DNA of 64,000 bases from Anaeromyxobacteraceae bacterium (GTDB lineage: Bacteria > Myxococcota > Myxococcia > Myxococcales > Anaeromyxobacteraceae): contig JASGHJ010000002.1 of assembly GCA_047602405.1 (NCBI GenBank), forward strand, positions 2,144,001 to 2,208,000, read 5' to 3'. The notes beneath the pieces are model-generated. The model saw only the letters and a list, made by a program, of their open reading frames with translations, had not been told where the DNA came from and did no database searches. Shown in pieces: positions 1 through 64,000 of the stretch (position 1 is its first letter; each line of letters starts with the position of its first letter). The translations under genes were made by a program, and so were the position numbers.

Positions 1-120
1 GTCGGCGGCGGTCGGCGCAGCGGCCTGCTGCGGCGCGGCCTTCGGCGGCGCGGCAGGGCTCGAGGGCGCCGCGGCGGGGGCCGCGGCCAGGAGGACGGCG
101 AGTGCGAGGGAGGTCGTCAT
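1..120 (-). CDS. N-terminal fragment of a secreted protein (runs off window)
   Basis: ATG at 120 reads MTTSLALAVLLAAAPAAAPSSPAAPPKAAP...: signal peptide plus Ala/Pro linker. Confidence 0.6.
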   Translation of the reverse strand, partial: MTTSLALAVLLAAAPAAAPSSPAAPPKAAPQQAAAPTAAD

Positions 121-175
121 GGGCCCGGCATCCTAGCCCCGGCCCGGCCCCCCGGCCAGCGTGCGGGCGAGCCTA

Positions 176-2375
176 AGAGCTGTCCCATAAGTCCCGCTTG
201 AGGTTGTGAAGGACGGAGACAGCGGCCACGGTGTCCGCGAGGTAGCGGCCGCGTCGGCGGTGCGGGAAGCATGCGCCGGAGCGAGCGAGGTCGCGCCAGG
301 GGAGGGCCGCGAGGACGAGCAGTCGGTGAGACGAGATGAGGTATGCAGGCACGGCACCCTGGAATCTCGGGCGGTGCCTCGGTTCGCGCGAGGGCTGGGC
401 CTGAACGCCCTGTCAGGGGTTTGGCGTAGCGTGAAGATGTGAAAGTCGAGGCCAAGCGGACCCGCGGTCCGAACCGTCAGGAGCCCTGGGCGCGCCGCCC
501 CGAGGACGGCGTGTCGGTCCTGCGGCTCGCGCTCGACGTCCGCGATCCCCTGCAGCGCAGGCGGCTCGAGCGGATGTTCTCGGACGCGTACCGGGTGCGG
601 CGGGCGCTGCAGCGGGCAGCCCGCAGCCGCGCGCGGGCCTACTGGGCGGCGAGGCACGAACGGGCCCGGGACGGCGCGGGCACGCGCGACCGGCTCGGCC
701 TGAGCCGCGACGCGCTCGAACACGCCGCCTACGCCTGCCTCGACGCGGCGCCTCACCTCCGGCGTTTCGTCACGAAGGCGCTCGCGATGCACCTCGCCGA
801 CTCCGTCTGGTCGGCGGTGGAGCGGCACGTGTTCACCGACGCGACCGGGAAGCGTCAGGGGCTGCTCCACGTCGGGCGGTGGTTGGACTTTCGGAGGCTG
901 CCCGGCCGAGCGCGCTCCCATACGAAGGAACGGAAGTGGGAGACCTTCCGGCTCCACGGCTCGCTCGGCGGTCATCGTGAGGCCGCGTCTTCGGCTCCAA
1001 CCGGGCGCGTCGACTGGTGGGCCTACCAAGGTCCGCTGGTGCTCGTGTTCAGCGGGCTCGCCGACGGCACGCTGGTCCTCCCGGTGCGGCTGCCGTCCGC
1101 TCCCTGCAACCAGACCATCCTCGACTACTACCTCGCCGACCCGAGCCTCTGGCACAAGGTCGATGTCGTCCGTACCCGAGCGCCGCACGCGCCGGGCGGC
1201 TGGCGCTACGAGGCCCACCTGATGGTGCTGAAGGAGCCCTACGTCTCGCCCTCGACGAGGGCACGCCGGGCGGAGGTCGCCCTCGCCGAGGTGGACCGGG
1301 TAGCGGGGGTGGACGTCAACGTGTCGAACCTGACCGTCGCCTCCCAGCTGGCGGGAGGCAATCTTCGGCTCACGCGGATCGAGCGCGACGCGGCCACGAA
1401 GGAGCGGGACCGTGCCCGGGGACGCCGCGAGCGTCGCAGGCAGCGGGCTCTGGAGCGGTCACGCCGCGCCGCGAACCAGGAGCAGTACCGGCTCTCGAAG
1501 CGCCAGGAGAAGCGCGCCCGTCGGCGCGCCGCCGCTGGCCTTTCGCCGGTGGAGGTCATCCCCCAGGGCCCGCGGGTCGCGAGGTCCAACGGCGTGCCGC
1601 TCCAGGCCTACCGGCGCGAACGGCTCACGCACAGTCACCGGAGGCTCCGGGCGGAGGAGGTCGCCGACGCCGCTGCTGCTTCGCAGGCCCGACGGGACCG
1701 TGCCCGGCGGGTGGCCGCGGAGGTCGTCCGCACGCACGGCTACAAGCTCTTCGTCGAGGAAGGCTCCATCTCCGCCTGGGCGCGAAACTGGGGCCGCGGC
1801 GTCGCCGCTTTCACGCCGGGCCTGCTCGTCTCGGCCATCGACCGCGAGGCCCAGGCGGTTGCATCGGTCGCCGAGGTCGCGGGCGGCGTCGTCCGGATCC
1901 CCACCCGCACGACCACGCTCTCCCAGCGCTGCCCCTGCGGCGCCCACGTACCGAAGACGCTCGCCGACCGGGTCCACCGCTGCCCGCACTGTGGCCTCGA
2001 AGGTGACCGCGACGCCGTCTCCGCGGTGCTCTCGAGCTTCGTCGTGCTCGACGGCCCCGGCGAACCCGCTTCGGCGCGCGTCGACTACGCCGCCGCGAAC
2101 CGCGCCCGCCTCGAAGCCCAGCGCCTCCTCACTCCCGATCAGCCTCTCGGGTGGCAAGACACCCGGTCCGAGTCAAACGACCTCTTCGTCCGCGAGGCCA
2201 GTTGCCCCGCGTGGCGGACGTCCACACCGGCCTCGTCGCCGGTGGCTCGGCGAACGCCGGAACGGCCACAGGCCCTACCCGGAATGAGCCTCTCTTACGA
2301 GAGTCCACGTCCGAGCGGGCCCGATGGCGAACCGGCATGCCCCACTCGCCGATTGGCGAATTATGGGACAGCTCT
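176..2375 (+). mobile_element. Non-autonomous TIR-bounded element carrying a TnpB-like nuclease
   Basis: AGAGCTGTCCCATAA (176-190) and TTATGGGACAGCTCT (2361-2375) are perfect 15-bp inverted repeats; TA on both sides (174-175, 2376-2377) reconstructs an empty CTAG site; no transposase inside. Confidence 0.85.
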
Positions 2376-2378
2376 TAG
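439..2378 (+). CDS. TnpB/Cas12-like RuvC and zinc-ribbon RNA-guided nuclease, ~646 aa after correcting a probable 1-bp deletion near 2252
   Basis: RuvC-I VAGVDVNVSNL, Arg-rich helical region, RuvC-II LFVEEGS, zinc finger SQRCPCG...HRCPHCG, RuvC-III DRDAVSA. Span is 1 nt short of a multiple of 3; the alternative frame ends ...LWDSS* at the TAG formed by the element boundary. Confidence 0.8.
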
Positions 2379-2602
2379 TGCGGGTGCCCGCGCCGGTCGT
2401 TCGCGAACAGGCCGGCGAAGTCGCGCGGCTGCTCGTGCACGCGGAACAGGCGGCACTTCTCGCAGGACCAGCTGTCCCAGTCGAGCTTCACGGCCACGTC
2501 GAGGCAACCGTCGTAGTGCAGGCAGTAGAGGTTGCGGTGCCCCTGGACGGTCGTCTCGGAGCGGATCAGCTGGAGGAGTGGAGTGGGGTTCGGTGATTCC
2601 AC
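2375..2602 (-). CDS. Small Cys-rich protein (75 aa), probable metal-binding
   Basis: AGGAG then GTG at 2602; motif HRNLYCLHYDGC...WSCEKC; stop lies at the element boundary. Confidence 0.7.
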   Translation of the reverse strand: MESPNPTPLLQLIRSETTVQGHRNLYCLHYDGCLDVAVKLDWDSWSCEKCRLFRVHEQPRDFAGLFANDRRGHPH

Positions 2603-2863
2603 GAGCTGTCTCCTGGTCGTCGAGGAGTGCAACGGCCACTCGCTCGGACGATTCCCTGCCGGGGTGCGTCGGTGGTGTGCGCGCATGGTGTGTCGCGGCC
2701 CGGTGCGGGGGGAAGCCCCCAGCGGGGCGGCGCGGACGCGGCACCTACATGAGTCCCGTGTTCACGCGACCTTGCCTGGGCTGGGTCATCCTGGCTGTAT
2801 CCTTCTGGGACGCGCCCGGCAGCCCTGTTTGCTCCTCCCGAAGGACGCGGCAAAGGATCACGG

Positions 2864-3298
2864 ATGACGCCCGACCCGACCTGCAGCGCATGCCGGCTCG
2901 CCTCCGGCGCGGAGGTGCCGCCGGGCGGGATCGTGCACCGCGAGGCCGGGCTCCTGCTCCACGCGATCCACGGCCCGAGCCCCCTGCCCGGCTGGCTCGT
3001 GCTCACGAGCGAGGTGCACGTGCGCGCCTGGCCGGACCTCCCGGCGCCGTCGCTCGCGGCGCTCGGGCCGCTCGCCGCCCGCGTGATGCGCGCCCAGCGG
3101 CACGTCCTCGGCGCGGAGCACGTCTACGCGTTCGCGATCGGCGACGTCGTGCGGCACTTCCACCTGCACCTCGTGCCGCGGTACGCGACGACGCCCGATC
3201 GGCTGCGCGGCCGCGGGGCGTTCGACGCCTCCCCCGCCGAGGCGCTCGCGCAGGACCTCCTCGCGGACGCCGCGGCGCGGGTCGCGCGGGCGCTCTGA
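2864..3298 (+). CDS. HIT family hydrolase
   Basis: N-terminal CxxC and histidine triad HFHLHLVPR. Confidence 0.85.
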   Translation: MTPDPTCSACRLASGAEVPPGGIVHREAGLLLHAIHGPSPLPGWLVLTSEVHVRAWPDLPAPSLAALGPLAARVMRAQRHVLGAEHVYAFAIGDVVRHFHLHLVPRYATTPDRLRGRGAFDASPAEALAQDLLADAAARVARAL

Positions 3299-3332
3299 GC
3301 GTTCACGCCCGGCGCGTCGAAGCACCGCGGGC

Positions 3333-4178
3333 TCAGGACGCGAGCAGCTCCGCGAAGCCTTCCCGGAAGCTCGGGTACCTGAGCTCGACGCCGAGCGTCT
3401 TCCGCGTCCACGCGGAGTGGATGCGCCGGTCCGGCCCGGGCGGCGGCGGAGACGACGTGCGGGGCGGCGGGATGCCGAGCCGCGCCGAGACCCACTCCAC
3501 GACCTCGCGCCGCCGCGGCGGCTGGGCGTCGCTCCCGTGGTAGACGGCGCCCGGCGCGCCGCGCTCGAGCGCCGCGAGCACGACCGCGACCGCGTCGTCC
3601 CGGTGGCAGAAGTTCATCCAGGCCTGGTCGCCGGGCCCGAGCGCGTGGCGACCCGCCCGGACGCGGTCGAGGAGCCCGGCGCGGCCCGGGCCGTAGAGCC
3701 CGGAGAGCCGCACCACCGTCGCGCGCAGCCCACCGCCGGCGCCCCCGCGGACGAGCGCCTCGGCCTCGGCGAGCACGGAGCCGGTCGGGCTCGCCGGCGC
3801 GGGCGGGGTCGACTCGTCCACGTCCGAGCCGTCGCGCTGGCCGAAGACGCCGGTCGAGCCCGTGTACACGAGCGCGTGCGCCCGGTGCCGGGCCGCCGCG
3901 ACGAGGAGCGCCCGGTTCGCGTCCACGTAGGCCGCGCGGTAGGCCTCGGCCGTGTCGCCGCCGGCCGACTGGCACGCCACGATCGCGTCCACCGCCGGCA
4001 CGCGGTCCGCCGCGCCCGGGGCGCCGAGGTCGAGCGCGAGCGGCTCCACGCCGAGCGCCGCCAGCTCCGCCGCGCGGGCGGGGTCGCGGCGCACGCCCGT
4101 GACCCGGTCGCCGCGCGCGACCAGCGCCCGGGCGACCGCCGTGCCGAGCCATCCGCAGCCTGCGACGAGGACGTGCAT
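3333..4178 (-). CDS. Atypical SDR / NAD-dependent epimerase-dehydratase (YeeZ-like)
   Basis: VAGCGWLG Rossmann motif, STGVFG, RLSGLYGPGR, CHRDD. Confidence 0.85.
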   Translation of the reverse strand: MHVLVAGCGWLGTAVARALVARGDRVTGVRRDPARAAELAALGVEPLALDLGAPGAADRVPAVDAIVACQSAGGDTAEAYRAAYVDANRALLVAAARHRAHALVYTGSTGVFGQRDGSDVDESTPPAPASPTGSVLAEAEALVRGGAGGGLRATVVRLSGLYGPGRAGLLDRVRAGRHALGPGDQAWMNFCHRDDAVAVVLAALERGAPGAVYHGSDAQPPRRREVVEWVSARLGIPPPRTSSPPPPGPDRRIHSAWTRKTLGVELRYPSFREGFAELLAS

Positions 4179-4232
4179 GTCTCGGTCTCCCGCTTAAGCT
4201 CCTCCCGGACACTTAGCGCCCCCGGAGCCGAC

Positions 4233-5063
4233 ATGCCACGCCTCACCGCCTCCTCCACCCTCACGCTGCGCGGCGGCGTCGAGATCCCGGTCATCGGGCT
4301 CGGCGTCTACCAGTCCCGGCCCGGCGCCGAGACCCGCGAGGCGGTGAAGTCGGCCCTCGGGCTTGGGTACCGGCACGTGGACACGGCCCGCGTCTACGGC
4401 AACGAGCGCGACGTGGCGAAGGGCATCGCCGACTCCGGCGTGCCGCGGGGCGAGGTCTTCGTCACGACGAAGCTCTGGAACTCCGATCACGGCTACGACG
4501 CGGCGCTCGCCGCGTGCGACCAGAGCCTCGCCCGCCTCGGCACCGACCGGCTCGACCTCTACCTCGTGCACTGGCCCGTGGAGCGGCTGCGCCACGACAC
4601 CTGGCGCGCGATGGAGCGGCTCCTCGAGGAGGGGAAGGTGCGGGCGATCGGCGTCTCGAACTACACGGTCCGGCACCTCGAGGAGCTGCTCGCCCGCTGC
4701 AACGTGCCGCCCGCCGTGAACCAGGTCGAGCTCCACCCGTTCCTCGTGCAGCGGGAGCTCAGGGACTTCTGCGCGAGGCACGGCATCGCCGTCGAGGCCT
4801 ACGCGCCGCTCGTGAAGGCGCAGCGGCTCGACCACCCCGTCATCGTCCGCGTCGCGAGGAAGCACGGCCGGACGCCCGCGCAGGTGCTCGTGCGCTGGGG
4901 CCTCGACCACGGGGTCATCACGATCCCGAAGTCGGTGAAGCCGGAGCGGCTCCAGGAGAACCTGGACGTCTTCGGCTTCGCGCTCGACGCGGACGACCTC
5001 GCGGCGCTCGACGCGCTCGACGAGAACTTCCGGACGAGCTGGGATCCGACCGAGGCGCCGTGA
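4233..5063 (+). CDS. Aldo/keto reductase
   Basis: GYRHVDTARVYGNE, LYLVHWP, IGVSNY, NQVELHP, IPKS. Confidence 0.95.
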   Translation: MPRLTASSTLTLRGGVEIPVIGLGVYQSRPGAETREAVKSALGLGYRHVDTARVYGNERDVAKGIADSGVPRGEVFVTTKLWNSDHGYDAALAACDQSLARLGTDRLDLYLVHWPVERLRHDTWRAMERLLEEGKVRAIGVSNYTVRHLEELLARCNVPPAVNQVELHPFLVQRELRDFCARHGIAVEAYAPLVKAQRLDHPVIVRVARKHGRTPAQVLVRWGLDHGVITIPKSVKPERLQENLDVFGFALDADDLAALDALDENFRTSWDPTEAP

Positions 5064-5090
5064 GGGATCGCCCGCGGCGGTCCTTCCTGC

Positions 5091-5144
5091 CCCGTTCGCC
5101 CCGAGCGTAGACACCGCGCAGCGGTGTCGGAGACGAGGGGCGGG
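5091..5144 (+). repeat. GTAG-type REP-like palindromic repeat, copy 1
   Basis: CCCCGAGCGTAG-hairpin-GGAGACGAGGGGCGG; related copies at 25196, 29476, 37780 and 62805. Confidence 0.75.
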
Positions 5145-5156
5145 AAATTCCCGCGC

Positions 5157-6035
5157 GTGCGCCCCGTAGTCCTCATCGTGCGCCGCGCGCTCCTCGCCGC
5201 CCTCCTCGCGCTCACGTCCTGCATGCCGCCGGCGTGGGGCGCGTCGGCGCTGCTCCACCCCACCCGCCGCCCGGCCCCGCCGGCACCGGCGGAGCCGCAC
5301 GAGGACCTCGCGTTCACGGGCGACGGCGGCGTCCCCCTGCGCGGCTGGCGCTTCGCCGCCGCGGCGCCCGCACGCGGCGTGACCGTGGTCTGGCTCCACG
5401 GCATCGGCGACACCCGCGCGTCCGCCGCCTGGCTCGCGCGGGAGCTCACGCCCGCGGGCTTCGACGTGCTCGCCTGGGACGCGCGCGCCCACGGCGAGTC
5501 GGGCGGCGCCGCCTGCACCTATGGTTACCTCGAGCGCCGGGACGTCTCACGCGCACTCGACGCCGCCGGGGTGAAGCGGGCCATCCTGGTCGGCCACTCG
5601 CTCGGCGCCGCGGTGGCGCTGCAGGCCGCGGCCGAGGACCCGCGCGTCGTCGGAGTCGTCGCGGTGTCCGCCTTCTCGGACCTCGCGACCATCGCCCGCG
5701 ACCGCGCACCCTGGTTCGCGAGCGACGCGGAGATCCGGGAGGCGTTCCGGATCGCCGAGCGGGAGGCCGGCCTCGTGGTCGCCGAGACGTCGCCCATCCT
5801 GTCGGCGCCACGCATTCACGCGGCCGTGCTGCTCGTCCACGGCGCCCTCGATCGGGACACCCTTCCAGAGCACTCGCGGCGGATCCTGGCGGCGCTCGCC
5901 GGCCCGAAGGAGCTGAGGCTCCTGCCTGGCGTGGGCCACAACGAGGCCTTCGGCGCGGCGTGGCCCGGCATCCGGAGCTGGCTCGAGGCTCTCGCGCCGG
6001 CCGGCGCGCTCACCGCTCCGTCACGAACGCCATGA
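5157..6035 (+). CDS. Alpha/beta hydrolase, probable lipoprotein (start uncertain)
   Basis: WLHGIG, GHSLG nucleophile elbow, HGALD, GVGHNE; lipobox-like LTSC. Confidence 0.85.
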   Translation: MRPVVLIVRRALLAALLALTSCMPPAWGASALLHPTRRPAPPAPAEPHEDLAFTGDGGVPLRGWRFAAAAPARGVTVVWLHGIGDTRASAAWLARELTPAGFDVLAWDARAHGESGGAACTYGYLERRDVSRALDAAGVKRAILVGHSLGAAVALQAAAEDPRVVGVVAVSAFSDLATIARDRAPWFASDAEIREAFRIAEREAGLVVAETSPILSAPRIHAAVLLVHGALDRDTLPEHSRRILAALAGPKELRLLPGVGHNEAFGAAWPGIRSWLEALAPAGALTAPSRTP

Positions 6036-6823
6036 CCTCGCGCCAGGTCGGGTGCGAGGCGCGCCAGTCGAGGCCGTTGTGCGTGGCGCCGGGCTCCAGC
6101 CAGAGGCGCTTCCGGCCCGGGTAGGCCTCGAAGAGCGCCCGGCCGAGGTCGGCGAAGGTGACCTCGTCCTCCTCGGCGACCACGAAGGCGACCGGCCCGG
6201 GGTACGACGGCAACGCGCGGTCCGTGCGCCAGGTGTCGCGCGCGAGGAAGCCCGGGAGCCAGGGGAAGTGGCGCCGCGCGACCGCGGGCACGCTCGCGAG
6301 CGGGGTCACGAGCACGAGGCCCGCGACGTCCTGCGGCGCGGCGGCTGCCAGCCGCGCGGCCACGGCCGAGCCCAGCGACTCCCCGAGCACGAACACCGGG
6401 CCTGGAGAGGCGCCGCGGGCCGCCGCGAGCGCCGCGCGCGCGGCGTCGAGGATGGCGCCCTCCCCCGGGTCGCCCGGCCGCGGGCCGTAGCCCGGGTACT
6501 CGCAGAGCACGACGTCGAGCGGGAGCGAGGGCGACGCCCGCGCGAACGCCTCGGCGATCAGGATCCGGTCCGCGGCGGAGCCGGCGTTCCCGTGGAAGAC
6601 GAGGAGCGTGCCGCGCGCGCCCGGCGTGGCGCGCCGCCAGCCGGCGAAGGTGCCGCCGGGTGTCCACGGCTCGAGGCCCACGTCCTCCGCCCTCCCGCGA
6701 ACCGCGTCGAGCGGGTAGCGGCTCGGGAAGTAGAGCAACCGGCGCTGGCCGAACCAGAATCGCGAGGGCCGCGGCGACGAGGACGGCGAGCGCGACGAGG
6801 GCGATGCGGAGGAGCGCGGACAC
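6010..6823 (-). CDS. Alpha/beta hydrolase with N-terminal TM anchor (apparent +1 frameshift at ~6757)
   Basis: MSALLRIAL... anchor in one frame; QRRLLYFP, FHGNAG, GESLG, GATHN in another; removing 1 nt at GAATC restores one ORF. Confidence 0.8.
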
Positions 6824-6873
6824 GCCGGGACCCTACCGCCGCCGGCACTGCGGGTCACGATCCGGCCGCGGGC

Positions 6874-7136
6874 TTGCGCAGCACCCCGGCGGCTCGTTAT
6901 GCTCCCCTCCGTGAACGTCGCGCGCACGAGCCTGCGATTTAGCGAGCCCCTGCCCCGTCCCGGGTGCAGGGCGGTTCGCGCGTAGCTCGGCAGCTCCGCA
7001 GCACCGCAGCGCGCTCCTCCGCTCCAGCTCCTCGATCGCTCGGGACCACGGCAGGGGTCGAACCTCGCCCTCCCCGTCCCTTCCCGTCCCGCGCCCGGCC
7101 TCGCCGGCGCCCCGAAGCCATCGAAGGAGCACCGCC
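6874..7136 (+). promoter_or_regulatory. Putative sigma70 promoter, leaderless uORF (6911-6985) and structured leader
   Basis: TTGCGC-18nt-TATGCT; GTG 7 nt after the -10; 6947-6962 can pair locally or with 7041-7057. Confidence 0.45.
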
Positions 7137-8279
7137 GTGAAGATCCTGTCCGAATCCGCCCTCTCCCGCGCGCTCTCGCTGCGCGACCTCACCGACCCAT
7201 CCCAGGGGCCGCACGCCGTCCAGAAGGTCCTCGCCGCGGCCCAGGGCGCGCTCGAGCGCGCCTGGGCGCCCGAGGTCCGCCTCGAGCGGCGGAGCCCCAT
7301 CGTCTCCGTCACCGACAACTACGACGCGCTCCACTACCCGCCCGGCGGCGCCTCGCGCGACGCCCGCTACACGCGCCACGTCTCCGCGGGCACCGTGCTC
7401 CGGACGCAGACGTCTGCCATGATCCCGCCGACGCTGCGCGAGCTCGCCGCGCGCGGCCAGGAGAAGGACGTCCTCCTCGTCTGCCCCGGGCTCGTCTACC
7501 GCCGCGACATTCTCGACCGGCTCCACGTGGGCGAGCCGCACCAGGTGGACCTCTGGCGCATCCGGCGCGACGGGCCTCGGCTCGCGGTGCGCGACCTCGC
7601 CGAGATGATCACCCGGGTCGCGGACGCCGTCGCGCCCGGGCGGCCGGTGCGCGTGCTCCCGACCGACCACCCGTACACGGTCGAGGGGCGGCAGGTGGAC
7701 GTGAAGGTCGCAGGCGGCTGGATCGAGATCGGGGAGTGCGGCCTCGCTCTCCCGGAGCTGCTCCGCGAGAACGGGCTGCCGGAGAGCGCCTCCGGCCTCG
7801 CGATGGGGCTCGGGCTCGACCGGCTCGTGATGATCGCGAAGGGGCTCGACGACATCCGGCTGCTCCGCCACCCGGATCCCCGCATCGCTGCGCAGATGGT
7901 CGACCTCGGGCCGTGGCGCCCGGTCTCGAACCGGCCGCCGGTCCGGCGGGACCTGTCGCTCGCGGTCGCGGGCGACGCCGACGCCGAGGCGCTGGGCGAC
8001 CGTGTCCGCGAGGTGCTCGCCGAGCGCGCGCAGGACGTCGAGGCCGTGGAGGTGCTCTCCGAGACGCCCGGCGAGAAGCTCCCGGAGGCCGCCCGGGCGC
8101 GGCTCGGGCTGCGGGACGGCCAGAAGAACGTGCTGCTCCGGGTCGTGCTCCGCGCGCACGACCGCACGCTCACCGACGACGAGGCGAACCGCCTGCGCGA
8201 CGAGGTCTACGCGGCGCTGCACGAGGGGACCGAGTGGATGTGGGCGGCGGGGCCTGCGGCGCCTGCGCCCGCGGGGTGA
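7137..8279 (+). CDS. srmL: PheS-related class II aaRS-like ligase with C-terminal ferredoxin-fold anticodon-binding domain (SrmL-like)
   Basis: NYDALHYP, VLRTQTSA, PGLVYRRD..DRLH...PHQVD, WIEIGECG, GLGLDRL, RRDLSL...RTLTDDEAN. Confidence 0.75.
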   Translation: MKILSESALSRALSLRDLTDPSQGPHAVQKVLAAAQGALERAWAPEVRLERRSPIVSVTDNYDALHYPPGGASRDARYTRHVSAGTVLRTQTSAMIPPTLRELAARGQEKDVLLVCPGLVYRRDILDRLHVGEPHQVDLWRIRRDGPRLAVRDLAEMITRVADAVAPGRPVRVLPTDHPYTVEGRQVDVKVAGGWIEIGECGLALPELLRENGLPESASGLAMGLGLDRLVMIAKGLDDIRLLRHPDPRIAAQMVDLGPWRPVSNRPPVRRDLSLAVAGDADAEALGDRVREVLAERAQDVEAVEVLSETPGEKLPEAARARLGLRDGQKNVLLRVVLRAHDRTLTDDEANRLRDEVYAALHEGTEWMWAAGPAAPAPAG

Positions 8280-8296
8280 GAGGCGCGGACGCTCCT

Positions 8297-8941
8297 TCAC
8301 CGGGCCTGGAACTTGTCCAGCTCCGCCCGGAGCTCCCGGTACAGCTCCGGCGCCCAGGTGACGCCCGGCACCTCGGGCGCCGGGTGCCGGCGCAGATCGG
8401 TCGGAACGATGACCGCCGTGAACGCCTTCGGCCCCGCCGTGGCGGCGAGCCAGAAGAGCTCCTCGATGGGCCCGTCGCCGATGGCGATGCAGCCGATCGA
8501 GACGGCGTTGCCGTGGATGTAGATGTCACCGCCGAGGCGCTTCCGGCCCTCCTTCGCGGCACGCCGGCGGTCGGCGGCGTTCGGGTAGCCGACGCGCATC
8601 GAGAGGTGGAAGTTGCTGTTCGGGTTGAGCGACTCGATGGCGTGGACGCCCTCCGGCACCTGCAGGTCGCCCTCGCGGAGCTTCGGCCCCGGGCCGCCGC
8701 TCGCGGCGAGGATGGGCCAGGCCCTCACGAGCACCCGCCGCTCCCCGCGCGCGGCCCAGAGCTCGAGCCGCCGCTCGTCCTTCACGCCGAGCAGCCACAG
8801 GCGCGCGGGCTTCTCCGGCACGCCCGCGTCCACGAGCGCGGCACGCATGCGGGCGCCGGCGGTCGCGTCCACCTGCGCGACCACGCCGTCCACGGTGGCG
8901 CCGCCGGAGAGCAGGACGGCGAGCGCGAGGGCCGCGAGCAC
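8297..8941 (-). CDS. L,D-transpeptidase (YkuD/YafK-DpaA-like) family protein
   Basis: GPKLREGDLQVPEG, NPNSNFHLS, IYIHGNAVSIGC. Confidence 0.85.
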   Translation of the reverse strand: MLAALALAVLLSGGATVDGVVAQVDATAGARMRAALVDAGVPEKPARLWLLGVKDERRLELWAARGERRVLVRAWPILAASGGPGPKLREGDLQVPEGVHAIESLNPNSNFHLSMRVGYPNAADRRRAAKEGRKRLGGDIYIHGNAVSIGCIAIGDGPIEELFWLAATAGPKAFTAVIVPTDLRRHPAPEVPGVTWAPELYRELRAELDKFQAR

Positions 8942-8944
8942 CCC

Positions 8945-10585
<1,641 letters not shown>

Positions 10586-10652
10586 AGGGACCCACATCCT
10601 GGCATCGCCCCGCCTCTTGTCACGCACTCGATCGGGCCCGACAATCGCCCGC

Positions 10653-11513
10653 ATGCGGTCCCTCGCCCCGCTCGCGCTCACCGCCGGCCTCGCCGCCGCC
10701 TGGGCCGCCGCCCCCGCGCGCGCCGCCGGGCCGGGGTTCGAGGCGCTCGAGCCGGGGCTCGAGCTCGCGTCCTTCGAGGGCCCGACCGCGGACGGCGAGA
10801 TCACCGTCGCCCGCCTCGACCCGTACCGGTTCGAGCTCAAGCTCCTGGCCGCCACCATGCCCGGCGAGGGGACGCTGCGGAGCGCCCGGGCCTGGGCCTA
10901 CCGGGCGGGCGCCTCCGCGGCCATCAACGCCGCGATGTACCAGGAGGATCACCGCACCAGCGTCTCGCTCATGCGCACGCGCGAGCACGTGAACCAGCGG
11001 CGCGTCTCGAAGGACAAGGCCTTCCTCGCCTTCGATCCGGTGGTCTCCGGCGTCGCCCCCGCCCGGATCCTCGACCTGGAGTGCGATCCGCTCGGCCCGG
11101 CCGGGGAGGCCTACGGCGCGCTCGTCCAGTCCATCCGCCTCGTCTCCTGCCACCGGCGGAACGTCTGGGCGCCGTCCGACCGGCGCACCTCGGCCGCGGC
11201 GATCGGCGTCGACGGCGCGGGCCGGCTCCTCTTCGTCCACGCCCGGACGCCCTGGCCGGTCCACGAGCTCGTGAACCGGCTGCTCGCGCTGCCGATCGAT
11301 CTGCGCCAGGCGATGTACGTCGAGGGCGGCCCCGAGGCGCAGCTCTTCGTGCGCGGCGGACAGCGGGAGGTCGAGCTCACCGGGACCTGGGAGTCCGCGC
11401 CGGACGTGCGGCTCGAGGGCTGGCCGGTGCCGAACGTGATCGTCGCGGTCCGCCGGCCGGCGCCGCTGCCCCGGCCGCCGACGCCGGCGGTCAGCGCGCC
11501 CCGTGCACGGTGA
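10653..11513 (+). CDS. Phosphodiester glycosidase (NAGPA-like) family exported protein
   Basis: Signal peptide, [27 protein letters not shown]. Confidence 0.7.
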
Positions 11514-13785
11514 AGCGGGCGGAGGCCTCCGGCGCCGCCGCGCCCGGCCTCCAGACCTCGACGGCGTGCCGCCCCGCCGCGAGCGCGAGCCGCTCCTGGA
11601 ACGGCGCGCGGAGCGGGACCGCGCGGCCGTCCACGCGGAGCTCGAGCCGGTCCACGCCCGCCGGCGCCGCGACCCGCACCGGCACGCCCTGGGCGCCGTC
11701 CGGGTAGCCCGCGTCCACGAGGAACTCGTCGCCGTCCGACGGGGAGAGGAGCCGCAGGGGACCACCCGCGGGCGCGAGCTCGCGCGCCGCGAGCCCCTCC
11801 GCCCGGGCCCAGCCGGCGTACTCCGGCCCGAGCGCGAGCCGCCCGCCGGGCCCGTGCATCGGGCAGGTCGCGCGGGGGGCCGTCCCGGGCAGGAACACCT
11901 CCTCCAGCGCGGCCGGGCACGAGGGCCCCGCGAGCGCCCCGGAGAGCGCGCAGACGTGCGCGTGATCGAACCTCGAGCGGTCGATGAGCGGCGCCGGGGC
12001 GATCCCCCGCATCGCGCGGACCATGATCCGCCGGAAGATCGGCCCCGCGCCGCTGATGCCCGAGACGCCCTGCATCGGCCGCCCGTCGAAGTTGCCGGCC
12101 CACACGGCGACCGTCCGCTCCGCCGTGAACCCCGCCGTCCAGTTGTCGACGTAGGCGCGGGAGGTGCCGGTCTTCGCCGCGACGGCGAACGGGAGCCGGA
12201 GCGCGTTGTGGAGCCCGAAGGCGGGCGCGCGCGCGGCCTCGTCGGAGAGGACGTCGGTGAGGAGCGCGACCGCGGGGGCGGGCAGGAAGCGCCCCGCGAC
12301 GGGCTCCCGGGCCGGCGTGAGCGCCCGCCCCGCGCCGTCCTTCGCGGCTCGGACCTCGACGAGCGGACCGAGCACGCCCCCGCGCGCGAGGCCCCGGTAG
12401 GCCCGGGCGAGCTCCCGGAGCGTCACGTCGCCGTTCCCGAGCACGACGCCGGCGCCGTAGCGGTCGGCGCTCGCGTCGAGCGAGGCGAAGCCGGCCGCCT
12501 TCAGGGTCTCGAGCACGGCGGCCGGGCCGAGGAGGTCGGCGAGCCGCACGGCCGCCACGTTGTAGCTGTTCTGGAGCGCGGCCCGCAGGCGCACCGGTCC
12601 GTGCTCGCGGCGGTCGTAGTTGTGCGGGACCCAGTCGCCGGTCGGCGTCGCGAGCCGGAGGTCCACGTCCGCGATCAGCGTCGCGGGCGTCAGGCCGCGG
12701 GCGAGGGCGAGGCCGTAGGCGAAGGGCTTCAGCGCCGAGCCCGGCTGCCGGCGCGCGCGCACGCCGTCGTTCTGGCCGAGCCGCTCCTCGTCGAGCCAGC
12801 CCGCCGAGCCGACGTAGGCGAGCACCTCGCCGGTGCGGTTGTCGACGACGAGGGCGGCGGCGTTGCCGAGGCGGGGATCGCCCGCGACCTCGCCCGCGAC
12901 GATGGCCTCCACGTCGGCCTGCAGCGCGGGGTCGAGGGTGGTCTCGACCTCGGCGGCCGCGTCGAGCCCGAGCTCGGGCAGGCGGGCCGCGAGCGCGTCC
13001 ACGAGGTGCGGCGCGCGGAAGGCGGTGGCGGCGGGGACGAGGTCGAGCGGGGCCTCGCCGGCGAGCCGCGCGGCGTCCGGCGCGAGGGCGCCACGGGACG
13101 CCATGCGCGCGAGGACCCCGAGCGCGCGCGCCCGCGCGACGGCCGGGCGGCGCCAGGGATCGCCGGCGGCCGGCCCCCGCGCGAGCCCGGCGAGCAGCGC
13201 CGCCTGGCCCGCGGAGAGCGCCGCGGCGGGGCGGTCGAAGTACGCGGCGGAGGCGGCCTCGACGCCGTACAGGCCGCGGCCGAGGGGGACACGGTCGAGG
13301 TACGCGCGGAGGATGGCCTCCTTCGGGAGGTGCGCCTCGAGGCGCAGCGCCCAGAGCGCCTCGCCGAGCTTGCCCGCGAGCGTGCGCCCGTGGGGTACGA
13401 GGGCCCGGGCGAGCTGCATCGTGATCGTGGAGGCGCCCGAGACGACCCGGCCGCTCCGGACGAGCTGCCCGAGGGCGCGGGTCGCGGCGAGCGGATCCAC
13501 GCCCGGGTGGCGATCGAAGCGGCCGTCCTCCGCGGCGAGGAAGGCAGCGCGGACGAGGGGCGGGACGGGCGCGCCGGGCGGCAGCGGCACCGAGCGGCCG
13601 TCGGCGCGCGAGGCCACCTCGCGCAGGAGCCGGCCGTCGCGGTCGGTGAAGCGGACCGCCGCGACGGGGCGGCGCTCGAGGAGGCCGTCCGGGAGCGGCG
13701 AGAGCACGAACGCTCCCAGCGCGGCCGCGACGAGCGCGGCCGCGACCCCGAGGGCCCGCAGGGCGAAGGCCGACCGCCTCCTCAC
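11491..13785 (-). CDS. pbpC: Penicillin-binding protein 1C
   Basis: AEDGRFDRHPGVD, SGASTITMQLAR, RQPGSALKPF, SYN, KTGTS; GTGA overlap with the upstream macroglobulin gene. Confidence 0.93.
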   Translation of the reverse strand: MRRRSAFALRALGVAAALVAAALGAFVLSPLPDGLLERRPVAAVRFTDRDGRLLREVASRADGRSVPLPPGAPVPPLVRAAFLAAEDGRFDRHPGVDPLAATRALGQLVRSGRVVSGASTITMQLARALVPHGRTLAGKLGEALWALRLEAHLPKEAILRAYLDRVPLGRGLYGVEAASAAYFDRPAAALSAGQAALLAGLARGPAAGDPWRRPAVARARALGVLARMASRGALAPDAARLAGEAPLDLVPAATAFRAPHLVDALAARLPELGLDAAAEVETTLDPALQADVEAIVAGEVAGDPRLGNAAALVVDNRTGEVLAYVGSAGWLDEERLGQNDGVRARRQPGSALKPFAYGLALARGLTPATLIADVDLRLATPTGDWVPHNYDRREHGPVRLRAALQNSYNVAAVRLADLLGPAAVLETLKAAGFASLDASADRYGAGVVLGNGDVTLRELARAYRGLARGGVLGPLVEVRAAKDGAGRALTPAREPVAGRFLPAPAVALLTDVLSDEAARAPAFGLHNALRLPFAVAAKTGTSRAYVDNWTAGFTAERTVAVWAGNFDGRPMQGVSGISGAGPIFRRIMVRAMRGIAPAPLIDRSRFDHAHVCALSGALAGPSCPAALEEVFLPGTAPRATCPMHGPGGRLALGPEYAGWARAEGLAARELAPAGGPLRLLSPSDGDEFLVDAGYPDGAQGVPVRVAAPAGVDRLELRVDGRAVPLRAPFQERLALAAGRHAVEVWRPGAAAPEASARFTVHGAR

Positions 13786-16700
13786 CGCTCCGCCACCTCG
13801 TCGTTCACCTTCACCGTGAACGTGCCGGCCTCCGACCGCCCGAACACCTCCGGCGAGTACATCTCCTCCGCGTACGCCGGCATGAGCACGAACGCGCCGG
13901 GCGTCGTCGCCCGGGCGACGAACGTGGCGACGTGGAGCCCCGGAGGCAGCCGGTCGGCGAAGAGCACGAGCCGCGCGTCGCGCCGCTCCTCGTGGTTGAA
14001 CGGGCTCCAGAAGCGGAAGCCCCAGGGATCGTCGGGCGCCTGGGCGTCCTCCGACTCCTCCTCGTAGCCCTCCTCCATCCCCTCCCCGTCGCCCCCGGGC
14101 GCCCGGCGGCCCGGGCCCGCCTGCGCGGTGGAGGCGAGCGAGGTGTCGACGATCTCGAGCCCGGACGGGACCGGCACCGAGATGGCCACGAAGTGCCGCT
14201 CCTGGGGCGTCCCGATGCGGACCTTCACCCGCACGAGGTCCCCCGCCTTCGCGCCGCGGACCTGGCCACCGCCCTCGTAGGGCTCGAACCAGCGCTGCAC
14301 GAAGAGCCCGCGCTCGAGCGCCTCGCGCGGCGGGGCCGCCGGCGCGTACCGGAACAGCGCGCCGTAGTAGAGGACGCCCGCCGCGCCGTCGCGCCGGAAC
14401 TCGAGCGGGAGCGGCCCGCCCTTCTGCGGCAGGTCCTTCATCTCGACGTGGGCGGTCCTCGGCTCGGTCGACCGCCCGTGGAACGGCGCCTCGGCGACGG
14501 TCTTCCCGCCGAGCACGACCTTGCCGTCGAAGTCCGGCGTCGCCTTCTCCTTCGTGCGCACGACCTCGGCGAGGGCCATGAGCGCGAACGCCGCCTCCTG
14601 CGTGTTCGAGAAGCGGCCGTTCGCGCGGCGCGCCTTCGCGAGGTACGCGGCGAGCTTGCCGACGTACGGGTGGTCGGGCGTCACGGTCGCGAGCGTCTGG
14701 AGCAGGATGCCGTTCGTGCGGACGTCGGAGGACCAGAGCGTGGCGTAGGTCCGCGGGTCCACCTCCTCGACGTGCGCCTCGGCGGGCGACTCCTTCACCT
14801 GATCGAGGACGCCCTGCAGGACCTTCCGCGCCTCGGCGCGGTTGCCGTTCCCGACGAACATCGCGTCGGCGAGCATGGCCTGCGAGAAGAGCGGCAGCTT
14901 CGCCCGGCCCGCCGCGAGCTCCGCGTAGTACGACGGCCGCGGCGCGCGGGTGCGGGCGAGCGCGTAGAGCGCGAAGACCCGGGTGGGCGGATCCGCGGTC
15001 CCGTGCTCCCAGCCGCAGCCCACCGGGCGGCCCGCGGCGACCGTGCCGCCCAGCCAGGCCTGGCCCCTGCGGAAGGCCTCGCCGTCCACCGGGTAGCCGA
15101 GCTCCGCCGCGCGTCCGAGCGCGAGCACCGCGTACGACGACGCCCAGGCGGCGCTGCACGCCGCCCCGGGCCAGTAGCCGAAGCCGCCGTCGGGGAGCTG
15201 CAGCGCCTCGATCTCCTTCACCGTCCGGCGCACCACCTCGTCCGGGTCGAGCGAGCCGCGCTGCCGCAGCGCCTCCTCGCCGAGGTACGCCTTCACCCAG
15301 GCCTCCGCGTCGGCGCCCGGCTCGTGGCCGAGCCCGAACGTGCCCTGGAGCTCGCGCAGCGCGATGAAGGGCACGAGCCGCGACGAGAGCTGCTCGAGGC
15401 AGCCGTAGGGGTAGTCGACGAGCTGGCGCAGGTTCTCGGAGAAGCCGCCGAGCGCGGTCGAGGCGAGGGTCACGTCGAGGCCGCCGAAGTCGGGCCGCAC
15501 GCCGCCCGGCGGCGCGAACGCCTCCTGGCGGGTGGCCGTGGTGTCGCCGTACACCGCGACCGCCTCCCTCGACACCGGGAGCTCGACCGGCAGCTTCGCC
15601 TCGACGCCGTCCCGCTCGCCGCCGCCCGCGACCGCGAAGCGCAGCACCGCCTGCCCGGGCGCCTCGGCCCGCAGCTTGAACCGCACCTCCTGCGGCCGGC
15701 CGCCCGCGAGCGTGACCTTCCGCGTGGCGTCGCCCTCGAGGACGAGCCCCGTCACGGAAGCCTCCACCGTCGCCTCGCCGATCTTCCCCGAAGGCGCGTG
15801 CACCACCACGCCCGCCTCGAACGCGTCGCCCACCCGGGCCACGCGCGGCAGGGCCGGGAGCGCCATGAGCGGCTTCGCGACCGAGACCTTCGCCTGCCCG
15901 CCACCCGCCCGGTCCTCCTTCGTGATCGCGACGGCCATGATGCGGAAGGTGGTCAGGTTGTCCGGGAGGTCGAAGGTGACCGTCGCCTTCCCGTCCGGGC
16001 CGGTCACGACCTCCGGCGCGAAGAGGACGGTGGTCTTGAAGTCGGAGCGGAACCCGCCGCCCTCCCCCGCGCCGCCGCCGCCGCCCGCCGACAGCCCCTT
16101 CTCGCCGTACTTCCGGCGCTCGACGAGGTGGATGAGCGGCTCGCCGAGGCGCACCGAGAGCCCGCGCGCCGGGTGGAGCAGCTCCACCGGGTCGGGCGCC
16201 TCGTAGCCGGTGAGCCGCAGCACGCCCTCGTCCACGGCCCAGGCGGTGACCTCCGCCACGGCGCCCTGCCCGCGGTGGTCCTTCACCTGGATCGCGACGG
16301 TCACCTTCTCCCGCGGCCGCCGCTCCGTCGCGTCGGGCACCACCGCGACCTCGAGGCGCTTCGACCGCCTCTCCACCTTGAGCTCGGCGTAGCCGACCTT
16401 CACCTCCGGGCGGCCCGGGTCGGCGCCCGCGTCGGCGGCGTCCGCCTTCACGGCCTGGCGGCCGCGCACCGCGACCACCGACACGAAGACGTTCGGGATC
16501 GCGTCCTCGCCGATCGGCACCTCCAGCGTCGCCGCGGCGCCCGCGAGCTTCACCCGCCTCGCCGAGCTCACGCCCTCGCGCTCGACCGTGAGGATCGCCT
16601 CGGCCTCGGGCCAGGGGCTCTTCACGAGCACGCGCGCGGTGTCCCCGGGCTCGTACCGCTGCCGGTCCGGCACGAGGTCGAGGCGCGAGGTGTCCCCGCG

Positions 16701-19670
16701 CTCCCAGGAGACCCAGCCGCTCCCGACCGCGTAGAAGGGCAGCTTCGTGGTCTGCTTGCGCCCCTTCTCGTCGGTGAGCGTCGCCTCGGCCACGTAGAGC
16801 CCGGGCTCCTTCGGCGTGAAGGCGCAGCCGGCGGGCGTGGCCGCGCTCCTGAGGGCGCAGCCGCCGACCTTCTCCTCCTTCACCTCGCTGTCCGTGTACC
16901 ACTCGCCGCCCGCGCCCTTCTTGCGGATCCACTTCCACTCGCGGCGCTTCACCTCGAGCGCCACGCCGAGCTGCTCGACGCGGTGGCCGCCGGGCGCGAC
17001 CGCCACCACCTCCAGCGTCCCGGCCTTGCCCGCCTCGGCGAAGCCGGCCTCCTTCCGCCGCACGCCGGCGTAGGCGCTCGCGGGGTGGACCGTGACCGCC
17101 GCCCGGTTCGCGAGCCGCTGCCGGTTCACGTCGGCGACCTCGGCCTCGAGCACGTACGACCAGGTCCGCCCGCCGGTCGCCTCGGCGGCCCCGGCGTTCA
17201 CCGCGAGCACGCCGGCGGCGTCGGTCTCCCCCTGGCCCGCGGCGGGCACGTCGCCGCTCGGCTCCGGCTCGCCGTCGTCCCAGCCCCAGACGTGCGCGCC
17301 GAAGCTGAAGGCCTCGTGACCGGGCGGCTGGAAGTCGAGCGTGGAGCGGGTGACCGCCCACCGGACCGCCGCGCCCGGCATCGCGCCGCCGAAGAGGTAC
17401 CGCGCGCGCACCTGGCCCGCGACCGCCTCGCCCGCGACGAGCGAGGCCGGGAGGCCCACCACGTCCACCTGGAACTGCGGCGCGCGGTACTCCTCGACCC
17501 GGAAGCTCGCGTCGTAGACGAGCTCGCCGCCCTCGCCCTGCACGGTGGCGTGCGCGGAGTAGGTGCCGAGGTCGGCGTCCGCCGGGACGGTGAGCTCGGC
17601 GGAGAAGGTGCCGAACCCGGTGAGCCGGGGCTCGAGCGCCGCGAGCGCCTTCCCGCGCGGGCCCGCGACCGCCACGGTCACCTTGCCGCGGGTCGGCGCC
17701 GAGAGCGCGCCGAGCCGCCGCTGCCGGACGAGCCCCTTCAGGTGGACCTTCTCGCCGGGCCGGTAGATGCCGCGCTCGGCGAAGAGGCCGCCCACGCCGC
17801 GCGGGGTCGCGCCGTCCCAGTCGATCGGCATGCCGAAGGCGGACGGGTCGATGCCCCCGGACCAGGACGCGAGCGTCACGCCGACGTCGTCGCCGACGCG
17901 CGCCGCCACGAGCGCGAACGGCGTGTCGCCGTTCCAGCCGCCCTTCGGGTCCCCCACGAGCGTGGCGAGCCCCGGGAGGCGGGCGAGGCCGTCGGCGTCG
18001 GTGGTCCCCGTCCAGCGCGAGGCGCCGTTCGCGCCGTGGAGCGCGAGGTCCGCGCCCTGGACGGGCTTGCCGTCGGAGAGCCGGGTCACCCACACGAGCC
18101 CGCTCGCGGCGCCGAGCTTCGCGTGCACCGCGAGGTCGGTCACCTGCCCCGCCACGGTGCGCCGCCAGCGCCAGGTCTCCTTCGGGAACGCGGCGCGGAG
18201 CTCCGGCGCGGCGAGCTCGAGCTTGAAGAGGCGGGCCCCGTGCGCGGCGACGAGCTCCCTCACCGGCACCGGCACCGTGCGGCTCCGGTTCCTCGTCGCG
18301 TGCACGTCGAGCACCCGCCGCTCGACGGGCGTCACCGAGAACCCGTCGCCCTCGCCGGGCGCGAGCGCGCGCGCCAGCCCCGCCGGATCGAGCGGCTCGA
18401 GCGCGACCTCGACCTTCTCGAGGTTCACGGTGCGCAGCGGCAGCGCGCCGTCGCCGCCGGCCTCGATGAGCGCCAGGTTCGAGCCCGCGTCGAGCTCGGG
18501 GGCGAGGTCGTCGGTGCGGACCGTGAAGGTCGCGGCCTGCGCGAGCGGCTGGCCGAAGGTGTCCTTCGTGCCCGCCGGGATCGTCAGCCGGTACTCGGTG
18601 CCCGGACGCCAGGCGCCGGGCAGGTTGAGGGTGCGGCCCGTCCCCTCGCGCAGGCCCCAGCCGCGATCGTCGGAGACCTCGTCCCAGGCGACGCCGGTCG
18701 CGGGCTCGACCTTCAGCCCCGCCTTCAGCGAGGCGGCGTCGATCGGGTTCGTCGCGACGAGCTGCAGGGGACCGTACGAGCACTCCGTCGAGTCCCAGGG
18801 GCACTTCTTGAGGGCGAGCACGCGGAACGCCCCGTGGGTCCGCGCCTGGAGCACCGGCCCGGCGGGCATGGTGAGCGGCCCCTCCTCGCCGGCGAGCTCC
18901 CCGGCGGCGGTGAGCTCGACGGCGGCGTCGAGGGGCAGCGGCGCCCTCGGCGTGAGGACGTACTGCACGCGGCGATCGGTGAGCCCCTCGGTCGGCGGCG
19001 GGCGCACCGCGTGGCGGCGGTCCGGCGGCTCCTTCTTCTGGAGCTGCGCCATCGGCGTCGCCTTCACGTCGAAGGCGACCGGGCTCCCGTTCGCGGTGAG
19101 CGTGAGCCGCGCCGCCACGTCCTTCACCGGCTGGTTCGCGACGAGCGTGATGGAGCCCTTCGGCTCGAGCCAGGCCCAGCCGTTCGCCGGCTCGGTGCGC
19201 TGGAACTCGGGGCGCGGCGTCTCGAAGGAGAACGTGAACGCGTCCGGGAGCGCGGCGCCGTCGACGGAGCGCACGCCCTTCGGCACCGTGACCGTGAACG
19301 CCGTCGCGTACGGCACGAGCCCCTTCGGCACGAACTCGACCGAGGTCGAGCCGAGCCAGCGCCAGGCGCCGGGCAGCGCCGGCGCGATTGTGATCCCGCG
19401 GGCCGGGTCGGCGTCGCCCTCGAGCGCGCCGAGCGCGACCATCGGCCGGGAGAAGGTGACGGTCGGCCGGACCTCGCCCATCATCGGCCCCTGCGGCCGC
19501 GCCGCGACGACGGAGAGCCCCGCCCCGGGCGCGCCCTCGGCGACCTGGAAGGTCGGCGGCGCCGGCAGCGGCTCGAGGGTCGGCTTCTTCGCGGAGGGCC
19601 TGCCGCACCCGCGGCCGCAAGCGGTCAGCGCGAGGGCGACGAGGGCGGCGGACGCGAGGCGACGGCGCAT
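13782..19670 (-). CDS. Bacterial alpha-2-macroglobulin lipoprotein
   Basis: Lipobox LTAC, YRPGE, VDEGVL, LPDNLTTFR, thioester YPYGCLEQ, AEEMYSPEVFGRS; next to pbpC. Confidence 0.95.
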   Translation of the reverse strand: MRRRLASAALVALALTACGRGCGRPSAKKPTLEPLPAPPTFQVAEGAPGAGLSVVAARPQGPMMGEVRPTVTFSRPMVALGALEGDADPARGITIAPALPGAWRWLGSTSVEFVPKGLVPYATAFTVTVPKGVRSVDGAALPDAFTFSFETPRPEFQRTEPANGWAWLEPKGSITLVANQPVKDVAARLTLTANGSPVAFDVKATPMAQLQKKEPPDRRHAVRPPPTEGLTDRRVQYVLTPRAPLPLDAAVELTAAGELAGEEGPLTMPAGPVLQARTHGAFRVLALKKCPWDSTECSYGPLQLVATNPIDAASLKAGLKVEPATGVAWDEVSDDRGWGLREGTGRTLNLPGAWRPGTEYRLTIPAGTKDTFGQPLAQAATFTVRTDDLAPELDAGSNLALIEAGGDGALPLRTVNLEKVEVALEPLDPAGLARALAPGEGDGFSVTPVERRVLDVHATRNRSRTVPVPVRELVAAHGARLFKLELAAPELRAAFPKETWRWRRTVAGQVTDLAVHAKLGAASGLVWVTRLSDGKPVQGADLALHGANGASRWTGTTDADGLARLPGLATLVGDPKGGWNGDTPFALVAARVGDDVGVTLASWSGGIDPSAFGMPIDWDGATPRGVGGLFAERGIYRPGEKVHLKGLVRQRRLGALSAPTRGKVTVAVAGPRGKALAALEPRLTGFGTFSAELTVPADADLGTYSAHATVQGEGGELVYDASFRVEEYRAPQFQVDVVGLPASLVAGEAVAGQVRARYLFGGAMPGAAVRWAVTRSTLDFQPPGHEAFSFGAHVWGWDDGEPEPSGDVPAAGQGETDAAGVLAVNAGAAEATGGRTWSYVLEAEVADVNRQRLANRAAVTVHPASAYAGVRRKEAGFAEAGKAGTLEVVAVAPGGHRVEQLGVALEVKRREWKWIRKKGAGGEWYTDSEVKEEKVGGCALRSAATPAGCAFTPKEPGLYVAEATLTDEKGRKQTTKLPFYAVGSGWVSWERGDTSRLDLVPDRQRYEPGDTARVLVKSPWPEAEAILTVEREGVSSARRVKLAGAAATLEVPIGEDAIPNVFVSVVAVRGRQAVKADAADAGADPGRPEVKVGYAELKVERRSKRLEVAVVPDATERRPREKVTVAIQVKDHRGQGAVAEVTAWAVDEGVLRLTGYEAPDPVELLHPARGLSVRLGEPLIHLVERRKYGEKGLSAGGGGGAGEGGGFRSDFKTTVLFAPEVVTGPDGKATVTFDLPDNLTTFRIMAVAITKEDRAGGGQAKVSVAKPLMALPALPRVARVGDAFEAGVVVHAPSGKIGEATVEASVTGLVLEGDATRKVTLAGGRPQEVRFKLRAEAPGQAVLRFAVAGGGERDGVEAKLPVELPVSREAVAVYGDTTATRQEAFAPPGGVRPDFGGLDVTLASTALGGFSENLRQLVDYPYGCLEQLSSRLVPFIALRELQGTFGLGHEPGADAEAWVKAYLGEEALRQRGSLDPDEVVRRTVKEIEALQLPDGGFGYWPGAACSAAWASSYAVLALGRAAELGYPVDGEAFRRGQAWLGGTVAAGRPVGCGWEHGTADPPTRVFALYALARTRAPRPSYYAELAAGRAKLPLFSQAMLADAMFVGNGNRAEARKVLQGVLDQVKESPAEAHVEEVDPRTYATLWSSDVRTNGILLQTLATVTPDHPYVGKLAAYLAKARRANGRFSNTQEAAFALMALAEVVRTKEKATPDFDGKVVLGGKTVAEAPFHGRSTEPRTAHVEMKDLPQKGGPLPLEFRRDGAAGVLYYGALFRYAPAAPPREALERGLFVQRWFEPYEGGGQVRGAKAGDLVRVKVRIGTPQERHFVAISVPVPSGLEIVDTSLASTAQAGPGRRAPGGDGEGMEEGYEEESEDAQAPDDPWGFRFWSPFNHEERRDARLVLFADRLPPGLHVATFVARATTPGAFVLMPAYAEEMYSPEVFGRSEAGTFTVKVNDEVAER

Positions 19671-19732
19671 GTTGTCTCCGGGTGCTGGGGACCCGGATCA
19701 CCGCACGGGGTGGACCCCGAGTTCAACGGGAT

Positions 19733-20314
19733 TCAGCGCCCTGCCCCGCCGAGGAGCGCGTCGCGCAGGCCGGCGTCGATGGGCCTGCGGCCGGTCCACA
19801 TGGAGAAGTAGACGCGGGCGAGGTCGGCGCCCGGCACGAGCGCGAGCGGGCGGCCGTTGAGGGTGAGCTCGGTGCCGCGGCCCGGGAGGTAGGTGAGCGC
19901 GTAGCGGTCGCCGGGCTTCACGTCGACGTAGGCCCGGGCGAGCGCGTCGAGCCGCTCGCGGAGCGGCGCCAGCACCGACTCCGGGTGCGCCTCGGCGAGG
20001 AGCTTCGCGGCCGCCCTCCCGAAGTCGGGCCCCTCGAGCCCGACGAAGTACTCGAGCTCGAGCCGCCTCGGCACGTCGGCCTCGGGATCCGGGGCCGCGC
20101 CCTCGCCAAAGTAGAAGGAGGCCGCGTAGACCTTCACGACCCACTTCCAGCGGAGCAGCCCCGTCCCGGCGAGCACGAACCGCTGCCCGCCGTGCTCGAG
20201 CGCCTCCGGGAACCGCGCCCGGCCGTCCACGACGACGTCGGCCCTGGCCGGCGCCGGGAGCCCGGCGGTGGCGAGGAGGAGGCAGCCGGCGGCGAGCGCC
20301 AGGGCGCGGTGCAT
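19733..20314 (-). CDS. Chalcone isomerase-like family protein
   Basis: Signal peptide; LAGTGLLR...VKVYAASFY, DVKPGDRY, FSMWTG.RP. Confidence 0.75.
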   Translation of the reverse strand: MHRALALAAGCLLLATAGLPAPARADVVVDGRARFPEALEHGGQRFVLAGTGLLRWKWVVKVYAASFYFGEGAAPDPEADVPRRLELEYFVGLEGPDFGRAAAKLLAEAHPESVLAPLRERLDALARAYVDVKPGDRYALTYLPGRGTELTLNGRPLALVPGADLARVYFSMWTGRRPIDAGLRDALLGGAGR

Positions 20315-20364
20315 GACCGGGGGTTCGGCCCGCCGACCGGCGGTGGATGCGCCCCCGACGGGGC

Positions 20365-21108
20365 CTACGGCGCGGTGAGGATGACGGGCGCCCCGCGCGT
20401 GACCACGAAGGTGTGCTCGTGGTGGGCGGTCAGGCTCCCGTCCGCGCTCGCGAGCGTCCAGCCGTCGCCGGTCTCGCGCGTGCGCCGCGCGCTCACCGAG
20501 ACGATGGGCTCGAGCGCGAGGACGAGCCCCGCGTGGACCCGGCCGGTGACGCGGCCGTCGCGGTGGTTGAGCACCGAGGGCTCCTCGTGGATGGCGCGCC
20601 CGACGCCGTGCCCGCAGACGTCGCGCACCACCTCGAAGCCTCGCCGCGCGACCTCGTCCTCGACCGCGCCGCCCACGTCGTACAGGCGGCGCCCGTGCCG
20701 CGCGGCCCGCGCGCCCTTCCAGAACGCCGCCTCGGCGCAGGCGACGAGCCGGGCCGCCTCCTCCGCGACGGGCGGCACGCCCACGGTCACGGCGGCGTCG
20801 GCGTAGAAGCCGTCGAGCTCCACCGTGACGTCGAGCGACACGAGGTCGCCGCGCCGGAGCACGCGCGCGCCCGGGATGCCGTGCACGGCCTCCTCGTTCA
20901 CGCTGATGCAGGTCGCGCCCGGGAAGGCGTAGGTGAGCCGCGGCGCGGAGCGGGCCCCGTGCGCGTCCATCACCCGGGCACCGATCGCGTCGAGCTCGGC
21001 GGTGGTGATGCCCTCGCGCACGGCCGCCCTCATGGCCTCGAGGACCTTCGCCACCACCTTGCCCGCCGCGCGGAGCCCCAGGAGCTCCTCCTCCGAGCCG
21101 ATCGACAT
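20365..21108 (-). CDS. map: Type I methionine aminopeptidase
   Basis: CISVNEEAVHGIP, DGFYAD, GHGVG..IHEEP, LEP, HHEHT. Confidence 0.95.
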   Translation of the reverse strand: MSIGSEEELLGLRAAGKVVAKVLEAMRAAVREGITTAELDAIGARVMDAHGARSAPRLTYAFPGATCISVNEEAVHGIPGARVLRRGDLVSLDVTVELDGFYADAAVTVGVPPVAEEAARLVACAEAAFWKGARAARHGRRLYDVGGAVEDEVARRGFEVVRDVCGHGVGRAIHEEPSVLNHRDGRVTGRVHAGLVLALEPIVSVSARRTRETGDGWTLASADGSLTAHHEHTFVVTRGAPVILTAP

Positions 21109-21157
21109 CCGGCGGTTGTAGCCCGTTCGGCTGGGCGGGCGCGAGGCTCCCGCGGGG

Positions 21158-22189
21158 TCAGCGCCCGAGCAGGCGGGCCACGAGCGCGATCGCGAGCGGG
21201 ATCCCGATCATCGCCGCGAGGGCGAGGACGCCGCCCGGCCGCCCCAGGTTCACGGTGTAGCCGACGCCGAACCGCTTCGGCACGAACAGCGCCGGGTCGT
21301 CCGGGTTCACGTAGAAGAGGCCGCCCGCCCTCCAGCGGTCGTCGGGCGTCCCGTCGCCCGGCCCGGAGGACGGCAGCGACGCGAGCCGCACGGTGGCGAG
21401 GCCGAGCCCCGCGAGCAGCGCCACCAGGCCGACGCCTGCGACGCCGAGGACGAGCGCGGGGCTCTCCGGCGCGAGGAGCGGGTTCAGGACGACGGCCCCG
21501 AACAGGAGCGCGATGAAGGTGGCGGTCCCGGTGAGCGCCCAGCGCGAGATGGACCGCAGCGCCTGGGCGCGCGGGTCCGCCGCGCGGGACGGCGTGAACG
21601 CCAGGATCAGCGCCCGGAGCGCCAGCATGCCGGCGACGAGCGCGGTGCCCATCACGAGCGGCTGGTACGCCTCCGGCCCCCTCGCGGCCCAGCGGTCGAT
21701 CTCGCCGCGGCCGTTCCAGTGCATCGGGAAGCGCGCGGGGAGGTCCTCCCAGCGGAGCGCGAGCACGAGCGCCGCGCCGCCGAGGATCACGAACGGCAGG
21801 GCGTCGAGCACTGGCGGGACGCCCCGGGTCGGCGCGAGCCCCGCGACGCGCACCGTGCTCGGCGCGACGGCGTGGGGCCGGGTCCGCGCGCGCGCCGCGA
21901 CCCAGGCGGCGGTCGAGAGGGCCACCACCACGAGGACGCCGAGCCCCGCCCAGGCCACCTGGCCGGCCGCCGCGGTCGCCGGCACGCCCGCGAGCCCGAG
22001 CGCGCCGGCGAGGAGCACCTGCAGCCGGTAGCGGCGCACGATCGCGCGCCCCGCCTCCGTGGCGGCGAACCCCTCCGCCACGGTGACGCCGAACAGCACC
22101 CCACCGACCGCGAGGCGCGGCACGAGGAGGTACACGAACGTCGTGAACGCCGACGCGAGCCCGAGCTGGAACAGCACCTGCGCCATCAT
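21158..22189 (-). CDS. DUF1648/DUF5808 (SdpI-like) membrane protein
   Basis: LPARFPMHWNGRGEIDRW; C-terminal FYVNPDDPALFVPKRFGVGYTVNLG; ATGA overlap with the GntR gene. Confidence 0.8.
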   Translation of the reverse strand: MMAQVLFQLGLASAFTTFVYLLVPRLAVGGVLFGVTVAEGFAATEAGRAIVRRYRLQVLLAGALGLAGVPATAAAGQVAWAGLGVLVVVALSTAAWVAARARTRPHAVAPSTVRVAGLAPTRGVPPVLDALPFVILGGAALVLALRWEDLPARFPMHWNGRGEIDRWAARGPEAYQPLVMGTALVAGMLALRALILAFTPSRAADPRAQALRSISRWALTGTATFIALLFGAVVLNPLLAPESPALVLGVAGVGLVALLAGLGLATVRLASLPSSGPGDGTPDDRWRAGGLFYVNPDDPALFVPKRFGVGYTVNLGRPGGVLALAAMIGIPLAIALVARLLGR

Positions 22190-22591
22190 GACCGCCGCCC
22201 TCCTCCGATCGCCCTCGCCGAGGCGAGGAGCGCCTGCCGGACCTGCCGGGCCGTGACGCCCGTGGCCCGCGCCTCCGCGACGAGCTCTCCGAGCCGCCGC
22301 TCGAACCTCCCGCGCGCGTCCGCGCTCGGAGCCGGCGCCGTCCGGGGGAGCACGGTCGCGCCCCGCCCGCGGCCGAGGTCGAGCCAGCCCTCGTCGGCGA
22401 GCACCCGGTACGCCTCGGCGACGGTGTTGTGGTTCACGCCGAGGTCGAGCGCGAGGCGCCGCACCGTCGGCAGCTGCTCCCCGGCGCGCACGCGCCCCGA
22501 GACGAGGTGCGCGCGCACGGCGTCGGCGATCTGCCGGTACGCCGGGGCGGGCCCCGCGAGAATCGACCGCGATCACCGGCAGCTCCGGCAT
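22186..22591 (-). CDS. GntR (YtrA-like) transcriptional regulator (apparent +1 frameshift at ~22561)
   Basis: PAYRQIADAVR, LPTVRRLALDLGVNHNTVAEAYR; removing 1 nt at GAATC joins the N-terminus. Confidence 0.85.
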
Positions 22592-22595
22592 CGCC

Positions 22596-23405
22596 CTACC
22601 CTCCGGTCGGCGCGGGCGAGGCCGCGGCTGCCCCGGGCGCATCCCGCGACGCGAGCCGCCAGCCCAGCCACAGGTAGCCGGCCGCGACGACGGCGATGAC
22701 GCCCTCCGCCGCCCAGGTCCCGAAGGGCAAGGCCACGAACCCGGCCGTGTTCGCGAGCGCGTGCAGCGCGATGGCCGCGGCCACCCAGCGCCAGCCGCTC
22801 GGACGCCGGAAGGCCTGCAGCACCACGAGCGAGAGCCCGACGTGGAGCACCATCGCGCTCGCCCGCTCGACACCGCCCGCCGCGAGCGCGGACGCCGGCG
22901 TGAACGTGAGCTTCGCCGCGAGGTTCATGCTCCTCTCGGCGCCGAGGAGGCCGAACGTGGCGAGGACCGCCATGGCGAGCTTCGCCGCGACGTAGACCCC
23001 GACGAGGCCGACCGCCTCGAGGCCGCCGTGGCCGATGCCCATCATCACGCCCTCGGTCCGGGTCCTCCGGTCCTTCATGAGGTAGCGGTACCCGACCCAG
23101 CGGCCCGTCTCCTCGAAGAGCCCGGACGTGAAGAACGAGAACGCCAGGAAGGCCTGGAAGAGCGGCCCCTGGTTGCCCGTCCGCGCGGAGACCCACTGTG
23201 CGAGCGGGACCTGCCACGGGATCCGCAGCACGAACTGGCTCACGAAGTAGACGAGGACGCCCACCCAGACCGCGCGCCAGGACGCGCCCGCGCGGTGGCG
23301 CCAGAAGAAGGCCGCCGCGATCGGCAGCACGAAGGCGCACGTGGCGGCCACCACGAGGGCGGCCCAGGTGGCGGGCTCGAGCGAGAAGACGAAGGGCGTG
23401 GGCAT
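22596..23405 (-). CDS. YhfC family intramembrane glutamic/metalloprotease
   Basis: Multi-TM; GLFEETGRW, GIGHGGLEA, ER...HVGLS, LHALAN. Confidence 0.85.
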   Translation of the reverse strand: MPTPFVFSLEPATWAALVVAATCAFVLPIAAAFFWRHRAGASWRAVWVGVLVYFVSQFVLRIPWQVPLAQWVSARTGNQGPLFQAFLAFSFFTSGLFEETGRWVGYRYLMKDRRTRTEGVMMGIGHGGLEAVGLVGVYVAAKLAMAVLATFGLLGAERSMNLAAKLTFTPASALAAGGVERASAMVLHVGLSLVVLQAFRRPSGWRWVAAAIALHALANTAGFVALPFGTWAAEGVIAVVAAGYLWLGWRLASRDAPGAAAASPAPTGG

Positions 23406-23529
23406 CGGGGCGGCTCTCCTGTCTGTTGTCTGCATACGCTAGACATTGAGCCAGGCGCAAGGCCCTGTCCGGACCCGAGGCGGAACGCGGGCTTGCGCCC
23501 CGGCCGCCCGTCTGCGATGAAGCGGCGCC

Positions 23530-25500
23530 TTGACGCTCCTCCACGCCGCCGGCCTGTCCCTCTCCTTCGGGAGCCGCACCGTCTTCGACGGGCTCACCCT
23601 CACCCTCGAGGAGGGCGAGCGCGTCGGCCTCGTGGGCGTGAACGGCTCGGGCAAGTCCTCGCTCATGCGGATGCTCGCGCGCGTCTCGCCGCCCGACCGC
23701 GGCGAGGTGCAGCTCCGCCGCGGGGCGCGGGTCACCTACCTGCCCCAGGAGCCCGAGTTCCCGGAGGGCGCGACCGTCGCCTCCGAGCTCGAGGTCGCCC
23801 GGGCGCCGCTCCGGGAGGCCCTCGCCGCGCACGAGGCGCTCGCGGCCCGGCTCGCGGGCTCCCACCCGGAGGAGCAGCACGCGCGGATGCTGGCCGAGCT
23901 CGCCGCGCTCTCCGACCGCATCGAGCACCTCGGGGGCTGGGACACCGCCCACGAGGCGCGGCAGCTCCTCGACCGGCTCGGCGTGAAGGACTGGGACCGC
24001 CCGGTGGCGGAGCTCTCCGGCGGGACGCGGAAGCGGGTCGCCATCGCCCGGGCCCTGCTCTCGCACCCGGACCTCCTGCTCCTCGACGAGCCCACGAACC
24101 ACCTCGACGCCGACACCGTCGACTGGCTCGAGGAGGAGATCGACCGGTTCCCGGGCGCGCTGCTCCTCGTCACGCACGACCGCTACTTCCTCGACGACCT
24201 CGTCGACCGGATGGTCGAAATCACGCCCGGCGCCGGGGTGACGAGCTGGCCCGGCAACTACGAGGCCTACCTCGAGCAGAAGCTCGTGGCCGAGGAGCTC
24301 TCGGCGGTCTCCGAGCACAAGCGCCAGCGCTGGATCGCCCAGGAGGTCGCCTGGCTGCGCCGCGGCGTCGAGGCCCGGCGCACGAAGTCGAAGGCGCGCA
24401 TCCAGCGGGCCCGGCAGCTGCTGGCCGAGAAGGGCTTCCAGCGCCCGAAGGTCGCCGAGCTCCGGCTCGTGGAGGCGCCCCGGCTCTCGCACGTCGTGCT
24501 CGAGGCGAAGGGCGTCGCGAAGCGCTTCGGGGCGCGCACCATCCTCGAGGGCGTCGACTTCACGCTCGGCCGCGGCGAGCGCGTCGGCATCGTCGGCCCG
24601 AACGGCGCCGGGAAGACGACGTTCCTCAGGATCCTCCTCGGCGAGCTCGCGCCCGACGCGGGCACCGTCGTCGCCGGGCAGCGCACCAAGGTCGCCTACC
24701 ACGACCAGCAGCGCGCGCTCCTCGATCCCGACCAGACCGTGTACGAGGCCGCCGGCGGCTCGCCGCCCGGCGGGCACGGCGGCGAGGACTTCGTCGAGAT
24801 CGGGGGCCGCAAGGTCATCCTGCGCGACTACCTCGACGACCTCCTCTTCCCGCCCTCGATGCAGAAGATGGCCGTGAAGGCCCTCTCCGGCGGCGAGCGC
24901 AACCGGCTGCTCCTCGCGCGGCTCTTCCTCGAGGGCGCGAACGTGCTCGTCCTCGACGAGCCCACGAACGACCTCGACCTCGTCACGCTCAACGTCCTCG
25001 AGCGGCTGCTCCTCGAGTTCCAGGGCTCGGTGCTGCTCGTCACGCACGACCGCTACTTCCTCGACAAGGTCGCGACCGCCGTGCTCGCCATCGAGGGCGA
25101 CGGCAAGGCCACCCGCTGGCCCGGGAACTACGAGACCTACCGGACCCTGAAGGACCAGGCGGAGGCGCAGCGCCGGGCCGACGCCTCTCCGGAAGCCGTT
25201 CGTCCCGAGCGTAGGCCCGCGCAGCGGGCCGGAGACGAGGGACGGCCGGACGCGCCGCCTCCGAAGCGCAAGCCCGGCAAGCTCTCCTTCAAGGAGCAGC
25301 GCGAGTTCGACGGCATCGAGGCCGCCATCCTCGCCGCCGAGGAGCGGAAGACCGCGCTCGAGGCCACGCTCGCCGACCCGGAGACGTACAAGAAGGACGG
25401 CGCCGCCGTGGCCACCCTGCGCGCCGACCTCGACGCCGCGACCGCAGAGGTCGAGCGGCTCTACGCGCGCTGGCAGGAGCTCGAGGCGCTGAAGGGCTGA
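23530..25500 (+). CDS. uup: ABC-F family ATPase (Uup-like)
   Basis: Two ABC domains (GVNGSGKSS, GPNGAGKTT, LDEPTN twice), no TM segments, C-terminal KLSFKEQRE...RWQELE coil. Confidence 0.9.
   Translation: MTLLHAAGLSLSFGSRTVFDGLTLTLEEGERVGLVGVNGSGKSSLMRMLARVSPPDRGEVQLRRGARVTYLPQEPEFPEGATVASELEVARAPLREALAAHEALAARLAGSHPEEQHARMLAELAALSDRIEHLGGWDTAHEARQLLDRLGVKDWDRPVAELSGGTRKRVAIARALLSHPDLLLLDEPTNHLDADTVDWLEEEIDRFPGALLLVTHDRYFLDDLVDRMVEITPGAGVTSWPGNYEAYLEQKLVAEELSAVSEHKRQRWIAQEVAWLRRGVEARRTKSKARIQRARQLLAEKGFQRPKVAELRLVEAPRLSHVVLEAKGVAKRFGARTILEGVDFTLGRGERVGIVGPNGAGKTTFLRILLGELAPDAGTVVAGQRTKVAYHDQQRALLDPDQTVYEAAGGSPPGGHGGEDFVEIGGRKVILRDYLDDLLFPPSMQKMAVKALSGGERNRLLLARLFLEGANVLVLDEPTNDLDLVTLNVLERLLLEFQGSVLLVTHDRYFLDKVATAVLAIEGDGKATRWPGNYETYRTLKDQAEAQRRADASPEAVRPERRPAQRAGDEGRPDAPPPKRKPGKLSFKEQREFDGIEAAILAAEERKTALEATLADPETYKKDGAAVATLRADLDAATAEVERLYARWQELEALKG
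25196..25245 (+). repeat. REP-like repeat copy embedded in the uup coding sequence
   Basis: CCGTTCGTCCCGAGCGTAG-GCCCGC-GCA-GCGGGCC-GGAGACGAGGGACGG. Confidence 0.7.
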
Positions 25501-25528
25501 GCCCGGGCGCCTCGAGCGCCGTCGAAGG

Positions 25529-26890
25529 TCAGGCCGGGACCTTGGGCAGCTTGGCCAGGGACTCCTTCACCTTGTCGGCCGGGTACTCGTAGTCCTCGAG
25601 CTTGCCCTCGAAGTACTGCTCGTAGCTCGCCATGTCGACGTGGCCGTGGCCGGAGAGGTTGAAGAGGATGGTGCGCGGCTTCCCCTCCTTCTTCGCCTCG
25701 AGGGCCTCGTCGATGGCCCCGCGGATCGCGTGGCTCGACTCGGGCGCCGGGATGATGCCCATGGTCTGCGAGAGCAGCACCGCCGCCTCGAAGCACGAGA
25801 CCTGCCCGACGGCGCGCGGCTCGACGAGCTTGTGGTTCACGAGCAGCGACACGAGCGGCGACGCGCCGTGGTAGCGCAGGCCGCCGGCGTGGATGCCGGG
25901 CGGCATGAAGTCGTGGCCGAGCGTGTACATCTTCACGACCGGCGCCATCTTGGCGGTGTCGCCGAAGTCGAAGTCGTAGACGCCCTTCGTGAGCGTCGGG
26001 CAGCTCGACGGCTCGACCGCGACCACGCGCACCTGCTTCCCGGCCGCCTTGTCGGCGAGGAACGGGAACGCGATGCCGGCGAAGTTGGAGCCGCCGCCGT
26101 GGCAGCCGATGACGACGTCCGGGTACTCGCCCACCAGCGCGAGCTGCTTCTTCGCCTCGAGGCCGATGACGGTCTGGTGCAGGCAGACGTGGTTCAGCAC
26201 CGAGCCGAGCGCGTAGCGGGTGTCCTCGTGGGTCGCGGCGTCCTCGACCGCCTCCGAGATCGCGATGCCGAGCGAGCCCGGGCTCGAGGGATCCTGGGCG
26301 AGGATCCCGCGGCCGGCGTTCGTCCGCGGCGAGGGCGACGGGATCACCTCCGCGCCCCACAGGTGCATCATCATCTTCCGGTACGGCTTCTGCTCGTACG
26401 ACACCTTCACCATGTAGACGGTGCACTCGAGCCCGAACATCTTGGACGCGAGCGCCATCGAGGTGCCCCACTGGCCGGCGCCCGTCTCGGTGGCGATGCG
26501 CTTCGTGCCGGCGAGCTTGTTGTAGTAGGCCTGCGGCACCGCGGTGTTCGGCTTGTGCGAGCCGGCGGGCGAGACGCCCTCGTACTTGAAGTAGATCTTC
26601 GCGGGCGTGCCGAGCGCCTCCTCGAGCCGCCTCGCGCGGAAGAGCGGGCTCGGGCGCCACAGGCGGTAGATCTCGCGCACCGGCTCCGGGATGGGGATCG
26701 AGCGCTCCGCCGACATCTCCTGCTCGAGCAGGCCCGGCGGGAAGAGCGGCAGCATGTCCTGCGGGGTCACCGGCTTCAGCGTGCCGGGGTGCAGCACCGG
26801 CTGCGGCGGCGCGGGCAGGTCGGCCGCGATGTTGTACCAGTGCGTCGGGATCTCGCGCTCGGGCAGCAGGATCTTCGTGTCGTCGGACAT
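25529..26890 (-). CDS. trpB2: TrpB2 / TrpB-like PLP-dependent enzyme
   Basis: [45 protein letters not shown]; no adjacent trpA. Confidence 0.92.
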
Positions 26891-27038
26891 GGAACCTCGA
26901 AGCGTGGCACGCCCCGGGCGGGATCGCAACGGATAGCTGTCCGGTTGAGCGGAATCCCGCCGCGGCGGCGAGCGTGCGCCTCACGGGAGCGCGATCGCGA
27001 GCGCCACCCGCTCCCCTGCGCTCGGTAAGATCGGCCCC

Positions 27039-28610
27039 GTGCAGAAGACCCCCGCCCAGGTCCTCGCCCCGCGCGAGGGCGCCATCGCCGAGACCCCGCT
27101 CCCGGTCCTGCTCGCCGCCATCGCCGCCGAGGAGCGCACGCTCACGCTCGAGCTGCGCGTGCGCGCGCTCGAGAAGCGCATCCAGTTCGAGGACGGCTCG
27201 CCGGTCGCGTGCCGCTCGAACCTCCTGCACGAGACGCTCGGGCGGTTCCTCGTCGAGAAGGGCAAGCTCGCCGAGGACGCGTACCAGCGCGCGCTGCAGG
27301 AGAGCGCCGCCACCGGCCGGCGGATGGGCGAGGTGCTCGTCGCCGGGAAGCTCGTCGCGCCGTTCGAGCTCTACCGGCTCATGCAGCAGAACCTGGCCCT
27401 CAAGATCCTCGACGCCTTCCGCTGGGTGGACGCCCGCTGGAAGCTCTCCGGCGAAGCCGAGGCGGCGGAGCTCGCCCTGCGCGTCAACCCCGCGCAGCTC
27501 GTCCTCACCGGCTGCGCGACGTTCCTGCCCTTCGAGATCGTGGCGGGCGGCCTCGAGCTCGGGCCGGGGCAGCGGCTGGCGCTCGCCGAGCGGCCGCGGC
27601 ACGACCTCTCCTCCCTGAAGCTCTCGTCCCGCGAGGCGAGGCTCGTGAAGCTCCTGCGCGACGGGCCGGCCTTCGAGGCGCTCCCCGCCGCGGCCGGGCT
27701 CGACCCCGAGGAGACCCAGCGGCGGCTCTACGCGCTGTCGGTGCTCGGCATCGTCCGGCCGCTCGCGCCCGGCGAGGCGCCGCCCGCGCCCGCGCCGGAG
27801 CCGGCCGCCCCCGCCGTTTCGCCCGCGCCCGCCGCCGCCGCGCCGGCGCCCGCGGCCGCCGAGCCCGACCCGACGGCCACGGCCGTCCTCGTGGAGGAGA
27901 CCGAGGAGCTGCGCAACGACCTCGCCGCGCGCTGGCTCGAGCACCGGGGCAAGGACCCCTTCGACCTCCTCGGCGTCCCCGAGGCCGTGACCGCCCCCGC
28001 GCTGCGCGGGGCGTTCCTCGCCCTCGCCGACCGCTTCGCCCCGCTGCGCTTCACCTCCGCGGACCTCCGCGAGAAGGCCGAGGGGCTCCTCGCCGCGCAC
28101 GCGCGCGCGTACGGCGCGCTCTCCGACGCCGAGCAGGCCGGCCTGTGGAGGAAGCGCCGCGCCGCCGCGGCCGAGAAGGCCCGCGGCCAGAAGCCGAAGG
28201 GCGCCGCGGAGGCCTTCCGGATCCAGACCGACCTCCTCGACGCCGGCAGCCAGTTCCAGGAGGGGCTCAGGAAGCTGCAGGCCGGCCAGCCGCGCGCCGC
28301 GGTCGACCTCTTCCAGTACGCGGCCGACATCGAGCCGAGGGCCTCGCACCGCGCCCACCTCGCGTGGGCACGCTACCTCGTCGACGTCGAGCACAACGCG
28401 CCCGCCGCGCTCCGGGAGCTCGGCGAGATCGTCCGCACCGAGCCAGCGAGCTTCGACGCCGCCTTCTTCCAGGGCGAGGTCATGCGCGCCCAGGGCCTGT
28501 ACGCCGAGGCCGAGGAGGCCTACCGCCGCGCCCAGCGCGCGAGCCCTCGGGATCCGAGGCCCCAGGCGCTCGCCCTCGAGATGCTGCGCCTGAAGAAGCA
28601 GGCCCGCTGA
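27039..28610 (+). CDS. DUF4388-like / degenerate J-domain / TPR protein
   Basis: SNLLHETLGRFLV, DPFDLLGV...ARAYGALSD (J-like, HPD replaced), C-terminal TPR repeats. Confidence 0.7.
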   Translation: MQKTPAQVLAPREGAIAETPLPVLLAAIAAEERTLTLELRVRALEKRIQFEDGSPVACRSNLLHETLGRFLVEKGKLAEDAYQRALQESAATGRRMGEVLVAGKLVAPFELYRLMQQNLALKILDAFRWVDARWKLSGEAEAAELALRVNPAQLVLTGCATFLPFEIVAGGLELGPGQRLALAERPRHDLSSLKLSSREARLVKLLRDGPAFEALPAAAGLDPEETQRRLYALSVLGIVRPLAPGEAPPAPAPEPAAPAVSPAPAAAAPAPAAAEPDPTATAVLVEETEELRNDLAARWLEHRGKDPFDLLGVPEAVTAPALRGAFLALADRFAPLRFTSADLREKAEGLLAAHARAYGALSDAEQAGLWRKRRAAAAEKARGQKPKGAAEAFRIQTDLLDAGSQFQEGLRKLQAGQPRAAVDLFQYAADIEPRASHRAHLAWARYLVDVEHNAPAALRELGEIVRTEPASFDAAFFQGEVMRAQGLYAEAEEAYRRAQRASPRDPRPQALALEMLRLKKQAR

Positions 28611-28714
28611 ACCGCCGGTGCGTGACCGCATGGGGCGGGCCCGTCCCACGGCGCCGGCCTCGTGGGTGAACGCTCCCGTCCGGGCGCGAGACCGCGCCCT
28701 CCGGAGGCCTCCCC

Positions 28715-29266
28715 ATGAACGCACGCATCCCCGCAGCCCTCTTCGCCCTCGCCCTCGTCGCCGCCTGCGGGCAGGACGACCCCGCCCTCTCGTCCGCCAG
28801 CGCCGCGAGCCGCGACTCCGGCGAGCGCGAGCACGCCAAAAAGCTCCTTTCGACCGAGCGCTTCACCGGCGTCGTGCGCCCGTACACCGGCGCCACGAAC
28901 GCGATCCGCGGGGTCGCCGGCGGCGGGCTCCCGTGGGTCTTCGACGAGATCGAGGCCCGGCTCTCGAGCGACGGCACGTTCCGCGTGAAGGCGGAGGGGC
29001 TCGTCATCGACCCGAACGATCAGGTGGCGAAGGACCGCGGCCTGGCGGGCACGAACCCCAGCGCGACCATGAAGGCGATCCTCTCGTGCCAGTCCATCGT
29101 GGACGGCGCGGCGCAGGTCGTGAACGTCTCCACCGCCGCCTTCCCGGCGACGCCCACCGGCGACGTCGAGATCGCCGAGACCATCACCGTCCCGAGCCCG
29201 TGCATCGCCCCGATCGTCTTCGTGGCCTCCGGCGGCGGCGCGTGGTTCGCTGCGAGCGGGTTCTAG
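28715..29266 (+). CDS. Hypothetical lipoprotein
   Basis: GGAGG RBS; lipobox VAAC; two further Cys. Confidence 0.75.
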   Translation: MNARIPAALFALALVAACGQDDPALSSASAASRDSGEREHAKKLLSTERFTGVVRPYTGATNAIRGVAGGGLPWVFDEIEARLSSDGTFRVKAEGLVIDPNDQVAKDRGLAGTNPSATMKAILSCQSIVDGAAQVVNVSTAAFPATPTGDVEIAETITVPSPCIAPIVFVASGGGAWFAASGF

Positions 29267-29380
29267 GCTCGCAGGCCACGCTCGGGACCGTACGACCCGA
29301 TCCCTCCGCCATGAAGACCCCGGGCGACGGGACGGTCGACGGGACGCTCTAGGGCTCCGAGCCTTGCCCGCATCCGGCGA

Positions 29381-29484
29381 CCCGATCTCCGGGACCACCG
29401 TACGCCCCCGATTCTCCGGGACCACCGTACGCCCCCGATCCCGGGACCACCGTACGCGCCCGATCTCCGGGACCACCGTACGCC
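29381..29484 (+). repeat. Tandem repeat, 4 x ~26 bp (CCCGATCTCCGGGACCACCGTACGCC)
   Basis: Units at 29381, 29407, 29434 and 29459; no spacers; runs into a REP copy. Confidence 0.9.
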
Positions 29485-29527
29485 CCGAGCGTAGACGCCG
29501 CGCAGCGGCGTCGGAGACGAGGGGCGG
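29476..29527 (+). repeat. REP-like repeat copy
   Basis: CCCCGAGCGTAG-ACGCCGC-GCA-GCGGCGTC-GGAGACGAGGGGCGG. Confidence 0.75.
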
Positions 29528-29662
29528 CCCGCGCTTGAATTCGGCAGATCTCGCGGCGGTCCGGCCATCAGCTCCGGAGCCCGCGGATCGCGAGCCGTCC
29601 GGACCGAGACGCACCCGACCTCGAGCACGACCACCACCAGGCCGAGCGCGAGCCGGGTCACG

Positions 29663-30040
29663 TTACCCCCGCACGACCTTCCGCACGCCCTTCGCCTCGA
29701 GCCACTTCACGATCCGGTCGCGCTGATCGCCCTGCAGCGCGATCGCGTCGCCCTCGACGGTGCCGCCGCAGCCGAGCGCGCGCTTCGCCTCGTGGGTCCA
29801 GTCCTCGAGGACCCTCGGCGGGAGCTCGAGCTTCTCGACGACGGTCGCCTCCTTGCCGCCCCGGCCCTTCCGCTCGAGGCGCACGACCGCGCGGGCGGGG
29901 CCCTTCGGCGGCGCGGCGGGCTCGGGCGCGGGCGGCTCCGCCGGCGTGTAGCCCGCGGGGAGCTCTGCCCGCAGCTTCGCGAAGGCGGAGTTGAAGGGGC
30001 CCGCGGGCGCGTCGACGGGGAGCGGCTTCTTCTGCTTCAT
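29663..30040 (-). CDS. Translation initiation factor SUI1/YciH family
   Basis: ERKGRGGKEATVV, LGCGGTV, LQGDQRDR. Confidence 0.88.
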   Translation of the reverse strand: MKQKKPLPVDAPAGPFNSAFAKLRAELPAGYTPAEPPAPEPAAPPKGPARAVVRLERKGRGGKEATVVEKLELPPRVLEDWTHEAKRALGCGGTVEGDAIALQGDQRDRIVKWLEAKGVRKVVRG

Positions 30041-30053
30041 GTGACCTCGGGCT

Positions 30054-31838
30054 TCACGCGGCCTCCGGCCTTCCGGGCGCGTCCGGCCAGGCGTACCGGA
30101 GCCGCTGCTGCTCCCGGTACGGGTAGATGTCGACGATCTCGCCGAGCCGCACCCGCTCCTGCATGCCCCGCCACCAGCCGGCCGAGAGGAGCTCGCCGTG
30201 CGCCTCGAGGAACACCTGGCGCAGCCGGCCGGGGAGCCCGAGGAACGGCAGGAACTCCTCCGGGAAGACGTCGTCCTTGCCGACGTAGAACGCCGGCTCC
30301 GAGGCGCCGCCCCAGCCGTAGAGGTCGTCGTCGTCGCCCCCGCCGGGCCCGCCGCCACCCGTGGGCATGTCGCGGAAGTTGCACTCGGTCACGCGGGCGA
30401 GCTCGTCGTAGTCGTAGAAGATGACGCGCCGGTTGCGGGTCACGCCGAAGTTCTTGAGCAAGAGGTCGCCGGGGAAGGTGTTCGTCGCGGCGAGGTCGCG
30501 GAGCGCCTGGCCGAAGTCGAGCACCGCCTGGCGCGCGGTCCACTCGTCGGCCTCGCGGATGAAGAGGTTGAGCGGCGTGAGCCGGCGCTCGGCGTAGAGG
30601 TGCTTGAGGCGCACGAGCCCGCCCCGCTCCTCGATCGAGCCCGCGCAGAGGCCGCGGAGCTCCTCGAGCACCTCCGGCGAGAAGCGCGCGAGCGGGAACT
30701 CGAGGTCCCGGAACTCCTGGGCGTCGACGAGGCGGCCGGCGCGGTCGTGGCGGAAGACGTGCCGGTACTTGTCCATGACCTCGCGCCGGGTGGTCTGCTT
30801 CGGCGGCGCGAAGACGTCCTTGATGACCTTGAAGACGAGCTCGAGCCCGGGGAGCGTGAACACGGTCATCACGAGGCCGCGGTCGCCGCGGGCGGGCACG
30901 AAGGCGTCGCCGCTCTCCTCGAGGTGGCGCACGAGCTCGCGGTACATCTCGGTCTTGCCGTGCTTCTCGAAGCCGATCGAGATGTAGAGCTCGGAGCGGC
31001 GCTTCTGCGGCAGGAGCGACGACAGGAAGCCCACGAGGTCGCGGGGCGAGGGCGCCTCCACGTGGAAGTAGCTCCGCGTGAAGCTGAAGACGATCGACAC
31101 GTCCTCGGGCGTGAAGAGCGCGGCGTCGAGCACGATGCCGCGGTCGCCGTGGACGAGCGCGAGGACGAGCGGGGTGGTGAACCGGCCGCGGCGGATCCGG
31201 CCGGCGAGGTAGGCGCCCTTCCCGCGGAAGAACACCGGGCCGGCCATCTCGACGGCGTCGATGGGCTGCCCGTCCCGGAGCTCGCGCAGGTGGGCGTCGA
31301 GCTCGATGGCGGCGAGCCGCGCATCGCGGGCGAGGTCCTCGTAGGGCACCCCGAAGCCGAACGCCTCCAGGATCTTCCGGAGGAGGGCGTCGGTCGTCAC
31401 CTCCCGGCGGAAGGTGCGGATCGGGAAGGAGGCCGTGCGCGGCGCCGGCGCGTCCATCGCGAGGAACTCGATGTCGCGATCGACGCCGACCGTCGCGAAC
31501 ACGCGGCGGGTGACCGAGTTGAAGAAGGTGAGCGCGATCTCGGCCGCGGGGAGCCCCTCCACCGCCGCGAGGTACCGGTCCTTGAGCCGGCGCCAGACCT
31601 CGCGGTCGTGGGCGGCCCCGCCGAGCTCGGCGCGGACCGCGCCCACGGTCTCGTTGACGATCCGCTCCCCGAGGTCGAGGCGCTCCCGGGCATCGTCCTG
31701 GGCCTCGGACCAGGCGCGTCGCTCGAAGCGCTCCCGCGCCCGGGCGGTGATGCGGCCGCGCTCGCCGATGAACACCTCGAAGCCGGCGCGGATCGCCTCG
31801 GTGCCGGCGCGGCTCAGATCGGCGGTGAGGTCGGCCAT
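30054..31838 (-). CDS. aceK: Isocitrate dehydrogenase kinase/phosphatase
   Basis: TFFNSV, FSFTRSYF, KHGKT, HDRAGRLVDAQEF, FPGDLLLKNFGVTR, FYDYDE. Confidence 0.95.
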   Translation of the reverse strand: MADLTADLSRAGTEAIRAGFEVFIGERGRITARARERFERRAWSEAQDDARERLDLGERIVNETVGAVRAELGGAAHDREVWRRLKDRYLAAVEGLPAAEIALTFFNSVTRRVFATVGVDRDIEFLAMDAPAPRTASFPIRTFRREVTTDALLRKILEAFGFGVPYEDLARDARLAAIELDAHLRELRDGQPIDAVEMAGPVFFRGKGAYLAGRIRRGRFTTPLVLALVHGDRGIVLDAALFTPEDVSIVFSFTRSYFHVEAPSPRDLVGFLSSLLPQKRRSELYISIGFEKHGKTEMYRELVRHLEESGDAFVPARGDRGLVMTVFTLPGLELVFKVIKDVFAPPKQTTRREVMDKYRHVFRHDRAGRLVDAQEFRDLEFPLARFSPEVLEELRGLCAGSIEERGGLVRLKHLYAERRLTPLNLFIREADEWTARQAVLDFGQALRDLAATNTFPGDLLLKNFGVTRNRRVIFYDYDELARVTECNFRDMPTGGGGPGGGDDDDLYGWGGASEPAFYVGKDDVFPEEFLPFLGLPGRLRQVFLEAHGELLSAGWWRGMQERVRLGEIVDIYPYREQQRLRYAWPDAPGRPEAA

Positions 31839-31895
31839 GAGGCCGGCATCATACCGCCTGCGCCGCCGGGGCGAGGCCGCTGCCTCGAGGCCCCC

Positions 31896-32969
31896 TCAGG
31901 CCGCGTCCCGGCCCGGCTCGGCGCGCGCGGTGGCCGCCGCCGGCTTCTCGAAGAGGTAGTGCGAGACGATCCACTCCCGCCCGCCCCGGTAGCCCCACAT
32001 CTCGGCGCAGGCCATGAAGAAGATCCGCCACATCGCGAGCCGCCGCGGCGCCTCGGCCTCGCCGTAGGTCCGGGCGAAGAGCGCGAGCACCTCGTCGCGG
32101 GCGGCGTCGAGGTTCCGGAGCCACGCCTCGCTCGTCCGCTGGTAGTGGTGCCCCGGCACGCGCCAGTGGCGCCCGATGCGCAGGTCCCGCTGGAAGTAGA
32201 GGAGCAGGTGGTCGGAGGGCATCTGGCCGCCGGTGAAGAAGTTCCGGGTCATCCAGTCGGAGGGGCCCTGGTCCTCGTACGGGTAGGCGTGGTCGCGGTG
32301 CGTGAAGATGTGGACGAAGAGCTTGCCGCCCGGCACGAGCCAGCGGGCCACCCGGGCCATCACCTCCTCGTAGTTCCGGAGGTGCTCGAACATCTCCACC
32401 GACACCACGCGGTCGAAGCGCTCGTCGGTGTCGAAGAAGCGGGCGTCGGCGGTGCGCACCTCCACGTTCGCGAGCCCGCGCTCCCGCGCCCGCGCCTCGA
32501 TGAAGCGCCGCTGGTCGCGCGAGTTCGAGACCGCGAGGATCCGCGCCCCCGGAAGGAGCGCCGCCATGTGGAGCGTGAGCGAGCCCCACCCGCAGCCGAG
32601 CTCGAGGATGCGCATCCCGTCCTCGAGCCCCGCGCGCTGCACGGTGAGGGCGAGCATGGCGTCCTCGGAGGAGGCGAGGTCGGCGCCCGGGCCGCTCCAG
32701 AGGCCGCACGAGTACTTGAGCCGGGGCCCGAGCACCTTCTCGAAGAACTCCGGCGGCACCTCGTAGTGCTGCTCGTTCGCGGCGTCGGTGTGCACGGCGA
32801 CCGGGCCGTGGCGGCAGGCGTCGACCCAGGCCATCACCCGCTCCTGCCAGGCGTCGGGCTCGCCGCGCCCCTCCTCGTCGAGGCGCGACTGGCAGATGCG
32901 GCGGATGCCCAGGCGGACGAGCGCGTCGGGCACGAGGCCGCGCTCCACGAGATCGAGGACGAGGGACAT
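31896..32969 (-). CDS. Cyclopropane-fatty-acyl-phospholipid synthase family SAM methyltransferase
   Basis: [40 protein letters not shown]. Confidence 0.9.
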
Positions 32970-32972
32970 GGC

Positions 32973-33449
32973 TCAGGGCTCCCGGGTGCGGGGGACGGCG
33001 GGGAGGCGCTCGAGGAGCGCCCGGAGGACGGCGAAGAGGAGCAGCGTCGCGGGGACGGCGACCGTGGCCCACGCGCCGACCGCGCGGACGTTCGCCCAGG
33101 CGTACTTGCCCATCGTCCCCCACAGGTCGGCGGTGAGCTCCGCCTTGATACCCTCGACGGTGAGGCCGAGCGGCGGCGCGCCGAAGAGCCACGCGCCGGC
33201 CTGGAAGAACGGGATGTAGAGGAGGAGCTGGAGCGGGTACGCGGCGTAGTTCGCGACCTGGATGGCGGGCTGGTTGAGCCGGAGCGCCGCCGCGGCGAGC
33301 GCGCACGCGAGGGTCGTGAGGCCGAGCACCGGCAGCGTGCCGACCGTGAGCCCGAGCGCGAGGGCCAGGGCGAGCGCGGCCGGCGTCACGCCCTGGGTGA
33401 GCTGGCGGGCGATCGGGTCGACGAGCCGGGCCTTGAGGAACGCCTTCAC
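32973..33449 (-). CDS. DUF2062 family membrane protein
   Basis: QGVTPAALA, PVLGLTT, LRLNQPAIQVANY. Confidence 0.75.
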   Translation of the reverse strand: MKAFLKARLVDPIARQLTQGVTPAALALALALGLTVGTLPVLGLTTLACALAAAALRLNQPAIQVANYAAYPLQLLLYIPFFQAGAWLFGAPPLGLTVEGIKAELTADLWGTMGKYAWANVRAVGAWATVAVPATLLLFAVLRALLERLPAVPRTREP

Positions 33450-33547
33450 GCCTGCTCCATAACGCCGGAGCCGGCCCTGGACAACCATTGGACGCACCCT
33501 GGACGGGCCATGATTTCCAGCCTGGCTCCCCGTACATCCCTCCCGCC

Positions 33548-34363
33548 ATGACCGGGCTCCCCATCGCCCTCGCCGCCTCTTCCGCGCTCATCCTGGCCGC
33601 GATGCTCGTCCTGTGGTTCGTGTCGCTGCGCCTGAAGGATGCGTCGATCGTCGACGCCTTCTGGGGCACGGGCTTCGTGCTCGCGGCCTGGGCCGCCGCC
33701 CTCGCCGCCGGGGCGCTCGAGCCCGCCCGCCCGCGCGCGCTCCTCGCGCTCGCGCTCGTCACGCTGTGGGGGCTCCGGCTCACCTGGCACATCCACCGCC
33801 GGAACGCCGGACACGGCGAGGACCGCCGCTACCAGGCCATGCGCGCCCGCCACGGCGATCGGTTCGGCCTCGTGTCGCTCGGCACCGTGTTCCTCTTGCA
33901 GGGCGCGCTCGTCATCCTCGTCTCGCTGCCGCTCCAGGCGGCGATCGCGGCACCCGCCTCGCCGCTCGGCGCGCTCGACCTCCTCGGCGCGGTGGTGTTC
34001 CTCGCCGGCTTCCTCTTCGAGGCGATCGGCGACGCGCAGCTCGACCGCTTCAAGGCCGAGCCCGGGAACCGCGGCAGGGTGATGGACCGCGGGCTCTGGC
34101 GCTACACGCGCCACCCGAACTACTTCGGCGACGCGCTCCTGTGGTGGGGGTTCGGGCTCCTCGGCGTCGCCGCGGGCGCGCCGTGGACGCTCGTCTCGCC
34201 GGCGGTGATGACCTGGCTCCTCCTGCGCGTCTCGGGTGTCGCCCTCCTCGAGCAGGACATCGGCGAGCGGCGGCCCGCCTACCGCGACTACGTCGAGCGC
34301 ACGAGCGCGTTCGTGCCGTGGTTCCCGCGCGCGCCGCGCGCCGGGGCGGAGGGGCGCCCGTGA
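33548..34363 (+). CDS. DUF1295 (steroid 5-alpha-reductase-like) membrane protein
   Basis: IVDAFWG, GEDRRY, GLWRYTRHPNYFG. Confidence 0.88.
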   Translation: MTGLPIALAASSALILAAMLVLWFVSLRLKDASIVDAFWGTGFVLAAWAAALAAGALEPARPRALLALALVTLWGLRLTWHIHRRNAGHGEDRRYQAMRARHGDRFGLVSLGTVFLLQGALVILVSLPLQAAIAAPASPLGALDLLGAVVFLAGFLFEAIGDAQLDRFKAEPGNRGRVMDRGLWRYTRHPNYFGDALLWWGFGLLGVAAGAPWTLVSPAVMTWLLLRVSGVALLEQDIGERRPAYRDYVERTSAFVPWFPRAPRAGAEGRP

Positions 34364-34995
34364 ACCTGCCCGCCCTCCTCCTCGGCCTCGCCGCCGTGGC
34401 TGGCAACGTGCTCGGCGTCTGGTTCCTGCGGGAGGTCCCCTCCCCCTATCGCCCCGGCGACGTCGCCGCGTGGCTCGCCGGCACGCACGCGCACCCCGGC
34501 GCGACGCTCGCCTCCGCGTGGTCGTTCGTCCTCGGGCTCGCCGCGCTCGCCGCCTTCGCCTCGGTGATGACCTCCGCGACGCGCCCGGAGCGCCCGGCGC
34601 TCGCGCGCGCGGGCTGGGCGCTCGTCGGGTACGGCGCGCTGCTCAACGCCGCGGGCTGCGTGACACCCGCGGTGGTCGCGGGCTTCGTCGCCCCGCCGCC
34701 CGACGCCGCCGGCGCCGCGGTCGGGAAGGCGCTCCTCGCCGTCACGCTGCACCTCGACGCCGCGTTCAACCTGCTGCTCGGCCTCGGCCTCATCGCCGTG
34801 AACGCCGGCCTCGGCCGGGCGTCGGGCTGGCCGCTCTGGCTCCGGCTCCTCGGCGTCGCGGCCGGGCTCGCGAGCCTGCCGGTGTTCCTGCAGTGGCGGG
34901 CGGACGCCTGGGCGGACCTGCTCGCGATCTCGGGACCGCTCTGGCTCGCGTGGCTCGTGATCGTCAGCGTGCGGGCTGGTCGCGGGCGGACCTGA
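34360..34995 (+). CDS. Hypothetical multi-TM protein
   Basis: GTGA overlap with DUF1295 gene; hydrophobic helices. Confidence 0.7.
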   Translation: MNLPALLLGLAAVAGNVLGVWFLREVPSPYRPGDVAAWLAGTHAHPGATLASAWSFVLGLAALAAFASVMTSATRPERPALARAGWALVGYGALLNAAGCVTPAVVAGFVAPPPDAAGAAVGKALLAVTLHLDAAFNLLLGLGLIAVNAGLGRASGWPLWLRLLGVAAGLASLPVFLQWRADAWADLLAISGPLWLAWLVIVSVRAGRGRT

Positions 34996-35064
34996 CGGGG
35001 CGGGCGCCTCGCGGCGCACGGCCTTATACAGGCGGCGCACCTCGACCCCCCGCAAGGAGGTTCC

Positions 35065-37753
35065 ATGGCCCCGTCTTCGTCCGCCCGGCTGCGTCCCGTC
35101 GCGCTCGCGCTCGCGGCCCTGCTGTTCGTTCCCGCACTCGCACACGCCGAGCTGCCCCCGCTCCTCGACCGCGAGATCTTCTTCGGCAACCCGGAGATCG
35201 CCGGCGCGACGCTCTCGCCGGACGGGAAGTACATCGCCTTCCTGAAGCCGTGGAAGGACGTGCGGAACGTCTGGGTCAAGAAGGTGGGCGAACCCTACGA
35301 GAAGGGCCGGCTCGTGACCGCCGACCCGAAGCGGCCGATCCCGGGCTTCTTCTGGACGCGGGACGGCAAGCAGAATCCTCTTCGTCCAGGACCACGACGG
35401 CGACGAGAACTACAACGTCTGGGCGGTGGACCCGGCCGCGGCCGCGGAGCCCGGCAAGGAGGCGCCGCCCGCGCGGAACCTCACCGACGCGAAGGGCGCG
35501 CGCGCGATCGTCTACGACCTCCCGAAGCGGTCCCCCGACGTCCTCTGGGTGGGCCTCAACGACCGCGACCCGGCCTGGCACGACCTCTACCGGGTGGACA
35601 TCTCGACCGGGAAGCGCACCCTCGTCCGCAAGAACACCGAGCGGATCGCGGGCTGGGTCTTCGACAACGCCGGCGCGCTGCGGCTCGCCGAGCGGACCAC
35701 CGAGCGGGGCGACACCGAGGTGCTGAAGGTCGACGGCGACGCCCTCACCCCCCTGTACACGTGCACGGTGTTCGAGAGCTGCGGGCCGGTCCGCTTCGAG
35801 CCGGGCGACCGCCGCCTGTACCTCGAGACCAACAAGGGCGAGCCGGACCTCGTGCGCCTCGTGCTCCTCGACCCGGCCACCGGGAAGGAGACGCTGGTCG
35901 AGTCGGATCCCGAGAAGCGGGTGGACTTCGGCCGGGCGATCTTCTCGGAGAAGACGGACGCGCTCGTCGCGACGGTCTACGACGACGACCGGGCCCGCTG
36001 GCGCTTCCACGACCGGGCCTTCGAGGCCGACTTCAAGTTCCTGCAGGCGAAGCTCCCGGGGAAGGAGCTCAACCTCGGCTCGTCCACCCGGGACGACGCG
36101 CGCTGGATCGTGTCCGCCTACGGCGACACCGACCCCGGCACGGTCTACCTGTTCGACCGCAAGGCGCGGAAGCTCACCCTCGAGTACGTCTCGCGCGAGA
36201 AGCTGCCGCGCGCCGACATGGCCGAGGCGAAGGCGATCCGGTACCCGTCGTCGGACGGCCTCTCGATCCCCGCCTTCCTCACGTTGCCGCGGGGCGTGCC
36301 CGCGAAGGACCTCCCGCTCGTGCTGCTCCCGCACGGCGGCCCGTGGGCGCGCACGAGCTACGCCTTCTGGAACCTCCCCCAGTTCCTCGCGAACCGCGGG
36401 TACGCCGTCCTGCAGCCCAACTTCCGCGGCTCCACCGGCTACGGGAAGAAGTTCCTGAACGCCGGCAACCGCCAGTGGGGCGACCTCATGCAGGACGACC
36501 TGACCTGGGGCGTGAAGGCGCTCGTCGCCCAGGGCATCGCCGACCCGAAGCGCGTCGCGATCATGGGCGGCTCGTACGGCGGCTACGCCACGCTCGCCGG
36601 CGTCGCGTTCACCCCCGAGCTCTACGCGGCCGCGGTCTCCATCGTCGGGCCCTCGAACCTCATCACCCTCCTCGAGACCATCCCGCCCTACTGGGAGTCG
36701 GGGCGCGTGATCTTCCACGAGCGGATGGGCAACCCGAACACGCCCGAGGGGAAGAAGCAGCTCGAGCGCCAGTCGCCGCTCAACTCGGCCGCGCGCATCA
36801 AGACGCCGCTCCTCGTCGTGCAGGGCGCGAACGACCCGCGCGTGAAGAAGGCCGAGTCGGAGCAGATCGTCGTCGCGCTGCGCGACCGCGGGTTCCCGGT
36901 GGGCTACCTCCTCGCGCCCGACGAGGGCCACGGCTTCCAGCGTCCCGTGAACAACCTCGCGCTGTACGCCGCGGCCGAGGCGTTCCTCGCGAAGCACGTC
37001 GGCGGGCGCTTCCAGGAGGGCGGCACGCCCGAGACGCTCGAGCGCCTGAAGGTGCTCACCGTGGACCCGAAGACGGTGGTCCTCGCGAAGGCCGTGGACG
37101 CCAGCGCGGTCGGCGCGCCGAAGCCGGTCGCCGGGCTCACCGCCGGCACCTACCGGTACGCCGGCGCCATCCAGGCCGGGCAGCAGTCGATGCCGGTGAG
37201 CGGCGTGAACGTCGTCACCGAGGAGCCGACCACGTTCACGGTCAGCTACGCGATGAAGCTCCCGCAGGGCGAGGCGAAGGACGTGGTGGTGGTCGACAAG
37301 GCCACGCTCCAGCCGCTCCGGCGCACGGTGCAGCAGGGCCCGGTCTCGATGGACCTCGCGTTCAAGGACGGCAAGGTCACCGGGACCGTCGCCATGGGTG
37401 GCCCGCCGAAGGCGGTGGACGCCGCCGCCGGCGGGCCGCTCTTCGCCGACGGCTCGGCGGCGTGGGACTCGCTCGCGCACCTCCCGCTCGCCGAGGGGTA
37501 CAGCGTCGTCTACCGCAACTTCGACGTGCAGAAGCAGAAGCCGCAGCTGAAGAAGCTCGCGGTCGCGGGCACCGAGGAGCTCCAGGTGCCGGCGGGGCGG
37601 TTCCAGACCTGGAAGGTGGAGGTCACCTCCGCGGAGGGCGAGCCGGGCGCGACGACCGTCTGGGTCGACCGCGCCACGCGCAAGGTGGTGAAGACCTCGT
37701 CGGTGCTCCCGCAGATGGGCGGCGCGGTCTTCTCGACCGAGCTGCAGCCTTAG
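35065..37753 (+). CDS. S9 family (prolyl oligopeptidase/acylaminoacyl peptidase) with C-terminal extension (apparent +1 frameshift at ~35374)
   Basis: AGGAGG RBS, signal peptide, PHGGPW, GGSYGG, QGANDPRV, DEGHGF. Confidence 0.9.
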
Positions 37754-37862
37754 CAGGTTGTTGGAGAAGTCGGCCTCGGCCGCCCCTCGTCTCCGCCGGC
37801 GCTTCGCGGCGGCTACGCTCGGGGCGAGCGGACCCTGGATCGGGCCTTCTTCAACAACCTGC
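37753..37862. mobile_element. 110-bp MITE-like element containing a REP copy (37780-37831, minus strand)
   Basis: GCAGGTTGTTGGAGAAG / CTTCTTCAACAACCTGC inverted repeats (16/17 match). Confidence 0.65.
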
Positions 37863-37903
37863 CTTGGAGCCGGGCGCGCTCCGACCGCCGGGCGCGCGGC
37901 GCG

Positions 37904-39115
37904 TCAGGCGTCGCCGCCCGACGGCACGAGGGCGCGCCAGTGCAGCAGCGCGGGGCCGGAGAGCGCGAACGGCATGAGCACCACGCCGAAGCGCGGGCCC
38001 TCGGCCCAGCAGAGCAGCACCCGCGCGTGGAAGGTGAAGGGGCGCGGCGAGAGCGCCTCCACCTCGACGAGGATGCCCTCGGGCAGCGGCACCGTCCCGC
38101 GCGCGTGCAGCTGGTGCGGGCCGAAGCCGGTCGCCTCGAAGTCGCCGCCGCCGATGTGCAGGTAGACCCGGCGCTCGCCCGCCGGCTGGGTGGGCACGTG
38201 CGACGGCCCCTCGAGCCAGCCGTGCTCGTCCGGGAGCGCGGGCTGCTCGAGCGAGGCCACGAACGACGGCAGCGCCTGGAGCGTGCGCTCGAGCGCGTCG
38301 GTGTCGGCCTCGGAGAGCTTCGTGAGCGCGGCCACCTCGGCGGGCCCGAGCGACGCGCGCTCCGAGAGGAGCCCCACCAGCGGATCGACCGTCCGCACGA
38401 GCTCGAGGAGCTCCGGCTCGCGCACGACCTTCGCGGCGTCGGAGTCCGGCGCGGCGTGGTGGTGGGCGATCACCTCGGCCACCACCTCCGGGAGCTGCCA
38501 GCGGGACGCGAGGACCTGGCCGATGTCGACGTGGTAGCGGTCCACCACCGCGCCCCAGAACGAGGCGGGCATGGCCCGCGCCGGCCGGGACCCCGCGGCG
38601 ATCCGCTCGATGGCCGCGATGGCGACGATCTTGCCGAAGTCGTGCAGGAGCCCGCAGGTGAAGGCGTCGTCGGCGGACACCTTGCGCACCCGCGCGAGGT
38701 CGCGGCACATCACGGCGGAGGCGAGCGCGTCGTGCCAGGCCCGCCGCCGGAGCGGCGCGAGCGGCCCCTTCGCCCCGGCGAAAGGCCCGAGCCCGAGCGC
38801 GAGCCCCAGGCGCGAGAGCTCCTCGGCGCCGATCCGCGCGGCCGCCGCCGGGAGGGAGGCGACCGGGGTGCCCCGCTGGTAGAGGGACGAGTTCGCGACG
38901 CGCAGGAGCTCGGCGGCGAGGGCCTGGTCGGTGCCGACGAGCCGGGCGAGCTCGTCGAGGCCGTAGTCGCCGCCGCGCACGAGGCGCGCGATGCGGAGCG
39001 CGACGGCCGGGTAAGGGGGCAGCTCGACCGCGTCGCGCGAGACGAGGTCGGCCATCGCCGTGTCGAGGTCGGTCTCGCTGCCGAACTCCGCGGCGCTGGC
39101 GCCCCCCGGGGTCAC
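37904..39115 (-). CDS. HDOD domain protein with C-terminal PilZ-like domain
   Basis: LPPYPAVA, DQALAAELLRVANS, GLLHDFGK, W.LP...HH. Confidence 0.85.
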   Translation of the reverse strand: MTPGGASAAEFGSETDLDTAMADLVSRDAVELPPYPAVALRIARLVRGGDYGLDELARLVGTDQALAAELLRVANSSLYQRGTPVASLPAAAARIGAEELSRLGLALGLGPFAGAKGPLAPLRRRAWHDALASAVMCRDLARVRKVSADDAFTCGLLHDFGKIVAIAAIERIAAGSRPARAMPASFWGAVVDRYHVDIGQVLASRWQLPEVVAEVIAHHHAAPDSDAAKVVREPELLELVRTVDPLVGLLSERASLGPAEVAALTKLSEADTDALERTLQALPSFVASLEQPALPDEHGWLEGPSHVPTQPAGERRVYLHIGGGDFEATGFGPHQLHARGTVPLPEGILVEVEALSPRPFTFHARVLLCWAEGPRFGVVLMPFALSGPALLHWRALVPSGGDA

Positions 39116-40293
39116 GCGGCCTCGCCCTCCGCGACGAGCGCCTTCCAGCGCCGGAGCGCCTCGCCGGTCAGGGCGTACGGCTGCACGAGCAGGGTCGCGC
39201 CGTCGCCCTCGGGCCAGGAGAGCTTCACGCTCGCGAAGCCCTCGAGCGGCGGGCTGCAGCCGACCTTCATGTGGAGGAGCATGTTCTCGGGCGCGGTGGT
39301 CGCCCCGGAGAGCATGATGTGCGTCGAGGCGACGCCGAGGATGCGGTAGGGCTGCTCGCGGCCGCCGAGGGCGAGCGTCACCGGGTACGAGGGCGGGGCC
39401 GGGGCCTCGCGGCGGACCGGGGCCTCGTGCGCGACCATCGTCTCGGCGGGCGCGCTCCACGCCTCGGCCGACTCGAACGACGCGACGAACGCCGGCAGGC
39501 CGTGCAGCGCGGCCACGACCACGTCGTGCTCCGCGGAGGCGAGCAGCGACGCGAGCCCGAGGTCCTCGGCCGGGAGCGCCACGCGGTCGCCGAGGAGCGC
39601 GACGACCTGGTCGGTCGCGGCGACGAGATCGACCAGGGCGGCGTCGGCCGCGGCCGCGGAGTCCCCGTGGTGGAGCGAGATGACGTCGGCGAGGAGCGGC
39701 GGCAGATCCCAGCGGGCCGCCATCACGATGCCGAGCTCGACGTGGTAGCGGTCGACCACCGCGTCCCACTCCTTCTCGGTCCGCGGCGGGAGGTCGGGGA
39801 CGCGCTCGACGATCTCCTCGATGCAGGCGATCGCCACCACCCGCCCGAAGTCGTGCAGGAGCCCCGCCGCGAAGGCGACGTCCGGCGCGAGCTTGCGCTT
39901 CGGCGCGATGGCCTGGGCGAGGAGCCCGGAGGCGAGCGCGTCGAGCCAGGCCCGGCGCCGCAGGCTCGCGAGCTTGCCGGCGGCGGTCGCGTGCGCCCCG
40001 AGCCCGGAGGCGAGCGCGAGCTTCGCGACGTCCTTCGCCCCGACCCGGGCCACCGCCTGCTTCACGGAGGTGGAGGTCGAGCCGCGCGAGTAGACGGCGG
40101 AGTTGGCGCAGCGGAGCACGTCCGCCGCGAGCACCTGGTCGGACGAGACGAGGCGGGCGAGGTCGTCCACGCCGTAGTCGCCCGTGCGCAGGAGCGCCTC
40201 GATGCGGAACGCGACGGCGGGGTACGGCGGCACCTTCACGGCGCCGCGCGAGACGAGGTCGACGATGGCCTGATCGAGGTCGAACGCGGGCAT
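39112..40293 (-). CDS. HDOD domain protein with C-terminal PilZ-like domain (paralog of the neighbour)
   Basis: VPPYPAVA, DQVLAADVLRCANS, GLLHDFGR. Confidence 0.85.
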   Translation of the reverse strand: MPAFDLDQAIVDLVSRGAVKVPPYPAVAFRIEALLRTGDYGVDDLARLVSSDQVLAADVLRCANSAVYSRGSTSTSVKQAVARVGAKDVAKLALASGLGAHATAAGKLASLRRRAWLDALASGLLAQAIAPKRKLAPDVAFAAGLLHDFGRVVAIACIEEIVERVPDLPPRTEKEWDAVVDRYHVELGIVMAARWDLPPLLADVISLHHGDSAAAADAALVDLVAATDQVVALLGDRVALPAEDLGLASLLASAEHDVVVAALHGLPAFVASFESAEAWSAPAETMVAHEAPVRREAPAPPSYPVTLALGGREQPYRILGVASTHIMLSGATTAPENMLLHMKVGCSPPLEGFASVKLSWPEGDGATLLVQPYALTGEALRRWKALVAEGEAA

Positions 40294-40393
40294 ATCCCGG
40301 CGCGAACATATCAGATCGTGCCCGCCGACCCGGCGCCCGCGGCGGCGGTCGCGCGCATCCCGCGCACACGGGACAGGCCTCGCGTACCCCCGC

Positions 40394-40660
40394 TCACCGG
40401 AGATCCTCGAGCAGCTCGGCCACCACGCGGTCCGCGGCCGTGGCGCCGAGCAGCGTCCGCAGCATCGGACGGAGCGCCTCGACCAGCCGCGGAGCGTCGG
40501 CGCTCACGACGGCCTCAGGCTTCTGCCCGAGCGCACGATCCGCGAACGAACGGACGGCCGTCCGCGCGGTGTTCGGGCCGAGGTAAGCCGAGAGCCGCGC
40601 GGCGATGCGATCCGCAGGGGTCACGGGGGGATCCAAGCGCTCCGAAGCTACCCTCGCCAT
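40394..40660 (-). CDS. Small helical hypothetical protein
   Basis: 88-aa ORF, LSAYLGPNTARTAV...LRPMLRTLLG. Confidence 0.65.
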   Translation of the reverse strand: MARVASERLDPPVTPADRIAARLSAYLGPNTARTAVRSFADRALGQKPEAVVSADAPRLVEALRPMLRTLLGATAADRVVAELLEDLR

Positions 40661-40702
40661 GGGCCGGTGGGCAAGCGCGGCGGTGCGGGGAAGCGCCGCG
40701 GG

Positions 40703-41302
40703 CTACCGGGTGAGGAGCCCCGGCAGCACCTCGGCGACGCCGAGCGCGATCTCGGGCCGGAGCCGCTCCCGGCAGCGCGACACGGCCTCGGCGGCGATCG
40801 CGGGCCAGGCCTCGTAGATCCACCCGCTGCTCGCGCGGCCACCCTCGGCGTGGGCCCGCTCCATCGCGCGGAAGAGCCCGGCGCGGATCGCCTCCGCGAC
40901 GGCCTCGCGCTCGTCGGCGTCCGCCCCGGTGCGGCGGGCTGCCTCGCCCGAGATGCGGACCGACAGCACCCGCGCCTCCACGAGCGAGATGAGCTGGACC
41001 TCGCCCGCCCGGAGCCAGGGGTCGCCGAGCTCGCGCCCCGAGAGCTGCGCCAGGGCCTCGTCGGGCGGGAGGATGCGCGCCCGCCCGGCGAGCACCTCGA
41101 CCGCCTCGGGCGCGACCCGGCCCGGGTCGGCTCCGGCCACGAGCTCGAGCCAGAAGAACCTCCCGGTGGCCTCGACCCGGGCGGCGCCGACACCGGTCAC
41201 GGCGGAGAGTCGCGCCAGCACGGGCGCGAGGACGGAGCCTCAGCCGAGGCCCGCCACCGGCCCTCAGCCGAACCCGTTCGCGAAGAGCACGAGGTTGCGC
41301 AT
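40703..41302 (-). CDS. Candidate selenoprotein with two Sec (UGA) codons and an HMA-like N-terminus, ~199 aa
   Basis: ATG 41302 is in frame with the 172-aa ORF; TGA at 41266-41264 and 41242-41240; SECIS-like hairpin after each; TACTGT -10-like element 7 nt before the ATG. Confidence 0.7.
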
Positions 41303-41354
41303 GCGCCCCACAGTACCCGACCACCCCCGGCCCGCCCACGTGCATCCTCGTCGC

Positions 41355-41735
41355 ATGCCCCGCGAAGCCCTCACCGCTCCCGGCGCCGCCCGGGTCGGCC
41401 CCTACTCGCACGGCGTGCGCGCCGGTGAGCTCGTCTTCCTCTCCGGCCAGACGCCGGTCGACCCCGCCACCGGCCGCCTCCGGGAGGGCGGCGTCGGGTC
41501 GCAGGCCGACCAGTGCCTCACGAACCTGTTTGCCGTGCTCGCGGCGGACGGCCTCGGCCCCGAGGACGTGGTGAAGGTGAACGTCTACCTCGTCGACATG
41601 GCCGACTTCGCCGAGCTGAACGCGGCGTACGCGCGCCGCTTCGCCGAACCCTACCCTGCCCGCACGACCGTCGGGGTCGCGGCCCTGCCCCTCAGGGCGC
41701 GGATCGAGATGGAGCTCGTCGCCCGCCGGCGTTGA
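41355..41735 (+). CDS. RidA/YjgF family enamine deaminase
   Basis: GPYSHG, FLSGQ, VVKVNVYL.DM.DF..LN, PARTTVGV, IEME. Confidence 0.92.
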   Translation: MPREALTAPGAARVGPYSHGVRAGELVFLSGQTPVDPATGRLREGGVGSQADQCLTNLFAVLAADGLGPEDVVKVNVYLVDMADFAELNAAYARRFAEPYPARTTVGVAALPLRARIEMELVARRR

Positions 41736-41841
41736 CGGATCGTACGTCTCCCCTGGAGCGCAGGGCTCCCGACGCCGCTCGATCGGGGTGCCACCCGGTC
41801 GAGGGAAGGCCGCCGATCCAGCCTCGCGCTACGCTCCAGGC

Positions 41842-43044
41842 GTGACCTACGTCTCGGCCGAGGAGCTGCTTCCTGGAGACCCCGCCGGCGCGATCCTGCT
41901 CGAGGCCGCCGCCGGCATCGCGGGAGCGCACGAGCTCGAGCGCCTCACCGAGATCGTGCGGCGGAGCGCCCGCGCCCTCCTCGGGGCGGACGGCGTCACC
42001 TTCGTCCTGCGCGAGGGCGGGTCCGTCCACTACGCCGACGAGGACGCCATCGCGCCGCTCTGGAAGGGGCGCCGGTTCCCGGTGGACGCCTGCGTGTCCG
42101 GCTGGGCGATGCTCCACGCGACCCCCGTGGTGATCCCGGACGTGTTCGCGGACGACCGGGTCCCCCACGATCTCTACCGGCCCACCTTCGTGCGGAGCCT
42201 GGTCATGGTGCCGGTCCGGCCCGAGGCGCCGGTGGCCGCCATCGGCGCGTACTGGGCGGTGCGCCGGCAGCCCACGGCGCGCGAGGTGCAGCTCCTCGAG
42301 GCGCTCGCGGCCCTCTCGTCGACGGCGCTCGCGAACCTCGCGCTCGAGGCGGAGCTCCGCCACGCGCTCGCGGCCCGGGACGAGCTCATCGACGTCGCCT
42401 CGCACGAGCTCCGCACGCCGCTCTCCGCGCTGCGCCTGCAGGTGGATCGCGCCCGCCTCCGCCCCGAGGCGGACCAGGCCGGGCTCCCGTCCGGCTGGCT
42501 CGAGCGCATGGATCGCTCGGTGGGCCGCCTCGACCGCCTGGTGGCGTCCCTCCTCGACGTCTCCCGCCAGCACCGCGAGCCGTTCCACCTCGAGCGCGAG
42601 CCGGTGGACCTGCGGGAGGTCGCCCGCGACGTGGTGGACGCGTTCCAGGGGACGCCCGGCGCCGAGATCGCGCTGTACGCGCCGGCCCCGGTGCACGGCG
42701 CCTTCGACCGGGCGCGCATCGGACAGGTCCTCGAGAACCTCCTCGCGAACGCGGTGAAGTTCGGGCGCGGCCGGCCGGTGGAGCTGCGGCTGGAGGCCCT
42801 GCCCGGAGAGGTCCGGATGACCGTCCGTGACGAGGGCATCGGCATCGCGCTCGAGGACCAGGCCCGGATCTTCGACCGGTTCACGCGCGCGGTCTCCCGC
42901 CGGAGCTACGGCGGGCTCGGGCTCGGGCTGTGGATTGCGCGGCGCGCGGTGGAGGCGCACGGCGGGACCCTCAGCGTCGAGAGCCGCGAGGGCGAGGGCG
43001 CGACGTTCAGGGTCGCGCTGCCGCTCGAGTCCGCGGCCGCCTGA
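41842..43044 (+). CDS. GAF-domain sensor histidine kinase
   Basis: ASHELRTPL, NLLANAVKF, DEGIG, GLGLGL. Confidence 0.9.
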   Translation: MTYVSAEELLPGDPAGAILLEAAAGIAGAHELERLTEIVRRSARALLGADGVTFVLREGGSVHYADEDAIAPLWKGRRFPVDACVSGWAMLHATPVVIPDVFADDRVPHDLYRPTFVRSLVMVPVRPEAPVAAIGAYWAVRRQPTAREVQLLEALAALSSTALANLALEAELRHALAARDELIDVASHELRTPLSALRLQVDRARLRPEADQAGLPSGWLERMDRSVGRLDRLVASLLDVSRQHREPFHLEREPVDLREVARDVVDAFQGTPGAEIALYAPAPVHGAFDRARIGQVLENLLANAVKFGRGRPVELRLEALPGEVRMTVRDEGIGIALEDQARIFDRFTRAVSRRSYGGLGLGLWIARRAVEAHGGTLSVESREGEGATFRVALPLESAAA

Positions 43045-43768
43045 CCGCGGCCGCGCCGGCGTGCGCCTTCAGGATCGCCGCCCGGTCACGCGGCGGGAGG
43101 TGCTTCGTGGCCTCGCGCACGGTCAGGCCCGACGCGCGCGCCGCGCGCGGGAGCAGCCAGGCCGCGACCTCGCGCGGACGGCGCCGGGAGGTGTCGCGCA
43201 GGACCCAGCCGATGGCCTTCCGGATGAAGAACTCGCGCTCCTCGAGCATCGGCTCCGCGAGCCGGCCGAAGCGGGCGAGGTCGCCCCTCCCCTCGCGCAG
43301 CGCGAGGAGGAACGCGAGCAGCGCCGAGCGGCGGATCCAGAAGTCCTCGTCCCGGGCCCAGCGATCGAGCGTGCGCTCGAGCCGCGGGAAGCGCTCCACG
43401 AGCGGGCCCGCCACGCTCGCCGCGAGGCTGTCGACGATCGCCCAGGTGTGCGCGTCCCGGAGGTAGCGCTCGAGGACCGCGAGGTCCGCGGCGGCGAGGG
43501 TGTCCTGGTGGGCGTCGAGGAGCTCCACGGCGAGCATGCACCCCTCGTGGATCCCGCGCGCCCAGAGGTCGTCGCAGAGCGCGAGCAGCGCCGCGCGCGG
43601 GAGGTCCGGGTGCGCCCTCCGGTGCGTGCGGGCGACCTTCCGGATCGCGGGCATCGAGGCGCCGAGGTGGATCCGGGAGGACCTGAGGTACCGCTTCTCG
43701 CCCTCCGCGCGCGCGGGCACCGCCACCGCGCGGAGGGCGTCGAGGAGCGCGTCGGCCTGCGTGGGCAT
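43007..43768 (-). CDS. DNA alkylation repair (AlkD-like) protein
   Basis: TWAIVD, WARDEDFWIRRS, EFFIRKAIGWVLR. Confidence 0.85.
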   Translation of the reverse strand: MPTQADALLDALRAVAVPARAEGEKRYLRSSRIHLGASMPAIRKVARTHRRAHPDLPRAALLALCDDLWARGIHEGCMLAVELLDAHQDTLAAADLAVLERYLRDAHTWAIVDSLAASVAGPLVERFPRLERTLDRWARDEDFWIRRSALLAFLLALREGRGDLARFGRLAEPMLEEREFFIRKAIGWVLRDTSRRRPREVAAWLLPRAARASGLTVREATKHLPPRDRAAILKAHAGAAAVRRPRTRAAARP

Positions 43769-43792
43769 GCACGCAGGCTACCGCCGCCGTGG

Positions 43793-45739
43793 CTAATCGG
43801 CCATCGTCGACACGTCGCCCGGATCCTCCCCCATCTCGATGGCCTTCAGGTACCGGCGCATGATCTTCCCGGACCGGGTCTTCGGGAGGGTCTTGCGGAT
43901 CTCGATGTCGGACGGCGTCGCGATCGGGCCGAGGTCCTGGCGGACGTGGTCCTTGAGCGAGGCGATGAGGGCCGGGCCCTGCGGCACGTTGGCCTTGAGC
44001 ACCACGAACGCCTTGATCTTCTCGCCCTTGAGCTGATCCGGCAGGCCGACGACCGCGGACTCCGCGACCGCCGAGTGGCGGAGCAGCGAGGACTCGACGT
44101 CTGCCGTGCCGATGCGGTGGCCGGCCACGTTCATCACGTCGTCGGCGCGGCCCAGCACGGCGAAGTAGCCGTCCTTGTCCTTCACCGCGATGTCACCCGC
44201 CGAGTAGAACCCCGGGATCTGCTTCCAGTAGTGCTCGTAGCGCTTGTGGTCGCCCCAGATCGTCCGGAGCATGTACGGCAGGGGCTTGCGGATCACGAGC
44301 AGGCCGCCGAGCCCGTCGGGCACCGGCTTCCCGGTCGGATCGACGACCGCGACGTCGGCGCCGGGCATGGGCTTGCCGACCTTGCCCGGCCGCGCGTCGA
44401 ACGTGGGCTGGGTGCCGAGCACCGGCGCGGCGATCTCGGTCTGCCACCAGTTGTCGACCACCATGCCGCCCGACTGGCCGACGAGGTGCTTCTGCGCCCA
44501 GTGGTGCGCCTCCGGGTTGAGCGGCTCGCCGGCGCAGGCCACGAGGCGCAGGCGCTTCAGGTCGTAGCGGGCCGGGGCGTCGCCGCCGTGGCTCATCCAC
44601 ATGCGGACCGCGGTGGGCGCGGTGAACATCACGTTCACGCCGTACCGCTCGACGAGCTCCCAGGTGACGTCCGGCGACGGGTAGTCCGGCACGCCCTCGC
44701 GGCAGAACACCGTCGCGCCGACCGAGAGCGGGCCGTAGACGATGAACGAGTGGCCGACGATCCAGCCGATGTCGGAGGTCGACCAGTAGATGTCGTTCTC
44801 GCCGATCTGGTAGAAGGCGCGCGCCAGGTAGGTCGTGCCGACCAGGTAGCCGCCGGTCGCGTGCACGACGCCCTTCGGCTTCCCGGTGGTGCCGGACGTG
44901 TAGAGGATGAAGAGCGGGTCCTCCGCGTCCATCTCCTCCGGCGGGCAGTGGATTGCGTGGCCGTCCTGCACGTCGTAGAAGTCGTGCTCGCGCTCGGACT
45001 CGAACTGGAACGGCGGATCGCCGGGGCGGGAGCCGCGGCGGTGCACGATGACGTGCTCGACGAACACGAGGTCGCGGACCGCCTCGTCGATCGTCGGCTT
45101 CAGCGCGAGCTTCTTGCCGCGGCGGTAGGCGTAGTCGGAGCAGATGATGACCTTCGACTGCGAGTCCTCGAGGCGGCTGCGGAGCGCCTGGGTGCCCATG
45201 CCGGCGAAGACCACCGAGTGGATCGCGCCGATGCGCGCGCACGCGAGCATCGAGATGATGCCCTCCGGCGTGAGCGGCATGTAGATGACGACGCGGTCGC
45301 CCTTCTTCACGCCCAGCTTCTTGAGCGCGTTCGCGAAGCGGTTCACCTCGCGGTAGAGCCGGTTGTACGTGTAGGTGTGCTCCTCGCCGTCCTCGCCGAC
45401 CCAGATCAGCGCGGCCTTGAGGCGGCGCGGGCCGAAGACGTGGCGGTCGATGCAGGAGACCGTGGCGTTGAGCTTGCCGCCGAGGAACCACTGGTGGTTC
45501 GGCGGCTCGAACTGCATCACCTTCGAGAACGGCTTCATCCACTCGACGAGCTTCGCCTTCTCGGCCCAGAACCCGTCGAGATCCTGGGACGCGTGGGCGC
45601 GCTCGATCGCGTCGTTCTGGATGTGCGCCTGCTGCGCGAGCCAGACCGGCGCCGGGATCGTGTTCTCGTCCTTGGAGAGCGCGTCGATGGCCGCGCGCTG
45701 CGCCTCGGTCAGGTCGAACTTCTCGGGGGCCTCTGCCAT
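43793..45739 (-). CDS. acs: Acetate-CoA ligase
   Basis: YTSGTTGKPKG, WWQTE, GRADDVMNVAGHRIGT, LPKTRSGKIMRR. Confidence 0.93.
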   Translation of the reverse strand: MAEAPEKFDLTEAQRAAIDALSKDENTIPAPVWLAQQAHIQNDAIERAHASQDLDGFWAEKAKLVEWMKPFSKVMQFEPPNHQWFLGGKLNATVSCIDRHVFGPRRLKAALIWVGEDGEEHTYTYNRLYREVNRFANALKKLGVKKGDRVVIYMPLTPEGIISMLACARIGAIHSVVFAGMGTQALRSRLEDSQSKVIICSDYAYRRGKKLALKPTIDEAVRDLVFVEHVIVHRRGSRPGDPPFQFESEREHDFYDVQDGHAIHCPPEEMDAEDPLFILYTSGTTGKPKGVVHATGGYLVGTTYLARAFYQIGENDIYWSTSDIGWIVGHSFIVYGPLSVGATVFCREGVPDYPSPDVTWELVERYGVNVMFTAPTAVRMWMSHGGDAPARYDLKRLRLVACAGEPLNPEAHHWAQKHLVGQSGGMVVDNWWQTEIAAPVLGTQPTFDARPGKVGKPMPGADVAVVDPTGKPVPDGLGGLLVIRKPLPYMLRTIWGDHKRYEHYWKQIPGFYSAGDIAVKDKDGYFAVLGRADDVMNVAGHRIGTADVESSLLRHSAVAESAVVGLPDQLKGEKIKAFVVLKANVPQGPALIASLKDHVRQDLGPIATPSDIEIRKTLPKTRSGKIMRRYLKAIEMGEDPGDVSTMAD

Positions 45740-45896
45740 TGCGAGCACCTCGGGGAGCGAAGGCTGCAGGTCGCCGCGCGGCGAGCGAGACGACCGATGG
45801 GACGGCGGGTGGACTCCGCATGCTAGCGCAGCCCGCGCGGGACGGCGCACCCATTCGTGAGCGGCGCAGCGCGTCACCCAGACATGTCGAGGGGAT

Positions 45897-48345
45897 TCAG
45901 CGCCCGCCGGTGTCCGGGTCGTACCCCGACCGGAGGAGGAGCGTCTTCTCGTCGAACCAGAGCCGCCGCGCGAGCTTGCGCAGCGTCTCGACGTCGAGGG
46001 TCACCGCCCCCGCCCCCGTCCAGTCCCACAGCCGGTTCTGCGCCGACCAGAGATTCGAGCCAGAGCCCGAGCTTCGCCGCGAGGTCGAGGACGCCCACGA
46101 GCTCCTCCGCCCGGGCCCCCGGCGAGCGCCCCTGGACGAGCGCCTCCATGCGCCGGTTCACGAGCAGCTCCGCGTCGCGCCGCACCGGCACGAGGTGGAG
46201 GTGGGCGCCCAGCTTGCGCGCGAGCTCGACGGCCTGCACGAGCGCGCGCTCGGCCTCCGCGACCTCGACGTGGCCGGCGAGCGCGCGGTTGATCACCTCG
46301 AGCAGCCGGTGCGTGAGCGTCACGTCGGCCGACACGCGCAGCGGCGGCGGGATCGGCGAGTCGATCTCGCGCAGGAACTCCATGAGGCGCCGGTGGTCCT
46401 CGAAGATCTCGAGGTGGTGCGCCTCGTGCCGGCGCATCGTGCCGGCGAGGAGCAGCTCCGCCACGCGGCGGCGCTCGTCGAGGAAGAGGTCCCGCAGCTC
46501 GTAGTCCTTGCCGGGGAAGAAGCGGTCCACCTGACGCAGGAGCTGGGCGAGCGAGAGCTGCGCGACGCCGTCGACGAGCGCGGCCTCGATCTCGGCGTGG
46601 CGCGCCGGCCCCGGGTACGGCAGGAGCCCGCAGCGGAAGTCGGCGGCGCCGAAGTGGAGCACCGCGCAGAGCGCGTCGAGCACCTCGCCGGTGAAGCGGC
46701 TCTCGAGCCGCACGCGCGCGAGCGCGAGCCCGATGGGGCCCGCCTTCACCGAGCGGCGGTTCTCGAGCCGGTACCCGTAGCAGAACACCGAGCCCTCGCC
46801 CGGCGTGTCGCGGACCACCGAGGTGATGGCGAGGTGCGCGCCGACGCCCTCGAGCGTCACCACGCTCGGCCTCACGAGCCGCCGCCAGACCTCGCCGCCG
46901 TCGCCGATCTCCGGCACGTTGGAGGGCGCGCGCCTCAGCGCCTCCTCGAACCGCTCGGCGAGCCCCGTCGCGCCGAGCTCGCCGGCGAGCTGCAGGGCCC
47001 GCGCGGCGTACTTCAGCACCTGGGCGGTCTCGATCCCGGAGATCTCGGCGAAGAACCAGCCGCAGCTCGTGAACATGAGGAGCGCGTGGCGTTGCAGCTC
47101 GAGGAGCCGCAGCGCCTTCACCCGCTCCTCCCGCGAGAGCGCCCTCCCCGCCTCGCGCGCGAGGAAGCGGTCCGCCTCCCGCCGCGCGGGGTCGAGCACC
47201 ACCTCGGCGTAGCGGTCGCGCGCGCCCCAGGGATCGGCGAGGAGCCCCGCCGCCTCGCGCTCGTACAGCGCGGCGACCTCGTCGCGCAGGCCCGCGAGCG
47301 CGTCGCGGAGCGGCCCGCGCCAGGCCTGGCTCCAGCCCGGGCGGCCGCCGACCTCGCAGCCGCAGTTGCTCCGCCACCGCTCGATGCCGTGCGCGCAGCT
47401 CCAGGAGGAGCCCTCGAAGATCTCCGCCTCCCACTCGACCGGCACCGCCGTCAGGGCCTGGGCGAGGCCCACCACCTCGATGCCCGAGGTGCGCTCGAGC
47501 TGGCGCAGGCCCGCCGCGAGCCCTTCGTCGCCGCCCTTGCGGTGGTGGCCGAGCGTCTCGCCGTCGAGCGCGACCACCAGCACCTCGTCGTGCCCGCGGC
47601 GCGCGTCGAAGCCGCCCTCGAGGCGCGAGACCAGGCGCTCGCCCGAGGCGAGCGTCTCGCCGAAGGCGAGATCGCGGGCGATGTGCCCGTCGTAGAAGAA
47701 GACCACGAGCTCCCGGCCGCCGGCCCGCACCCGGTACGGCCGGGTCGGGTCGAAGCGCGCCCCGGCCGCGTCCTGCCAGTCGCCGCCCGGCGGCTTCACC
47801 CGGCGCGCCTGCCAGGGAGAGAGCACCGTGAAGCGGATGCCCTCCCCGGCGAGCGCCTCGAGGGTCGGCGAGTCGGCCGCGCACTCCGGCAGCCAGAACC
47901 CCTCCGGCGCGCGCCCGAAGCGGCGCCGGAAGTCGGCGACGCCCCACCGGATCTGCGTGAGCCGGTCGCGGGGCGAGTCGAGCGGGAGGATCGAGTGGCC
48001 GTAGCCCTGGGCGATGGCGTTGCCGTGCCCGGTCCGCGAGAGCGCGAGCTGGTCGGCGGCGAGGATGCGCTGGTAGACGTCCGGCCGGTGGCGCTCCAGC
48101 CACGCGAAGAGCGTCGGGCCGAAGTTGAACGAGAGGTGATCGTAGTTGTTGACGATGTCGACGATGCGGTCCTGGCCGGACTTGAGGCGCGCGGCGCCGT
48201 TCGGCGCGTAGCACTCGACCGTGATCCGGGCGTTCCAGTCGTGGAAGTCGCCGGCGGAGTCCTGGACCTCGATCTCGTCGATCCAGGGGTTCTCGCGGGG
48301 CGGCTGGTAGAAGTGCCCGTGCAGGCAGAGCAGGCGTCGCGTCAT
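45897..48345 (-). CDS. GH57 / DUF3536 glycoside hydrolase (apparent +1 frameshift at ~46054)
   Basis: HGHFYQPPRENPW, GFWLPE, DGET.GHH, SWSCAHG.ERW, MFTSCGWFF. Confidence 0.88.
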
Positions 48346-48371
48346 CGAACCCACGATGTTAGTAGATCGGC

Positions 48372-49163
48372 ATGCGCGTCGCCCTCACGATCGCCGGATC
48401 CGACTCCGGGGGAGGTGCCGGGATCCAGGCAGACCTCCGCACGTTCGCTGCGCACCTCGTTCACGGGACGTCCGCCGTCACCGCGGTGACCGCCCAGAAC
48501 TCGGTGGGGGTCACCGGGTGGGCCCCCATCGAGCCGGGCCTCGTGGCCGCGCAGATCGAGGCGGTCGCGACCGACATGCCGGTGGGGGCGACCAAGACCG
48601 GCATGCTCGGGACCGCGGCGGTGGTCGAGGTCGTGGCCGACGCCGCCCGGCGCCTGCGGCTCGGGCCGCTCGTCGTCGACCCGGTGATGGTCGCGAAGAG
48701 CGGGGACCGGCTCATCGATCCCGCGGCCCAGGCCGCCTACGTGGCGAGGCTGTTCCCCCTCGCGGCGCTCGTGACGCCGAACCTGCACGAGGCAGCCGCG
48801 CTCGTGGGACGGCGGGTCGAGGACCTCGCCTCGATGCGCGAGGCGGCCCGGGCGCTCCACGGCATGGGCGCGGCGGCCGTGCTCGTGAAGGGCGGCGCGC
48901 TCCCCGGCGAGACGGTGGACGTGCTGTTCGACGGCCGGACCCTGGTCGAGATCCCCGGACCGCGGGTCGACACCCGCAACGTCCACGGGACCGGCTGCAC
49001 GCTCTCGGCGGCGATCTGCGCCCGGCTCGCGCTCGGCACGCCGCTCGAGGCGGCCGTCCGCGGCGCGAAGGACTACCTCGTGGAGGGGCTCCGCCGGTCC
49101 TACAACGTCGGCAAGGGGCGCGGCCCGGTGCAGCACCTCCACCCGCTCATGGGGAACCGGTGA
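48372..49163 (+). CDS. thiD: Hydroxymethylpyrimidine/phosphomethylpyrimidine kinase
   Basis: [41 protein letters not shown]. Confidence 0.95.
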
Positions 49164-50119
49164 ACCGCCCGGCCCGCCTCGCCGCGTGCCTCGCCGCGTG
49201 CCTCTCGGCCTGCGCCGGCGCGCGGCCGCACCCCGCGGCCCTCGAGGCCTGCCGCGGCGGCGCGGTGGACCCGGCCGAGCTCTCCGGCCTCGTCGAGGCG
49301 CTCACGACCCGCTTCGCGCCGCGGGACTTCGCCCACCCCGAGAACCTCGATCGCGCCGCGGCCTTCGTCGCCGGCGCGCTGCGGGCGCGGGGCCTCGAGC
49401 CCGTCGAGCAGACCTTCCTCGTGGGCGGCCGGCAGTACCGGAACGTCGTCGCCTCGGTCGGCCCCGCGGGCGGCGAGCGCATCGTGGTCGGCGCGCACTA
49501 CGACTCCGCCGGGGACCAGCCCGGCGCGGACGACGACGCGAGCGGGGTCGCCGGGCTCCTCGAGCTCGCGCGCCTGCTGCGCGCGTCCCCGCCGCCGGTG
49601 GGCGTCGACCTCGTCGCCTACACGCTGGAGGAGCCGCCGAACTTCCGCACCCCGAACATGGGCAGCGCCGTCCACGCCCGCGCGCTCGCCGGGGCCGGCG
49701 TGCCGGTGCGGCTCATGATCTCCCTCGAGATGATCGGCGCCTTCTCCGACGCGGAGGACAGCCAGGACTACCCGGCCGTGATCGGCTGGTTCTACCCGTC
49801 ACGCGGGAACTTCGTGGCGGTCGTGGGGAAGTGGGGCCAGGGCGGCGACGTCCGCGCGACCGCGCGCGCGATGCGCGAGGGGGCGGCGCTGCCGGTCGAG
49901 ACCCTGACCGCGCCGCGCTTCGTGACCGGCGTGGACTTCTCGGATCACCGGTCCTACTGGGACGCCGGGTTCCCGGCGGTGATGATCACCGACACCGCGT
50001 TCTTCCGGAACCCGCGCTACCACACGCCGCTCGACGCCGCCGACACGCTCGACTACGCGCGCATGGCGGAGGTCGTGAAGGGCGCGGCCTGCGCCGTCCA
50101 CGCCGCCGCGCGCCGGTGA
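49160..50119 (+). CDS. M28 family peptidase, lipoprotein
   Basis: GAHYDS, GADDDASG, LEEPP, SDHRSY, YHTP.D. Confidence 0.88.
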   Translation: MNRPARLAACLAACLSACAGARPHPAALEACRGGAVDPAELSGLVEALTTRFAPRDFAHPENLDRAAAFVAGALRARGLEPVEQTFLVGGRQYRNVVASVGPAGGERIVVGAHYDSAGDQPGADDDASGVAGLLELARLLRASPPPVGVDLVAYTLEEPPNFRTPNMGSAVHARALAGAGVPVRLMISLEMIGAFSDAEDSQDYPAVIGWFYPSRGNFVAVVGKWGQGGDVRATARAMREGAALPVETLTAPRFVTGVDFSDHRSYWDAGFPAVMITDTAFFRNPRYHTPLDAADTLDYARMAEVVKGAACAVHAAARR

Positions 50120-50134
50120 TGCTGCCGGGGTGGG

Positions 50135-50181
50135 GCCCCATGGAGCTTTGCTCCATGGGGCGGGGGGCGCCGAGCCCCCCG
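50135..50181. terminator. Tandem hairpins between convergent genes
   Basis: GCCCCATGGAGC-TTT-GCTCCATGGGGC (12-bp stem) then CGGGGGGC/GCCCCCCG; no U-tract. Confidence 0.5.
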
Positions 50182-50190
50182 GAAGCACAG

Positions 50191-50955
50191 TCAGCGCGTG
50201 TAGCCCATCACCCAGTAGACCACCCGGCCGGTGAGCTCGCGCAGCGCCGCGGTGCTCGCGTTCAGGGCGTCGGCCCGGGGGACGAACGCGTAGCCGAGCA
50301 CCCCCGACGCCCGGTGATCCACGGGCAGGACGTCCGGCGAGAGCCCGACCGCCTTGAAGCAGCCCACGGCCCGGGGCATGTGCCACGCGCTCGTCACGAG
50401 GAGCAGGTTCGTGAGCTGCTGTTCGGCGACGATCCGGGCGGCCTCGATGGCGTTCTCCCGGGTGTTCCGGCTCCGCTCCTCGACGAGGATCCGGTCGGCG
50501 GGCACGCCCCAGGCGACGAGGAGGGCCTCGACCCTCCGCGCGTCGGAGGGCAGCCCCGGGATCGGGTTGATGTCGCCCCCCACCAGGAGGAGCTTCCTCA
50601 CCCGCCCCTGCCGCCAGAGCTCGAGCGCCGTCGTCAGCCGCTCGACGGGGTCGCCGATCTCGGTCTGACCGGACACCGCGGTGGCCGCGCCGTCGAGCGC
50701 GCCCCCGAGCACGAGCGCCGCGTCGTAGACGACCCCGGGCCGCGCCGTCGAGACCACGCCTCGCTCGGCGAGCGCCGAGAGCTTCCCCGCCACGGTGCCC
50801 GTCGAGAAGGCGTAGAGGACGGCGAACGCGAGGACGCCCGCCAGGAGGCCCTTCGCGCCGCGGTTGCGGAGCACCCCGGCGAGGAGGAGGAGGACGAGCG
50901 CCCACGTGATCGGCGCGACCGCGAGATCGAGCACCTTCGAGAGGACGATGAACAC
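50191..50955 (-). CDS. YdcF/DUF218 family protein
   Basis: VLGG, EERSRNTRENA, LVTSAWHMPRA, LRELTG. Confidence 0.88.
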   Translation of the reverse strand: MFIVLSKVLDLAVAPITWALVLLLLAGVLRNRGAKGLLAGVLAFAVLYAFSTGTVAGKLSALAERGVVSTARPGVVYDAALVLGGALDGAATAVSGQTEIGDPVERLTTALELWRQGRVRKLLLVGGDINPIPGLPSDARRVEALLVAWGVPADRILVEERSRNTRENAIEAARIVAEQQLTNLLLVTSAWHMPRAVGCFKAVGLSPDVLPVDHRASGVLGYAFVPRADALNASTAALRELTGRVVYWVMGYTR

Positions 50956-51010
50956 GCCCCCGATTCGACCGCATCCCGGGCCCGGGCGCGAGCGGAACGT
51001 CAGGGGCCGG

Positions 51011-51106
51011 GGCGTGTCCCGCGGGCCAGGGCGGGCGTGTCCAGGCGTCCACGCCCGCTCGAAACCGCTGTGCCGCAGCCCTTCGCGCGCAGGCACGGCG
51101 GCTGCA
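51011..51106 (+). promoter_or_regulatory. Putative sigma54 promoter with upstream activator repeats
   Basis: aGGCACGgcggcTGCa (51091-51106) has GG-N10-GC spacing; GGCGTGTCC occurs twice; GGGCGTG-N10-CACGCCC palindrome upstream. Confidence 0.5.
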
Positions 51107-51156
51107 AAGGAGGGGAGTGACCAGGGAGCCCGACCCCTCCCGGAAAGGAACACCCG

Positions 51157-51402
51157 ATGCGCTTCTACGTCCCCCTCGCCCCCGTCGTCATCCTCGCCGC
51201 CGTCGCCTCCGTCAACGCCTGCTCGAAGCAGGAGGCCGCGTCCGAGCGCCTGCGGGTCGTCCCGCCGCCGGCCGCCGTCTCCGCGGCTCCGACCAAGCCG
51301 ACCGCGCCGGTGCTCGCCGCCGCCCCGGAGCCGAAGCAGACCCCCGACTCGGTCCCGTCGGCCGAGGAGGTCAAGGCCTTCCACAAGCCGGTCGCGAAGT
51401 AG
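51157..51402 (+). CDS. Small Pro/Ala-rich lipoprotein
   Basis: AAAGGA RBS, lipobox VNAC. Confidence 0.7.
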   Translation: MRFYVPLAPVVILAAVASVNACSKQEAASERLRVVPPPAAVSAAPTKPTAPVLAAAPEPKQTPDSVPSAEEVKAFHKPVAK

Positions 51403-51410
51403 CGGATACG

Positions 51411-51434
51411 TTGCCCCGGCGCTCGCCGGGGCAA
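51411..51434 (+). terminator. Hairpin after the small lipoprotein gene
   Basis: TTGCCCCGGC-GCTC-GCCGGGGCAA; followed by TATACT (-10-like) before the EF-G paralog. Confidence 0.5.
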
Positions 51435-51453
51435 GCCGTATACTCGCGGGGTC

Positions 51454-53544
<2,091 letters not shown>

Positions 53545-53579
53545 CGCGACGGCACCGGAGGCCTCGCATCCGCGCGGGC

Positions 53580-55394
53580 TCAGACCCGCTCGCTGCGCCT
53601 CCTCCCGAACTCGGCGTCCTTCCAGACGACCCCGTTCACGCGGAACTCGACGGCCTCGGGGAAGATGCCGGTGATGGTGGCGAAGCCCTCGTGGACCACG
53701 AAGAGGTGGTGGTAGGCGCAGAGCGGCATGCGGTTCCAGGCATCCTCGGGTCTCCCACGGCTGCGAAACTCGATGTGGTGGCCCTGGCAGCTCCGGCGGC
53801 TGCACCCCGGGAAACAGCAGCGCGGGTACCTCGCGCGCTGCTTCTGGGAGACGGTCTTCGGCTTCGTGCGCTCGTTGCACCAGGCCTGGATGAAGTGGCG
53901 GGCGAGCTCGGCGAGGAAGGCACCGTCGAGGCGCAGGTCCTCGAGGGCGGTGTCCGGCTCGGGAGGCACCCGCTTCATCAAGGATACCTCGAACGCCTGC
54001 TCGAGGAGGACCGCGACGCTCCGCGGCACCCGCGCCTCGAAGATCTTCAGCGCAGACATCTGCGCGTCGAGCTTCCCCTGGACGACCTCCTTGAGCTCGA
54101 TGACGGTCAGCTTCTCTGCTTTCTGGGCCATCTGGAGGAGATCGACCTGGGGCACCTCCTTCAGGAGAGGAGCTTCGAGTAGGTGAGCCCCATCTCTTTC
54201 GCGACCCGGAGCTCCGGCTTCTCCCAGAGGTGCTTCTCGAGCGCCGCTCGGGTCTCGATGGTCCGGGCAGGGACGCCCAACCGCTCGGTGGCGTAGTGAC
54301 GAAAATCGACGAACCCCGCCTCGCGGTGCGTGTGCCATGAGCTCATCGTCGGTGGCGTGGGCGTAGGGATCGAGCTCGAGCGCCTGAACCGCGTGGACGG
54401 GATCGAGGTACTCCCAGGAGGAGGTCTCGCGCTCGAGCTTCGCCTCGGCCGCGTCGCGCTTCGTCTGGATGTCGAGCGGGTCGAGCCGCCGCTCGACGGT
54501 CCGCTCCGCCTCGCGGGCGACCCACTCGGCACCGGGGTTCTCGGACAGGTATTCCTGCGCGAGCGCCTCGAGCTGGACGTGGCGGTGCGAGCTCTCGACG
54601 AGCTCGCCGGCGAGCGCGAGGCCCGTGCAGAGGTCCGCGCGGTCTTCGTCCGAGATCGGCACGCGGAGCAGCACCCACGGCTCCTCGTCGGCCTCCGCCT
54701 TCTCGGCTGCGGCGTCCGGCCCAGGGAGCGACTTCCTCTCCTTCAGGGCCTCCCTCACGAGCTGCCTGAGCTTCCGGACCGGCAGCTCCTTCGCGCGCTC
54801 GACCCAGCGCTCCTCGTCTTCTCCGATGGCAACCGGCAGCACCTCCAGCGCCGCCGACGGACTCACGACCCCCTCGTACGCCGCGGCCTTCAGGAGAAGC
54901 CTGTCCCGCAGCGCCCGCGCGAGCTGCGCCGCGACCTGCGCCGAGCGCCGCCGCACGCCGAGGAGGTTCTCCGTGAAGTCGCCGAGGTTCGAGAAGCCCA
55001 GCCGGCCGAGCCGATGACCTTCGGTGAATTCCGCGAAGAGTTCCCCCAGAGAGAGCTCGAGCGCGCTCCGCATGCGGGCGGCCTGCGCGAGCGCGCGCTC
55101 GAACTTCTCCGTACCGCCCTCCCCGCGGAGCACCATCTCCCTGAGCTCCAGCATCGTGAACGACGGGTACTCCCAGCGCGGCGCGCGCAGATCCCGGCGA
55201 TCGCCCAGCGGGTCGCGGCGGGCGAGGTCGCTCGAGGGTGCGCCGCCAGAGGCGCCGTCGCTCGCGGCCGCACCCGTCGACTCGGCACCCGGAGTGAACT
55301 CCGGGGGCGTCGTCGCGATGAGCTCACTGGCCGCGAACGCGTCCACGCCCGCGATCCTGCCACCCCGGTCTGACGGTGAGCACGCACGATCCAC
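53580..55394 (-). pseudogene. HNH endonuclease (DUF222-like repeated family), disrupted
   Basis: C-terminal CCFPGC...HHIEFRSRG...NRMPLCAYHH; the internal helical repeat AGFVDFRHYATERLG lies in a different frame (~54165-54340). Confidence 0.7.
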
Positions 55395-55668
55395 CTGGGG
55401 CTCAGGGCTGATCTGAGGATCGGGACCGTCCGATCCGCGGACCTACCGGACGTTCCGCGGACCCTCCTCCTTGGCGTCCCCGTGACGGCCGCACGGGAGG
55501 CCGGCGAGCGGCAGAGGTGGCTGCCCGAGCGGAACGCTGCGCGACCCCGGGGGAGTCTTCGCGAGAGGGGGTCCTGCGGCGGTGTACCTGCGAGCCCGCC
55601 GCCGGGTCGATTGGCGCGTCCGCGAGTGCATCGAAGCCGGCCATTCAGGAGCGGGGTAGACTGCGGCC

Positions 55669-56379
55669 GTGCCCGCGGGCGGACCGATCACGCAGCGTCG
55701 ACGCCTCCTCGCGGGTGCCGTGTTGCTGGGAGCCGGGGTGTGGCTCGACCTTGGACCACAGCTCCGCCATCGCCTCCTGTTTGCGATGACAATCGCGACC
55801 TGCGCCATGGCCGCTTGGTTCTTCTGGGCACTCCGCCGTGGCGCGATGCTCTCCTGGCGGATCGCAGGCTGGGCGGGCGTCGTGCTCGCCACCGCTTACG
55901 CATCGGCGGCTGCCTTTCGCTGGAGCACGTTGCCGCCGCGCGAGAGCGCGCTCGTCGATCAGTTTCGTGGCAACCGGAGCGCCTACGAGTCCCTCGAGCA
56001 GTTGCTCGTAGAGGAGGCGGGCCCCATCGAGGTCGCCAAGTGGGGCGTCCGCACGCGGCGGTCCCTCCTCGCGGAAATACCGCCATCTGGCGATTTCCCG
56101 CGCGCGCGTTTCGACAGGTACCTCGCTCTCCTGACCCGCGCTGGCGGCGAGATCGCCTGGCGCGGCGACGACGCGTGCCCGGAGACCTGCGTCGTCGTCT
56201 GGGCTGCGGGATTCGCGGCAAACACGCGGCACGTGGCCGTGTGTTCACTCTGCACCGCTCCAGCCAGCCTCACCGATAACCTGGATCGGTGGTGGACCAC
56301 GCCGACAGCCTCCGGCGGGCGGGAGATTGTCTACCGGCACCTCGAAGCGGAATGGTACCTGCGCGCCGATTCACGTTGA
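55669..56379 (+). CDS. Hypothetical membrane protein with atypical codon usage
   Basis: Three N-terminal TM segments; more A/T-ending codons than neighbouring genes. Confidence 0.6.
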   Translation: MPAGGPITQRRRLLAGAVLLGAGVWLDLGPQLRHRLLFAMTIATCAMAAWFFWALRRGAMLSWRIAGWAGVVLATAYASAAAFRWSTLPPRESALVDQFRGNRSAYESLEQLLVEEAGPIEVAKWGVRTRRSLLAEIPPSGDFPRARFDRYLALLTRAGGEIAWRGDDACPETCVVVWAAGFAANTRHVAVCSLCTAPASLTDNLDRWWTTPTASGGREIVYRHLEAEWYLRADSR

Positions 56380-56401
56380 GCGGCCTACCCGCGTACGAGC
56401 G

Positions 56402-57520
56402 CTACCCCTCGCCCGCGATCCGCCGCGGCAGCGTGACCTCGAAGGCCGTGCCGTCCGCGGGCGCGGTGCGGACGTCGATCGTGCCGCCGTGCGCGGTGAC
56501 GATCTCGCGCGAGATGTAGAGCCCGAGCCCGAGGCCGGCGCGCAGGGCCTTGCCGCCCCGCACGCGGAACGGCTCGAACAGCGCGGCGAGCACCTCCGGC
56601 GGCATGGCGCCGCCGTTCCTCACCTCGAGCCGCACGCGCTCGCGCCAGGTGCCGTCCACGGTCACGCGCACCGGGACGCGCGGCGCGCCGTGCAGCACCG
56701 CGTTCCCCACGAGGTTGTCGAGCACCTGCTCGAGCCGGTCGGCGTCGCCCTCCAGGACCGGATCGCCCGTGACCTCGAGGACCACCTCGATCCCCGGGGT
56801 CGTGCCCTGCACCTGCTCGACCGCGTCCTCGGCGAGCGCGCCGAGGTCCACGGCGCCCGGCCGGACCGGGATGCCCTGGCCGACCCGCAGGCGGGTGAGA
56901 TCGAGGAGCTGGGCGATCATCCGCTCCATGCGCCCCGCGCTCCGCACGATCCGCTCGAGCGCGCGGCGGCGCTGCTCGTCGGGCTCGTCGCGCTCGAGCG
57001 TCGAGGCGCTGAGCGAGATGACGCCCAGCGGGAAGCGCAGGTCGTGGCCGACGACGCCGAGGAAGGTGTCGCGGAAGCGCTCCATCCGCTCGCGCTCGGC
57101 GCGGACCGTGAGCTCCGCGGCGAGGTCCTGGCAGGTCGCGATCGCGCCGACCGGCTGGCCCTCGCGGCCCCGGATCGGCGAGACCGCGACCCGCACCGCG
57201 CACGCGCCGCCGTCGGCGCGGCGGACGCGCACCTCGAGCTCCGGCGGCGTCTCCCCCCGGAGCGCCTCGGCGACCGGGAGCACGCCGGGCGTGCCGTCGA
57301 GCCGCTCCACCTGGAGCTCGACCAGCGCGGAGATTGGCCCGCCCGCCTCGATTGCCGGTCCGAGCGCCGCGACCGCGCGCGGGTTCGCCACCGCGATCTT
57401 CCCGGTGACGAGGTCCGCCACCACGATGCCCACCGGCAGCTCGTCGACGATGCGCCGGAGGCGGACGTCGTCGCGCGTCGTCGGGAGCGGCGTGAACGTG
57501 GCGGGGCGTGGGCGGAACAT
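56402..57520 (-). CDS. PAS-domain sensor histidine kinase
   Basis: IVDELPVGI...ANP, VGHDLRFPL, NLVGNAV, GLGLGLYI. Confidence 0.88.
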   Translation of the reverse strand: MFRPRPATFTPLPTTRDDVRLRRIVDELPVGIVVADLVTGKIAVANPRAVAALGPAIEAGGPISALVELQVERLDGTPGVLPVAEALRGETPPELEVRVRRADGGACAVRVAVSPIRGREGQPVGAIATCQDLAAELTVRAERERMERFRDTFLGVVGHDLRFPLGVISLSASTLERDEPDEQRRRALERIVRSAGRMERMIAQLLDLTRLRVGQGIPVRPGAVDLGALAEDAVEQVQGTTPGIEVVLEVTGDPVLEGDADRLEQVLDNLVGNAVLHGAPRVPVRVTVDGTWRERVRLEVRNGGAMPPEVLAALFEPFRVRGGKALRAGLGLGLYISREIVTAHGGTIDVRTAPADGTAFEVTLPRRIAGEG

Positions 57521-57616
57521 GGCCGCGCGGCGAGGCATCCGGACTGCGGGTGAGCCCGCAGAGTGTCCGATCGCCTCCCCCGCGGGAAGGGGTCACGCCA
57601 ACCTGCGCGGGAGCGC

Positions 57617-59060
57617 TCAGGGTTGCCGCGCGGGCCGCGCGGGAGGCCCGCCGACGATTTGCTTCGCGAGGGTGCCGGCCTTCATCCGCCCACCTTCGTC
57701 CACACCGTTGATGACCGCGACGAGCTTCGCGTCCGCGTTCGACGGGTTCGCGGACATGAACTCGGCGACGCTCTGGTCGCGGTCGAGCTTCACGAGCTTC
57801 ACGCGCGCGGGCTTCACGTCGAGCGCGGCCCGGTCGGTGAGCGGCCCGAAGCTCGCGAGCGCGTCGCGCAGACCGGCGTCGTGCTTCGAGAGCGCGGCCG
57901 CCGGGGCGAAGCCCACGAGCTGGAGGGTGACCTTCCCGGCCGACGCGAAGGCGACGTAGCCCCCGAGGGCGCCCTGCTGGGTCTGCGCCTCGAACCGGGC
58001 GGCGTTCCTCGGCGCCTCCCCGGACAGCGCGGTCGCCGGCCGGATGCCCTCCTGGGCGAAGAACTTCTGCTTCGCCTCCTCGGGCGACGCCGCGCCGGTC
58101 ACCACCGAGAGCTGCACGGCGGCGTCCTGCTCGGCCGAGACGCCCTGCACCGCGGCGGCGCCGTTCTGCGTCTTCCAGCCCTTCGGGAACGCGAGCTGGA
58201 AGCCGAGGCCCGGGTGCTTGAACGTCTGCCCCTCGAAGAAGCCCTGCCGCGGGTCGTCGCCGAACACCATCCCGTCGACCTGCGCGAGGTACGCGGCCTC
58301 GTCCACCCGCATGCGGTCGGCGCCCTCCACCGAGGCCGCCCGCTCGGCCGCCTTCTTCGCGCGGTTCTCGGGGTCGGGGTGCGTCGACATCCACTCCGGC
58401 ACCCGGCCGCCGCCGGAGAGCGCGCTCGCCTTCGCGAGCATCTCGAACACCTTCGGCATCTCGCGCGGGTCGTAGCCGGCCGCGGTCATGTACTTGAACC
58501 CGAGCTGGTCCGACTGCCGCTCGTCGTCCCGGCCATACTTGAGGAAGATGAGCTGCATCCCGGCCGAGGCGAGCTGGCCGAGCTGCCCGAGCTCCGGCGA
58601 GAGCACCGATCCGAGGCCGAGGCCCACCTGGGCGAGCTGCTGCTTCGAGAGCTGCTGCACCGAGTGGCGCGCGGTGACGTGGCCGATTTCGTGCCCAACC
58701 ACCGCGGCGAGCTCCGCCTCCGAGCGCAGGTGGGTCAGGATCCCGCGGGTGACGAAGATCGGCCCGCCCGGGAGCGCGAAGGCGTTCACGGCCGGGTCGT
58801 CGACGACGTCGAACTGCCAGGGGATCCGCGGCCGCTCCGACGAGGTCGCCATCCGCATGCCGACCCCGGAGACGTACGCCTTCACCTTCGGATCGTCGTA
58901 GGTCCCCATGGTCTGGCGGACCTCCTCGGCGGACTGCTTGCCGAGGGCGATTCTCCTGATCGGACGAGACGAGCGCGAGCTGGCGCTTCCCGGTGACGGG
59001 GTTCCTGACGCAGGCGACGAGGAGGCAGCCCGCGAGGGCCAGGAGGCGGGGGGCGGTCAT
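57617..59060 (-). CDS. M48 family zinc metalloprotease lipoprotein, BepA-like (apparent +1 frameshift at ~58951)
   Basis: LVAC lipobox, NPVTG, NAFALPGG, HEIGH, E.QSD, THP. Confidence 0.88.
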
Positions 59061-59079
59061 GCCCCCAATCTAAGCGCCG

Positions 59080-60139
59080 CTACCCGTGAAGCCTCGCCAG
59101 GATTTCCCCGGTCATCGCGGTGGTCGAGAGCGCCCCGCCGAGGTCCCGGGTGCGGTGGCCCGCCGAGAGGGTCGCGTGGACCGCGGCCTCGACGCGGTCC
59201 GCCTCGGCCGCGAGCCCGAGCGAGTGCCGGAGCAGCATGGCGGCGGAGAGGATCGTGCCGATTGGGTTCGCGATGCCCTTCCCCGCGATGTCCGGCGCGG
59301 AGCCGTGGATGGGCCGTAGAGCCCCGGCCCCCCGTCGCCCAGCGAGGCCGACGGGAGCAGGCCCATCGAGCCCGGGAGCACGGCGGCCTCGTCGGTGAGG
59401 ATGTCGCCGAACATGTTCTCGGTGACGATCACGTCGAAGGCGGCCGGCCCGGAGACGAGCCGCATCGCCGCGGTGTCGACGAGCACGTGCTCGAGCGCGA
59501 CGTCCGGGTGGGCGGCGCCGATCTGCGTCGCGAGCTCGCGCCAGAGGCGGGAGGAGTCGAGGACGTTCGCCTTGTCGACCGAGGCCACCTTTTTCTTGCG
59601 GCCGCGGGCGAGCCCGAACGCGAGCTCCACCACCCGCCGGATCTCGAAGTCCTGGTACTCGAGCGTGTCGACGCCGCGCTCGCCGGTCTCGGTCTTGAAG
59701 CGGCCCTTCGGCTGGCCGAAGTAGAGGCCGCCGGTGAGCTCGCGCACCACGAGGAGGTCCACGCCGGCGAGCCGCTCCGGCCGGAGCGGCGAGGCGTCCA
59801 CGAGCGAGGGGTGGAGCTTCACCGGGCGCAGGTTCGCGAAGACGCCGAGGCCCTTGCGGAGCGCGAGGAGGCCCTGCTCCGGCCGGACCTTCGCGCGCGG
59901 GTCGTCCCACTTCGGCCCGCCGACGGCGCCGAGCAGCACGGCGTCGGACCGCTTCGCCGCGGCGAGCGTCTCGTCGGTGAGCGCCGTGCCGTGCCGGTCG
60001 ATGGAGCAGCCGCCGAGGAGGTGCTCCTCGTACGAGAACGTGTGGCCGCCCGTGCGGCCGACCGCGTCGAGCACCTTCGTCGCCTCGGCCGTCACCTCCG
60101 GGCCGATCCCGTCGCCCGGCAGCACGCAGATCTTCGCCT

Positions 60140-60143
<4 letters not shown>
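59080..60143 (-). CDS. leuB: 3-isopropylmalate dehydrogenase (apparent -1 frameshift at ~59314)
   Basis: [47 protein letters not shown]; the LYEPIHG motif is split by a 1-nt deletion. Confidence 0.93.
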
Positions 60144-61708
<1,565 letters not shown>

Positions 61709-61877
61709 CGGTGCCGGCGCTCCGCGGGGGTGGAGCCGGCCAGTATACACGCCCCGCCGGTGACACCATCGCCAGCGCACCCGCAGTCGTTCGTGGACGG
61801 CGGCCCCCGGCTGCGTTACTCACCTCCGCAGGTCCCGACCGCAGACCGTCAGCGTGACCATCCCCCCCGGAGGACCC

Positions 61878-62399
61878 GTGGCCATCGACTTCAGCCGGCT
61901 GGAGCTCAAGGACGCCCTGGACCTCGCCATCCTGATCGAGCAGGAGGCCCGCGAGCGCTACGAGGAGTTCGCCCGGATCGTGGGCGGTCGCTACGCGGGC
62001 GACGCCGCGGACATGTTCCGCGAGATGGCGCGCAACGAGGCGAAGCACGAGTCGCAGCTCGCCGACCGCCGCCGCACCGCCTTCGGCGACGCGGCGCGGA
62101 AGGTCACCCGGACCATGTTCGAGGACGTGGAGGCGCCGGAGGTGACGAAGCCGCGCGTCTTCATGTCGGCGCGGCAGGCGATGGAGGTCGCGCTCGCCTC
62201 CGAGGAGAAGGCCTGGGAGTTCTTCGATCGGGCCCTCGCCCACGTGCAGGACCCGTACGTGAAGGTGCTGTTCCAGGAGCTGCGCGGCGAGGAGGCGCAG
62301 CACGCCGCGCTCGTCCGGGCGAAGCTCGAGAAGCTGCCGCCCGGCCCCGACCTCGAGGAAGAGGACGCGGACGAGCCCGGGACCGACCCGGGCAACTAG
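61878..62399 (+). CDS. Ferritin-like/rubrerythrin family protein
   Basis: GGAGGA RBS; E..A...Y, EAKH, E..A, EAQH diiron pattern. Confidence 0.85.
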
Positions 62400-62433
62400 T
62401 TCCCACCTGAAGTCGCGAGAGAGGAGCGCGCGT

Positions 62434-62757
62434 TTGGCGAAGCCGAAGATCGAGGAGCTCACCGTCGGCAAGGGTCCCGAGGCGGTGCGGGGCAAGACGG
62501 TGCAGGTGCACTACACGGGCTGGCTCACCGACGGCACCAAGTTCGACTCGTCGGTCGGGAGCGAGCCCTTCTCGTTCCGGCTCGGCGCCGGCGAGGTCAT
62601 CGAGGGCTGGGACCGCGGCGTGGCCGGCATGAAGGTGGGCGGGAAGCGGAAGCTGACGCTGCCCCCCGACCTCGCCTACGGCGCGCGCGGCGCCCCTCCG
62701 GACATCCCGCCGAACGCGACGCTCGTGTTCGAGGTGGAGCTGCTCGGCGTCGTCTAG
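62434..62757 (+). CDS. FKBP-type peptidyl-prolyl isomerase
   Basis: [37 protein letters not shown]. Confidence 0.95.
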
Positions 62758-62804
62758 CGCGCGTCCAGCGCGCCCCTCGCGAGGGGCCCCGCCCGGTCCG
62801 ACTT

Positions 62805-62880
62805 CCCGCTCATCCTGAGCGTAGGCACCGCGGAACCCCGAGCCTGTCGAGGGGTCCGCGGGCCGAAGTCGAAGGACCGG
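62805..62880 (+). repeat. REP-like repeat with a nested CCCCGAGCCTGTCGAGGGG palindrome
   Basis: TCCTGAGCGTAGGC...GCCGAAGTCGAAGGA frame; inner CCGCGGA/TCCGCGG stem encloses 62836-62854. Confidence 0.6.
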
Positions 62881-62974
62881 GCTTTTCTTTTCTGAAGGTA
62901 TCGCGCGCACTTTATCTGGTTTTACGAACCCCGGCCCGGTCTTACCTCCTACGGACACAGGGAGGTGCTGGCTC

Positions 62975-63314
62975 ATGTTCGTCTCCATGCAGGTGCAGGG
63001 ACAGGCGCCCGAAGGTCCGATGAAGGAGCACCTCGAGCGGCGCCTGCGCGGCGCGGTGCAGGCCTACGGCACGCGCGCCCAGGGCATCGCGCTCCGCGCG
63101 AACGCGACGACCCTCCCCCGCGGCCGCGTGAGCTGCCGGGTCGCGATTCTCGCTCGACGCCGGCGTCTTCACCGGCACCGCCAAGGGCGCGAACGTGCTC
63201 TTCGCGGCGGAGGAGGCGCTCGCGAAGGCGACGCGCAACGCCGACAAGGTGCTGCGTCGCGAGGAGCGCCCCGCGGGCAACCTGTTCCTCGCGCCGAGCA
63301 CCTCGAACGGCTGA
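62975..63314 (+). CDS. HPF/RaiA-like protein (apparent +1 frameshift at ~63147)
   Basis: GGAGG RBS; corrected sequence ...KEHLERRL...SCRVAISLDAG...LFAAEEALAKA fits the HPF beta-alpha-beta-beta-beta-alpha pattern. Confidence 0.55.
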
Positions 63315-63317
63315 GCG

Positions 63318-63722
63318 CTACTTCTTGCCGGGCGCCGACCCGGGCCGGCCCAGGGACCGGTCCGGGTCGAGCCCGAGCCGCTCGAGGGTCTCCCGGTCCG
63401 GGAAGCCCGTCGCGGCCAGCCCCTGCCCGTCCTGGAACCTGCGGAGCGCGCGCGTCGTCGCGTCGTCGAGCTCTCCGTCCTGGTGCGCCTCCAGGAGCCC
63501 GCGCGAGGTGAGCGCGCGCTGCAGCTCGGTCACCACGCCCGGCGCGAGCAGCGCCTCCGGCGAGGCCGGCACCCGCGGGCTCCCCGCCCGCGGCGGCACG
63601 CCCTGCTCCTTCCTCGTGTCCGGCGCCTCCGGCTTCCTCGGCCCCGGCTCCGGGGGCTTCTGCACCTTCGCGCACGCGGCGCCGAGCGCGAGCGCCAGGG
63701 CGGCGAGCCGCGGGTTCGTCAC
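63318..63722 (-). CDS. Peptidoglycan-binding domain lipoprotein
   Basis: GAAC lipobox; LQRAL...G..D.AT.RALRRFQ...GL..TG. Confidence 0.82.
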   Translation of the reverse strand: MTNPRLAALALALGAACAKVQKPPEPGPRKPEAPDTRKEQGVPPRAGSPRVPASPEALLAPGVVTELQRALTSRGLLEAHQDGELDDATTRALRRFQDGQGLAATGFPDRETLERLGLDPDRSLGRPGSAPGKK

Positions 63723-64000
63723 TTCCCGCCCTCCGGCTGCGCCGCGGGCTCGCGCTTGCGGGACAGCCCCTTCCTCGCCTGCTCGAGGACGCCTTCCCGC
63801 TTCTTCGCGGTCGGCTGCGGGAGGCCCCCCACGCCGGCGACCAGCCCCTCGACGAACGCGTTCCGGAGCACGCCGATGATCGCCGGCACCGCCTGCACGT
63901 CCGGCTCCGAGAGCTTGCCGCGGATCGGCACCGTCGTCGCGACCGCCTCTCGGCCCGGGACGTCGTCGGAGAGGAGCTTCAGCGTCGCGTCGCCGAGCGC
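63719..64000 (-). CDS. C-terminal fragment of a DUF748-like protein
   Basis: VATTVPIRGKLSEP...VLRNAFVEGL; runs off window. Confidence 0.6.
   Translation of the reverse strand, partial: ALGDATLKLLSDDVPGREAVATTVPIRGKLSEPDVQAVPAIIGVLRNAFVEGLVAGVGGLPQPTAKKREGVLEQARKGLSRKREPAAQPEGGK

Follow-up and report, generated by a model that had tools for sequence, protein, structure and literature searches.

Bacterial SECIS elements lie within the coding sequence, so two nearby selenocysteine (Sec) codons pose a packing problem. The bacterial consensus of Zhang and Gladyshev, as set out in PMC13188914, consists of a loop of 3-9 nt, a stem of 4-16 bp, a dG of -7.5 or lower and a G as the first or second base of the loop, at 16-37 nt from the UGA. 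In E. coli the SECIS's lower portion is unwound into the ribosome, with only the upper part expected to stay intact, and recoding is 30-40% efficient (PMC4513850). Double-Sec motifs such as U-x2-U and U-x4-U appear in Table 1 of a 2026 catalogue of 119 families (PMC13188914). In TsoB (U-x4-U), in U-x2-U peroxiredoxin-like proteins and in Group 4 [NiFeSe] hydrogenases two Sec codons lie within one SECIS length, as they do in the gene described here. Those proteins are unrelated to its product, and a single, shared SECIS has been proposed for the two UGAs of the U-x2-U hydrogenases (PMC13582414), whereas here there is one hairpin per UGA. NF041115 (UxxU_metal_bind) is likewise listed with two Sec, at the metal-binding loop of an apparent HMA-type domain, and its model scores on canonical HMA domains. 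It is a 74-position model of a U-x2-U protein, whereas our gene encodes U-x7-U in a protein of 199 aa with an extra helical domain. A search with this model (95-bit cut-off) gave no match to the gene product, P0001, at E <= 0.1, to 63 family members at E <= 1, or to the locus.

The coordinates of the gene and its surroundings in the window, by which we mean the whole 64,000-nt stretch of DNA analysed, are given in Table 1. Its two in-frame UGAs are probably both translated as Sec, each with the help of its own SelB-binding hairpin, UGA2 being itself a part of hairpin 1. The mechanism would be the ordinary one of SelB recoding, employed two times over within a very compact arrangement.

Table 1. 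Features of the double-UGA gene and of neighbouring genes in the window
Feature	Position	Strand	Remarks
Full gene (P0001)	41302-40703	-	ATG at 41302 to TAG at 40703; 199 codons and a TAG, with both UGAs taken as sense codons
-10-like hexamer	41310..41315	-	7 nt before ATG, upstream of both UGAs
UGA1	41266-41264	-	Codon 13 (TGA), likely Sec
Hairpin 1, candidate SECIS for UGA1	41232..41254	-	+10..+32 after UGA1; contains UGA2
UGA2	41242-41240	-	Codon 21 (TGA), likely Sec; U in hairpin 1 loop, GA in 3' arm
Hairpin 2, candidate SECIS for UGA2	41210..41229	-	+11..+30 after UGA2
N-terminal HMA-like domain	41051..41302	-	Approximately residues 1-84; carries U-x7-U loop
C-terminal four-helix domain	40706..41029	-	AlphaFold2 pLDDT 94.5
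Peptidase-like gene (S9 type)	35065-37753	+	
ORF of 88 aa	40394-40660	-	42 nt downstream of the gene
Rid-family hydrolase gene	41355-41735	+	
GAF histidine kinase gene	41788-43044	+	

UGA1 and UGA2 are in the same frame, 24 nt or eight codons apart. The protein recorded in the database for this gene is a 172-aa form beginning after UGA2, and among the homologues from the first searches 127 of 134 database proteins start right after UGA2. The gene family is mis-annotated, gene callers having placed the start after UGA2, and the correction concerns the whole family: these 127 proteins lack both predicted ligands. Translation likely starts upstream of both UGAs on a leaderless mRNA. This is suggested by a -10-like box (TANNNT), which in 37 of 59 homologues precedes an in-frame start close to residue 1 by 5-9 nt, compared with none of 512 internal ATG, GTG or TTG codons; a scan for two-hexamer promoters found no promoter. 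Alternatively, the UGAs could be true stops of a short leader peptide, with a protein of 172-176 aa restarting at a GTG at codon 24 or 28. The starts of the 127 database proteins agree with this, in 61 of 61 genes the bases of UGA2 and the GG after it look like a Shine-Dalgarno sequence, and codon 28 is GTG in 58 of 60. That likeness, however, is a trivial consequence of the invariant codons; only 7 of 20 representatives have GTG at codon 24 (the window has GTC there), and codon 28 is 16 nt away. A restarted short form would moreover lack the first strand of the HMA fold and both ligands, which are retained in homologues that have Cys at these sites. We consider restart very unlikely and prefer translation through both UGAs. 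Coding conservation with free silent sites runs on through codons 10-16. UGA is the terminator of 44 of 57 family genes; it is therefore still a stop codon and has not been reassigned.

Homologues were drawn from metagenomes, from named genomes and from the family to which the genome of the window belongs. This gave 143 loci, of which 12 without the N-terminal region were dropped. All 131 loci covering the two codons have TGA at both of them. They correspond to 76 distinct genes, this one included, and comprise 20 representatives under 60% identity; they are kin and not independent samples, the median pairwise identity among 60 genes being 49%. Homologues in named genomes belong nearly all to Anaeromyxobacteraceae or unclassified deltaproteobacteria, and the closest, in an Anaeromyxobacter MAG, is 88% identical. 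The gene occurs in 35 of 92 Anaeromyxobacteraceae genomes and, outside this family in the same phylum, in one of 333 sampled genomes (G102, again with both TGAs). A metagenome scan with the single protein P0001 gave no match. Three genomes contain two or three copies each, all with both TGAs (G004, with L088, L129 and L130; G059; G075), and two of the G004 copies have identical scores.

More distant relatives were collected with a profile that carried Cys at the Sec columns and so favours Cys matches. It found 491 representatives, of which the best 150 were examined, 146 of them new. A full N-terminus is present in 51 of these 146, and all 51 have Cys at both sites, in 50 cases as C-x7-C and in one as C-x8-C. 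P0146 aligns both Cys with the UGA positions, at 34% identity over 177 aa. A further 77 of the 146 start directly behind the second site, which is what truncated Sec forms would do. Together with P0090, P0091 and P0119-P0127 they make up a distant group of proteins of about 170 aa that start after the second ligand position, and these are likely further truncated Sec forms in other taxa. A plasmid tblastn search with P0090 gave no match. In P0085, P0112 and P0128 the first site is Ala and the second Arg or Leu; Cys and Sec are both absent, and these appear to be cases of natural loss of both ligands. A duplication of a UGA-plus-hairpin unit was considered as the main story of the family. Codons 9-16 and 17-24 are alike at 15 of 24 nt here and at a median of 17 of 24, and 0.09% of 8665 control pairs reach 17; the idea was set aside because the Cys homologues are already x7-spaced.

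We regard Sec at both sites as highly probable. The genome carries selB, a selD with an in-frame TGA and tRNA-Sec. One might also suppose that the recoding hairpins are real and that one or both UGAs are read as Cys by a system of the SelC*/tRNA-ReC type. Some 56% of the genomes that encode U-x2-U hydrogenases are reported to have a tRNA-ReC (PMC13582414), the distant homologues use Cys, and one genome, G044, has two strong tRNA-Sec-family matches. The genome of the window, however, shows a single tRNA with a UCA anticodon, a single strong tRNA-Sec match and a single selB at E <= 1e-60, and the chance that Cys is inserted seems slim in comparison with our preferred reading of both codons as Sec. 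The matches in G044 lie at C231:1160-1254 and C89:8313-8407, and one of them could be a SelC*-type tRNA. Co-occurrence with selB was tried as a line of evidence and proved uninformative, selB being present in 31 of 35 genomes that carry the gene and in 41 of 57 that do not. The four carriers without a selB match all have selA. In G102 no selA was found in the 92%-complete assembly; this genome has a tRNA-Sec-family match of 72.7 bits.

The first-pass annotation had drawn two hairpins with a loop G 19 nt after each UGA, and both fold in this way. Hairpin 1 has a 4-nt loop and 9 bp with one 3' bulge, hairpin 2 a 6-nt loop and 7 bp, and the loop G is found at 41245 and 41221, respectively. UGA2 had been placed in the loop and 3' arm of hairpin 1, and indeed its U is the last loop base while G and A are paired in the stem. 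With energies of -14.4 (hairpin 1) and -12.9 (hairpin 2), both lie within the published constraints for bacterial SECIS elements regarding location 3' of the UGA, loop, stem, dG and loop G. The genome's own elements agree with the spacing: three molybdopterin enzymes with an in-frame TGA have the SECIS loop G at +19, +19 and +20, and the selD hairpin, of weaker fold, also has it at +19. As in the SECIS elements of E. coli fdhF and of the formate-dehydrogenase type in this genome, an in-frame hairpin with an early loop G follows the UGA, and the family shares with bacterial SECIS elements the spacing of 17-18 nt and the stem of 7-9 bp, and with this genome's own elements the +19 loop G. Unlike in the fdhF type, one element follows another at a distance of 24 nt, and the loop and stem of the first include the second Sec codon. 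A 5' bulged U like U17 of fdhF (described in PMC8659212) is absent, and hairpin 1 has a 3' bulge instead. An Rfam scan of positions 40500-41500 gave five chance-level matches and none to a SECIS model.

On the single sequence the two hairpins are no more stable than chance, with z-scores of -0.57 and -1.04 relative to shuffled sequences; 52 and 38 of 200 shuffles fold equally well. The geometry is more distinctive. A stem of at least 4 bp, a dG of -7.5 or lower and a +19 G that is the first or second loop base, a test set after the family had been seen, were found at 57 of 61 UGA1 sites (four genes failing at hairpin 1) and at 58 of 61 UGA2 sites, compared with 79 of 6000 random genome TGAs (1.3%). 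A looser test was passed by 879 of the 6000 random TGAs.

The use of synonymous codons is informative on selection at the nucleotide level. We call a conserved four- or six-fold degenerate position frozen when at least 95% of the genes have the same codon there. By this measure 6 of 6 silent sites are frozen in hairpin 2 and 2 of 4 in hairpin 1, as opposed to none of the 4 upstream and none of the 30 downstream; a third conserved codon of hairpin 1 reaches 92%, and its loop codon is free. In hairpin 1 Leu19 is encoded by CTC in 56 of 56 genes, Gly18 by GGC in 57 of 60 and Gly22 by GGC in 55 of 60. The frozen third bases are the paired ones, the C of the Leu19 codon pairing with the G of UGA2, and the third base of the Gly20 codon in the loop varies freely. 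Residue 20 is changed to Ala or Asp in some genes, yet the first base of its codon, the +19 G, is always retained (61 of 61 genes). In hairpin 2 each of codons 25-30 is represented by a single codon in 97-100% of 60 genes, compared with a background use of 58% for CTC, 51% for GCG, 41% for CCC, 48% for GTG and 56% for GGC. Its +19 G is found in 59 of 61 genes and is replaced by C in the other two. The variant loci L017, L059 and L137 combine Asp20 with Leu28; they keep the +19 G of hairpin 1 and have C at +19 of hairpin 2. The silent-site pattern is also present in the 20 representatives under 60% identity.

Covariation in homologues, which the first-pass annotation had named as a check, is nearly absent. 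In hairpin 1 93.8% of the alignment cells are paired, with two compensatory cells at one pair, and the covariation value is 0.103; shuffles, which as a control take no account of kinship, give 0.071. In hairpin 2 five of seven pairs never vary and compensatory changes are lacking altogether. Pairing is thus inferred from invariance and not from covariation. Absence of the hairpins from TGA-containing homologues would, according to the first-pass annotation, have refuted its reading; both are present there, with frozen silent sites, and by this comparison both are apparently under nucleotide-level selection. It has to be asked whether the hairpins could have arisen by chance from GC-rich coding sequence, the gene being a pseudogene or UGA having been reassigned in the genome. 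The unremarkable z-scores and the GC content of the genome (74%) would fit, but this is contradicted by TGA/TGA at every one of the 131 loci, by the restriction of frozen silent sites to the hairpins and by the UGA terminators mentioned above, and we regard it as scarcely credible.

Much the same data bear on whether each UGA has an element of its own, as opposed to both UGAs encoding Sec with hairpin 2 alone serving the two of them and hairpin 1 being kept for some other purpose, for instance pausing or the shielding of UGA2. A shared element would follow the proposal for the hydrogenases; hairpin 2 is also more rigidly conserved than hairpin 1, which is partly a consequence of the coded residues and does not appear in predictions for naked RNA. 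Counted from UGA1, however, the loop of hairpin 2 lies at 41 nt, beyond the consensus range of 16-37 nt, and UGA1 would accordingly need an element of its own. Hairpin 1 also has its own invariant +19 G, frozen silent sites on the stem side with a free site in the loop, and its G is at the position used by the other SECIS elements of the genome. We consider service by hairpin 2 alone unlikely. A separate SECIS for each UGA is quite probable on the sequence evidence, and the claim that there are two Sec codons, both followed at an equal distance by a SelB-type hairpin, is in this respect supported by the conservation of the TGAs and silent sites.

The first-pass annotation had described the hairpins as overlapping and had proposed a special sequential refolding. 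The stems are in fact adjacent, with 2 nt between them and only UGA2 and the spacer inside hairpin 1, so that the hairpins can coexist without having to swap pairing partners; the ribosome would melt hairpin 1 as it would any bacterial SECIS that lies in frame. By analogy with the mechanism in E. coli, we picture recoding as follows. Translation of a leaderless mRNA would begin with the ATG at 41302. Once UGA1 occupies the A site, approximately 11 bases would be inside the ribosome and hairpin 1 would stand at the mRNA entrance, where SelB could deliver Sec-tRNA. The ribosome would then unwind hairpin 1, and eight codons further on hairpin 2 would occupy the same position and direct insertion of the second Sec. 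The product would be an HMA-fold domain in which the usual C-x2-C loop is replaced by U-x7-U, followed by a helical domain.

Folding predictions are sensitive to the RNA considered. As naked RNA, hairpin 1 exceeds a probability of 0.5 in 8 of 60 genes; holding the bases up to +11 single-stranded raises this number to 36 of 60. In the printed examples of naked RNA the two similar UGA-containing units pair with each other, and this longer pairing beats hairpin 1. The probability of hairpin 2 in this gene depends on the 3' limit, being 0.99 at +36, 0.60 at +55 and 0.0 at +66. It is dominant in all 61 genes up to +45 and exceeds 0.5 in 24 of 61 at +66. Two of four control SECIS elements also fall to 0, at +90. 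Equilibrium folding hence speaks for the hairpins only as local structures, and a contribution from SelB binding or from folding kinetics has to be assumed. It may be that this is a widespread, uncatalogued metal-binding family in which both ligands became Sec, the Sec codon became load-bearing in the preceding SECIS, and folding occurs only as the ribosome strips the competing pairing of the UGA repeats, a natural and strongly selected design with one SelB signal for each of two Sec that are eight residues apart. We judge this wider account to be evenly balanced between right and wrong.

AlphaFold2 predicted two domains for P0001 with a mean pLDDT of 91.9, the Sec loop (residues 11-20) reaching only 63. 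The N-terminal domain is predicted to adopt a ferredoxin-like fold in which the first strand leads into the ligand loop, as in the HMA family PF00403. VIA-align superimposed it on the N-domain of ZntA (Z 8.3, rmsd 1.8 A over 69 residues) and on a domain of ATP7B (Z 8.1). Foldseek gave a probability of 1.0 to Ccc2a and MerP, but with E-values of 0.02-0.06. The sequence likeness to HMA domains such as CopZ, MerP and the N-domains of ZntA and CopA is weak: a profile match to CopA has an E-value of 0.005, CopZ_AFE_1862 is matched by 8 of 63 members (best E 0.003), and the PF00403 gathering score was not reached, with matches in 2 of 63 members (best E 0.21). A sequence search of the PDB with an N-terminally short alignment found nothing, and with the full one it found weak HMA matches. 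The protein differs from HMA domains in falling below all family cut-offs, in having C-x7-C or U-x7-U and not C-x2-C, the second Cys position of HMA domains aligning with Val24, and in its added C-terminal helical domain. For the latter Foldseek found no match at E <= 0.001, and the best VIA Z-score of 8.5 is within the noise of helical bundles; this does not show a new fold.

Among the 51 full-length Cys homologues from the best 150 of 491 matches, MerT is fused in 7, a canonical HMA domain in 8 and either of them in 11. There the Cys two-domain module ends MerT(-HMA) fusions, reminiscent of NF033556 (MerTP_fusion) and NF045683 (MerT_CopZ_Se), the cut-offs of which these MerT fusions do not reach. 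An N-terminal hydrophobic stretch was recorded in 38 of the 51 listed, by a crude test that P0001 also just reaches. The Sec form, in contrast, stands alone without MerT, begins at the first strand without a signal peptide and lacks a conserved metal operon: no cluster of neighbouring genes comprises more than 9 of 61 loci, and the largest one consists of generic sensor kinases. The HMA fold and the MerT and HMA fusions of the Cys homologues suggest binding of a soft metal. On the predicted structure, the odds are about even that the product is a cytoplasmic binder of Hg(II) or Cu(I) acting through two selenolates, as a chaperone or a sink; redox use of a diselenide is the alternative. For Anaeromyxobacteraceae this adds a candidate selenium-based Hg/Cu-binding protein.

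Neither Pfam nor NCBIfam has a family for P0001, and none of their families scored above cut-off for the 63 members. U-x7-U is absent from Table 1 of the 119-family catalogue (PMC13188914), where several entries lack a motif. Searches of the open-access literature brought up no account of this family, nor of a bacterial SECIS that contains the next Sec codon. The family thus corresponds to no Pfam, NCBIfam or 2026-catalogue entry that we found; the BSepDB family table could list it. With dozens of natural sequences, each having one hairpin per UGA and UGA2 within hairpin 1, it makes the packing question accessible to silent mutations, and the double-UGA layout offers a template for the engineering of proteins with two Sec.

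The Rid-family hydrolase and GAF histidine kinase genes are divergent from the double-UGA gene and are not conserved beside its homologues. The 88-aa ORF on the same strand has no Pfam or NCBIfam match and is not a conserved neighbour. The peptidase-like gene, of S9 type to judge from its translation, directly after an N-terminus bearing a signal peptide is split between two frames near position 35375, probably by a one-base frameshift or a sequencing error.
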